Shown here: piece by piece, positions 1 through 64,000 of the stretch
How positions within the stretch are numbered: the first letter of the stretch is position 1
Layout: the number at the start of each line of letters is the position of its first letter
Assembly (NCBI GenBank): GCA_052426225.1
Contig: JBNJNM010000013.1
Span: 372,001-436,000, forward strand
Source: Zancudomyces culisetae HAW-14-8
Taxonomy: Eukaryota; Fungi; Kickxellomycota
Reading direction: 5' to 3'
Length of the DNA: 64,000 nt
Position numbers and translations under genes: made by a program
The notes under the pieces: generated by a model
What the model saw: the letters and a program-made list of their open reading frames with translations, nothing else
Told to the model about the DNA's origin: nothing
The model's database searches: none

Positions 1-1020
1 GTTGAAGGCATTGACACAACAAACGCATGTTACGGAGGAACTTCGGCATTGTTCAATGCATGCCAGTGGGTTGATTCATCGGCATGGGATGGTAGACTCG
101 CTCTAGTTGTCGCTGGTGATATTGCAGTGTATGCATCAGGAAATGCCCGCCCATCTGGAGGAGCTGGAGTAGTTTGTATGTTGGTTGGTCCAAACGCACC
201 ATTGGCATTCGAATTCCCACTGAGAGGAACATATATGAGCCACGTCTATGATTTTTACAAACCAGACTTATCATCTGAATTCCCAACAGTTGATGGACCT
301 TTATCCGTTGTTTCTTATATCAAGGCATTTGAAAATGCTTATCTCAGGTATTTAGAAAAGTTGGAGGTTGCTGAAGCAGACAAAAAGGCGTCTGTAGAAA
401 GTTTTGACTACATTCTATTCCACTCCCCCTATACAAAGCAGGTAGCCAAGGCCTTTGGACGATTGTTATTTGTTGACTTTTTGCGAGACCCAGAGAACCC
501 ACTCTTTGCATCAGTCAAAGAGCAATTTGCAGGAAGAACTTTGGAGGATACTTACACCGATAAGGTGCTAGAAAAATCGTTCATTACTTTGGGCAAAAAA
601 TTGTTTGCACTCAAGACTGAACCCTCACTGTACGCCGCCAAGAACATTGGAAATATGTATACAGCCTCTGTGTTCTTTGGTCTAGCTTCATTGCTTACCA
701 ATGTCAGCTCAGGGACTCTACAAGGTAAAAGAATTGGTATGTTCTCATACGGATCTGGGTGTGCTGCTTCGTTCTACTCGTTTAGAGTAGTTGGTGACAT
801 TTCCGAAATTGCACAAAAACTCAACCTTGTTTCCTTGATGGAACAAAGAATTGCAGTTTCGCCAAAGGACTTTGAGAGTATTATGGGTGTACGCGAAAAT
901 ACACACAATTCAGTCGAATATAAACCAGTAGGACCTACCGAGGATTTGTATCCTGGTACTCACTACCTAGAATCGATTGATTCTATGTGGCGCAGATATT
1001 ACTCGGTTACACCTCAATAA
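1..1020 (+). CDS. ERG13: Hydroxymethylglutaryl-CoA synthase (5'-partial; runs off window start)
   Basis: Frame 1 is open from base 1: VEGIDTTNACYGGT (catalytic Cys motif), ARPSGGAG, YDFYKP, FHSPY, GNMYTAS, FSYGSG. Stop TAA at 1018-1020. Confidence 0.97.
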   Translation, partial: VEGIDTTNACYGGTSALFNACQWVDSSAWDGRLALVVAGDIAVYASGNARPSGGAGVVCMLVGPNAPLAFEFPLRGTYMSHVYDFYKPDLSSEFPTVDGPLSVVSYIKAFENAYLRYLEKLEVAEADKKASVESFDYILFHSPYTKQVAKAFGRLLFVDFLRDPENPLFASVKEQFAGRTLEDTYTDKVLEKSFITLGKKLFALKTEPSLYAAKNIGNMYTASVFFGLASLLTNVSSGTLQGKRIGMFSYGSGCAASFYSFRVVGDISEIAQKLNLVSLMEQRIAVSPKDFESIMGVRENTHNSVEYKPVGPTEDLYPGTHYLESIDSMWRRYYSVTPQ

Positions 1021-1224
1021 TACATTTCTCCTTAGCTTTTTTTTTTAATAGCACACTAACGTTTTACCATAATTATAATGTTACCAATGTTTAAATAAAA
1101 AATATATGCAAATCATGGTTTTGTGGCATTGATGAAGATACAAAAAGTAGGGGGAAAGAGAGAAAGGGGAGGGGTGGGGATGGTAGTTAAGATAGATGAT
1201 GTACAAGTAACCAAAAAATAAAAA

Positions 1225-1503
1225 TTAGGTTTTATGTAAAGGTGAGTCAGAATTAACTGTCAGTGTTATTCGTTTTATTGGTTGTGAGATGGTTATGACT
1301 GTGTGCGGTACTAGAACAACGGACAGTCTAGACTCTAAAGCAGTTTGTGGTTCTTTTTCGATTAAATGCTGATGAAAGCGGCGGCGGTGATGATGATGAT
1401 GATGATGATGATGGGAATGGCGGTGGTGGTGGTGATGATGTTTAGGTTCAGATGATGGTAAAAACAAAGTTTGTGTATTGTTAACGGTGATTAAAGATTT
1501 CAT
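1225..1503 (-). CDS. Putative 92-aa His-rich small protein
   Basis: ATG is preceded by an A-run (TAAAAAAATG on minus). His tract HHHHHHRHSHHHHHHHHHRRR uses mixed CAT/CAC codons. No homolog recognised. Confidence 0.35.
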   Translation of the reverse strand: MKSLITVNNTQTLFLPSSEPKHHHHHHRHSHHHHHHHHHRRRFHQHLIEKEPQTALESRLSVVLVPHTVITISQPIKRITLTVNSDSPLHKT

Positions 1504-3055
1504 TTTTTTACTTTTTGAGCTTTAAGCTGGCTTATGACCCGTAAAATCTATGGCAAATAAAAACATAATTCAACCATTCGCTGAAATTTAGCAAAAATAC
1601 AAATAAATAAATAAATAAATAAAGGTTAGTAGAAACCACTATTGTAAATAAATATCAAAAAATAAAAACAGTGAAAAAACGATTTACATTTTCAAACAAA
1701 AAAGAAAATAAATAAACTGACCAATGAATACATGAACGAGGTGAAAAGTGTGGAAGGGTGGATAAATGAGGAGAATGGGAGGGGGGGGCAGGTGGAGAGG
1801 AGGAGAGGAGGAGAGTAGTTGATGGAAATGATTTCCAATGTTTATGAAAAAAAAACACGTAAGTACGGTCTTTTTATTATTTGTTTATTTAATTACTGGT
1901 CGATTGGAAATGTGTAGTAGAAAGGGAGATATAAATAAAATTGCATAACAAAACAATTCATGATAAATTCGATTGGCAACGAAAATCATCAAGCCGATTA
2001 TTTCTATTACAAGTCAAAGTAAACAAAGAGAAAATAAACAAATCATACCAGAATTAAGTAATGCAAAAAAAAAAGAGAGAAAAGATAGTAGTGCAAAAGG
2101 GTAAAACGTGACCTGAAAATGCATTGTAAAATCACGGCTTTTATTTATTTATTTATTTACTTTGAATCTCACGTTGTTTATTAGAGCTTAAACGAAAACC
2201 ACTTTCTGCAAAAAAAAAAATTAAAAAAAAATTAGTAAATAGATAAAATACAAAAACAAATAGATGCAAAGTATCAGGCACATGAGATCTGAAAAAAGTT
2301 TGCTTGGATACAGTTTTTTCATGTTATTTTCCTTTTTTTTTTTGAAGAAATTTACATGATATCTTGTTTAGTTTACTCTAAAATAAGTGGAAATAAAAAT
2401 AAATAAATAAATAAATAAACAAAATTAATGTTTTTAGTAAAAGTGGAAAGGATTTACGCTACATGTAGAAAAAAAAAAGACCCAAAATTACAAAATATCT
2501 CAATGCTTTTATAACTGAGCAGGCTAATAGAAATAAATCATTAATAATAAGTCTTGTATATTTATAATAATTCATTCTCTTTCTGTAAAAAAAAAAAAGA
2601 CTACAAAGTATATCAACATATATTATTAAAGAACAAAGTGTAGAACATACACATAGTTGTAAATAAGTGTACTAGTAATAGTTGCGAACATATGGTCAAG
2701 GGTGTATCATAACGTATGTAGATAATAGAATAGAACAAATAGAGCAAAAGCTAAAGAACAAAAGTGTAATTTGCTCATAGAACAATAGTGTAATTTATTC
2801 ATAGAAATAAAAACGAAAAGACTCGGAATAGTGTGGAAAAGTGAACGAATATATACTTGAGTAATAATACTGAAAAAGTAAACCAGAAACAAGATCTCGA
2901 GTATAAATACGAAATATATCTACAAACACAGATATAGAGGCAAGCAATAATCAAAAAATAGCCTAAAATAAAGCATAGAGTGTGTGCGGGGGGGGAGAGA
3001 GTATACATATTAGAACAATCAACAAAAGAGATATAGACACGAGCAAGACGTAAAT

Positions 3056-4409
3056 ATGCAAAAAGCAATTGTGGAAGGTGAAAGGAGACAGTATTTAATG
3101 ATGGACAAGCTGGAGAGTAATACTAAGCCCTTTGAAAATATCAAGAGTGGAAAAGAGCAGAAAAGAACAACGATAGGGATGGAGGGCGGAAAAGGAGCAA
3201 TAAATGAGCCAGTAAAAGGAGGGATAGGAGTAGGAACGCGGACAGGAAGTCGGTATCATGCACTGAGTCTAGGGGCGATGGATTTTGAGCAAGAAAGAGA
3301 GATGCAGGAACAACAACGTAGGCGGTCGCAGCAATACAGAGGGAAATATGGGGGAGGAGCGGAGAATAAAGAGCGGGAAGGAATGCTACATCAGGGAGAA
3401 GGCGAAGCAGAAGGAGAAGAAGGAGAAGCGGAAGGGGTGCAGGCATATGCAAAGCTAGAGGGTATGGGATTTAGTTACTATGTGCGAACGTTATCGATAG
3501 TATTGGGGCGAAACACAGAAGGCGAGAGAGGAGTTGATGTAGATTTAGGCAGCTACAAGACTATTTCACGAAAACACGCGCGGATATTCTACAACTTTAT
3601 GCGACAGACATTTGAGCTACAGGTGTTTGGAAAGAACGGCTGTTTTGTAAATGAAAACTATATAAAGAAGGGAATGTCGGTGCCACTGGGACACCGCACA
3701 GTCATAATGCTGGGCGAAAAAGTGTTTACGTTTCTGTTGCCAAAGGTGTCGGTGGAGCATCAGGAACGAATGGTGGCAAACGGAGTAGGGCGGACGGGAT
3801 ACGGGATAGAAAACGACTATTACTACTCAGGAGCGACAATTACACCAAAGCGACTGAGTCTAGGGCAATCGATAGGACGGTACAGTGCAGGTGGTGTCGG
3901 CGATGAGTATGGGCGTGGCAGTGGCAGTAGCGGAGGTGGAGGTGGAAGGTTTGGAGGAATGATTGAACACAGTCCTCTCAGCAGCGGCAGTCGCAAACGG
4001 GGCAGGGAAGGCGTGGATGGTGATGGTGATGATGATGATGATGTCGATGATGAGGATAGGTTGTATTTAAGCCATAGCGACAGACTTTACGACGAAAGCA
4101 GTAACAGCAATCCGCTTACTTCTACGCCTACTCGTGGAATTGCCACTGGCCGTCGTGACGCCGATGGAAGTCTTGCACTTGGGTCTGCTGCCACCGATCT
4201 TGGTATGATAGTTCCTAAAATTAGCGCTCAGAAAACCAAATACCAAACCGTTCCCCGCCCACCAATTGGCCATAGCCCCAGTGCTCAACTCCAGCCATCA
4301 TACCAACTCCAGCTCCACTCCCAGCCTTCTTCAGCTCTTGAATCCTTCCACATTTTGCCTCTACCTCTACGGAATTCTCCTCATCCTCATCCCCATCCAC
4401 ACCACTACC

Positions 4410-4440
<31 letters not shown>

Positions 4441-4963
4441 CCAACAACAACAACAACATCAACAACATCAACAGCAGCATTTACCCCTTCGTCACCATTC
4501 AACTTCTTCTCGTTCACCAATTCATATTGTGAGCAAGTCTCACGAATTAAACAAACCTTCGTTTTCTTATGCGTCACTGATTGCCCAAGCCATTTCTTCG
4601 ACCCCAGATGGCAAAATCACACTGAATGGCATATACACCTTTATTATGGCCAACTACGCGTACTATCGGGAGGCTCAAAACGGTTGGCAAAACTCCATCC
4701 GTCACAATTTATCGCTCAACAAGGCCTTTGTGCGTGTCCAGCGTGACAACAATGAGCCTGGGAAGGGTGCGTATTGGAAAATCGATGAAAAGTATAAATC
4801 CAAATTCATGAATGGTGTGTATAAACGAACCCGCCGCCCTAATGTATCCAAATCATCTTCTGCACACCCTGATAATGATGATGATAGTGGCGAGAAACTT
4901 CCCTCCAATGTTGATTCTAAATCCAAGGCTAAGCCCAAAGTCAAGTCTCAATCAAAAAAATAA
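3056..4963 (+). CDS. FKH2: FHA-forkhead transcription factor (Fkh1/Fkh2/FOXK family)
   Basis: FHA domain (AYAKLEG...LGRN...ISRKHARIFYN...GKNGCFVN) and forkhead domain (KPSFSYASLIAQAI...GWQNSIRHNLSLNKAF...PGKGAYW). Intronless ORF with polyQ. Confidence 0.95.
4409..4477 (+). repeat. (CAA)n microsatellite encoding polyQ in the forkhead factor
   Basis: caacaacaa... run interrupted by His codons, seen directly. Confidence 0.9.
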
Positions 4964-5116
4964 TATATTAGAAAATGCTTATTAGACTACTTTTTTTTTC
5001 TCCCCTTCTCTTCCTTAACTGCAATCAACGTTTATTTGTACTTTTATTGTTTGGTTATTCTTTTTTTTTTTCCTACTTTTACTATACTTGTTGATTTATT
5101 TACAAGCCATTCTTTT

Positions 5117-7753
5117 CTATGATATAAATGTAAATGTATTTTTAAGATTACGCAAAAATGCCTTGCTATTGACTGTACTAGTTCCTCCTAGCAGTATCTG
5201 CACCTTGTTCCCACCCCCACTATTATTACTATTCATGCTTTTACCAATATCGCCTTCCAGTCCATATCCCTCAATTGGCAATGCTGACAGTGATGATGGC
5301 AAGTTGGCATATACTTTTATCAAATCGTTTTCCTCGGAATATGTCAACCCCCCAATAAAAAACACCACAAATACATGCACTTTTCCCTGTCCCATATCAC
5401 TTCCTTTGCCTCTACTCATTCCCATCCCCATTCCCATTCCCATTCCCATTCCCATTCCCATTCCACCAAAACCGTCTGATCCACCTACTAACCCCGTAGA
5501 TCCCATCCGATTTACACCATCGCCTGGGTTCATACCTCCCTGGCTCTGACTTCGTTTTACAACAAGCGCAGGTAATAATGCATCAAGTTTTCGATCGTAC
5601 GTCATTATCGATGATAAATTGACATTTTTTGGGTTGGCTAGATTCCCACCCATACCCGTGTCCATTCCTGATATCGTCCCTGTACCCCCAGATATACCTC
5701 CTCCTCCTCCTCCTCCTCCAATTCCCCCAGCTCCAAGCCCAGCTCCACCAATACCCCCAACTCCACTTCCACTTCCGCTTCCACTCCCACCACCACCACC
5801 AACACCTGTTGCACCCACCCCATCAACACCTGATTCCATCGCTTTGATTAACCTTGTCATCACTTGTACATAGTTGCTCGTGTGTTGTGTATACACATTT
5901 TCCTCCATCATCGCTGCCGCTGCCGCCGGTCCCACTCCCACTCCTACTCCTTTACCACTCGCATTCAATCCCTTTAATATTACATTCTTGGATCGTGCAA
6001 GAAGATTCTGGATGTTGCTCTTAAAAATATCCCATTGCCGATACTTCTCTCCTGAATATTCCATCACAGATTCAATCAATTCCTCAATATCCGCCGTATC
6101 TCCCCCAGCCCCATGCTTGTATTCTACATCTCCACCTCCCCTAGTTCCACCACTTAGTCTCATCCGGCTGCTATTTACCTTTCGTAATCCAGCCTTGATT
6201 TCCCCAATAATGTTTCCTTGGTGGCTCCTTATTTTCTTTTCATACTTTATTATAAATAGCAAACACATTGTTATCAGTTCCTCACTCCCATTTTCCCCAA
6301 TGCCCCCACCGCGCCACTGTTCCTCCCTTGCCTGTGCCCCTACATTCTCTCCAGCTTTGCCCCCCTTTCCATGGTAATGCGTCTCTATTATTTCCATCAG
6401 TGTCCTGTATTCCTTATTAAACTGCTCGTTATCCGTTACCATACTCTGCTCAAACTCGCTTATCTTTAGCAGCTTCTTTTCTCCTACCAACCGGCTGAGT
6501 TCCCCAACTATATTCACGTGTTTGCTCACATTACTCGAAAGCTTTTTATATTCTGGATAGCTCTCTAGAACCCGCTTCATATCACTTATATTTTCCATCT
6601 TTACTGTATTTGTCGAATGTGTCTTGAACCCCTCTACATATTCTTTGATAGTCGTTCCCAAATCCCCAAAGTTCAGGTTCTTGGTTTTTCTATAAAAGTC
6701 GTCCTGATCCACATTTAATACTGCCTCTTTCCCCTTCTCCATGTTTACTATTCCTTTGTCGATTCCTATAAGCTCATGTATCATTGCCAAATACGTCCAT
6801 TGCTGTAGCAGTGGCGTGATTGGGTCGTTCTTTCTGTCTAATATAACCAAAGTACATCCATCACTGTTGTTTCCAAACAATGAGCTTTCTCGTTCAACTA
6901 CGTTTCGCACCTCTTGCCCTAGCCGCTGCCCCATCTTGCTGTTTGCTTCATACCGGATCACGTCGGGCCTACGCCGTGTTGAAAAAAACACCGAGCATAT
7001 TCCCTCTACTGTCCTCGCCAGTGCACTTTCATTCCATAAATCCCTTCCTTCGTAAAGTGGTTGGTTCTCTATTGACCCTATTCCCAGACTAAACATGTTT
7101 GGTAGCATGGCTTGGTAATCTGCAAAATACTCCTATACATTAATATATCATTGTTGTTACACTCCTTCTTGTCCTTCTCTCACTATCACTTTTAGCAATT
7201 TGTTCTTTAAATTGTACATCATTCTCCCGCCTGGTATTATCTTGTTATTGCTCTTACCTGTACTTCTTTAACCACTTCATACTCGTCGTGTTCGGCCAGT
7301 GCTTCGATAACTGTCTTTTTAATCGTGTTGCTAAAATACACATAATACTCTCCGTATTTGGGTTCTTTCAACTCGACAACCAAGTCTGTAATACTTTGTT
7401 GGCTAGGTCTCAAGAATACTATGCATTTTAGAGTCCTCTGTTTGTCTCGATTCTTATTCCCGATTTTATCCACCAGATATATCTCGTTTGCTAACAGGTA
7501 ACTCTGTGTCGAAACCAGTGATATTATGCTCGTCTAAAAAAAAAGTACGCTTTCGTTCAAAATATTTGTCTCTTGATGTTCCAAATATGAACCTTAAATA
7601 ATATTGGGTAGTATTTTCCTGCATACTTACCGTTTCTTCATCCAGCAACAATACCTTCATTCCTTTGACCTCTGTACTCATTTTTTCAATGTAGTACTGA
7701 ATTGAATTTATCAAATTCACCCCGACCTTTTCCTTCCCTCGCAAACCGCTCAT
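5117..7753 (-). CDS. VPS45: Sec1/Munc18-family vacuolar protein sorting protein 45; 3 exons (7753-7631, 7533-7258, 7132-5117)
   Basis: Spliced product reads MKVLLLDEET|TSIISLVSTQSYLLANEIYLVDKI...LKCIVFLRPS...PKYGEYYVYFSN...VKEVQ|EYFADY. Also ILDRKNDPITPLLQQWTY, NVSKHV, ENVYTQH, FFIGGLTYSEE, LLGGT. GT-AG introns keep the frame. Confidence 0.95.
5418..5465 (-). repeat. (ATGGGA)n hexamer repeat encoding a Gly-Met tract in VPS45
   Basis: cccattcccattcccatt... on plus, translating to GMGMGMGMGMGMGM. Confidence 0.85.
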
Positions 7754-10700
7754 TTTTTCTCCTCTGCTATTCAATTTTTCTATAATCTTGTGTTTTTATT
7801 TAAAATGAATAAACTTGGACAAAATATATTAAACGTATTAATTTTCTGTTCCAATAATTTATATTCACTTATTTATCCTCCCTCTCACCAACCCTTTTCC
7901 CTCCCTCCCCACACTTCCCTTCAAATATTTGAAATCCAGTTGATATTTTTATTTTTATTTTTGTTCTTAGCAATAAGCGTAAAATAAACAAATCAAATGA
8001 AATTCCAAAATTCCATAGCTTAGGGCACATCAAAACTAGAAAGCAAATGTGTTAAATCAGTGATGAAAGTGTGCCTTTAAAGCATTCATAAATGTTAATA
8101 TGATTACCGTCCCCGTTCTAGTTCACTCCTTTATTCTAGATATTAATCATAATTTCCTCTTAACACGAGTATTGATTTTAACCTTTAACCACTTGGCTAA
8201 ATATACTACACTCATGTACCTGAGTACATTTATTGCTGTCCAAGTGAGCTAAATATATCTTTCGGAAAAAAAATATATAAACAGTTGATATTAGTCAGAT
8301 TCAATCAGAACAAAAAGTAGCATATCCTTAATATTGGCACTATTTTCTCCAAACTACTTTTATGCATTTCAGTTATTTCAAATTTAACAAACATCTTCAA
8401 GCTCAATAAAAGCATCGACATACCTTGTCATTCACCTACCCTAACCCCCACCCCCTCCCAGAAAAATACTAATCATGATTATTAAAAATGCTCAGAATTT
8501 TTAACCGGTTTTTTTGTTTCAAAGGGAAAGAAGAGGTGATAGCAGATCAAATAGTGGTTCTAAAACAACGTAAATCTGAACGAAAACTTTGCTACCAGAA
8601 GAGATATGCACCTATTAAGAAGTTTACCATTCGTGCTATTAATCAAAGAGAACAAAGAGGAAGCATTTTGACTACAGGGTAAAAAAAAAACAGAAAAAGG
8701 ATAGAATCTTTTAGAACATGTAATACCCATCAAAAAGTCTAGAAACCTGAAGTGTTACTATCGAGATTCAACGAGTAAGTTGGTTCAACACTTTTTACTT
8801 ACATGGGCAGAGGAAAAGTTTTCAGCACGTAAAACTATCACCGTTTTTACTGTCTGGTTTTATGTTAAAGTAAAATAAAATTCTTCTTCCACCCAGTCTA
8901 TGTAACCGCAATTTATTACAGATTTTGCATTGGCACAAAGCAAGAGGATTGATACAAAGGTAAACAAGAACAAAAGTAGTGTATTGCATAGACATTACGT
9001 TGATGGTAATCATAAAAGAATTGTACAATGTAGTTGTTCTCATTCACATAAGTCGGCCAATCTCATGCCTTTATCTTTATGTTGTTGACACCTAGTGGCA
9101 TTTTCCGTCGAGACATTGAGGCGTATGAAAAAATGGCAAAAAAGAGTAATGTAGGGGATATGGGAATTGCAAAACAATGCATTGACTGTGATATACCAAA
9201 TTGAAGTAATTTGGAAAATAAAAATGGGTGAAATGAACAAAATATGATGAAAAATCAGATCGATATTTTGTTAAATGTCTGGAGTGCAATACCTTAATAT
9301 TGATTTGAGTATTTTTTATGGGAAAATACAAGAAATGAAGTTGATGAAAGTGTGCCATGTTTGATGAATTGATGGCTTATTTCGTACTTTTGAAATTCCT
9401 TTTTAGTCAAAAGAAGGTGTCAAGTAAATATTTTTACTGGTACAAATGCCATATTTTTATGTACCTTTGGTATTATGTTTGAATGTGTAAAAAAAATTCA
9501 TCACATTAAAAGCGTGAAAAAAGTTAGTGAAAGAGGAGTACCACTCTATAAACCAAGTTTATAAATGTTACTTTATTATTGACACCGGTGATAGCAGTAA
9601 TAGTTGTGATTGCTGAAATAATTGAAAATCCCTTTCGCGAACACTCTTTAGCCACTATTTTATTAATACAGTTGTTCCTCAGGCCGCCTATAAACGACAA
9701 AAATCATAAACTAGTTTCCCATTTCACAGTTATGAAATGGGTGAATAAACATGGTATTAAGGGAACAAAACGTGTGATGGAATTGAGAATTATAAAACAG
9801 GTGATATTTAATACCTGCTATCCGGGTCAAATAAAAAGGTGTTGAAAAATATTAAACCGGAATTGGTGGCCAGGTATAAATAAATAAACCTGCAAGGTAG
9901 TGTAATATAAAACAGGCTCTGCATTAAGTGCAAACAGTAGGGCTTTTTCATTGGTGTGATGTAATGCTTATACATTTTTGAGTACACATATGGGTCATTG
10001 TGAATGTTGAATTATCATATTAAAGTGGAATGCAAGAAAATAAATTTCAGTATGCCGGAAATAGATGCGACATTGGAATGAACAAGGAATGATAAAAATT
10101 GTGGGGCGAAAGGGGGGGGGGGGAGAGTGGAGGAGCAGAAAATGGGGATATTTGCTTAATTTTAATTTTTTGATACGCTTTGAACAAAAAGTGGTATTTA
10201 GGGCTAAACAACCAACCCACAAAATTTATTTCCCCAAAGCTGTTCGCCATAGTTAACATATTTACACTATTATCCGTGTAGTATCATATTCATTCCTTAA
10301 ACTAGCCTTTTCTATCAACTTAACTGACTACAAATAAAATGCGGCTAAATTTGAGAATCAAAGATATGCATACATGTTTTGAATTAAAAAGTTGAGTGGA
10401 AAGTTTGGGATGTACAATAGAGTTCACGTTTGATGAAATGAAAAGCAATGATGAACCAAATTACCAAGTAATAACAATAAAGAATAAAATTCTTCCTCGT
10501 TTATTCTCAAGGAATTGGTAGCTTACAATATGTACTCAAAAGTGATACACCAAGACTAGCTTCATTTTGCTTATTTTTGGCTAAATGGGGGGGGGGGGGG
10601 TTGTAATCAGACAGTTCGGTTTAGGAAATTATTTATTTCTGTAAGGGTAATTGCCTAGTTTTTTTTGGGGAGAGCAGAGAAGTATGGTACTGTGTGGGAT

Positions 10701-11016
10701 GGGGATCAATATCCGCGGTATACAAGTAAAAAGAGGCATGTGAGAATAAATATTTATAAATTATTAACTCTTCTTTTAATTACCCCTTTTTAAAATAGCT
10801 CTAACTTTTTCTTAAGCTTCAAACGATATATAAGCCAAATCCAAAGGTAATCCAAGGAATAATGATTTGTTTTTTAATTCTAAGTCGAGTTTGTATTATA
10901 GTATGAGAATAAAGGGAGTAAAGTAATATGCTAATAGGTAAGCGCTTAAACTATGTTATTATTGTATGTATTCTTTCTCACCAATTGCAGAATCGTGCTA
11001 ACACTAGCCGAGTTAT

Positions 11017-11466
11017 ATGACTGTAAACTATATAGACACACTTGTAAGCTATGTAAACAAAAACCTATCACCAAGCATTCCCCTACACAGCTTGAGTATT
11101 CATTCATTGTATCCAGACTTTGATCTGTTTGTCATGAAGATCATGCGAGAGGGAAAGATCACAAATCATATTCTCTTACATGCGTTGGTCTATATTGTAC
11201 GGCTGGGAAAAAGTCTACCCAAAGATGCGGTAATAAAGGAGGGCGCAAGGCACAAAATATTCTTAGTTGCGATACTGCTAGCCAGCAAATTTTATAACGA
11301 AGTGGCACCTCTTTCGACAGGAAAAATATTATATTGGTTTCCGGGTCTATTTACTCTTAAAGAGCTGAACGATATGGAAAGGTCCTTTTTGAACATAATC
11401 TCATACAATCTCACAGTACACCAAAAAGACATATTTGAACTTTCATCACATGAAATAGGACTATAA
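11017..11466 (+). CDS. Pho85-type cyclin (PCL1/2-like), cyclin N-terminal box
   Basis: HALVYIVRL...RHKIFLVAILLASKFYNE...FTLKELNDMERSFLNIISYNL matches the Pcl/Pho80 cyclin pattern. A 5' exon may be missing. Confidence 0.8.
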   Translation: MTVNYIDTLVSYVNKNLSPSIPLHSLSIHSLYPDFDLFVMKIMREGKITNHILLHALVYIVRLGKSLPKDAVIKEGARHKIFLVAILLASKFYNEVAPLSTGKILYWFPGLFTLKELNDMERSFLNIISYNLTVHQKDIFELSSHEIGL

Positions 11467-11811
11467 ATCTGAATGGTAGTCCTGGTGATTAGTTCGCCCA
11501 GCGTACACCTTAGAAGGGATAGAAAGCCCTGATGAATTAACGTTATGATTCAAAGCACACTAACAATACTCAAGAAAACATAGCTAAAGTAGATTGTAGA
11601 GTAACAAGGATAATTTTTTAAACAAAAGTTGTCTTTGCTGTTAATGTGTACTCTTTGTAATTTTTCCACGAAAACGCGAGCTAGATCGCTTTATATAGAA
11701 AAATGTATTTAGCAAGACATCTACTCATGAAAATAATGTTGTATATTTGTTTTAAGAAAAAAACAATATGGAAAGAGAATTAAAGTTGCACAATAAAATG
11801 GTAGATTATCA

Positions 11812-13210
11812 TTATTTGTTTCTAGTTACTTCAGGTAAAGGAGAATCGCCTTTACCAAACGTTGTCCAGGTAGTTATATTTTCTGTAGGGCCGAGTGATG
11901 GCCAGCTTATGGGATCAACTATATAATACAGATTTGGATAGAATAAATAAATATTTTTTCAGCTAAATTGAAATGTAAGTAAAGCGGTTTTAAGTGAATA
12001 CCTTTTTTGAGGTACAGATCAACTTTTGTGCTAAAGAATTTAAATGAACTCTCTTCCGGGTTGATATTCTATTGATATAAAGTGTATATAAATGCGCAAC
12101 TATGTATATGTATATATATATATACAGGTAAAGTATAAATGTAAATTTTGTAAATGATCTGGCTTACGCTAAAAAGAGCAATCCTGTCAGCATAAACTTT
12201 GTTACCAGGCATCATAAGACGAACCTTAAGCTAGGTTTATTAAATCCAATGTATTCAGTACAAATATAAATATTGAATAATGGGCTAGTGTATTTACACT
12301 TTTATGGAAATTCAAAAAATAAAATAAAACACTCTTTACCTCCCTTTCTAGAAATTGAATTTCGCTTAAACTGGAATCGACATTTTTACCAAATATCGAA
12401 AGAATTATGGTATCAGGAGTCTGGTAAAAATCGGTTCTACACTGTACCGCATCTTCCTATTAAAAGTTGCATGTATAGTAGCGTATAGATTTTTTTAAAA
12501 TAACTATAATAGCGGACTGGTTAATGTACACTACCGATTATGTGTAATCCTGTTACCTTTTTGATTGGGTTTGTGAACAGATGTTTACCCCTAGAACATC
12601 CTGCTATCTTTAGGAAATCATCAAAATCCAAAACCTTTGGCTTACAACACGACCAGCCTTTGGATCCCTCATGAAATACTGGCACCCCACTATGATAAAT
12701 ACAAATAGAATCCTGTGAACTTGGATCTCGAGAAGTGTTGTTGTCAATAAAACTCTTCCCACAACCTTTGCGTCTACAACATGTTCCTGGTGCTATTTCT
12801 GCATCTTCGGGATCCTCTTGAAGCACAGGCGTTTTCTCCACCTTTTCGCCATCATCCACTTTAATATTGGTGAATTCTTTAGACAAATCCGAAGTTTTGT
12901 AAGACTCATCTTTCTTGTTTATTTTTCTTTTGTCCGATTCTTTCATTACTTGAATTTCATCATGTTTTTCTGGAGTTTCGAGTTTTACCTTAGATCCTTT
13001 TGTATTTTCGGGTTCGATTTCGTGGAATCCCAGTGTACATCCAGGCTCGGCCATGAATTCCTCAAATGAAGCTCGTTTTTTATTGCAGCAACTCCAGCTT
13101 TTGAATCCTTCATGGAATACGGGAGTTCCTGGATGGTATTGACAGGCGGTTGCATTATTTTCTTCAGCTGAAAATTCCCTTTTACAGCCCGAATGTGCAC
13201 AAGTTGGCAT
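11812..13210 (-). CDS. CHORDC1: CHORD-CHORD-CS Hsp90 co-chaperone; exons about 13210-12557, 12456-12340, 12230-12168, 12068-12002, 11918-11812
   Basis: Two CHORD motifs (C..SGC...CQYHPGTPVFHEGFKSWSCC; CRRKGC...CIYHSGVPVFHEGSKGWSCC). Spliced CS domain CRTDFYQT...NINPEESSFKFFSTKVDLYLKK..DPISWPSL. Confidence 0.93.
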
Positions 13211-13788
13211 TCTCCTTATTTTTTGTCTATCTTTAGGTTATTTCCGTATGTTAGATGTTCTTTGTCAAAAATAAATCCTCGAGTAAAATAGTTGCACTAA
13301 AAAAAGTATATCAAAACTGGAATTTCTAGGCTCATAGGAAGAGAACAAAAAAAATTCCGCAAATTATGGAGATAAATGATATAGTGGCTGATTGTGAAAT
13401 TAAGCACTGTGCCTGTAAGGTCCAACCGAACGGGGGGGGCGGAGGTAAAAGTCTTATTTATCTGGAAACCATCCCCAAATTATGATATGGATAGGAGAAT
13501 ACGATTAGCTTGGGGGTATACATCAGTTTATACATGAAAGAGTTGAAATGAGCAATATGAAAATAGAATACGTTCTACAGAGAGTTCAATAAGTTTCTCG
13601 GAGCACAAAAAGTAGATACTGTAGATACACACAAAAAAAAGTAGAAATCAAGTAGAGTTTCACTATATAAAAAAAAAGGGATACACAGAATGTTCTAATG
13701 TCTAAAGGTAAGCCAGAACCCAAGGCAAATGTCAAGGAGGTGTGAAAAGTATTACTTTTGTTTTAGGAGAAGTGCGAGGTGTGACGGA

Positions 13789-15418
13789 TTACTGTTTTCC
13801 AATAGTATATACGATCAACTGGTCGAACTCTTTAATCAAAAACTCAGCCAAATCTCTATCATATTTAATCGCTTTTGATATTGTGAAGCAACTACCCAAT
13901 CGAGTGCATTGGGAATAGTATTTGAGTTTGCTATTTTCATCAACATCTTCAGCCACAGCAACCTTATATGCAGAGTATGCACCATTTAATGGATCTATAG
14001 TTAATCTTGAAATTCCAAAAACCAGTCTCAGCTATGAAATAATTACAAGTTAATGTTAATCTACCTTATATCAAAGTGTGCTCAGGTATAAAGCATATTA
14101 CAATTTGAAATATAAAATAAAGTGATATATACCAATACAAACAAAGCGTAGACCAGGTAATATACACCATTCCCAAGAATGGAAAGAATATTGGACGAAA
14201 CGTTTCCTGGTTCAATAACTAAGGATCTGATGTTTAGCGGTTTAAGGATCGTCGAATCTAGCATCACGCTTATTTGATCGGTCACATATTTAGACGATTC
14301 ATACGGCTTTTCCCTGTTAATTCAAAATAAGTCGAAATTAAATTAACTCGATTATTCAGTAATAGAAATTAACAGCAACTAAAACAAAATAAATATAAAT
14401 AGGCGTGGTTTAAGCAAAGTAAAAAAGTGTTTACCCTCGTAAATGCTGATAATCGTTTTTATCAAAATCTAGGTTGGATGCGGCCGAACCTGTCCAGATA
14501 ACTCTTTTTACAGAGGGTGCTTTTCCAATAACTGTCATTAACCGTTTGATCTAAATATGTGTGAATTAATATAGCTTACTTTTATACTATTTTCACAACT
14601 GTTTAGACTAGTATAGTGAATCAGTTTAGAATAAAGAAAATAATAATTAAGGCAGGTAAGAATGCTAAATAAAACAAACGTAAAGCTTACCAATAAGTAA
14701 TGACCAAAAAAGTTTGTAGCAAAGGTTAGGCCGAGTCCTTCCCTAGTTAATGTTCTCGATTCTTGCACCAATGCTTCTGATGACTCTAAAAATATCATCG
14801 GTTGGATAAACAGTCCCTTAATAATCTTTTTCCAGTTTAATCCCTTTGCGGGTAATACTCCTGCATTACAAAATAAAAGGTTCACATATTCGTATCTAAA
14901 TGATAAGTATGATCATGATAAATTACTTTCGAGTAAATATATAAGATATAGATGATTGAAAGGGTTAATAAGCTCAAGATGACTATAAAACAAAAAAGAG
15001 ATAATTACTTTTGTGAGATTTCAAATGAAGCAGAAAGCACAGATGAGGTATCACTTGTGTCTAGTTCTATCAGATCGACTGTAATATTCTTGTTACCAAA
15101 CAGGCCAAGAAGTTTGTTTTTGGCTCTTTCGGCTCTATTAATGTTTCTACATGCAAGAACAAGTACAAGCTCATCATACTCAATTTCAGGTTCAAAATCG
15201 ATTCTGCAAGTTGAATGAGATTTTATGTGCGATCTAGTTTCAACATTGCTTGTGGAATTGTAAGCCGAGACTCTTTGCGCAAGTCTCTGGGCAATTGCAA
15301 ATCCGATACCGCTATTTTAAATATGTACATTAGTTATTGTTTTACTAAATAAACACAAAAATATAAATAAATACCTATTTCCACCGGTTATCACAGCTAC
15401 TAATTTCTTTAATCTCAT
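13789..15418 (-). CDS. ERG27: 3-keto-sterol reductase (SDR family, ERG27/HSD17B7), multi-exon
   Basis: Spliced N-terminus MRLKKLVAVITGGN|SGIGFAIAQRL, LVLACRN, LFCNAGVLP, GLGLTFATNFFGHYLL, IWTGSAA, and a YESSK catalytic YxxxK. Terminal exon ends ...IGKQ* at 13789. Confidence 0.88.
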
Positions 15419-17452
15419 TCTCTTATTGTCGTATTAAGCTTTTTTTTTTTGCTTTATTTGGGCTTTTATTTCTAAATGCTAAATTAAAGCATTTAAAATT
15501 TCCAAACAAAAAATTATATAATTGTAGCTAATAAATAGATCAAATAAAAATGGCGATCAAACGATCCAATGTTCTTGTAGCATTTCACTATCCTAAACAT
15601 TGATGGGTTTTAATGTTTTAGTTTGGTTGAGTATATGAAAACTAATAACTGTTGGACAAAGTAGAAAAATACGCTTAATGTGTGTATGCAATCAAAATCT
15701 ACCTTGGAAATAAGCAATCAAATTGTAGAAAAAGTATGTAAAGCAATTTGATTGCTTAAATTTTTTAATAATTTTTAATGGTAAATCTTTTGAATCCAAG
15801 TAAATAGAGAACATGGGACCTATTTTGATATTTTCCACCACCATATATGAGTATCATTTATGCCTTACTTTGCTTTCACTTTACACGCATTATGCTTTTT
15901 TGAGCAGATACTGAGTGAGTGGGTGTGAAACTCGTGTATTTATCCATCATGTAGAGTTATTATTAGTTTCTCAAGTTAAATCAACTATTAAATGGCAATG
16001 GTTATACTCATTTGTAGGCGGTGTGGTATATATAAGATTGAAGATTTTTATAGTATGATAGGATAAAATGGAATTTAATCTATAAAAGAATTGTAGTTTT
16101 CAATATAAAAATACGAGTATACTACATCAAAATGAGAAATATACTGAGTTAGTAATTTTAAACTCGCAGTTAAACACTAGTGAATCAAAAACTGCGTTCT
16201 CTAGGGACAAATCCCTCAACCATTTATCATTATACCATGATATTTAGATATTGATATTGATATTGATATTGAGGGAATAATATCGTTTGCAGTTTTGAAA
16301 AGACATATACAGTACTTTATGCATCTAGTACAAAGTTTTGCATAATAATTTTTTGTGTGTGTATGAGTCTAGTTTATTTCAAATATTCATTACTACGTAT
16401 TCAGTTAATATGATATGATGAAAGAAAGATGCAATTTACGCACATCAAGAATAAATTATCCTCTGCTCAGGGCATCGAGCCCATAAAAATATATAATCTT
16501 CATTTAAGTGCTTACCATTTTATTCAAAATGCGAAGCCAACCAAGTTTGTGTGACCCTGCATTAAACTCCTCCCAATGCATTGCTTGAAAAGGCTAAGCA
16601 CTAATATCTACCTTGAATAGTCGCTAGTGGTTAACACTCAGCCATCGTGCTTGAAATTGTGGCTAATAACCCCATTCATCAGTCGAATAACGCTAAAAAA
16701 GCGTTGATGGGCGTAAATAGCGAGAAAGATTAATTGGTTTGCTGTTAGTTGGTAGCACATTATATTAAATCCTTTTAACCTGGGCAAGTAGAACTCGCAG
16801 AAAATAGGCTAAACCCACCACTGTCCATTTTGTGACGCCTTTTTTTGATCTGAAAAAATTACAAATCGAAGAGGAATGTATAGGAGGGTAAGGCCGAAAA
16901 TCATTTTCCAAGCCTGCCATAAAATCCTCTTGCATGAAATGTGCTTCTTTTTTTCACCTTTTATGCACGAAGAGTTTATACATCTACATAACCGTGAAAA
17001 GAGCCATTTAATCTCAACAAAAAAAGATTATCAAAATGTTACTCAGTTTAAAGATAGGTAGATTATTTTATACCTCCTTCTGGAAGTCCCCACTATGGTT
17101 TTAAAAAAATACTACATTTAATTAACAAAGGCGGATATGCAAACTTTAATGAATATGAAAACTATGCAAACCACAATGTGAGATTTTATCCAATTCGATC
17201 AGTAAAAAAGTTTCAGCAATCTATTTTTTAAGCAGAAATACTAGTGATTCTACATGGACATTAAAAGTGCACTGCTAAAACTCAACCAAATAGATATAAT
17301 GTAGAGTCCTGCATAAAATTATGTAGAGCCATAGTCCGAGATTCGCTATTCCACATCCTTGATGTGTTTTGTTTTCGAACTATGGTATATTTTAGAGAGT
17401 AAATGTGGGAGTTCTGTTGTTGTGTATATTATATATGGCAACCAAAAAAAAG

Positions 17453-17460
17453 TATATAAA
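17453..17460 (+). promoter_or_regulatory. TATA box of the LPMO gene
   Basis: TATATAAA about 170 nt upstream of the ATG at 17631. Confidence 0.5.
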
Positions 17461-17630
17461 CCCAGAGTTCCCAGTTCAATATTATCTCAAGTACTTTATC
17501 AATTGCATTCATACTTTGCATATCATAGTAGCAATCTTAAAATATAATTTTCAAAGCTGAAACTGCAGGTAAAATACCTCGACTGACAATAAAAAAACAA
17601 CAGTAACAGCATCTAGTAACAACACACAAA

Positions 17631-18458
17631 ATGTTTTCAAACCTCAATCTTGGTGTACTCGTAACCCTGTTTGCAACAAGTGTATATTCTCACATGGCTA
17701 TGGTTCAACCATGTCCAAGATTATCACCAAATAATCCACTGTGCCCAGCTGGTGATCCAGTAGATTATAACATTAAAAGTCCAATTGGCACTTCATCCGC
17801 AGCCAGTCAGCCACTATGTAAAACTGACAGAAAATCATCAAGAGTTGTTGATACATGGACAGCTGGAAACACAGTAACAGTCAAGTTCCGACCAGATGGC
17901 GCTGCTCATAGTGGTGGACATTGTCAGTTTGCTCTGTCGTATGATGGCGGAAAGACATTTGTAGTAATCAAGGATGTACTCAAATACTGCTTCTTTAATG
18001 GCCAGAAATATGGAAATACTGCAGAAGTATTATCATATGATATTCAATTGCCATCTAATCTACCATCAAGTAACAGTGCAGTATTTGCGTGGACATGGAT
18101 AAATGCTAGTGGAAATCGAGAATACTACATGAATTGTGCAGATGTTGCTATCAAGGGAGTGAATGGTGGTAGTTATACAGGAAAGAAGTTGTTGATAGCT
18201 AATTATGGACCAGGAACACCAGTAGTTGCAGAATTCAATGGAAACTACGAAAGTGGTATTAGTTTGTTGAATTCAAGACCAAATATTACTGTTAATGGCA
18301 GTGGAGGATCATCACCAGCCGCAGGTGGTGGTACCCCAGCATCTTCAAGCAGCAGTATAGCTATGAGGGCTACTACTACCACACCAGTATCTCCAAGTAA
18401 ACCAACCACAAGTTCAGCAGTTCAGGCATCTGGGTGTTGCACTTGCCCATGCAAGTAA
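17631..18458 (+). CDS. Secreted AA11-type lytic polysaccharide (chitin) monooxygenase with Ser/Thr linker and Cys-rich tail
   Basis: 20-aa signal peptide followed directly by His (His1 of the histidine brace). AAHSGGHCQFALSYD supplies the second His, and FAWTW.N..GNREYYMNCADV the axial Tyr. These motifs are typical of AA11. Confidence 0.85.
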   Translation: MFSNLNLGVLVTLFATSVYSHMAMVQPCPRLSPNNPLCPAGDPVDYNIKSPIGTSSAASQPLCKTDRKSSRVVDTWTAGNTVTVKFRPDGAAHSGGHCQFALSYDGGKTFVVIKDVLKYCFFNGQKYGNTAEVLSYDIQLPSNLPSSNSAVFAWTWINASGNREYYMNCADVAIKGVNGGSYTGKKLLIANYGPGTPVVAEFNGNYESGISLLNSRPNITVNGSGGSSPAAGGGTPASSSSSIAMRATTTTPVSPSKPTTSSAVQASGCCTCPCK

Positions 18459-20309
18459 AGTCGATTAATTAATTTGTTAGTTATTAGCTTCATCTTCTTA
18501 TCCTTTAACCTCCATTTTAAAATCGCTACTTTAATCAATATCATAATTTCAATAAATCAATTCAAACAATCGTTGAGTTATTGCACTATCCAAGTAAAAA
18601 ATGATAGTAAAAAAAAACCAGGATTACTAGGTGAATACTGGAATATCGCAATAAATTTCTGGCTTTATTGAGATTTCTGTAGACCGCCCTTTGATAAGAA
18701 ATGTGTACGAAAACCCAATATAAACGCATAAATAATATTTTTTGTTTTCTGGTATTCCAAGGCACCTAAGAGATAGATACATGCAGTTCAAAGTATCATA
18801 TCACAAAAAACGCGAATTATCCAAATAACGACTAATGGGCAAACCAAACACTAGGTTTTTCTCTTCAAAAAATACTACCCATAACTGGAAGAAGCCGAAC
18901 GAAAAGCGTTGATACCGCATACAGTTCAAGCGGTGAGGGTTTTACTAGTGATATTTCCAAACCAAATATAGCATTATCCAATGCATTTAATAATAGTGAC
19001 TGTTCGAGTGTAATGGAAAGCGATGCTGGTGTGTTCCAATCGTCATACTATTCTAATTCTGAGAGCGATACACGTGTGAGGAGTGGATACAATAATAATA
19101 GAATTGCAAACATGACATAATTTTGAAACCCAAAATGGGAGCAGTGGTAGTAGTTGTGGTGATGAAAGCGATGGAATAAAAAAGTAGGAAATAAACATAG
19201 TTCGAAATGACTTATTTTTTAAAATCAACAAACTTGACTGAATGTTCAATCAGTGACAGGAATATACACTTTTTCATTTAGTTTTTATTCTATTCACTAC
19301 TCTATTATTCTATTGTCTATGCTTTTTTAACTGGTATTGGAGGTTTTGATGTATAAAAACATGTTTTGGTACTAGTAAAAGAATATTATAAGAACTTCAA
19401 GTGTTGTATAACTTGTGTGTTAATATGTAAAAGGTTTACTTTATTAAATATCTGAATGTGCTTTATTAATTACCACAATATTCTAAACCCAATTGTTCCA
19501 AATCTACTACTTTAGTTTGTACCAGTTTGTAAGCTCTGTTCAAAAAGTTTAGAATAATATTTATTATTTAATGTTTGGTTTAATAAATATAATTCAGTTT
19601 TTTATAAATATTAATGCTTTATAAATAAAGTGTAAAGACTTTGAAAAACAAAAAGCTCTGAGCTTCCTGTTCTAAAAGCTATCTATCCCTACATAAATGT
19701 AGTAAAAACCCAATTCAAAGTGATAAAAAATTTAGATGAAACAGAGAGAAGTGAAACTATAAAATCATATCCACCACTACCATCTTAAATCCTACTAAAT
19801 CTGTAGTAATGACGCCTGTTTTACTTTGAAGAAATCCAATACACTGTTTTAGCATTTTTAGGGTACATATTAACCTCTCTAGCACAATTTTTGTCTCTAC
19901 ACGGCTAGATAAAAATAAGAAAATAGCAAGTAATAACTCATGCTTAATCAGTTGAGTTGAAGGAAGCGAGATACAGGAATACTATGTATTTCTTTGAAAA
20001 CATGGTTGTTTCAATATGTCTATTCAACAAATTGATGCTCAATAAATAGCAGGTTCGCTAAATTGGAATGAGTTGAAAAGCATATTAAAGTATCGTTGTC
20101 CAGAATTTGAAAAAAAGCGTGTTGTAAACAATATGCAACGTATGTACAGTTATATTTCGCAATACTCATAGCTAATAGGGAGCTGATACCTCGCTTTTGA
20201 ACCACGGACCGACAAAAATAAATAAACATTAGCTAAGATATATAACCGCGTTCGAGATAAACTGAGAGTAAATATATTCGACAACAAATAAAACATTATA
20301 AAAATTTAA

Positions 20310-20700
20310 AAAATACATACTACCAGGGTTGTGTGGAATAAACTCAGAATACTCACATAAGAGTCCTTAGAATGTTTGATAACATACTTTAAATTTAATT
20401 TCATAGATAGAAACGAGACAGAAAAGGAGAAAATACGATTCAAATTCAAACCATTATGGTCTCACATAATTGTATCACATAATGTTTAGTACAACTCTCC
20501 GCTGATCATTAACATCAGAGGTCACGAAAGTTTAACTAAGAATAATTTAATATACTAAATACAATTCAGAACCTTAATAGCAATACTAACACGATGGAAC
20601 CTGTACGGAAATACACCTCGAAACTTTACTCTGTAATTAATAAGAATATCCTTTTTTCAGTATGGCTACCCATCCTTCATTTTCAATAGAATGCATCAAA
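20310..20700 (+). mobile_element. Possible highly decayed LTR-retrotransposon (Ty3/Gypsy) integrase fragment
   Basis: Broken translation (VWNKLR...KPLWSHIIV...LIAILTRW... [frameshift] NILFQYGYPSFI) echoes the order of rve integrase motifs. Many stops and frameshifts; recognised by eye only. Confidence 0.25.
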
Positions 20701-21665
20701 GTTTGAATCAGATGAAATATAAAATTGAAAAAAATAAAAATTTAACCAAGAACACGAAATTAATTATAATAACTGTTAATACTGCTAATGTAATGTTAGA
20801 ACGTTTGGTAAATATGAGCATTATCACTTCCAAACAACTGAAGGGGGATTCTAGTCCATCTAAACATTAAAATAGTTATTTTAATTATTTTGGTTATTTT
20901 CACTATTTTATGTTGTCCTATAGTTAAAATGTACTTTAGTCTAACTCTTTAATACATAACAATAATCAAATACGTATTATCTTCACTGGTAATATTTAAA
21001 GCCCGTGGTTCATTTAGAACCGGAAAATGACTTACTAAAAATATTTTTGTTCCTCAAATGAGTACAGCTTATTGCGCCAATAATCACTCACTCGTGTTCT
21101 TTTACTTGTTAATTGCAAATGGTTAGTAACCTTTTATCCAACTGCAAAATCTGGATTCCCGTATTATTAATGCATACTGATTAAGTGCTAGCTAGAACCA
21201 AAGCTTTTGAGCGCTCCAAAAATTATTGATCAGCCATTATAGCTCGTAGATTGGTTGCTAGAGGATTGTTAAAAATGTATAAGAGGAGGATTATACTTGT
21301 AATATAGGCAAACTTCTAGAGGTGAAAATTAACCAAGGCTAGGGCTACTTCATTGCAAAAGAACACCACACACTATTTTTATTTTTACTTATCTGATCTA
21401 GTACTATAAATGTAGAACAAAAAAAGAATAACTCACTTGCATGAATTACTTTTATGAATATCAATAGTGATATACAATTCTGAGTCTAGGACTTGAAAAC
21501 CACATTTACTTTTGGGTTGTATTTTTTAACCTAGGATTAATGCAGTAACTTGTAGCTATGATTCGATATTCTAGTCTTGTGTAGGTATAATAAATAAAAA
21601 GTTTGTTTTAACATTGAGACAATAAGCATTGGTATTTTGCATTAGTTTTGATTTGAAAAAGAAAG

Positions 21666-21673
21666 TATAAAAG
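21666..21673 (+). promoter_or_regulatory. TATA box of the secreted Arg/Pro-rich protein gene
   Basis: TATAAAAG about 110 nt upstream of the ATG at 21783. Confidence 0.5.
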
Positions 21674-21782
21674 AGGTTACAATTTCCTCCAAGTAGTTAA
21701 AAACGTATCTCAAGTAGAACAAAAATAGACATACTAGACAAAAAAACAAAAAAACCAAGAAACCAAAAGTTAACCAAGAAAA

Positions 21783-22439
21783 ATGAAATTCTCCGTATTC
21801 AGCATGTTGTGTGTGAGCATTGGTATGGCCAGTGTGTACGGCACCTCAGACTCAGCTCAGGTTTCCGAAACTAAACAAATAGAAGTCAGCTCCGCTCCTG
21901 CTGCTGCCCCTACTCCTATCGCTCCTCCTGCTCCTGCCCCTGTTACTGCTGCTGTCGCTCCTCCTCCTCCTTCTGCCCCTGTTGCTGCTTCTGCTCCCGC
22001 CTCCGCCCCCAGCTCTAGTTCTGCTCCTCGTGCTATCCGTCGCCCTCCTGTCCGCCGTCCTGCTGTTCGCTGCCGTCCTATTTGCCGCCGTCCTGTTGTT
22101 CGCTACCATCATATTTGCTACCGTCCTGTTGTTCGCCGCCGTCCCATTCGCCGCCGTCCTATGCCAAAAATGAAGCTTCAGCACTTCAGCAAAGTTAATT
22201 ACAAAGGAACAAGCAAAGTCAAATTTCTATCACTTAATTTCTGCTATAACATTCCAGCCACTGGAAGTGCAAAGTTTGACAACGGTAAAAAAGGAAGAGG
22301 AAGAGTCACAATTTGTGCAAAACCAAACTGTGTAGGGCGCTGTTTTATTGCATCTAGAAGGTCCCTAACATCTTCAAAGAATATCCCAGGTCTTGGTATT
22401 GGTGGAGCCGCAAGATCAATAAAATTCTCTCTCTTTTAG
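21783..22439 (+). CDS. Secreted protein: Pro/Ala stalk, Arg/Pro-rich repeats, C-terminal beta/gamma-crystallin-like domain
   Basis: Signal peptide MKFSVFSMLCVSIGMASVYG and an AAAATG context. GC-rich coding signal in AT-rich surroundings. C-terminus FSKVNYKG...CYNI...S...CAKPNCVG.C...ARSIKF resembles Greek-key crystallin-like motifs (domain call by eye). Confidence 0.8.
   Translation: MKFSVFSMLCVSIGMASVYGTSDSAQVSETKQIEVSSAPAAAPTPIAPPAPAPVTAAVAPPPPSAPVAASAPASAPSSSSAPRAIRRPPVRRPAVRCRPICRRPVVRYHHICYRPVVRRRPIRRRPMPKMKLQHFSKVNYKGTSKVKFLSLNFCYNIPATGSAKFDNGKKGRGRVTICAKPNCVGRCFIASRRSLTSSKNIPGLGIGGAARSIKFSLF
22053..22151 (+). repeat. Three 33-nt tandem units encoding RRPAVRCRPIC / RRPVVRYHHIC / YRPVVRRRPIR
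   Basis: Direct codon alignment of the three units. Confidence 0.85.
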
Positions 22440-24009
22440 AAACCTTTCTTTTAAATTGCTAGAATAGATTTTTTTATATATTTTTTCATTGGATTCGACA
22501 CTTGCACTATAGATACAGCTCGTTTGCATGATAAATTTAAAAATAAACTGCTGCAATGTTAAAAACCCGCAAATATACAGCTGTGTATTTTACACACTCC
22601 TTGTGCTTTAGAGGTTTTGGTAGTATCCATCACTGATGAGGATGCGTGATAGATAATGGCTGTCTATATGAATTTTTACAAACATGCGAAATATACATAA
22701 TTGGTATATCTTTGATTTCCTACACAAGCTATTTTGCTATCATAATGTTTATAGCCTGTCCCAAAACAATAGGACAGATGGTTCAAACGTGCGAGTCCCC
22801 AATGTCTAGTGGAGGTTCTGTCAAGCACTTTCAACGGTGGGAGGATATTGGTGTAATTATCAAGGTTAAACTATTCTAGTTTTGAGATTGTATTTACTTT
22901 CAAATGTGTGGCCCTGGCCGCTGTATAAAAATAGTTAATCTTGTATTTTTTTAACAGCTAAAACTTACAAAATCATAATACTAGTAATACTAGTAATACT
23001 TGGGTTTGTATTATTTTTTGGATTTTTGATATGGATGTTTATTTTATTTAGATTAGATAATTTGATTATGTATATTTGAAGAGAAATGCTTTATTTAGAC
23101 CAGGGTGTGGTGTCTACATTGTCTTTTTATCATTTGCAAAGGAAAAAATAGGATATTTTAAGACTAGATGTTCTTTGTTTGGATATGCTAGCTTGAAAAT
23201 CAAAGCTACAAAACCAGCAACTTGATATTTTTTTAAATAAGGTTTTGTAATATGGTTATTTGTGCTGAGTGTACATGCTCACACAGTCACACACAATGTG
23301 ACTGGATATACGAAATACCTATTTTGTGACTATGAGTGTTGGATCCTATAACTTTGTAAAGTGAAGCAGTTTGTCTAAATAACTCTAGGAGATGATCAAG
23401 ATATTTTTATAGCTAAATGAATGCGCAGATACAATCAAAAATATATTTTTAATACATCACTCTGTAGTGTACAGTATGTGAATTAACGATTTATATAACC
23501 TTGAATCAAACCCCAATGCATATGGAGCCCCCAGAGGAACGGTGGGAGTTGGTTAGATGCATACTAATTAAGATTATTTTTTTGTAGCTTTATGTGATTT
23601 ACTTCATTAAATACACTATAATACATATATAAAGGGGAAAAATGTTTTAGCAGTTTGGTTTGAGTACTGGTACTGACCATAAAAATTAGGTGGTTATTTA
23701 ATGGAACGTGCCTAGGACGATCAGAGTAAAGAGAAGAAAAAAACATTTATTGATATATTTTTAGGTAATTTTTTAAAAGAAAATAATGTTACAATAGCTA
23801 AACAAGTGTGAGGTAAAGGAATAAAAATAAAATGTCTACTTGAAAGTTGAGTAATTAACAAAAGATGAATATATATAGAATCAAAAGCCCAACAACTCCT
23901 TCCCCCTCACCCTAAAGCAAGGAAAAAATGAGGAGGGTGTATAGGGGAAGTAGGGCCTTAAATACAAAAGGAGAAGGGAAATGGGGATGGGAATGCGGAT
24001 GGTCACAAA

Positions 24010-25839
24010 CTAGCCGGTCAGACAAATTCCAGAGGTTAGGCCTTTGGAAGAGAGTTTGAGAGGACGACCAGATTTGCGCTTTTTAAGAGATCTGGTGGAT
24101 TTTAATTCAGGTTCAAAGGCAGGAGAAGTAGAAGGAGACCTTTTCCGAGAAGAAGGAGGAGAGGCAGGAGAAAGAGAAGAGGCAGGAGGGGAGAGAGAAA
24201 TATCTGAGGATTCTGAAGAGAACCTTTTTAGAGAAGAAGAGCACATAAAAGGAAGTTTTCTTTTTTGAAGCTCGACAACGATGCGCTTTTTTCGAAAAGA
24301 ATCTCTACAAGCGGAATGACAAAGCCAAGGAAGCTGGCTATAAGGAAGGGTAGAATGAGATTTTTCGTAGCATTTGAGATGATAAGAGTTCGGACAGCCA
24401 ATACATGAAAGCAACGGGTCTTCTTCAGGGGATTTATCGGATAGGCAGACATAACAATATGATTGTAGCACAGGCATAATTCTCTGTTCAACTGTTTCGC
24501 CAATAAAGCTACGCAAATCAAGTCGAGGAGTTTTCGAAGCAAAACCATATCCTTTATAGTCACAACCGTGCTTGTTACAAAGAGTTCGTTTTCCCCATGG
24601 GCCAGGTCGCCAATTTATGCCTTCGGTGGTTCCGCAATACCGACACCAATCAATTCCCAAACTAGTGAAAAGTTGAAAAACAGTTCTTTTGTCTTCGCAC
24701 AACGCTACTGGAAACTCTTCACATTCGTGTATCGTTGAAGACTCAGATCGCGGTGTTTTGTCGCCGAGATCGTCCGCCTCGGGTCTCAAATTTTCGTTCA
24801 TTCGTTGCATCAGTGAGGCCTCAAAACTTCTTGAGCCCTTTTTTCCTCCGTGGTAATATTCGTGCGTTCCTTTCCCTGTGCCGAGCATGTCTTGATAACT
24901 TAGCAGCCCATAGTTATAGGTTTCATTGTCGCTGTAGTTATCATCACACACTGTTATCTGTGAAGTAGTCTCATCATCATTGTCGTTATCGTTATTATTG
25001 TCGCTATTATGTTCGTTATCGCTGTTATTTTCCTCTTCGTTCTCACTATCGAGACATCTCTCTGTCGAGTTTGCCTCTATCGTGGAACTACTAAATACAT
25101 CGAGCTCAACGGAACCCCGTGCTGTGACCTCTCCCTCTTCATCTCCACATATTTCGTCAGAAATATCAATTTCTCTCTCACTGTGTCGCCCTCGTTCGTT
25201 TTCTTTTTCTTTCACCTTATTCTCGTCCTCAACTTCGTCTTCGTCTTCAAAATCCAATTCTCCACAAAACAATGGCTCCTTTTCCTCTACAAATTCTCCG
25301 CATAACTCATACTCCTTTTTCGAAATACTCTCCGCGAATATCCCTCCCCACACGCTCTCCTCTTCAACTCGCGATGTCTCGGAATTTTCCCAAAGCACCT
25401 GCGAAGGTGAAAGATATACATCTTGCTTTATGTTCGTTGCACCGTTGGATAGCACAGGCCCAAAGGTTCGAATTATCGTCTTTAGTTGGGCTGGGTTGTT
25501 TCTATTCTCCCGAACCATTCGTTCTACATCTCTTTTTACATATTCTCGTATTAACTTTTCGCTCATAACTCCAAGATGTTTGTGACCTATAAGAAACCTG
25601 TCGAAAACTCCCTCGAACGCCTTTAATCGTTGAACTATCTGCGTCATTAGCATTCGCTGTACCCTAGATTGTAGGGGCTCGTCTGCCGAGCTTGTTAACT
25701 GTGTTGGATTAAGTAAGCATGCACTTCCGTCATTATTAATAATTTTCATTATATCCCTGTTCTCCTCTTTACTTTGCTCCAGAATTATTCCCCTGTAATA
25801 ACCAAGCAAAAAATAATACTGTATTACTTCCTTTACTAC
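24010..25839 (-). CDS. GATA-like zinc finger + PHD finger protein (5' end unresolved)
   Basis: CRYCGTTEGINWRPGPWGKRTLCNKHGC (GATA-like) and CYVC...CIGCPNSYHLKC...WLCHSAC (PHD). Acidic central region; basic, Ser-rich tail. The ORF begins after an acceptor-like TAG at about 25840, so an upstream exon is likely. Confidence 0.85.
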   Translation of the reverse strand, partial: VVKEVIQYYFLLGYYRGIILEQSKEENRDIMKIINNDGSACLLNPTQLTSSADEPLQSRVQRMLMTQIVQRLKAFEGVFDRFLIGHKHLGVMSEKLIREYVKRDVERMVRENRNNPAQLKTIIRTFGPVLSNGATNIKQDVYLSPSQVLWENSETSRVEEESVWGGIFAESISKKEYELCGEFVEEKEPLFCGELDFEDEDEVEDENKVKEKENERGRHSEREIDISDEICGDEEGEVTARGSVELDVFSSSTIEANSTERCLDSENEEENNSDNEHNSDNNNDNDNDDETTSQITVCDDNYSDNETYNYGLLSYQDMLGTGKGTHEYYHGGKKGSRSFEASLMQRMNENLRPEADDLGDKTPRSESSTIHECEEFPVALCEDKRTVFQLFTSLGIDWCRYCGTTEGINWRPGPWGKRTLCNKHGCDYKGYGFASKTPRLDLRSFIGETVEQRIMPVLQSYCYVCLSDKSPEEDPLLSCIGCPNSYHLKCYEKSHSTLPYSQLPWLCHSACRDSFRKKRIVVELQKRKLPFMCSSSLKRFSSESSDISLSPPASSLSPASPPSSRKRSPSTSPAFEPELKSTRSLKKRKSGRPLKLSSKGLTSGICLTG

Positions 25840-27547
25840 CTACTAACAATAATACAATTTTCTTATTATATTACCTCTAGTATTTCTTTGGCGTAAAAAA
25901 AATATATTTGCTATAGTTTATTACAATTTCGTTATTCTATAACAAATAAAGTCAAAAAGAAACTCGTATTTCCCAGCTCGTCAAATTTTCCAAAAAAAAA
26001 AACAAAATGATTTTCTTTACTTTTTTTAAACTAATTTCTACTTTGTTCTCTTTTTATCCGCTTTTTAAAACTTAATAAATGTCTTTGGTTTTAAATTACA
26101 CGCTACCATTGAGTTTTGTCTTTTCAATTTAAAATCCAGTTTCTCCTCCCCTTTAATATTGTTCATTTTACTATTAATTCAAAGACAAACCGAAAATGAA
26201 TTTTTTTTTAGCTAATAGAAAAATGATCAAAAAACGAAATGCAGCTGTTTTTTGTTCAGTATTTTTTTTTGTGGAGTGCTTTCAGCAATAAACAACGGTA
26301 AATCCAAAACGTATTTTTAGATGTTTTATTTGAACCTTTGTTCCATCAACTGCATTCTTAGAAAAAATAAAAACAATTACTAATTGTTTACGTGGAGATG
26401 AGGGTGTAAGTAGTACATAATTCCAAATAAACATTTTATAAGTCATATATATGCTGTTATTTTTTCTTTGCTTGCTAGTAATCACGCGCAATCATTGGGC
26501 AATTCTGTTGTCTTTTGTCACCAATGCTTCTATTTTGTTCCATGTCTAGCAAGTGATTTGTTGGTGAAATCCTTTAATTTTCTGTTTGATGTCTTTTAAA
26601 ATGCACCTTGGCAGCCAACCATTGGTCTGTTAAATTTTTAATAATCATTTTATGCAAATCCAAAGTTGGATATTTAAATGCAATTTACCCAGCCAAATTA
26701 ACACTCCTTCTCTCCCCAATTGCGCCATCCCCCAACTTCTTTTGAATACTCATAAAGCAAATGTAAAAGGTTTCTTGCCATTTCCTCACCCCCTCTCAAT
26801 TTTGCACAAACTGAAAAGAAATGCCCTATTAATGGAGCTTTGGAAATTTGTAGGCAAAGCTTTGTTGATTTCCACTTTATTCAGCATTTTCTCGTATTAT
26901 AAATACTGCCACGCATTTAAATGCCGAAATTTACACTTTTAATTTGTCTTTTTTTGCTTTTTGCCGTCTTTAAAGCTCTCAAAAGGGGATTGATTAAAGC
27001 CGCGCAATTACAGAAATCTCAATAGAAGCAATGCTTTTTATTTTTAGCTCAAGGCCAATTCGCCCTAACATAAAACTGATTTCTTTCAATAGCAATATCT
27101 GGGTGGAGCGGAAAGGTTTAGTTTTTTTGATTTCCACTGATTTCCTTTGATTTACATCGTAGATTCCATTTCTTGATTCGATGACGTCCACCCATTTTCT
27201 GTTTATTGAAAGAACATTCTATATATACAGCAAACTGCTTGATAAAAGTTGTGCGTAAATCAATTTGTGACTCACGTATAGACATAAGCACCCTTTTTAA
27301 TATGAATTTTCATCTCACCTTGGCTCTATCTGTTTTTTGTTTTGTGTAAACAACTATGCCAGCGAATAATCCATTTCGATATACCTGTTTTCTTATATTC
27401 CACCAGTACAAAAAAAACAAAGTCCATATTTATGCACCCATAAGTACATTTGTCTTGCTTCTGTAAAATATATGTCAGATCAATGCTGTTACGCGCAAAG
27501 TGATAGTGATGGCATCCCCACTTTTCTCATAACCCCCCCCCTTATTC

Positions 27548-28623
27548 ACGCGTTCTCTTTACAGAGCTTGGAGTTCGAATAAAAACCATGGCGCATTTTT
27601 GTAAATCTTATTTGACAAGACACTCGAGTAAAAGCGAGTTACAAGAGCAGGTATGGTGCAATGATCACCAGACATATATTTATACGCGTTGTTTACTATT
27701 ACTTTACCAGTACTTTTACTAGCTATCAGAAAAAAAAAACAACACGCTGCGTTCACTTGCTAGAAGATACATATCAAAATAAAATGCTGCCTTTTATTGC
27801 TCAGAGGACTTTGTGTGATTTGAATAGCATTTCCAGAATCTATTAGTGCTGCTATGCATATGCCGTGTTTTCAGTTATCATCACTCTCTTCTTTCCCATT
27901 AGTTTTAACAAACTAAAAACAAAAAAAAACAAAACGAATAGCTATACTCGTAGAGCGCTATCCATCACGAGAATAGATGATCAAACTCGCATTAACAGCG
28001 CTCCCCCCATCCATGCTCTGCATTTCATGCTGCAGGAACAATCGCGATAATTCTAAATTCATCTTGTCGTTAGTAGTATATCTTTAGCTACTGTAGGTTT
28101 TCATTGCTATTCTGATACCCTGTTTCAACCACCCACATTGGAATACACAAAATGCAACTAATTGCTAGACTGGCGAAAAAAAAAGGAAGTAAAGCAAGAA
28201 CGTGTGTCTAAGTGACCATATCGCACTTTTATGTCAAGTCAACGTTTTGGTTACCATGCCCAACATTTACATACATCCCCCCGCCTTCCTTCGAACTTGT
28301 ATTCCCCCTCTGCCTCGGAACTTTTTCTAATTTTTTCAATTTGGCCCGCTTTGAAGCTAATGCTTGTAAAGAGTCTTTTTTCGAATATATATTTTTTTAC
28401 GAATGTTTACTTTTATGATCCCAATTTTATCCACAGAAATGGGTCATAAAAATAGTTTTAAAGTCACAATCAAAAAATCTACTAGATTGAATCCTCGACT
28501 TTGCCGTAATTGTTTACAAGAACGCGTCATGTTTTTATTGTTAGCCAACACACTTCAAATTTGGCGCGTGTGAGCCATTGTTGTGGCTGTGCCACCTTCA
28601 ACATAACACACACACAAACGCGT
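27548..28623. promoter_or_regulatory. Cluster of MCB (ACGCGT) elements with adjacent forkhead (TGTTTAC) sites
   Basis: ACGCGT at 27548, 27684, 28522 and 28618. TGTTTAC at 27690 and 28511. Lies upstream of the GATA-PHD gene. Confidence 0.4.
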
Positions 28624-29229
28624 TTAGACAACGATGATAACTAGTTGAACGTTGTAAATTGCCACATACACTTATCGTGTACTGCTTTTTTTTACACACG
28701 TCTTGCTTCATATACAATGAAAATAATAAAAAGATACATCACATCAAAAAAAAACTACACTTATAATCCAACCCTTTTTAAATAACGTTTATTTTTCTCT
28801 AATAAAATTATGCCAAACTTGGTTCTTTTTGAGTGAGGATGAGAAAAGTGAAGGTATATCGCCTTTTGTTCAGTATTCCATAAAAAAAGACAAAGATGAC
28901 TTGCATTTGCATTGAACATACACACTCATCGACACTCACAAACTCTCTTCCCAACGTTATCAGCATTCTACAGCTTTTGTTAATTATCTCCCATTTCATA
29001 TAATGCAGTAAAACAACAGTGAAGAGCTAAATAAATATCAATACATGTAAAGGTAAAATAACATGCTCTAAGAATACTTTTCACGCTATAACCAAAATTG
29101 TTTGTGTATTAAACATTTTTTTCTTTTATTGATCAATGTACGTATCTTTTGGAAAGATAAGGTTGTGATAGTCTCTTGAAAAAAAGACTTTTGTGCATAA
29201 CTGAGAACGTGTGTGCTGGAAGCAGTTCA

Positions 29230-30965
29230 CTATTTACGCAGCAAATACTTTGTTACATAGTAAATGATCAGGTTTCTCTGCCAAAATGCTGCTATAAACA
29301 AGAGGATAAGCAATAATATTATAGGAAGTATTGCAAATATCGAGCATCTGCAACAACAACAGCAGGTGTCGGTTGATTCTGGTAGAATAGACATTCCTGC
29401 ATCCTTATCTGGGTACGTAAAACTTTCACGAAGACCATCTATTTGTCCGACTCCTGTAGTTGGGTTTCTAGCCGGCCGACTGATATTTATTACCACATTT
29501 TTCTTGCCTTTATTTCTAGAACCAGGCCCACCTTCTTGAGTTTCAGGTTTTTTTTCTGGGTCAATGTTGATTTTATGTCTAGACGCGTTATCTGTCTTTG
29601 GCTGGAGTGGGGGTGTATACTGTTTTTGTTCATTTTTTGGATATCTATTATCATCGTTATCTATATATTCATCCAGCGCGATATTGATCTTTGGTGTGCC
29701 TTTAGTACCCGCTTTTGGTTTCGAGTTTGGAGGACTCACAGCACCAGATTTAGTATTTTTTTGATTACTGGAGCCATCTTTACCACGTAAGCCAGGCTTG
29801 TGGTTTATTCTACCGGTTTCCCTGATACTGGATACATTGGAAAATGTCACTATACTCCTGTCCGCCTTTTGTGGTTCGCCTTTAATTTTTTTGGGTGTCA
29901 TTGGCTTGCCCTCTTTTCTGTTTGTGATAGCTGGTTTCAGCCGCTCCAATGAAAATCCCGAACTGGAGCTATCATCACTGCTCAAGTCGCTACTACCATC
30001 ACGACCACCACTTTCATAACTATACTCAATGTCTGAGCGGTTTCTTCTTCCAGGAGCTTTCCCCCGATGGCCACTGTTATGCCTTGTGTCGTAGCCCCTT
30101 TTGTGGAGTTTTCTTTTGTGATTATTTCCTGTAGCACCTTTTCTATCTGAGTGACGGGTGTTTGGATATTTTTTTCGAGCTTTTTTTGAATACCGGTCGC
30201 TATAGTCGTCTTCGGAATTCGAATCGGAAATATCCGAAAACATGCTTGTGATATCAGAGTTATCAATGCTGAAATTCTTCCTTCGTGTATATTTTTTGTT
30301 CCTTTCGGTGTGCATCTTATCTTGCTCCATGTGATCTTTTTTAAAGTAAGGTTTATGGTTGGTAGTTTCTTGAAATACGTGTTGATAGTTTTGGAAGGCT
30401 ATTTAGTCAAAACGCGTTATCAGTTTCTAATGCGGTCAAGTCGAGAAATTATGTGTAGGCGCACTTACCATGTTCTGGAGGCCCTGCTGTATAGTACTGA
30501 TTATATGGTTTGTATATTTGGGGTGCATATGCACCTGTTTGAACGTGATATGGTACATTTTCATAATCTCTCGTATAATGATTTGTATTGTAAACACCAG
30601 GGTAGTGAATAGAATCAAAACTTGGTGATCTTCCCTTGATATATTGACCATAGTATAAGTTGCTTAAATCCATTCTATAATTTCTGGCTAGAAGAACCAG
30701 TATGTATCAGTATGTTAAATATTTGTTTGTCTAATAGACGCTAAAGAATGTGTTACTATGCGTTTCGAGTCAGTAGTTTAGCTTACTATTAACCTTAAAA
30801 ACATACTGGATGAATTCTAAAGATTTATTCTTTTTGTAAAAGATGTTTCTAAATCTTTCACTGATCTCATCAAGTTAATACGTGTGAATCTTATTTACCT
30901 CTTCGGGGGTACTCAACTTCTTTATAGTAATAAGGGTCGTAGTTTGGATGATAATAGTATCCCAT
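29230..30965 (-). CDS. Hypothetical protein: Tyr-rich N-terminus, disordered basic middle, Cys cluster and C-terminal transmembrane helix; probable exons 30965-30899, 30687-30469, 30398-29230
   Basis: 366-aa ORF that extends in frame through GT-AG introns to MGYYYHPNYDPYYY. C-terminus TCCCCCRCSIFAILPIILLLILLFIAAFW. Confidence 0.7.
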
Positions 30966-31732
30966 TATCTTGTAACGATTTTCATTATATTTTGTGATCC
31001 TTGAACCGCTATTATGCCGTTCAGATTTGAATTAATACTCCAAATACTCTATAACGCTCAAACACTAGGAAACTCTGTAATACGTGCTGATGGCAAAGCC
31101 CAGAGGTTATTTTTAGCTTTATTATTTTTAGCTTTATAAAGTTAATTCTAGTTTTACAGGTTAATATCGTCCATACTTTGGTAATTCACACATAAAATAG
31201 CAAAAATACAGGTATGCTAATAAAAGAGAGATATGAACAGGAAACTCTGCTCATATTGAGGAAAAGCAAATGTATTGTAAAGGTAAAAGCAAAGTTTCTG
31301 ATACAAATCTTTAATACTAGATTAAAGTGTTTAGAATAGTATTAGTTATTTTGAATATAATGTTTTTAATTATCCTATTACTCACCACTTACCGTGTAAA
31401 ATGCATAACTGTATACATGTACACATCCCAGTTATTTAGGTAGAAACGGCTATGAAATACATGGTGAATTTTAATTGCTTTTAAATATCTTGGTAAAGCT
31501 AGGTGGTGTTGTATAAGGACGTTGTCTCACATGCGTACCTGTGGCCAAAAATTTATACTTATGACTTTAAACTATAAGTCAAACAAAACATTGCAGAGTA
31601 AATAGTACGAGAAAAAGCAAGAGCAAAAGCAATAAAAAAAGACCGAGAATACGACCACACCTTCTTTGCCTTATTGCAAAATGAGCTTTGTTTTATTATT
31701 ATAATAACATGTACTTGAAGAAGAAAATAGAA

Positions 31733-32968
31733 CTAATGATAAAATTCAAAGTTGGTATCAGAACGTTTAATGTTTGCTTTATATCCTTTCTCCAGGTCGC
31801 TGGCTAAAATAACATAGCGATTCTTGCGTACAGCATGCATTCCAGCCTCTTGACAAATCGCGGCAATATCAGCACCACTAAGTTTGTCAGGTCGTGAAAC
31901 AAAATCTTCCAGGTCAACCTCATCGGAAAGGTTCATCTTTGAAGTAATTGTCTGGAATATAAGTCTTTTCTGGCGCCTATCAGGAGTGGGGAATTCGATT
32001 TTTCGGTCCAGACGTCCAGGTCGAAGCAAGGCAGGATCAAGAGTATCTGCTCTGTTAGTGGCCATAATAACCTTGACATTGCTAGTTTGATCAAATCCAT
32101 CCATCTGGTTTAGAAGCTCAAGGAGGATACGCTGTACCTCTCTGTCTGCACCTGTCTGCGCGTCAAACCGCTTAGTGGCTATTGCGTCAATTTCATCTAT
32201 AAACACTATTGAGGGCGAGTTCTCACGTGCAAGGCGGAACACATCTCGAACCATTCGTGGACCCTCTCCAAGGTATTTTTGTACAAATTCCGAACCAACC
32301 ACTCTAATAAACGAGGCGGTGGTATGGTGAGCAACGGCCTTAACTAACATAGTCTTTCCTGTTCCTGGTGGTCCATAAAGAAGTACACCGCGTGGTGGGT
32401 CTATTCCAATCTGTTTATACAATTCGGAATGTGTTAACGGTAGCTCAACCGCCTCACGAATCTCCTGTTTTTGCATATCTAACCCTCCAATATCAGCATA
32501 ACTAACATCTGGCTTCTCATCCGCTCCCAACAACGCTATGCTTGAGTCGGCTTCTGGTGGCAAGATTTCAACAACTGCATTCGAATGGCGATGCAAAGCG
32601 ACAGAGGTGTTTGGTTTCAATAATTCTCTGTCTATCGTTGAAAGTATCCTGACTACATAGTTTGAACCTGCTGTCGATACTACTATTCCTGTGTGTTTGT
32701 CAATTGGTTCCAAAAACTGCCCCAACACTAATGGAACCGATCTTATTCTTTTTACTTCCTCTTGTGCTCTCAGTAATTCCTTTTTCAAATTTTTCTGCTC
32801 ATCTATTATGCATTCTTCCTGCAATTCCAGCAATTCCAGTTGTCGCTCGAGTCGCTTTAGTTTCAGATATAATTCTTCATTTGTCCTCTCTATCTCTTTT
32901 CTGGTATCTTCCATCTGAATCTCCTTGATTTCAGAAGCTTCGCTGATATTAATGCCTATTTCATCCAT
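31733..32968 (-). CDS. RPT3: 26S proteasome AAA-ATPase subunit Rpt3 (PSMC4)
   Basis: MDEIGI start, coiled coil, [42 protein letters not shown], end FEFYH. Intronless. Confidence 0.98.
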
Positions 32969-34462
32969 TTTTCTTTTCTTTTTCAAATTCTTTTAATGTT
33001 CAGACTCGTAATGTTTTTTCTTTCTAATATTTATTGTTTTTTCAAGTCCTTGTTGCTCTCAAGGTTATTTTCCCTATTCTTCGCTCGATAAATGTAAATT
33101 CATACAACTAAAATCGAGATTGGTTAGCTTATGTTTTGAACAAGTAATGAAACCAATTTGCAATTTTGTTTATAATTCTCTAGATTACTTTCAGCAATTT
33201 AGCTTACGCAATAAAAATTTTTAGCCCCTAAAAATTAGCTATTCTGATTTGCCTAGCTGAAAACTGCGTCTCATTTCAATTCCAGCAACATTTCCCATGT
33301 TGACCAAACAAAACTCCCTTTAACCTGAACCAACCAAGCACTGTGGAAATTGAGAAATGTTATGTTATTGCTCAATACTGGATGTGACAAGGTCGAGTTG
33401 GCTATTATAGCTTGATATGTATGTTTATGTCATCAAAACCGACAAGCCTCTGTAAAGTCAAGCGTGTATATACAGCAAGGCGCTTGCGTGTGTATATTTT
33501 CAACGCATGAGCAGTATTGCGCACTCAAAATTTTATACTGGATAGCAGAAAAAGAGGAAGGTTGTGCTCTTGGGAAAGGAACTTTTAATATTATATTTAC
33601 TTTTCTTTAGACTAAATACTTTTGAGGAAACATGAGTTGGCATGAGTTATATTATATAACAAAAAACCCCCTTCCTATAATGAAATACAAGTTATAACGA
33701 AAAAATATAGTCCCAAAGAACTGGTCTATCTCTACTCACAATCCTGCTACCCTCCCTTTCAAATGTAGTTGAACTTTTGGTTGTTTAAGGTGCATAAACT
33801 GGCGCAATAACGCTACACTACGGTACCAATCCCACCAGGATCGAATTTCCTTTTCACCTTGTGTTTTTATATATCTTCAATTCAGCTCTTGTAAAGTCTG
33901 AATCTTTAAATTTCTGAAATTCTAGGCTTCTGGAGTTTTGAATCTAAGATACTCACAAAATATCCATTAATGCCGTGTCCTTTGAATGGTAGGGCAGGTA
34001 AATCTAAAAAAGTAGCATGTCCTAAAGCGGAGAGATATCCATTGAAAAAAGATTCCCGCCAGCTTTTGTGGACCGTATAATGGTTCGATTTTGCTAGTTT
34101 TGCATCAATTTTTTAGAGAAGCAAGTATGACCTAAAATAGAGTTTACCAACTTTATTCACAGTATCAGTGATATAGAGATAGGTTTTACCAAAGATACAC
34201 GGTTTGAGATTTTTAAATCTTCCTTTAACTTCTTTACCGAGATAAAGAGAAAAATATAAGGGGATTTTGCTTTAATTCCACAGTCATATATATACTCGTA
34301 TACATATGCTTAAAAAAACAAACATTCTATATTTTTATACACTACGAATTCAAGCTAAAAGGTAGACGGTGCTCCGTATATGTGTTTTTGGCTTCTATGG
34401 AATATCAGTCGATTTATAAAAGACGAGAATAAGAAGTTTAGGATTTAGGCGAAAACTGGAAA

Positions 34463-35375
34463 ATGGAAAAACAAGATAACATCACAAGAGAATTTAACCC
34501 AAATGCTTCGTCAGAAGTTGGTGATAAAGGTAAGCAGACGTGGAAATAGATTCCTACTCTATTTCTTCTTTTTTATATACAATTGAGAAGTTGTGTATCT
34601 TTAAAGCCTTATAACAAACATCGAGTGGGCTCAAAATATAGTAATCGTGAGGTTCAGATCAACTGGAAACGCACCAGTTCTCAAAAGAAATGTATTCAAG
34701 ATATCTTCAGGTCAGAAATTCCAGGCTCTAATAATGTTCTTAAGAAAGGAACTGGGGTATAAAAATACCGACCCTTTGGTAAGCGTGATTTTTTATTATT
34801 TCAGAAAGAGTGGTTTAATATTTCTGTCAAGGTGCTGAAACCGAAGTAAAGTGCCGATGATAGCATTACTTGGATGGTTAGCTTTTGAATAGTAAAAGTA
34901 CAGACTAATACCTTACGTGTGTTTGAGTTCCCCCCATCAATCACCATATCAGAAAGTGCAAAGACGGATGTAAAAGTATCATCAAATGGTGTGGATAGTG
35001 ATATATAAGCAAGTTTGGATTTATCTTAAAAAATGTCGATTATAGCACATTAATCTTATCCGCTTCTTTTTGTACAAACAAATAGTTTTTGTATATAAAC
35101 AGTTCCTTTGCACCAGCACCAGACGAATTAATTAAAAATCTAGCAAAGGTTTGTATTTAGCCATATTCGAATTTATCTCTTTTATCAGGGGTCTGGGGGA
35201 CAGCATATATGGCGTGTATGGCGTGTACGGCTTCGTAAAAAAACAAATCTTACTAGTGTTTAACTATCCTTCACTTGCAGACTTAATTAACTAACCCCAT
35301 ACACAAACTCTGTAGTGCTTTTTGGTCGAAAACCAGCTGATCATAAACTATGCAACCACAGCCGCCTGGGGATAG
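34463..35375 (+). CDS. ATG12: Ubiquitin-like autophagy protein Atg12; exons 34463-34529, 34642-34778, 35086-35148, 35316-35375
   Basis: Spliced product KVIVRFRSTGNAPVLKRNVFKIS..KFQALIMFLRKEL...|FLYINSSFAPAPDELIKNLAK|CFLVENQLIINYATTAAWG*. The C-terminal AWG is diagnostic. Confidence 0.93.
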
Positions 35376-35739
35376 GCAAGTAATACGGAATACTCCAGTA
35401 AAGTGTTGGCTTAGCTGTAATGCTCAACTTTGCTAGCATAATGGTATGAGAGTATATAGCAAATTCTGGAATTAATAACGAATAGAACATTTTTCTTGGT
35501 GGGATGTGATGGGACGTTATACGAGGGATATGGTGTAAATATTATATCTAGCCAGGATAACTAACAAGAAACAGTTAAAGCAGCGTTGAAGTCTTGGAAC
35601 TATACAAAGCTTGATACATTTATTTACACACAAGATTAAAGAAAACTTAAGGATTACTAGTCTATTACAGCCTTTACAATTCTTTATTATATTTAATAAA
35701 GAGTTCATATATATGAGGAAAAAATCACCTATAATACAT

Positions 35740-36524
35740 TTATTTCAAAATTGTTATCTTTGAGTTGCCACTAGTTTTCGACGAACCATCATGCTGTTGC
35801 TTGTTAAGGCCGTAAAGAAGGTTTTCAACCAACGATGCACGATCAGTAGCGTCTCCATCTCCATCAACATTCATGTCTGATTGGTTGGTATCCTCATCCG
35901 TTGAGGATTCGTACAGGCTTTCATCAATGGTATGTTGTTTCACAGCCAACATGCTTTCAGTAATATTAGAATCGCCCTTCACATCAAATACACCTAATCC
36001 AAGGTCCATTTCAACGTACACCTGGTCACTTTTTTCCTGGTCATCGATCTGGGTGGAAGACAAGGCTGCTTCAGATTCGTTTTTGATCTCTGAAAATAGC
36101 TCTTCATTTGCCTTTTGTAGCTGTGGCAAAAACGATTCTAATCTACTTAAAAGCTGAGATGGTGCAGCAACTTTAAATGTATACCCTTCCTTTTTACCCT
36201 GTGTAGGGTTTATTCTGATCTTTTCTAATATCTCGGAGCGAGGATCTAAAAAGAAAGAGGTAAAAATCATGTTAAATCGTATTTTCCAGTATTTAGCACA
36301 GCCCAAACCCCATACATGACGTTCTTTCGTTTAATTTTCACTAAATAGCTGCTTTAAAAGTAGCCACCAAAACATGATTTCTAAAACTAATGTGGTTTTA
36401 GCCATCATACTTGTTCGAATCATTTTGGCAAGTATATAAAAATCGTTAAATCAGAATCATTACCTAGGCTTTTTGAATCCAATTCAAGTAGCTCGCTGTT
36501 TGTATCCTTTCGTTTGTTCTCCAT
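35740..36524 (-). CDS. DUF4598/NOPCHAP1-like protein; exons 36524-36464, 36245-35740
   Basis: LLSRLESFLPQLQKANEEL and YVEMDLGLGVFDVK match the DUF4598 pattern. First exon MENKRKDTNSELLELDSKSL splices in frame. Confidence 0.75.
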
Positions 36525-36763
36525 TGTTTTGGATGGTGTAAGCCTCTATATTAATGTATTTTAATAGCTAGTCAAGGTTTTAGTGTTTCTGATGTAATTT
36601 CGGTTTTTTATACTCTCCACTTGCAAAAAAAAATCATCAAAAAAAAAATCAAATTAATATTGAATTATCTAAACACAAGTACCTGTTACATAATCAGAAA
36701 CCAAACTACTAAATCAGCAAAAAAAGGAAATCAGAAAAATCAAAAAAAAATAACACAAACAGA

Positions 36764-38344
36764 TCAATAATTGGAGGTAGCGTCGTTCAAGGCAACACAA
36801 AGGACACCTTTTTCATGTCCATGAAGCTCTCGGATAACCTGACCAAGCGAAATATCCCATAGCGCAGCAGTGGTATCAGAGCTCACGGTAACCAGATAGC
36901 CGCTGTCGTTACTAAAGGCAGCATCCCAAACCCACGCCTTGTGATACTGAAGGGTGTGGAATAAACTTATTTTTAGGTTTTTACTGTCTTCGCCATCACT
37001 TGTACCACCTCGTGTGCCGCTCGATTTATTAGCCAAATCTGAAGGATCTAAATCTTCAACAAACTTTGTCCTAGTGTCGCTATCAGGGGTCCTATTTATT
37101 TCTATACCTTCTTGTTCACTGTCGGAACTACCCTCTGAAAGTTCACCTAAATAATCTCCAAATGTCCACACTTTTGCAGTTTTATCAGAAGAACAGGTGA
37201 CCAAATACCTTCCATTTCCGCTGAATAACACCTTGGTTATATAGCAACCCCTATGCGCATCGAAACTTGTTAGGAGTTCCATATCAACATACTTTTCATT
37301 AGCAGTCAGTGTTCGTCTTTTAGCCTTTGCCTCATACACTTCATGCCTAATCACCAACCTGTAAACGAAGCACCTTCCATGGTTGTTTGCTGCTACAAGC
37401 AATTTTCCATCTGGGCTCACCGCAACTCCTCGAATCGCCCCCTTTTCGCTTCCATTTGGCTCTACATGATGCTCAATCTCACTATTCCTTAGCGACCAAA
37501 CTCTAACACATCCATTTTGATCACATGTAACCAGGAGATCGTGTCTAGGCCCTGGAATTATTGCTAGGTCATTAACTATTCCGTTATTTTCCAATATCCG
37601 TTTACAAGTACCAGTTCTTAAATCCCACCATCTCACGGTTTTATCCTCTGAAGAAGTTGCTAGATATCGCATATCACTTGTAAATTCTACTGCAGTCACA
37701 GCGGATAAGTGGCCATCAAGAGTGAGAATCTAGTATTTTTTTTGTTATGGTTTCATGTTATTATTGCAGGATCTATACTTGGCTACTGGATGTTTTCCCA
37801 TTCTTTAAAAGTAATATGATATTCTTTCCCCTTATTTTCTTTTAGTTTTTTATATCTCGATCGTTCATTCTCAGACCCAACACTCAGCGGACGAGAATCA
37901 ACAACTTTTTCGGGGCTTCGCTTGGTTTTGCAGCAAAAAAAAAAGTAAATACAAGACTAGGGTAAATCTATGATTTGAATATATAATTTTTTTAAAAAAA
38001 AGCAGTACCTGATTCGAGTTAAACACATCATACAATCGAACGTGTGGGTTTCCAACCACCGCTAAATACATTTTATCCGGAGAAAGTGCCATTCTATTAA
38101 TTTGCTAGAAAGTACACGTTTGTATTTACTCGTTTATCAAATTTCTAAATGGATTTTGATTGTATTACATGTACTAGTAGCTTTACAAATCAAAAACACC
38201 TACTGAATCGGGATATGGGATCGTTTTCGAGCAAGTGCTTTTTAAGGCATCCCACATCTTTATCGTTCTGTCAAACCCCGCTGTCACTAGAACCACCGCA
38301 TTCTCTTCATATGATACAGGTCTGGTATTTTCCGTTTTCTCCAT
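36764..38344 (-). CDS. LST8: TOR complex subunit LST8 (WD40), 3 exons
   Basis: VVLVTAGFDRTIKMWDALKSTCSKTIPYPDS|QINRMALSPDKMYLAVVGNPHVRLYD...|LTLDGH...SSEDKTVRWWDLR...DQNG...AANNHG.C...HKAWVWDAAFS...GHEKGVLCVALND. Confidence 0.93.
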
Positions 38345-38746
38345 AGGTATAAATTAATCAATTATAAAAGAGCTGTTAATGGAAGTATGATGTATCTTAC
38401 GAAAACATTTACCTCGCTAAAGGGATTTTATTTCGTTTCAAGATTAGTTGTGGTTATTTAAACCACTTTTTTCCATCAAACAGAACATTCAAAATATCAA
38501 TTGGCTGTGATTACCTCAACCATCCAGTAGAAAATTAGAAAATTAAACTTATTTATTAGAACACGACTATAAAATCTACCACATTAAATAAAGAACCAGC
38601 AGTTGTGGAAAAAAATAAAGTCTTGTTGTAGGGTTGCCTTGGATTAAGTGTGCAAATCACAATAACTGTTTAGTAATACTTGCTCACCCAAACATATCGA
38701 CTATGTAGATATAGGAAAATGGGTATAAAGATAAAAACCAAACTTA

Positions 38747-40657
38747 TCAATAGTCCCTCCATCCCACCTGCTCAATCCTATCTATCTTTTTACTAACTTC
38801 AGCATTCAGGTTGTCAAGTTGAGCTTGGACCCCGTCCAAATATGATCCAGACGAGGAAGCAAGGATTCTTGCTGCAAGAATTCCAGCGTTATCTGCGTTG
38901 TTTATAGCAACAGTTGCGACGGGAATACCACTGGGCATTTGAACAATGCTATACAGCGAATCAACACCATCAAGAGTTCTACCTTTTACAGGAACTCCAA
39001 TGACAGGAAGAGGTGTCAACGCAGCTACCATTCCAGGTAAATGCGCGGCTCCCCCAGCACCGGCGATTATCACCTTAAATCCTCGTTTATGAGCATTTGT
39101 GGCATATTCCACCATCCTATGTGCCGTTCTGTGTGCAGACACTATTGTTAACTCGTAGGGAACGTTGAATTTTTCAAGTTGAACAGCTGCTTGTTTCATT
39201 ACTGGTAGATCCGAATCAGATCCCATTATAATGGCCACAAGTGGTGCAGGTTTATACCCACTCTGCACAGTACCTGTCTCCACTTGTCGCGGCTGGGAAT
39301 TTTCCGGTGTCTTGAAATTAACAATATCCAAAATCTCCTTTACCTTTTTCTCAACCACTACGGCCGAGTCACCCACTACCGTTACATGACCCATTTTCCG
39401 GCCCTTTTTGTTTTCACTTTTACCATACATATGGACGGTACTTCCCTTCACGGCCAATAATTTGTTAACAATCACGTCCATTGGACTGGTTTTGGCACTA
39501 TCTATATTATGTGCTTTGCAATATTCAATAAAGCACTCGTCCTCGTTACTAACACCCAAGATATTTACCATCGCTGCGTTAGGAACCTTAAGGTTAGTTG
39601 ATCCTATTGGCATCCCTAAAACACTCCTAATATGGTTTTCAAACTGTGATGTCTCACATGCCTCGATTGTGTAGTGCCCTGAATTATGTGGCCGTGGCGC
39701 AATCTCGTTAACCAAGATTTCACCCTCTCCTTGTAACAAAAACATTTCTACCCCAAACACACCTGCACTGTTTCCAAAAACCTTTTGTTTCTGTCCATCA
39801 CATTCAATTTCATATGGAATGTTGCATATGCTTTCAACTGCCTTTTCCGCCAATTCCTTTGCCTTTTCCATCAATAACCCATCTATTCCTGCAGGTGCGT
39901 AGACAACATGACAAATATTGTTTTTCTGGATTGTTTCGACTATTGGATAACTTTCTGTTTCCCCAGCTTTCAAGCCCTTAACAACCATCACCGCGATTTC
40001 CTTGTCAAAATTAACCATTTTTTCGGCATATATACCCGAATCCCTTGTCCCATTTTCACCCATCGTTATCTTGCTACACCCACCACCTGTTAACTGATCC
40101 CAGGCCATTCTAATATCCTCTTTTGCCTTCACAACTACATTTCCCCTACCATCATACGCACCTCTTTTACTTTTTAGCAAATACGGATATCCGTACCTCT
40201 CTCCTATGGTAATTGCCTGCTCTACACTTTCAACGTCGCTAAAGTCCGCCACTGCTATTCCTGCATCCTTTAGAACCCTATGTTGTATATACTTGTCCTG
40301 GATTACCTCTATCACCTTTGGTGACGGATATATACCAAGATCTCTTTCTCCTGCTACGCCAAAGTCTTGGGCTTTGCCATTTCTCATTTGATCCACCGAT
40401 AATTCCGTTAATGCGGAGGTATCTACATGCTCTATCTCCATAGTAATCACATCAACCTTGCTTGCAAGCTCAAATATAGCTTCTTTGTCTGTGAATGCCT
40501 TGTGAATATGCTCGGCATTGCTGAGCTGTTTTGCAGGTGAATCTTGCTGTGGATCTACAAAAACCAACTCCACTCCCAGCCTGTGTGCTGCTTCTTGCAT
40601 CATACGGCCTAACTGTCCTCCCCCCAACACTCCTATGGTTTTTTGATTTTTCACCAT
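38747..40657 (-). CDS. ADE2: Phosphoribosylaminoimidazole carboxylase (PurK-PurE fusion)
   Basis: [67 protein letters not shown]. Intronless. Confidence 0.98.
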
Positions 40658-41486
40658 CTTGGGAATACTTTATTGGATTTTATCTTTTTTATCTTGGATA
40701 ATCGCACTTTTATTCAGAGGAAAATGACCAAAGCTGCAATTTACCAAACTAATGTTATTTACATTGCTTAGAATGGATGAAAATATTTTTTTTTTGAGTC
40801 ACACTTTCTAATCTAAAGTGTAAAATCAAATCAGATCACAGACATACCTCAGCTAATCAGATTTCTCTAGATAGTGGAATTTTGAATGACAATAGTAACT
40901 CTAATAACAAGTGCAAAACAACCCCTCCTCCCCCGATCTTTTGAACTACACCACCACCGCAGCATAAAAATACGAAACCTAAAAAGATGTCTTGGCTCGG
41001 TTTCTCCAAACCACTAAAACTGTCTGTGCTTATTTTGTTTTAAGGCACTCCTAACTCACTCACACATGGTAATAGCTCTAGCTGTAAACAGGAAAGGCGC
41101 ATTTATCGATAGTGAGTGACAATGGTAAATGCACAACTGTCATCTATGGCACCGCGAACAAGCAATCTTTCTACTGAGTTAAACCTTTGGTAAACTCGCG
41201 GTCTGGCATCCTCCTCCCTCTCCCTCCCTCCCTCCCTCATCAGACACAACAAGAATACATATGGCCAACCCACTGCGCTGCTGATATATACTTGTCAGCG
41301 ACACAAGACTCACTCCCCCACTCCAATACCCTTTCCGGGTTCACAACTTTGGGATACCAACATTAATCAAATGAATGCAAGAGAGTTAAAGTATAAACAC
41401 TGGTTACTTTCCTGTTTTTTTATTAAAACACAATAAAAAAGAGTGACATTTATTAGCAGAAACACTAAAAATAAACATAATATTAT

Positions 41487-42259
<773 letters not shown>

Positions 42260-43023
42260 TTTGATTACCGTCTAAAACCTGTAATCTGTATTAACCTTTA
42301 TTGTTTCTAAATAAAAGAAGACAGATATTTAATTCTATTCAAAATTTGTCTCCCTTTTTACAACACCTCAAAGCGGCAAAAAAAATTGCTCCATAAAAAT
42401 GAGTTTCCTTGAGAATTGCAATTTGCAGATTTTTATTGGGCAGGCTGATTTAACTCCAATAAAGGCCAGCTTAATTATTAATTGGCTGGTTGGTTTTTTT
42501 TTTGTGGTGCTTTTTTATTTGGTCCTCCTAAGCTGAACCGCGAAAATTGGAGAAAGGGCTGATAAAAAAGAGGGGAGAGGAGGGGGGGGTATTTGGGTTT
42601 ATCAATCATTGGCTTTACAAGGAATAAAACAATAAATAATAATGGTATCTGTAATAGCCTTTTAAGGGAGAAAGTAACACAGGTATACGCGCTTTGCTCA
42701 GGCTACTTACAAAATATGCGTAGCTATGCAAGTGGAAATCCGAAAATAAGATAGAACCATTGTGATTAGATTTATTCTGATTGCACAGCTTACAGTATAT
42801 TTGTTTCTTTAAAGTGGTGATGGGGGGGGATGAATGAAGAAAAATATGCCTACTCGAGAAAAAAAATACACGTAGAGAAAAAATGACAAAAGTGAAAATA
42901 ATCAGGCTAAAAAACATTCGTGATAGAAAACAAAGATCTATAAAAAATCTCAATTCCCATTTCGCGGAAAGGTAAAGATTATTTGTGTGTATATTTGGCA
43001 GGGGAGAGGTCTTGTTTGGTTTT

Positions 43024-44368
43024 TTATACAAGCTTCGTCTTATTAAAGCTAATGATAGGAAGCAAATATCCATCTGAAAGATAATACCTCTTTTCACCCT
43101 TAAGCTCAAGAAGCAGAACGATTACAAAAACGACCATACAGTAGGTATAGTAGGTTGTGAGTATATGCCACCATCCATGGAGCTGTAAAAATGCGTCTGC
43201 TGGTGGACCTACCCGCATTCTGGTAATTCTTAGTGATGTACAACACATATTGTCAATGTTCCATGCTATAAATGCGATCAAGAACCCAAAAAATGCCTTC
43301 ATAAGTAATCCCTTTAGCTGATTTTTTACTTTAGTGTCATCGGGAATCTTGGTCATTAGCTGTCTGCATTTGAAAAAATTAAACAGAAGCACGGCCCCAA
43401 AAGCCACTTGATGGAATATAGGATTCTCTATCCAAATATACAGTAGCGTGACCGCGATGTTGAGAAATATAATCATAGCAGGAAGTATCCGACCATAAAC
43501 TAGCTTTTCTTTATATTCAATCATTAAATAAGCACAGCCCCACGATGTATAAAGCATTGGGAGCTCATCAAGAAGCTGGGTATAATACTTCAGAGTAGCA
43601 TGGAATGCAAAACTATTTTTTATCATGACAAAAACGCTTTAACTTTTTTCTTTTTGATGGTTTAGACCAAGACAACAAAGATATCAAAGAAGCTGATGAT
43701 GGTAAATTATTTGATGAAAAGTAAAGAAACTTACGATCCGAGCCCAATAGAAAGAATTCCTACACCCACAAGTGTGAACCTTTTGTACATTTTATGCTTT
43801 ATACCTCCATATATCACGCATATTCCCAACATAACTATTAGATAAATTCAATTCTGTCAGTATCAAAATGCTATCAGCCCTTTTTATGTGGTATTTTGAT
43901 TGTATCCACAAAGTGATGCCTTCCAAATTAAAACTCGGGATAAAAGAAAATTACAGTGAATATAGCCGAGTTTCATCAAGGATGCGCAATTTCAATAATC
44001 GGATTAAAACTTACTCATTAGAACATTTGTAAGAGAGTTCCAAAATTCTGCCAAATACTTTGAGACAATATAGTTTTCCTACAAGAAATAATTTTTAAAT
44101 TTCGTTTTAGTAAAAACAAGACGTTGACAAACAATCCTATGAACACATTAATCGAAAATATAAATGTCTTTTTTTTAATTCTCCTGTACATACCTCGCAC
44201 CAATCCAGCGTTGATGTCCTAATCCACATTTGTAATTTATAATTATAGTGCCTGCTTTAAATGCGTCATACGAAGCTCAAAACGATAGTGTATTAGTCTG
44301 CATGCTTACCTCTCGCCCCAATAGTAATGCGTTACGTTCTTGTAATCGTCTAATAGTATCAATCCCAT
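43024..44368 (-). CDS. YDC1: Alkaline ceramidase (Ypc1/Ydc1/ACER3 family), 5 exons
   Basis: Spliced product YYWGER|TSTLDWCE|ENYIVSKYLAEFWNSLTN...GLGS|FAFHATLKYYTQLLDELPMLY...WNIDN..C...LQLHGWWHILT, containing the CREST-superfamily His motifs. Confidence 0.92.
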
Positions 44369-45680
44369 TCTCTTTTGCTTTCCCTTTTTGTTTTTGTTTT
44401 TCTTTAACTAGTGCTAGATTATTCAAAACTATGCTCCAAGGTTCCCTTTGTTTGTAGGGAGGTCAAGGTGTAAACTGTTATATTTAAGCAAAAAGTAAAA
44501 AATATTCCTGTTTAGAAGCTTTTTCCCAAACTATTCGGATTTCAAACTGTACCAATAAAGTAAGAAAAAGCGGAATATATTTGACCTTGCATTCGGTTGT
44601 TGGTGCTGTTTAAATAGGTATACTTCAAAAAGTTAGGTAGGCTAAACGTTATGTTTTAAAAAAGGGTGGCGGTTTATACAACCAAGAAACCTGGGGTAGA
44701 AGAAACCACTGGTTGTTCTTTATTGCACAATTTCAATCTTTGTCTTTTTTTTTTGGTCTCAATTTATAGGTGCCTATAGAGTTGATACCAAAAAAAGGAA
44801 AGAAAAAGACACTGATTTAGCCCGTTCTTGGCCGTGGTTCGATTTTTAGCCTGTTTTATGTGACTTTCTTTTACTATAAAAAAATTTTCACGCTATTAGC
44901 ACACATTAATAAGCAGATATAATGGAATATGTTCTATTATATAAGAAAGAGCACAATTTAAATTATTGAATGGATTGCTGCTATCATTTTATTATAGTGT
45001 TTATTATTTTATTATTTTATACAACATTATTGGTGGTTGATGATTTGGGGTTTGCCGCTGGATTGCTTGTTTAGTAATGGAAAGGACGCCAATCATTACA
45101 AATCCCTTCCACCCGATTATTTGTTTTGGACAACAATTACTATAAACTATTGGCTTAAACCCCATTGGCTAAAATGTACTCACTATATTTGGTAATACAC
45201 AAAGGCGCATGAAAAAAGTACAACATAGCGGCATCCCGGTCGCCAAACTGCACCATTTTCAACAACAGATCCGCAACGTTGGAAGCTACTTGCACTAGTA
45301 GTCTTGATACCATATCAGTCAGCAATAGTATTTGGGATTTATTTTCGATACGTCTGAAAAATAATGTCGTTTCTTGCCGATAAACCTAACAAAAATCCTT
45401 TGTTGCTTAACCGATATCATAAAAACGCTGTCGGCGATGACACTCAAACAAAGACGTCATCGTACTTTTACAACAATATCACTAACCATACGATCATGAC
45501 GTTAAATTCATATTTAGTGATTTATTTATCACTTAGTATGCCTGAGGATACACTACCATTTTCACAACAACGCGTCAACCCTGTACTTTAAGTTTAAACG
45601 GACATATTTAAGAGCTGAAGGTGGTGTTTTATTATTATTAATATTTCCAAAACACCAACCAAAACAAATGCTATGTTTTA

Positions 45681-48600
45681 TCAACCATTTGGTGCGGTTT
45701 TATCTCGCATATCACTAAAATAATTATCCCAGTCATAAAACTGGTTTTTAAATGCCACATGTTCAAGTGATCCGAACTCGTACCATACTTTTGTCTGTTG
45801 GTGATCGCGTGACTGGAAAACGTGATGAAGTATTTGCTATATAATCGGTTTAAGAAAAAAAAGTTGGTGGTTGCTGATAGAGTGATATCTCATATATGGA
45901 ATTCAGTTTTTTTTTTTTTAAAACGCGTTTCAAATATATAACTACAAAACTGGATAAAAAGCATAATAACAACAACTAACATGCACTTACATATACACAG
46001 TCAAAATCGATCCTGCCCTTTAGGGTATAGCGTTTGTCTTTGCACCAGATAAATATATCATCATACGTATCCAAAATCATAAAAAACTCCTTTTGATTTC
46101 TTATCAATTCCACTGCAGAGATTTCATAATCATTTGAAACTAAGGTAACAAGTCTATCGCTCGGAGAAACTCTATTTGAAAGTTTTGTTAAAATATTACT
46201 ACTTTTCATATAAAATAAGGCATTCTGACACAATACCCATCATCATATATACAGCTTGTATGTTATACAGAAAATGAAACGGAATACCAAAATTTTGCTA
46301 TTACCTATACAATGCCATCTTCCTGCTCAAAAGCTGCAAATCGGCAGACGGATGATTCGTTCTGTCCAGGTCGTTGACAAGTTTGTCAATTACACAATAT
46401 AATGCTGCTTGGTTTAAATATCGTTTGTACTCGTAGTAGTGCATCCATTGTAAAAAGCTATGTACATCCACATCGTCATCAAGAATATTCAATTCTATAA
46501 TTTTGCTATCGCAATTGATTTCATTTTGTGTAATATCAGTGGCTATATTCACGCTGAGTTTTTGTACATCTAAATCTGAACTTGCACCTTTCCACACATA
46601 AACATTTCTTTTTAGCAACTTTCCATTAAATACAAAATCAGAATCATGTTTGAACATTGGTAATCGCTGCGTTCTATCAGTTATAGTGCTGTTTCGATAG
46701 TTGGAAAACGGACTGATTATTTTTCTTCCTGGATGGGGCTCAGACACGAGCTCATTGTTAGCTGTTACCTTTGCTAAAGTATTTACACTCCCGCAATAAA
46801 TAACAAAGCACTCACTAGCATTTAACGATGACGTTGAAACAGGAACAGAACGAACTCTTCCGTTGTACTTTTGTGAAATGCTAAGCATTATCCATTCTTT
46901 TTTAGAGCAAAAATGATATACTTCTTCATGCGTATATTCACTGCTAATACAATTTACGCGGTCCAGAAATAGTTCTGCGCTCGATTTTCTGTTTAGGGTT
47001 AAACCACCAATTGTAAACTCGTTTAAGGATTGGTGTCTATTCTCTGGATTCTGCCCTGTTTCAATATTTGTATCCGGATTTTGTAAAGGTACATCGCTGC
47101 TCTATTTTTAAACCAAAAAAAAAGCTTTAGTATCGTACTTTGAATTAGCGTTCGGCACATAATATTTCAGTGGTTGGACGCACTCTCTGCCGCTCCCCTA
47201 ATACTCTCTTTCCCTGGTAAGCATAGAAAAGTAAGCCTTGTTCATGGTCTTACGCAAAACGAGATTTGATAGAATAGAAACTCAATAAAAATGGATTAAT
47301 ATTTACACATGTCATCTCCATGGAGTGATTGTTTGCAATTGTAGAACTACCTGTTGAAAAACTTGCGCTATCATATCTACTCTTTTCTCCTTCGTTTTCA
47401 ATAAGTACGCTATTATATTATTTTTTTAGGCATTTACGATTACACACACATTTCCAGTAAACTAGAATACCAAGTGAATATGGTGTTGGATTGTGGTACC
47501 AAAACTTATTTAGATGTGGAATCTAAATGTTACTATAGTGCGATTCTTACTTGAAGACCTCGAATGTAGCCAACTCCTCTTCGTCTATCTCGTATATTGT
47601 TTCAAGTTTAGACATTTCTCTGTAAAGCGCTAAAAACTTGGACGTTCTTCTGGCCATCGCAGGATTAACGTCCTCAAACTGTGCAATTGCACGTTCTATT
47701 GTATCTATATTAGCCTGCCTTGCTCCTATTTTATATACCCAGTATTTGTGTTGACACTCTGGCTATCCTGCAAAGTAAAATATATCTAAAGTATCTAAAA
47801 TAAAAAAAGGGATGTGCAAATAACTTGCCTTCAATTTCACTTTGGGTGCAATAGACTTCAAACCTCTCATTATTTGTAGTGCTTACAAAAGCATCTTCCC
47901 CACACACTGACTCATCTTCTTTGTCCACCTTTTCTGGCTCTTTTAGGATATTTATTTTGGCGGTAACTGGTGGAGCTGGGTATTTTTGAAAATCTTCGAG
48001 GTCGTAACTTCCAAAATCCAGCTCTTTTATTTTTATTCCAACCTCAAGAGAAGGCGTTTTCATGATAAGTGTATTCTCTGATGTATCTGTACTTTCACGC
48101 GTGGCTGTGTATTCTTGGTGGTGTTCTTGAGTCTTTTCTATTGCTGTCACATTTTTTATAAGGCTTTCAGAATCATCTTGTTTCGAATCTTCCATGGTTA
48201 CTCCGCTCACCAACATTTTCTCTTCTCTATCTGTACAATCTTTCTTAGTTATCTTGTTCTTAGTTTTAATTTTCTTGGAAGGGCGATGACTATCCATTTT
48301 GGTATCACTACACTTGAGTTTGTCGGTATATTCGGCATCATGCTTTTGTACAGTCACCTACCAATTGTAATTTGAATTTGAATGTGTTAGTTTCACATCT
48401 TGTATCTACATTACACGTTTTAATATTAAGTTTGAATAAATATTTTACCTAACAATATATATACCACTCTGTTATTTTGTGTACTAATAAGTGGTACTTA
48501 CATTTTTAACACCTTTCTTGGAAAAGAAACCCATAATTTTAAGAATCCCAAGCGTTTTCTTCTGTTTGCCCTCAGCTGTATGTTTTGCTCGTTTATTTGA

Positions 48601-49194
48601 TACTTTTTGCTTATCCCAACCCTTGGAAGCCTTTTGAAAAACATTATCAACATCGAGTACCTTAGGGCTACTATTATCATCTACCTGCTGCACCACATTT
48701 TCTACGTTTCCCTTTTCTTGTTGAATTTTTGCTGATATTTCATCAATACTTTTTGAAAGACCTCCAAATGTAAATTTTGTATTTTCAGTGTCTGTAAAGT
48801 CATATCCACTGCCTCTCTGTTTTTTGTCGGTTGAATACGAAAAACCCATGGACTTTGATTTTTTTAGATACTTTTTTGCAACACTCGACTCGCTCAAACT
48901 TTTTTCTATTAGAACCAGTATCATCAGGTTATTTTGTTTTGATATAAAGGTACAGTACTGTGTCAAATGCAACCCAATACCAGTATTCTTGTGCGAGATG
49001 CTTTTTTCAAATAAAAAGTGATAGATTGTGACATCAACTTTGGTTTGATATAGAAACACATCCAAGCCTCAACACAACACTGAGCACTTAACCATTACTC
49101 ACTTTCACTTTCACTTTCTAAAGGCAAATCTATTCACTATATAAGATATGTGTATTTAGTAATTCTTACCTCTTTTGTTGAACTTTATTACCAT
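45681..49194 (-). CDS. Divergent gelsolin/villin/supervillin-like protein with long low-complexity N-terminus, multi-exon (3' end uncertain)
   Basis: Gelsolin-repeat signatures: RVRSVPVSTSSLNASECFVI...VYVWKGASS, FMILDTYDDIFIW, GSLEHVAFKNQFYDW. First exon MVIKFNKR|gtaaga splices in frame to EKSLSESS. Confidence 0.65.
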
Positions 49195-50559
49195 TTTTTA
49201 TTACTAAATTCAACCTTGTTTCGATATTGATGTCGATGTTAATATTAATGTTCTTTGGTTTATAGCAAAGTGTAAATAATAAACACTCTAAGTAGATGTA
49301 TTATCTGCAGGTAAAAAGATATAGTGTACAAAGTATAAATTTTTTTCAAGAAAATTATAGAAACCTGATATATTGAGTTAAAATGAGATGCAAAACGGTA
49401 CTTTACTTTTATAACCATCCATACACACAGAAAAAACAAACAAAAATACTAACATTATTTCTCTTAATTTCTTCATTCATAATTCCTGCTCAGTATGAGA
49501 GTATGTATCTGTATAGATACCCACACATCGATATGCTAATATGTATTAACAATAACATTATTTAACAAAATATTTTATTTAAACTCGATTTCCATTGTTG
49601 CTCTGTGTGCATTTAGCCGGATAGTTACTAAGTGTGGAAAATAATGTTATGTCAGCTTCATTATAGCCATCTGTGTTTTAATGCCAGAAGTGGAAAAAAT
49701 TGAAACAGGAGGAATGTTTTTTTATTATATTATTTCAACAAAGGGTGCTTTCTGGGTCATACTATGCATTATTCAGCTAGAGTGTAGGTCTTAGTTCATA
49801 AAAATCTCGATTCTTTACAAATTATGTGCCAACAATACAAAATATGTAAAAATTTTATTGTGGAAGAGCAGTGCTTATTTTTTAATTTCATTTTCAGTTT
49901 TTTTTTAGCCCTAACTTATTGGATTTCTTTGACTTTGAATAATGTTTTTGCTAGAAAAATATGTTTGATTGACATATTAGTACGATTCATAATCGTTGTA
50001 GTTTATCTTCTCCATGTGCCCAAATAATGCACATTATATGTCAGATAAAAAAATGTCTACTATCATCAAAGAAAAAGAAAAAAACTTCAAACTAGTTGAC
50101 ACTAACCTGGCTATTTTTGATAAATCACTTTCAGATCATTCAATTGCTTTTAGGATGTATTTCAGTATGGGGCCAGCTTAAATAATTCTTCATTAGAATG
50201 AGTGTTGCGAATAACTATTAAAAAATCCACCTTAATGGAATATCCATATTTTGATTAATTTATCATAGTTCAAAGTCATATAGTCATATATATATGATTG
50301 GTATGGAGAGAGAAGTGAATCATTTCAAGTATCTGTTATTTAGTGATACAGCTATCCACATTTTGTAGGCGATATAAATAGGCTGTGTTTCTTGACACAT
50401 TTAATTTATGTAGGAAACAGAGTTTATACATTGATAGACTATACTATGTTGTTTAAAGTTGTATTCGTGTAACAGAGATTATCATCGCCACTAGATAAAG
50501 TCAAATCTCACGTCAGTAAAAAGCTTTTGCATAGCACTAGCGCTACTAATCATGCCCCA

Positions 50560-50925
50560 TTTTTGAATTAGTCCCACAATGCAATATTTTTGCGAGTTTG
50601 AACTGCAGTAGCAGATTCTAAATGTAAACGCGTGGTAATCCAGAATAAACTTTGATGGATGTATTACAAATGTATTAAAAATGTATTACAAACGTGTTGT
50701 ATGCTATGCAGGTTTTTCCCAGAGTCAATTACAAAATTTACCATCCTGGTATCAACAGAATTTGTCTCCCTCTTCAAGAAATTTAGAGCTGGTGAGCCCG
50801 TGAGCCCGTGAGATGGTGAGATGGTGAAAAATATAAGGTTCTGATATAGGATCACTGACTGGTATTTATTGTTATGTGAACCCATCCCCATAGCAATCAA
50901 AAATCATTGATGCATGTGGATATCC
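50560..50925 (+). pseudogene. Decayed ubiquitin-conjugating (E2) enzyme gene
   Basis: EFELQ*QILN|gt..ag|VFPRVNYKIYHPGINRICLPLQEI*SW, then frameshifted SLTGI/YLLLCEPIP and LMHVDI. These follow UBC-fold motif order but carry stops and frameshifts. Confidence 0.5.
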
Positions 50926-51976
50926 AACCACTCAGACCCTCAATACTTTGTCTACTTTACTCATTATTTATCTGGCAGTTGCGTGTTTAGCAAACCTTAT
51001 TTATTTTTGCAGACGATATCCCATCCACAAGAAGAGGTAGTCTTGTTGAATAAATGCTATACTACACCTGTAAAGTTGGTGTTTTTCACTTGATCCTAAG
51101 TTTAATGTAAGAATTTGACTACATGGGCTTAAAATCAGATATATTGGCCTAAAAGCATGGTTGTGGTGCATGTGAACTAATTGAACTTTAGTTTATCCTA
51201 AATACTTGGGAGGGTTCTATTTTATTAGTTATTTTGTTTTAGTTTGTAGTACTTTATTTTGTATCATTTTATTTTATTAGCCATTAAAATTGGGTTAATG
51301 GAGATGAAGGAATTGGTCATTAATTTTTTGAATCGATAAAATCATTTATTGATTCCGGAAATTCGCCACTACATTTGCAGGGTAGCGTTTTGCCCTTGCT
51401 AAATTCAAAACGAAATAAAAACAAAACACGTTATAAAAATTTTTTTTACAACGGATTAGGCGTGTAGAAATTCTGGAAAAAAAAAACAATCAAAATAAAA
51501 ATATCAGTTACAATTCGTCTGTAAAAGTAAAAGAGGAGCCAGATAGTCGTCTGCAAATGCTATATACTAAACATTTGGTTAATTTAAATCTGTAGGAATA
51601 ATAACTACTGTAGAAAATAGACTGCAACACGCATACCAACTTAAAATTATACTTATTACAGACAAAAAAAAAGTTCAAGGCGGAAAAATAACACGAACGA
51701 AAGAATCCAGTACGAGAGGAGAAAACAAGGAATCGTGTCAGCGCGTTGTATACTTTGGCATAGAGAATTACTTCTAATTTCGATAAACTCATTCTGAAAA
51801 AAAGGAAGAATTACTTGTGTATTTTGTCGCTTGCATTTTCAAGGTCCAAATTGAAACAAAAGAAAAAGGAACAGTAAAAAGTAAAAAGTTGTTTGCATAC
51901 TTGGAGAGAGGGGGTTTCGTACCAATAAAAAGCAAGAAAGTGATAGAAACTACAAAAGAACACCATCGTTTAGAGA

Positions 51977-54900
51977 ATGGATTATTTAGAATTAGATGAA
52001 ACCACGCGAAAGGCGCTGAGAACATTTGAATATATACAAAACACGGAATTTGTGGGAGTTCCGCGGGGAGATATTCTGGCAGAGGATTCTATCCCATGTA
52101 ATTGTTCATATACAGAAGGTAATTTGCACTTTATGTAAATAGGAAAATAAATATTGTGAGACTTAAAAAATGGATTTAAATGTAATTAGCTGATTTAAAA
52201 ATGGAACATATTTTTAACAATAGGAGTAGATGAGGAGTGGAAGGCCTGCGGAAAACATTCAGAGTGTATAAATAGATGTGTGCTCGTGGAATGCCATCCT
52301 TTAACGTGTCCCACAGGTAGAGCGTGTAAAAACAGAAGGTACGGTGTTATTCGATTCGCTAAATAGATCACACTGTTGTTATGTTTAATCTACAACAAAC
52401 ATGAATAACACGTAAAATAGGTTTCAGAAAAAGGAATACGCTCGGATTAAGGTTATCGAGGCCGGCGATAAAGGGTTTGGGGTGGAGGCCGCAGAGGATA
52501 TACAAGAGTAAGTGAGATACGACCAGATTATGTTTGTTCTCGCGTCAATTATACAAAAAGTTGTGAAGAATATAAATAATTATAAACAATTATGATAAAT
52601 AAAATTTAGAGGGTCGTTTGTGATAGAATACACAGGAGAAATGGTGGAACGAAAGAAGTTTGTAAAGCGAACATATGAATATGGTCAGCAGAAAATTAAG
52701 CATCATTATTTTATGGAAGTTGATCCATACCAGATCATTGATGCGACACGGAAGGGTAATGTGGCACGATTTATAAACCACAGCTGCAAACCCAACTGTG
52801 AGCTGCAGCGGTGGATGGTGAATGGACAGTTTCGGATGGGGATCTTTACGACACGAAAGATATTCAGAGGCGAAGAGCTAACGTTTGATTATAAGTTTGA
52901 AAGATTAGAGGGTACAACACCGCAAATATGTTTTTGTGGCGAGGAGGTATGCAAAGGAGTCATAGGGGTAGAGCGAAAGCAAAAAGAAAACAAAATCTTT
53001 GAGTATATTGGGGGTGATGGTGAACATGAAGTGATTAGCGATAGTGAAAGCGATGAAGGGCAAACAGTCAAAAAGGCTGATGTATATAATAAGAGTAAAG
53101 TAATTGATAGTGGAGAGGATAGCGAGTCCGATGCATATGTGGACAGCGAAGGTAGTGGTGACGAACAGTATCCAACACATGGCCATAGGACAAAAGGTCT
53201 GCAAACTCACGAGGATATGCTGAAGTTAGTGCAGCTTATGATGCAGGCACAAATAAAAAAATCGCACATCCGGCTGATAACTGGGAAGCTTTTGGAAACG
53301 GCAAAGAACAAGAGGTTATTATCGTTTTTTTTGTCACATCATGGTCTACGAATACTCCGGTTTTGGTTGTTGGAAAATCTAAATGACGAAACAATAGTTA
53401 TTCCGATTCTACAATGTATAAAAGCCCTGCCAATAAAAACACGAAATACGGTGGAAGATAATAAGATTGAGGATGCAATGGTTGCATGTAAAAAGAGTCG
53501 TGACGAGTTTATATCGGAATTGGCCAAGAATATTTTAGAATCGTGGAAAAAACTGAAGCTAGTCTACAAAATTCCCAAACGCACCAATACAACGACCAAT
53601 GACCGCGATGGCGATACTGGCAGTACCAACGCTAATTCTGAAAGATCCAAATCTGCTACTCCATCAACGCCTTTTACAGATCAACAGACCAGTGCTAATA
53701 TCAACGCTAATACCAATAGCTCATATTCCGATTCCTATTTAAATACAACCAATGGAAGAGATGCTACGTTGAACAATGGCACACAAAACGGATGGGATAA
53801 TGGTGGAAATGCGGATACAAACTCAAGCAATGCGGCTAGTGGATGGGGTGATGAACCGAATGTAAATTCTACATCTAGTGGGTGGGGCGCTGAACCTACC
53901 ACAAAAACACCTGCTGAAAATGTATCAAGTGGATGGGGAGATGGCATAAGCACAAGAACCAGCCATAAATCAAGCGGATGGGGAGCCGATCCGACTACAA
54001 AAGCACCAGTTGAAAGTGTACCAAGCGGATGGGGAGATGACATAAGCACAAGAACCAGCCATAAATCAAGCGGATGGGGAGCTGAATCAACCACAAAAGC
54101 ACCAGCTGAAAGTGTATCAAGCGGATGGGGAAGCGGACCAACTATAAACGCACCGACGGAGAATACATCCAGTAGATGGGGAGATGGCATAAGCACAAGA
54201 ACCAGCCATAAATCAAGCAGATGGGGAGCTGAACCAACTACAAACGCACCGGCGGAGAATGCATCAAGTGGATGGGGAACTGAACCAACTACAAAAGCAC
54301 CAGCTGAAAGTGTATCAAGCGGATGGGGAAGCGGACCAACTACAAACGCACCGGCGGAGAATGCATCCAGTGGATGGGGAGATGGCATAGGTACAAAAAC
54401 CAGCCATGAACCAACTGGTTGGGGAGACAGCGGAAACGATGCTGCAAATTCTACATCTGGCGGATGGGGAGCCGATGTAAATATAGATACTAAATCAAAT
54501 GGGTGGGGTGTTGACTCAAGTTTAGATAATCCCACCAATTCTGCGTCACAGGGATGGGGAGCCGACTCCTACTCATCCTCCACCAATATCAACTCCAGTT
54601 CTACCGCCACTAAAAACACCCACTCTTCTAGGCCATACAATTCCCATTCATACAACAACGATGACAACAATTATAATAATAGCAATAATAACAAAAAGAG
54701 ATATTCAAACAATAATGGGTATTCTTCATCCTTTTCAAAAAGACAAAGTCCATCTGATAGATCCTTCTATTCGAACACAGACAAGCGCCCGCGATTTGGA
54801 GATGGCGATGGCTATAACCGTAATAGTGAAAATGGCAAGTACGATAAAAATAGCACCATAAATTCTGACAAGAATAACAGCTACAATGATAATCCATACT

Positions 54901-55712
54901 CATCTTGGGGCACTGCAGATCCTGTTCGATCGCCCAATGATGCATGGGGTGCGTTTTCACCCTCTTCGTCTAGTAGAAACGATCCCAACAATACAGATAC
55001 TACCCGTTCCCGCCCGCACGCTTTTCATACCCAGAATCACACTGATCTTTTGCCTGGTTGGAGTTCTGCCGTTTCTGAAGATGGGAAAACATATTATTAC
55101 AACCTCTTTACCAACCAGACTCAGTGGGATCCCCCACTGAAATCTACCACCTCTGCATCTCCTGCTCCCACTCCAAACAATAGCAATAACAGTGGTACCG
55201 CAAAGTCAAAGCCAAAGTCAAAATCTGTGAAATTTTCTGCTGGTATTCCCTCTCCCACCTCCAATTCGACTCAAAAGAAGGTTTCTCGTAGTCACGACCA
55301 TGCCAGCATTGCTAAAAAGAAAGGTGGTACTACTGCTGTTTTATCTGAGGCTGACCAGAAAAACATAGAAAAGCAGTATACGAGCGCTCTCGGGCCTCTT
55401 ATTGTCAAACTGCTCAGCCGGCAACAGCACGTCCAGCAGTTTAATTTAGATAAACAGGTATTCAAACATGAGGCCAGAAAGTTAACACATATCTTGATTG
55501 AAAAAGAGAAAAAAAGCCATTCTAGCAAACCTGGCACCAATCCCGACCCAAATCTCTTTTCTAAGCTTACCGACCACAAGCGGAAAAAAATTGAACAGTT
55601 TGTTGTTTCTTATGTTGAAAAGCTAAAATCTCACCACCAGTCTCAATCTCAAAAGCAATCTCCGGAGCAATCTCAGGTAAAACAACTTGAGAACCCACAA
55701 ACACAAGAGTAA
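51977..55712 (+). CDS. SET2: Histone H3K36 methyltransferase Set2 (AWS-SET-postSET, helical domain, GW/WG-repeat insert, WW, SRI); exons 51977-52118, 52224-52338, 52421-52507, 52610-55712
   Basis: AWS (CNC...ACG..SECINR...VEC....CP.G..CKNRRFQK), SET (KGFG, IEYTGE, IDATRKGNVARFINHSCKPNC, GEELTFDY), postSET CFCGEEVCKG, WW (LPGWSSAVSEDGKTYYYN..TNQTQWDPP) and SRI (FKHEARKLTHILIEKEKK...KKIEQFV). Confidence 0.95.
53790..54563 (+). repeat. GW/WG-repeat coding minisatellite in SET2 (51-nt and 45-nt units)
   Basis: 17 GW/WG motifs. Unit A is SSGWG(A/S/T)(E/D/G)PTT(K/N)APAE(S/N)(V/A), 17 aa; unit B is SSGWGDGISTRTSHK, 15 aa. Units are near-identical at DNA level. Confidence 0.95.
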
Positions 55713-55984
55713 TATCACCGCTGATCCTGATTTTTATATTTGATATCTGTTTTACCCTTTTTTTTAAGTACTTAATTTGCTTCTCAACTTTCGTTAACTT
55801 GTATTTCCCATATTGCACTTTGGTATACTTTCTTGTAGACTATCTTTTTTTTTTCTCTCGTTTATTACAGTTTCTTGTAAACTCTCAAGCCATATCCTGG
55901 CTACTTAATAATATATTATATATTTTTTTATAATCAAAAAAATTTTACGGGGAAAGCGAAGAAAAAAGGGAGTTAATAGTGGTT

Positions 55985-56938
55985 TTAGACGACGTAATAA
56001 AAATCCAAGGTGCTTAGGTCAGTATCTCTAGATATGGAGACCTTGGTACCATTACCGCCAATACATTGGATACCATTGCTATTTAATACACGAGCTATTT
56101 GTCTGGTGCTGTACTCATTTCCCAACGAGTTGTATTCGAGCTTTGATAGCATAGTTTCAAAATCCTGACGGCTTTCGTAATTGCCGGAATATAGCCTATT
56201 ATAGTAATCATCTTCGCTGCTCTCACTCCTCTCATCGAGTTTATTTTTGGGCGTGGCTTTAGCATTTCCAAAGGATTTATATTTGGGCCCGATTCTATGC
56301 TTTTTGGGAGGAGCAGCTGGATAAAAGTCTTTTCTGACAATAGACTCAAACTTTAGAATATCATCAATATTTTCACACCCATCAAAGTTTTCAGAACTAT
56401 AAATACTGCTTCCGTGAAGCGTCGTACTGTCATCATTGCCGCTATCGCTAAAGTAAACATGTTGTGATGGTTTATTGATTTCCGACATATTAGTTTTTTT
56501 TCCATTTCCATGTGCTTTGGTGTACCTGGCACCAGTACGGAAATGTCTACTGCCGTTGTTAATATGTGATTTCTTTAATAGGCTAGAATTAACACTATCA
56601 CTGACACTGTCACTAAGGCTATCTCCATCACAGTCGCCAACACCATTTACTCTACGGCTTTTGATGTCAACTCCGTCCGTTTCGGAGTGTAAGGTGCTTG
56701 TAGAATAGTGTTCGTCTGATATTGTTGCAGCTTGTGCGTTTTCAATGGAAGTACCGCTTTTCTTCTTTATATTTTGACTATTTTTGTTAGATTTTTGTAT
56801 GAGCTGCCCGGTACTGTTGGTATTAGCACCGGGAATATGTTCGCTTCTCTCATCATTGCTATTATTCGAAGATGAAGCTGATGCCGATGATAATGCTGAG
56901 CGAAACCGCCATCCTTTCTTATTGAATATTTTCTTCAT
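55985..56938 (-). CDS. Hypothetical Ser-rich, mostly disordered protein
   Basis: 317-codon intronless ORF from ATG 56938 (MKKIFNKKG...), convergent with SET2. No domain recognised. Confidence 0.7.
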   Translation of the reverse strand: MKKIFNKKGWRFRSALSSASASSSNNSNDERSEHIPGANTNSTGQLIQKSNKNSQNIKKKSGTSIENAQAATISDEHYSTSTLHSETDGVDIKSRRVNGVGDCDGDSLSDSVSDSVNSSLLKKSHINNGSRHFRTGARYTKAHGNGKKTNMSEINKPSQHVYFSDSGNDDSTTLHGSSIYSSENFDGCENIDDILKFESIVRKDFYPAAPPKKHRIGPKYKSFGNAKATPKNKLDERSESSEDDYYNRLYSGNYESRQDFETMLSKLEYNSLGNEYSTRQIARVLNSNGIQCIGGNGTKVSISRDTDLSTLDFYYVV

Positions 56939-59555
56939 ACTTATTGCTATCACTGGTGATGCTCTTCTAACTGTTTCTGAATACTATTATGCTGGTTTTT
57001 TTTTGTGTTACTGAAATATTTATCTAGCTATATTGCACTCGCTTCGATATTATACTCTGTAAAGATGAAGAGGTTGTTTTTTATAATGTTAATGTTTTTT
57101 TCTTGCAGGTGAGCCTGAACTATTAGTGGTACAAAAAGATAAACAAAATGTAATTAAAGAAATGTTTTATCCTTGCATCTTGTACTTTTTACCTCTTTAA
57201 TATTATAATTAATGGGTAGAGAAATGTTTTTTTTTATGCAGCGCAGTATAACATAATTTTAATATGATCCAATTTGGTCCAATTTTGCATTGCGGCCAAA
57301 TTTAGCTATAACAGCTTCCCATTTTTCTCACTTCATACTCTTTCAAGTTTATTATTAACAGGTCATATGCACACCCACCCCCACCCAGAAGAGTTAAAAA
57401 AAACGAGGGAATAAATGTTGTGCATATATCACCCTTCCCATCACTCCTGGCTACCTTGCCTATTGGTATTTTGGTGACTAGTTGAGGATAATGTTTGTAA
57501 CGATCCTGGCTAGTTTAATAAAAGTAAAAAGTTTTGTTTGCATACTTTGCGTCAATAATCTCCCCCAGTTTATATGAGGCACATTATTTGACATATAGCG
57601 CTACCCCAAAGATCATACGAAAAAAAACCAGTTTTTATGGATACAATCTAAATGTTATTGTGACTCTGGTTATTTTTGAATACTATTCGACTTTTTTACT
57701 TCTCACCTCCCAGACTCCCACATTGATTCGAAGTATTACAAGTTACCGCTAGAATCTTTCATTTTACTACGTTATAAACCAGCAAGAATCAATATAAAAC
57801 CGATTTAAATATTTGTGACAATTTCCTCATTCTATTTTTGCGGGTGATTCCACAAAAATGTTTGGTTTGTTTCTGAATATTTAGTTGGTTGTGCTATTCT
57901 GCATTATTGCCCCTTTTTCACTGAAATGTTGTTTACTCCATCAGCATTTTTTTGGATCGAAGGATATGTGTTTGCGAAAAAATACATGCTATTTAATTAT
58001 GGAATACATATTTGCCACATTTTTGCAATTATTAGTCAACTATTCGCTTATAACAACATGAAATATGCAGTAAGAAGAATTAGCACACAAAGATATCACA
58101 AAAAGCCTCTTTTAAGGATATTTACCACAACTTTCTGAGATACTTTGAAAAGAGCTCCGTTTACCTTTTTTTCTCCTCCCTATTCCTTATATTGCTTTAA
58201 ATTGGCTTACAAGTAAGGTTTAAATATTATTCTTTTACATATAGCTTCCCCTTGAATATAGACAGTAATTTCCTTTCACCTTGCTATTTTTACACACAAC
58301 ATTATGACTGTGGTTTCTGTAAGTTAGTAAGGTCGTTACACCCACTATATGGATAAGTCTTGTTCAATTAATGCGATAGTTACATTCAGAGCCACCTGTG
58401 CTATAAAAATAATCTTTAGAAAATGTTAAATATTGTATAGAGTATTCTCTCCCCCCATATTAATTGTACAAATACACATCCTTTCTACACTTTTATTTAA
58501 AAATATTTGTGCGTAGGGAGAAGGAGGAGGAAGAGGAGGGTTGATTAAAAAGAAATACTTTTTTTTCCATTCCTACAAGATAGTTGAAAATTAGTAAATG
58601 ATCTATACCGAACAGGTTAGTTTAGATGAAATCTCAATTTTACGTTTATGTAGCAGCTTGACAATACTAAAGATGGGTAAAATTGGTACAAGGTTTGGGT
58701 ACAGATTCAAACAGTTTTTTGTCTATCGCATCTGTCATTATATTTCATTGCAATCTTTGAGTAGGAGACGTATCGTCTAGAAACGAATGAGTATACACGA
58801 CCCAAGTGGTTGCAATTGAAAAGACAATAAAAAAAACCATTCTATGACTAAAGCCAGAGGCAATTACATTATGACCCTTTGTCTTCGTCTTTGTCTTCCT
58901 CCTCTCTCCTCCCTTTCCACTGCTCTGCTAAAGCGAGAACTTGGTTTAGAGTTATAGAAAACGAAAAGGTCTGGTTTATGACTAAAGCAAATGGCCAAAC
59001 CCAAGAAAAGCAGTTAACAGATGAAAATTATGATGAACTGAACTTTGCAGTTATCCGGTTTTCATTGTTATTCAAAAAAAAAAATAAAGGGTAATAAAAG
59101 GTGAAACCTCTTTGGCTGTATCCGCTATTCGTAAACAAACAGTAAAAAAAAATACACACCACAAGTTAAAGCATCTAAAAAAATAGTGCAAATATGTAAA
59201 TAGTGTAAAACAAATGCAAATAGGGCTGTTATGACGATATTGTAGAGTTCTTGACCAAAATAGTGTAATAAAACTGCCAAAAACCTAGAAAAGGGCTCTA
59301 TTTCATATATAATACACTGATTTCTGATAATTAATAAACACAGTACACAAAGTGGTAGCACAGTTAAACAATCTTTGTTGGTGGGAACAACCAGGGAATA
59401 TAGCAATTCAAAAGAAGTCACACTTTTTTGTGCAGTATTTTTTAGTAAATTCGTGTATAAAGACATAAGCAAAAGAATCACATTGTTTAGAATAATTATT
59501 CACCCCTATCACCAGAGCAACATATAAAGGTAACCAGCACACAAGCGGCACGGAA

Positions 59556-60912
<1,357 letters not shown>

Positions 60913-61629
60913 CTGGGCTCGTGTGTTGCGGCTTTATCTTTTTTATTGTAAAATCCTTTATACCCCATTTATACAAATAAAAGCCATACAAAAAAGAGAG
61001 TGAAATGAATGATAGTATGTATCTGTATGGGGAAGAAACTATGCTATAGTCGACTAGTGCATCTGAAAATTCTATGATTTGACACATTCGTTAAAAAAAA
61101 CTTGCGTTCGTAGCTAGCGGCCTGATGGCTTTACTTTTTGTGAACGATGCAGGATGCAGGATAGCATAAGTTTTATTAGTATTCACAACTAACCCAAGTG
61201 ATAGCGTAATGACACCTCAGGCTTGAAGTGGGGGAGGGGGTTGAATGTGTGTTTGACGATTGTAGTATATAATATATGTTGAGCCTACCCATTACCCCGT
61301 CTACCCAAAAAAAATTAAGGTAAAAGATAATATATACGAAGTAAGGGATGTAAAACCACCACAAAATTAAGAATTGGGACCCTGTTAAGTTATTGAAAAA
61401 AAAAAGTGGACGCATGGTGTAGATTGGCTAATTAGCCGGACCAAAATCTAAAAAGAATTGGCAAAACAGGGAGGGGAAATGGTTGGTTCACATTAGCCAC
61501 ATGATAAAATGGGCAACCATGCTTGTATCCATTGGTTGAGCTATATTTATTTCCCAACTTTGCAATCCAGCTTTGATATATATATTATTGCGTTAAATTT
61601 GACGAGCAAGCTGTCAAAAAGCAGAAAGT

Positions 61630-62853
61630 ATGAGGATAACTATTAGATTTGCGGATTCGGGCCAGGATTTAAATCTAGATCTAGAACCTGAAACAACGGT
61701 TTCCGAACTCAGAGAACAAGTAGGTTTAGAAATGTTGCTGCTTTTGCTTTTGTACATGTTTTTGTGATTGAGATACTTGAGATTTATAGATAGAAATAAC
61801 AGAAATCCATGTGAAATCAAATCGAATAAAATAGATCAAAGATCAAAGGCCAGATTTAGAACGAAAGAATTTAAAGTTAATAAACTATGGAAGAATACTG
61901 CAGGACACACAGACGATCAGACAAGCGGTAAACAAGCGCAATGAAGAAGAGTCTACACATTTTATTCATTGCTTAGCTTCGGAATTTACGGCCGAGGGGG
62001 GTCAGAATGAGCAGGTAAATACCCCTTTCTGAGTTTTTTTTTATACTGCAGTGATGCAAGGATATTTGTGAAAACCGAATCGAGCGAGTAATTACAGCGA
62101 GATATAAAAAATCACCTATAAATTCCCTGTACTATTACTTTGTATGTATTAATGGCTTGAATGGAAATCCAGCCCACAACAACTCAGCTAATAGGGTTTG
62201 ATAGATTACAAGAGACCGGGCTTTCATTAGAGGAGATTGAGGATATTAGAAGGCAATTTCATTCTATTCATGGCACAGATAATGGTAAGAGTCATGTTAT
62301 GACTTTATATTTTACAGAAAAAGACCACGAGTAAAAAAAACCACCTTTTTGAACGCGTATTTACATACAACTTTCTACTCTTTCTTTCCGTAGAAAATGT
62401 TGATAGACTTAGGGAGATAGAAGAATCCTGGATGGATAGTAATGCAAATGAAGAGTCTCAAGAAATAAGTAAGAAGCAGCAAGCATGTTTTACATATATA
62501 GTACGCCTATTCACTAACATGCATATCTATTTAAAAATCTAGCAATGTCGTTCAACAATATCTACCTGATATGTGGATTGATATTGGGCTTCTTTGGGGG
62601 ATTTATCCCATTTCTCTTTGTATCGGCAAAAGGCCGAACATTTCATCTCCAGACAATAATAGGTGGGTGAAATCTTTTTTTTAAAAAAACATCAGTATTC
62701 ATCAGTATTCACTTGTGCCATTGCGTAATGCTGGATGCTACATTCCTTCTAACTTTGAATGCCACTAAACTAAATTTAAACGCGTGAAATCTAGGGATGA
62801 TATCAGGCATTGTAATAAATCTGAGCTTTGGAATCATGCGATATTTGACATAG
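61630..62853 (+). CDS. DSC3: DSC E3 ligase subunit 3 (UBL + DUF2407-type, membrane), 6 exons
   Basis: MRITIRFAD..QDL (UBL), LKLINYGRILQD, FIHC, IGFDRLQETGLSLEEIEDIRRQFH, EESWMD, GLILGFFGG, GIVINLSFG. GT-AG junctions stay in frame. Confidence 0.82.
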
Positions 62854-63264
62854 AATGTATATTTTGCCTTGTTTTTTCCTTTCACAGCCAAATTTATATT
62901 TTTTTGGCTTAGTGTACAATATCACCACTTACTCATATTATTCTTTTTTTTTGCGTATGGTTTAGTTTTGATACATTAAAATGTAGCTCAGATAGTATAC
63001 CGATTTAGATTCAACAAGCATGTCTTTCGTCAAGCATAGTTGTCGTGTGTTTTATAACACATTCGCAAAGAATAAACATGAACAGCCAAAAAAAATTCTT
63101 TTTTTTGAAAACGTCTGGGAAAAGAAAACGGTAATGCATGTTATTACCCTTTATTGAGAGTAAAGAGTGTTAGGTTGGTGTTGTTTCGGATAAAAGTGTA
63201 TTTTCTCTTTCTATAAGATAATACCAATGGATGTACACTATAAATTTTTTTGATAAACAATCCT

Positions 63265-64000
63265 CTACTCGGCTTTGTTTGAACGGTTTTCTTGGTAGAA
63301 TCTGTCAAACTCATTTTGCATTTTTATTTGATCGGCCAAGAAAAATCCTCGGATTCTGGGGCTGTTTGGATCTCTGGGAAAACTTCGGTCATCCTTATCA
63401 AATGCAACTGATATTACTCTCTTTTCCTTCTTGCCTACCATTTGTCTGTAAAATCTTACATATCCAGGAACCAAGGAAAATATTGTATGGTCTTTACCCA
63501 TACCAACCTACATTGAATCAAATACAACTAAGTTCAAGACAGTTCAAGTCATCTATAAAGTATATTTAGTCGGTATGTACTCACATTTTCTCCTGGGTGG
63601 AATTTTGTTCCTCTCTGTCTCATTATAATGTTTCCTGGGATTACGAATTCTCCTATTAAATCAAAAATAAGGGTTTTTATAGACATAAACCCATATGTGT
63701 TAGAGGTCTTTTCTCTTTAAAAGATGTTGTTGTTGTTGTGACGAGATATGAATTCAAGAAGTATTATCGTTACCATCGGTTTTTTTGGCGCCAAGCCTTC
63801 TACCAGCAGAGTCTCTGCCATTTCTTGTTGTACCACCAGTTTTTTTCGATGCAAAACGAATTTGCTGTTGGTTTATTTCTATATATATAAATAACAAAGT
63901 TACAAGTCAATAAATGCATTGATGTTTCTAATGTCAACATTGCCTAGAGTACTCGACAACTCTAGAAATTCAATGCTAGAAAAGGCAAACAAAGCTGGAT
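63265..64000 (-). CDS. MRP7: Mitochondrial ribosomal protein bL27m (5'-partial), multi-exon
   Basis: [28 protein letters not shown]|[23 protein letters not shown]|[19 protein letters not shown]. Confidence 0.93.

Follow-up and report, generated by a model that had tools for sequence, protein, structure and literature searches.

The histone H3K36 methyltransferase Set2 of the Harpellales gut fungus Zancudomyces culisetae HAW-14-8 carries an array of 17 tryptophan (W)-centered units between its helical bundle and its WW domain. Arrays of 17-27 W occupy the same position in four Harpellales lineages, and the W residues appear to be under selection. We tentatively regard the array as an elongation scaffold on RNA polymerase II (Pol II) that resembles the C-terminal region (CTR) of Spt5.

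Background

Few chromatin enzymes have been studied as thoroughly as Set2. It is known to take input from the Pol II C-terminal domain (CTD), through the SRI (Set2-Rpb1 interacting) domain that binds the phosphorylated Rpb1 CTD, as well as from Spt6 and the nucleosome. Set2 of S. cerevisiae, Set2 of S. pombe, and human SETD2 have the same AWS-SET-post-SET core, helical region, WW domain, and C-terminal SRI domain; in contrast, the protein studied here has about 270 amino acid residues of W repeats inserted between the helical bundle and the WW domain. In the parts of the literature covered by our search, we found no description of a GW/WG array in Set2 or of a link between Set2 and Argonaute, or between an Argonaute (Ago) hook and H3K36.

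Structure of the Set2 gene

The window, that is, the whole stretch of 64,000 nucleotides analysed, contains the Set2 gene at positions 51977-55712 on the plus strand, on which all the features below also lie. The gene has four exons and a product of 1148 amino acid residues. To place exons 1-3, orthologs were aligned to the window by tblastn; the Pfam domain search covered the frame of exon 4. Exon 1 (51977..52118), located with the Smittium simulii Set2 sequence (P0001), contains the start codon and the beginning of the AWS region, and is followed by a GT donor at 52119. Exon 2 (52224..52338; AG acceptor at 52222-52223 and GT donor at 52339) encodes the Cys-rich AWS segment (DEEWKACG...CPTGRACKNRR). 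Exon 3 (52421..52507), placed with the orthologs and the splice sites in the sequence, encodes the start of the SET domain (RFQKKEYARIKVIEAGDKGFGV). The last exon, exon 4 (52610..55712), extends from the rest of SET to the stop codon and was determined from tblastn of orthologs and from a stop-free open frame of 1030 residues (52620-55712). Residue numbers in full-length Set2 are those of the exon 4 open reading frame (ORF) plus 118.

The C-terminal part of the SET domain, with NHSC and ELTFDY and then the post-SET motif CFCGEEVCKG, lies at 52626..52895 (PF00856, 1.8e-18, ORF residues 3-92; ortholog alignment). It is followed by a Med26/TFIIS-N-like helical bundle at 53406..53555 (PF08711, 2.5e-6, ORF residues 263-312), a WW domain at 55050..55136 (PF00397, 3.4e-11, ORF residues 811-839), and an SRI domain at 55389..55637 (PF08236, 2.1e-9, ORF residues 924-1006). 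The catalytic signatures NHSCKPNC and ELTFDY and the post-SET motif are all in the translation, and the AWS cysteines of exons 1 and 2 align with those of the orthologs P0001 and P0002. The protein has the features that define the Set2/SETD2 family, namely SET with the catalytic motifs NHSC and (E/D)LxFDY, AWS, post-SET, and a C-terminal SRI domain preceded by WW; judged from its sequence, it is a canonical Set2 H3K36 methyltransferase with SET, autoinhibitory region (AID)-like helical bundle, WW, and SRI. The closest relatives are the Set2 proteins of Smittium simulii (53%), Mycoemilia, and Coemansia. The region after the catalytic core of yeast Set2 autoinhibits the enzyme (PMC13535259), and the helical bundle probably corresponds in position to this AID.

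The W array and its coding status

The array occupies 53784..54590 and consists of 17 units of 13-17 residues with the core S-S-G-W-G, as delimited by a motif script, Tandem Repeats Finder, and composition. According to the script, the 17 W are at ORF residues 392-646 (full-length residues 510-764, nt 53793-54557), spaced by 13, 15, or 17 residues. The motif types are GWG (15), RWG (two), and GWD (one), with exact SSGWG in nine units, and two unit types alternate, SSGWGAEPTTKAPAESV (17 residues) and SSGWGDGISTRTSHK (15 residues). At the DNA level, Tandem Repeats Finder gave periods of 51, 96, 147, and 198 nt over 53883-54426, with matches of up to 89%. Beyond an Asn/Ser/Tyr-rich low-complexity segment (54591..54896), the script found two distal WG motifs upstream of the WW domain (54897..54950), YSSWG with SSWG at nt 54906 and NDAWG with DAWG at nt 54945, which makes a total of 19 GW/WG motifs in the protein.

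ORF residues 391-680 contain 57 Ser, 41 Gly, 35 Thr, 26 Ala, 25 Asn, 18 Pro, 17 Trp, 16 Asp, and 13 Glu, with three Tyr, one Leu, and no Phe, Met, or Cys. The residues F, L, I, M, V, Y, and C account for 5.9% of the array, which is slightly acidic (29 Asp plus Glu, 14 Lys plus Arg). Only G, S, T, N, D, E, A, Q, or P is found at the four flanking positions in 16 of the 19 linker W, and Ser is at positions -3 and -2 of W in most units. Any tandem repeat is regularly spaced; what goes beyond chance is that W has been kept in diverged units and in different species.

The array is predicted to be coding, in phase with both flanking domains in the 3.1-kb open frame. Its GC content is 0.49, whereas that of the three introns is 0.21-0.32; the other two frames across it contain 9 and 22 stops, and the conserved SSGWG cores differ by synonymous codons. 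These properties, together with equivalent in-frame arrays in Furculomyces, S. culicis, and S. mucronatum, argue against the repeat being an unrecognized intron, an assembly artefact, or a nonfunctional recent expansion rather than protein. We consider this explanation highly improbable, although the central copies are recent duplicates. A sequence-only reading of this DNA had described a catalytically intact Set2 with a Ser/Thr/Gly/Asp/Asn-rich, hydrophobe-poor array in frame within the last exon; our translation, motif script, ortholog alignment, and composition count bear out this description, including its coordinates and motif count, and the sequence holds nothing that would suggest removal of the array by splicing.

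Conservation in Harpellales

W arrays are found at the same position of Set2 in Furculomyces (27 W), Smittium culicis (23), and S. mucronatum (26). The units, which are 11-17 residues long across the four lineages, differ among them and are not alignable; only the W and a spacing of at least 11 residues persist. Between two S. culicis sequences, all 23 W are kept, and the linkers are 85.8% identical. The W share of the linker is 3.9-5.1% in the four Harpellales, as against 0.7-2.1% in Kickxellales and Basidiobolus, and among the 120 listed Set2 homologs more than five GW/WG motifs within any 300 residues occur only in Harpellales. These observations suggest selection on the W residues. In the case of S. 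mucronatum, 5 of the 26 W are in GW/WG motifs, and most W are in Lys-rich KSKSWNSQ contexts.

The apparent lack of the array in S. simulii was rejected because the linker holds an assembly gap directly after a Trp, which the gene model skips. Public Harpellales gene models hide the array: the Furculomyces model is split, and the S. simulii assembly has its gap there.

When the array was used as a protein query against the genome of Z. culisetae, it matched only itself. An exhaustive HMMER search of 1.84 billion representative proteins found no relative of the array, and no Set2, Spt5, or GW182; eight matches at E≤0.001 were spurious and periodic (HEAT/NACHT proteins with IASGWAD repeats, a LysM protein, and others). 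Pfam searches of the isolated arrays at E≤10 matched neither Ago_hook nor Spt5 CTD (PF12815), and an ESM Atlas feature search with the array gave no usable match. By pattern search, the Set2 array is the only in-frame GWGx3 array found in the genome, with a similar match on contig C11 left out; a minus-strand GWG match on contig C6 stems from the antisense strand of a cell-wall-type repeat, TTGYPTVAP, and not from a GW protein. A class II HDAC of the same genome also bears a small GW cluster.

Spt5 of Z. culisetae and its relatives

Canonical Spt5 CTR units are 6-9 residues long, and the repeat of S. cerevisiae is S[T/A]WGG[A/Q]. In S. pombe, the CTR consists of 18 TPAWNSGSK repeats; T1 is phosphorylated by Cdk9, and the repeats bind the Rtf1 Plus3 domain and capping factors (PMC10659198). 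The CTR of S. japonicus has the classical TPAWN(S/A)GSK form. The genome of Z. culisetae has a single Spt5 gene (L009:2492-5401, 969 amino acid residues), on a contig other than that of Set2, and a Plus3 (Rtf1) gene. The Spt5 tail contains ASGWGAP, TSSWNYS, SSSWGGG, NSGWGDP, and DSGW; its core, [AS]SGWG[AD]P, is the same as that of the Set2 units SSGWG[AD]EP. Long W arrays also make up the CTRs of the clade, with 22-23 W motifs at a median spacing of about 14 residues in S. culicis (P0121) and S. mucronatum (P0122), 10 in Furculomyces (P0123), 8 in Mycoemilia, and 10 in Coemansia. Compared by W-centered profiles, the four Set2 arrays and the CTRs of Spt5 are alike, with cosine values of 0.54-0.66 within the clade and W-[G/N]-S in common, and the order of W array, RG-rich stretch, and W motifs is common to Furculomyces Set2 and Smittium Spt5.

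Like the fungal Spt5 CTRs, the Set2 array has one Trp per tandem unit, with Ser/Thr two to three residues before it and G/N-S after it, and it is similar to the 12-14-residue Spt5 units of Smittium and Furculomyces. However, its units are 13-17 residues long (11-17 among the four lineages), it has no proline-directed TP site, and PF12815 at E≤10 matched neither the Set2 arrays nor two Spt5 tail segments (Z. culisetae and S. culicis). A CTR forms the C-terminal end of Spt5, beyond the KOW domains, whereas the array is inside Set2 and the Spt5 gene is on another contig; therefore, the array is CTR-like and not a CTR. Comparison of each species' Set2 array with its own Spt5 CTR gave no clear diagonal. 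Pairwise co-evolution of the two was thus not supported, and any shared reader is putative.

Small-RNA and heterochromatin genes

Two Argonaute (Piwi) genes are in the genome, on contigs C8 and C21. Among the key Trp-pocket residues of HsAgo2, which were taken from bioRxiv 10.1101/2025.10.18.683247, the C8 Argonaute keeps those of pocket 1 (L650, Y654, K660, L694, E695, and Y698) as well as F653, C691, and P700, and its orthologs in five Smittium species keep the same residues. R688 of pocket 3 is changed to Tyr, F587 to Asp, and V591 to Thr. The C21 Argonaute has K660V and L694Y, and its Trp pocket is therefore lost. The other fungal Argonautes in the sample have largely conserved the residues of pocket 1 as well, so that the presence of these residues is not specific. 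The genome also has two Dicer-like frames with paired RNase III domains. No RdRP was found in the genome, which is weak evidence, as the control genomes lack the family. Pre-SET (Clr4-type) genes are present, so a K9 route is available, and the proposal of the sequence-only reading that small RNAs act on K36 rather than K9 is not forced. A complex prediction with C8 Argonaute residues 390-811 and array residues 415-510, run without controls, returned 'no answer' with a score of 0.00, which speaks neither for nor against binding.

Possible functions of the array

We lean, with reservation, toward the array acting on elongating Pol II as a second CTR-like scaffold, one carried by Set2, and more generally toward a selected multivalent Trp docking platform built into Harpellales Set2. 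SRI would keep Set2 on the phosphorylated Rpb1 CTD, and the array, adjoining the autoinhibitory helical bundle, would present about 19 copies of the Spt5-type motif of the clade, [S/G]-[G/S/A]-W-[G/N]-[S/A] in a Ser/Thr/Gly-rich spacer, to the readers and modifiers of the Spt5 CTR. We infer its ligands, its phosphorylation, and its effect on Set2 activity as follows: the Ser-Ser preceding each W would be the target of a Cdk9/Bur1-type kinase, Rtf1 Plus3/Paf1C would bind the phosphorylated array, capping or 3'-end factors would bind the unphosphorylated array, and H3K36 methylation would be tied to the Spt5 phosphorylation cycle. The core shared with the organism's own Spt5 tail, the long W arrays of the clade's CTRs, the similar profiles and segment order, the Ser at the position of the phospho-acceptor in yeast CTRs, the Plus3 gene, and the selection on W all point in this direction. 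Known Plus3 recognition, on the other hand, centers on the phospho-residue and not on W, the units are far longer than canonical ones, PF12815 gives no match, species-wise co-variation is lacking, and a likeness of motifs among Ser/Gly/Trp stretches of low complexity carries little weight. In S. pombe, mutating the Spt5 CTD strengthens the effect that Rpb1 CTD mutations have on H3K36me, but removing the Thr1 phospho-site of Spt5 by itself leaves H3K36me almost unchanged (PMC4787787). Mimicry of Spt5 repeats had been offered by the sequence-only reading as an alternative to an Argonaute hook; with the same motif class in the Spt5 of the organism and its clade it is now at least as likely as the hook.

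The hook proposal itself is still standing as far as the genome can tell, given that Argonaute is present, Trp is kept in the orthologous arrays of four lineages while the flanks vary, and splicing-out is not indicated. In this proposal, Trp pairs at least 10 residues apart would enter the PIWI Trp pockets of the C8 Argonaute, which is possible but doubtful, and Set2 held on Pol II by SRI would carry, or be recruited by, several siRNA-loaded Argonautes, coupling small RNAs to H3K36 methylation, which we likewise consider somewhat unlikely. Similarly uncertain is the wider version, in which the C8 Argonaute docks on Pol II-riding Set2, small RNAs direct or sense H3K36 methylation, and a single Trp-pocket network also takes in the expanded Spt5 repeat of the clade and the class II HDAC with its GW cluster. 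Known hooks (GW182/TNRC6, S. pombe Tas3, plant NRPE1, SPT5L/KTF1, and SPT6L) are disordered, hydrophobe-poor arrays with varying units and retained Trp, mostly as GW/WG and at least 10 residues apart, on proteins that travel with RNA polymerase. A hook calls for at least three Trp motifs; the Set2 array, with its 19 GW/WG motifs in a Gly/Ser/Asp/Asn-rich, hydrophobe-poor and slightly acidic context, resembles the known ones, and NRPE1, SPT5L, and SPT6L set a precedent on polymerase-bound elongation factors; the host here is, however, a histone methyltransferase, there is no sequence homology, and the hook is putative. Plant NERD, which has GW repeats and a PHD finger and binds AGO2 and histone H3, is likewise a chromatin-reading or -modifying protein with a GW platform, but it is unrelated in sequence and not a SET-family enzyme. 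It is named in PMC10991848, in which the Wsearch/Agos criterion is a score of at least 6 in at least three motifs and unit turnover with retained W is a described hallmark of Ago hooks. The W spacing in all four lineages agrees with the at least 10 residues needed at TNRC6 sites (PMC9262622), and the Piwi genes, the Dicer-like frames, the pocket residues kept in C8 and five Smittium orthologs, the uniqueness of the GWGx3 array in our pattern search (C11 match left out), and the HDAC cluster are also in favor. Against it are the changed residues in both Argonautes, the low specificity of pocket 1, the missing Ago_hook match and RdRP (the latter weak), the K9 route, and the S. mucronatum array, in which most W have no neighboring Gly. 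In addition, Spt5 is essential, and in this clade it shares the motif class of the array; this suggests a general role in elongation. The hook and the CTR-like scaffold can both be true, and Argonaute may be a further ligand.

It is less probable that the array has no dedicated W-pocket partner, and that it associates weakly and multivalently with itself, or co-condenses with the low-complexity tails of the Pol II CTD and Spt5 CTR, through aromatics evenly spaced along a polar chain, or that the array tunes the distance from the catalytic domain and AID to WW-SRI and thus autoinhibition. W is nearly the sole aromatic or hydrophobic residue in an evenly spaced S/G/T/N-rich chain that leads into the Asn/Ser/Tyr-rich segment, the repeat number and units turn over fast (DNA copies up to 89% alike, units differing by genus), the HMMER search found no relative, and the array directly follows the region that is autoinhibitory in yeast (PMC13535259); condensate formation has also been raised for Ago-hook-like domains (PMC10991848). 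Yet a pure spacer has no need of Trp. Here no unit lacks it, not even the outer ones, which are old and diverged, and it is kept in four lineages although TGG is easily lost in an AT-rich genome. Tyr and Phe, the usual stickers, are nearly absent.

Conclusions

A conserved platform of 17-27 Trp would be an added input channel of Set2. If its ligand is Argonaute, H3K36 methylation would have its first RNA-guided route, and a true hook would give fungi a counterpart to NRPE1, SPT5L, and SPT6L of plants, one that ends in a mark of transcribed chromatin. If, as we tentatively prefer, the ligands are readers of the Spt5 CTR, the 'CTD code' of an elongation factor would have been transferred to a histone writer, and Harpellales Set2 would be a natural experiment on the coupling of Spt5 phosphorylation and H3K36me.

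Set2 gene model and tryptophan array

A frame open for 1030 codons (52620-55712, + strand) contains the SET domain, a Med26/TFIIS-like helical bundle, and the WW and SRI domains (Pfam). Three short upstream exons were located in the window by alignment of the Set2 orthologs P0001 (Smittium simulii) and P0002 (Mycoemilia). The predicted exons, based on this alignment and on splice sites in the sequence, are 51977-52118, 52224-52338, 52421-52507, and 52610-55712 (all +), and the four-exon product is 1148 aa. The searches used exon 4 alone; exons 1-3 were placed by alignment only. The enzyme retains its catalytic motifs, NHSCKPNC and ELTFDY, and the cysteines of the post-SET region, and its closest relatives are Set2 proteins from Harpellales and Kickxellales (S. 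simulii, 53%), which marks the organism as a gut fungus of Harpellales type. Translation, Pfam, and the motif count thus confirmed the GW/WG array that the sequence-only reading had placed in an otherwise canonical, catalytically intact Set2, and the open frame and Pfam confirmed its location, in frame in the last exon between the helical domain and WW-SRI.

The array has 17 Trp at ORF residues 392-646 (510-764 of the full-length protein; nt 53793-54557), spaced by 13, 15, or 17 aa, with fifteen GWG, two RWG, and one GWD motifs. SSWG at nt 54906 and DAWG at nt 54945 lie downstream. Two unit types, SSGWGAEPTTKAPAESV and SSGWGDGISTRTSHK, alternate; the diverged outer units, which still carry GW (QNGWDNG, ASGWGDE, SGGWGAD, SNGWGVD, and SQGWGAD), are older than the core ones. 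At the nucleotide level, the core shows higher-order tandem repetition (periods of 51, 96, 147, and 198 nt; matches of up to 89%). An artefact or an intron is a highly improbable explanation. The array is predicted to be coding: the domains on either side share its reading phase, its GC content is 0.49 versus 0.21-0.32 in the three real introns of the gene, the two alternative frames have 9 and 22 stops, and synonymous codons (TCA/TCC/TCT, AGC/AGT, and GGA/GGG/GGT) encode the conserved SSGWG cores.

Orthologous arrays in Harpellales

Among the 120 Set2 homologs listed, only those from Harpellales have more than five GW/WG motifs in any 300 aa. The Trp of the array are conserved in orthologs, as the proposal of an Argonaute platform required. 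Between the helical bundle and WW, S. culicis Set2 (P0044 and P0047) has 23 W with a period of 11 aa (e.g., TSTGWNSKPVE), and S. mucronatum Set2 (P0118) has 26 W with a period of 11 (KSKSWNSQ). In the case of Furculomyces boomerangus, the gene model is split: P0052 ends after SET, and the next open frame (L023:8422-10965) encodes about 15 SSGWG[NS] units of about 17 aa, an RG/RD-rich stretch, about 9 [KT]GWGS[QH]P units, WW, and an SRI-like tail. In the public annotation of this locus (L023:5001-10965, MBFT01000740.1), P0052 is a mitochondrial-carrier gene fused to the AWS-SET part, and the W-array/WW/SRI part is a separate 866-aa protein with zero Pfam matches. In S. simulii, a run of N interrupts the linker frame (L022:5296-6660, MBFR01000151.1) immediately downstream of a Trp, and this assembly gap is bypassed by a splice in the public gene model; the model is thus no reliable evidence that this species lacks an array.

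Trp makes up 3.9-5.1% of the linker in the array-bearing Harpellales proteins versus 0.7-2.1% in Kickxellales and Basidiobolus. The linkers of the two S. culicis sequences are 85.8% identical, with Trp kept at 23/23 positions (chance about 0.02). The units are not alignable between genera, and when 1.84 billion representative proteins were searched exhaustively with HMMER, the window array had no relatives; therefore, conservation is confined to where the array lies in Set2, to its Trp, and to their spacing (at least 11 aa). This pattern indicates selection on the Trp and not on a fold. The array is a conserved, order-wide feature of Harpellales Set2 and more than a local repeat expansion.

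Argonautes and other small-RNA genes

Two Piwi genes, L001 (C8) and L002 (C21), occur in the genome searched (27.1 Mb, 25 contigs), so that the Argonaute on which the earlier proposal depended is present. HsAgo2 Trp-pocket residues were mapped onto both proteins. The further pocket-neighbour positions are those we take to apply in HsAgo2, and a vertebrate AGO1 control reproduced them. In HsAgo2, K660 and L694 belong to pocket 1, F653 to pocket 2, and R688, C691, and P700 to pocket 3 (PMC9262622; bioRxiv 10.1101/2025.10.18.683247), and the double mutation K660A/L694Y abolishes TNRC6 binding. The C8 Argonaute keeps L650, F653, Y654, K660, C691, L694, E695, Y698, and P700, with the changes R688Y, F587D, and V591T. 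The C21 Argonaute (L002:31-2541, C21:2676581-2680483) has lost the pocket residues (K660V, L694Y, F653C, and Y654R) and keeps the catalytic D-E-D, the three residues mapped of a tetrad whose fourth member is H807. The two paralogs, 46% identical, may differ in partner binding. Pocket 1 is kept in the C8-Argonaute orthologs of five Smittium species and likewise in most other fungal Argonautes sampled.

Two Dicer-like frames of 2562 codons each with paired RNase III domains (C12:676123-679635, L004; C6:2171280-2176334, L005 and L007) and two Pre-SET genes of 586 codons each (C6:1653797-1657246, L025; C10:1350030-1353479, L026) are present. The members of each pair have identical scores and lengths on different contigs, which points to segmental duplication or to haplotypes left uncollapsed by the assembly. 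Although the genome has Argonaute, Dicer-like, and Pre-SET genes, neither the eukaryotic RdRP family PF05183 nor the chromo-shadow domain PF01393 was matched in whole-genome searches, which were run without a positive control.

In a genome-wide search with a DNA pattern of three GWG at array-like spacing, the Set2 array was the sole in-frame coding match among those inspected; the others were telomere-like G-rich repeats and the antisense of a Thr/Pro-rich repeat, with one further, similar match on C11. Degenerate G-rich GGGGTA/GGGTTA/GGGGTGGGG repeats at contig ends (C9:1395570-1396293, C6:2922413-2922488, and C13:1531-2924) are probably irregular telomere repeats. An 879-aa Thr/Pro-rich protein (L010:69-2708; C6:171840-174955, +) has extended tandem repeats (TTGYPTVAP, GTTIPESTSF, and PGTTVDDVIV) and a tail with Cys-rich motifs, and may be secreted or part of the cell wall. 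A class II-type histone deacetylase (L031; C21:3307480-3311475, +; open frame from locus nt 853) carries five Trp (SSGWGN, GPWGGG, GDWM, DGWGE, and NGWS) in an Arg/Ser/Asp-rich insertion, about 150 aa long, close to where its HDAC domain begins. This second GW-motif chromatin enzyme, whose cluster is smaller than that of Set2, would be in keeping with a broader network of Trp motifs across chromatin enzymes.

Comparison with Spt5

The single Spt5 (L009:2492-5401, C21, +; 969 aa) has five W motifs in its tail (ASGWGAP, TSSWNYS, SSSWGGG, NSGWGDP, and DSGW). A further exon is unlikely because the next gene lies only about 95 nt beyond the stop codon, on the opposite strand. In contrast to this short protein, Spt5 is longer in S. 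culicis (1373 aa) and S. mucronatum (1427 aa) and has 22-23 W motifs in the C-terminal region, a median of about 14 aa apart (..A-W-G-S-x-S-S..). There are 8-10 W in the Spt5 of Furculomyces, Mycoemilia, and Coemansia, and the S. japonicus repeat is the classical TPAWN(S/A)GSK. The likeness to Spt5 repeats, raised earlier as an alternative, was substantiated: the organism's own Spt5 tail and the Set2 units have a common [AS]SGWG[AD]P core, and W-centred profiles of Set2 arrays and clade Spt5 repeats resemble each other (cosine 0.54-0.66), with a common core [S/G]-[G/S/A]-W-[G/N]-[S/A]. In this profile comparison, no species-specific diagonal was found between Set2 arrays and their own Spt5 repeats.

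Discussion

A putative Argonaute hook in Set2 is possible but rather unlikely. It withstood three checks (an Argonaute in the genome, conserved Trp in the Harpellales arrays, and pocket 1 in the C8 Argonaute), none of which is specific to a hook. On the sequence comparisons, an Spt5-type explanation appears to have gained ground relative to the hook, and a scaffold for elongation resembling the Spt5 C-terminal repeat (CTR) is the likeliest reading, if short of an even chance. In fission yeast, Thr1 of the Spt5 repeat is phosphorylated by Cdk9; the phosphorylated repeat binds Rtf1 Plus3, and the unphosphorylated one binds capping and 3'-end factors (PMC10659198). Mutations of the repeat worsen the H3K36me defects of Rpb1 CTD mutants (PMC4787787). 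A Plus3 gene is present in the organism's genome. The Set2 array directly follows the helical region whose yeast counterpart keeps the enzyme autoinhibited until Spt6 binding (PMC13535259). A generic aromatic sticker or spacer is less likely than either the scaffold or the hook.

In the simplest reading, Harpellales Set2 would have gained its own, second copy of the Trp platform typical of Spt5 in this clade, and the two platforms would share a reader. The candidate common reader is the classical CTR machinery, Argonaute, or both; the CTR-like scaffold and the hook are compatible and not mutually exclusive, and plant SPT5L and SPT6L are precedents for Trp platforms on elongation factors that are read by Argonaute. 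The earlier interpretation of an RNA-guided Set2 acting through Argonaute is partly supported. Among the 8.4 million papers covered by the literature search, we found no description of Set2, Argonaute, and GW repeats together. The enzyme itself is known, and the Trp platform makes it a new variant of Set2; at stake is whether Harpellales may have an RNA-guided H3K36 pathway or a transplanted Spt5 code.
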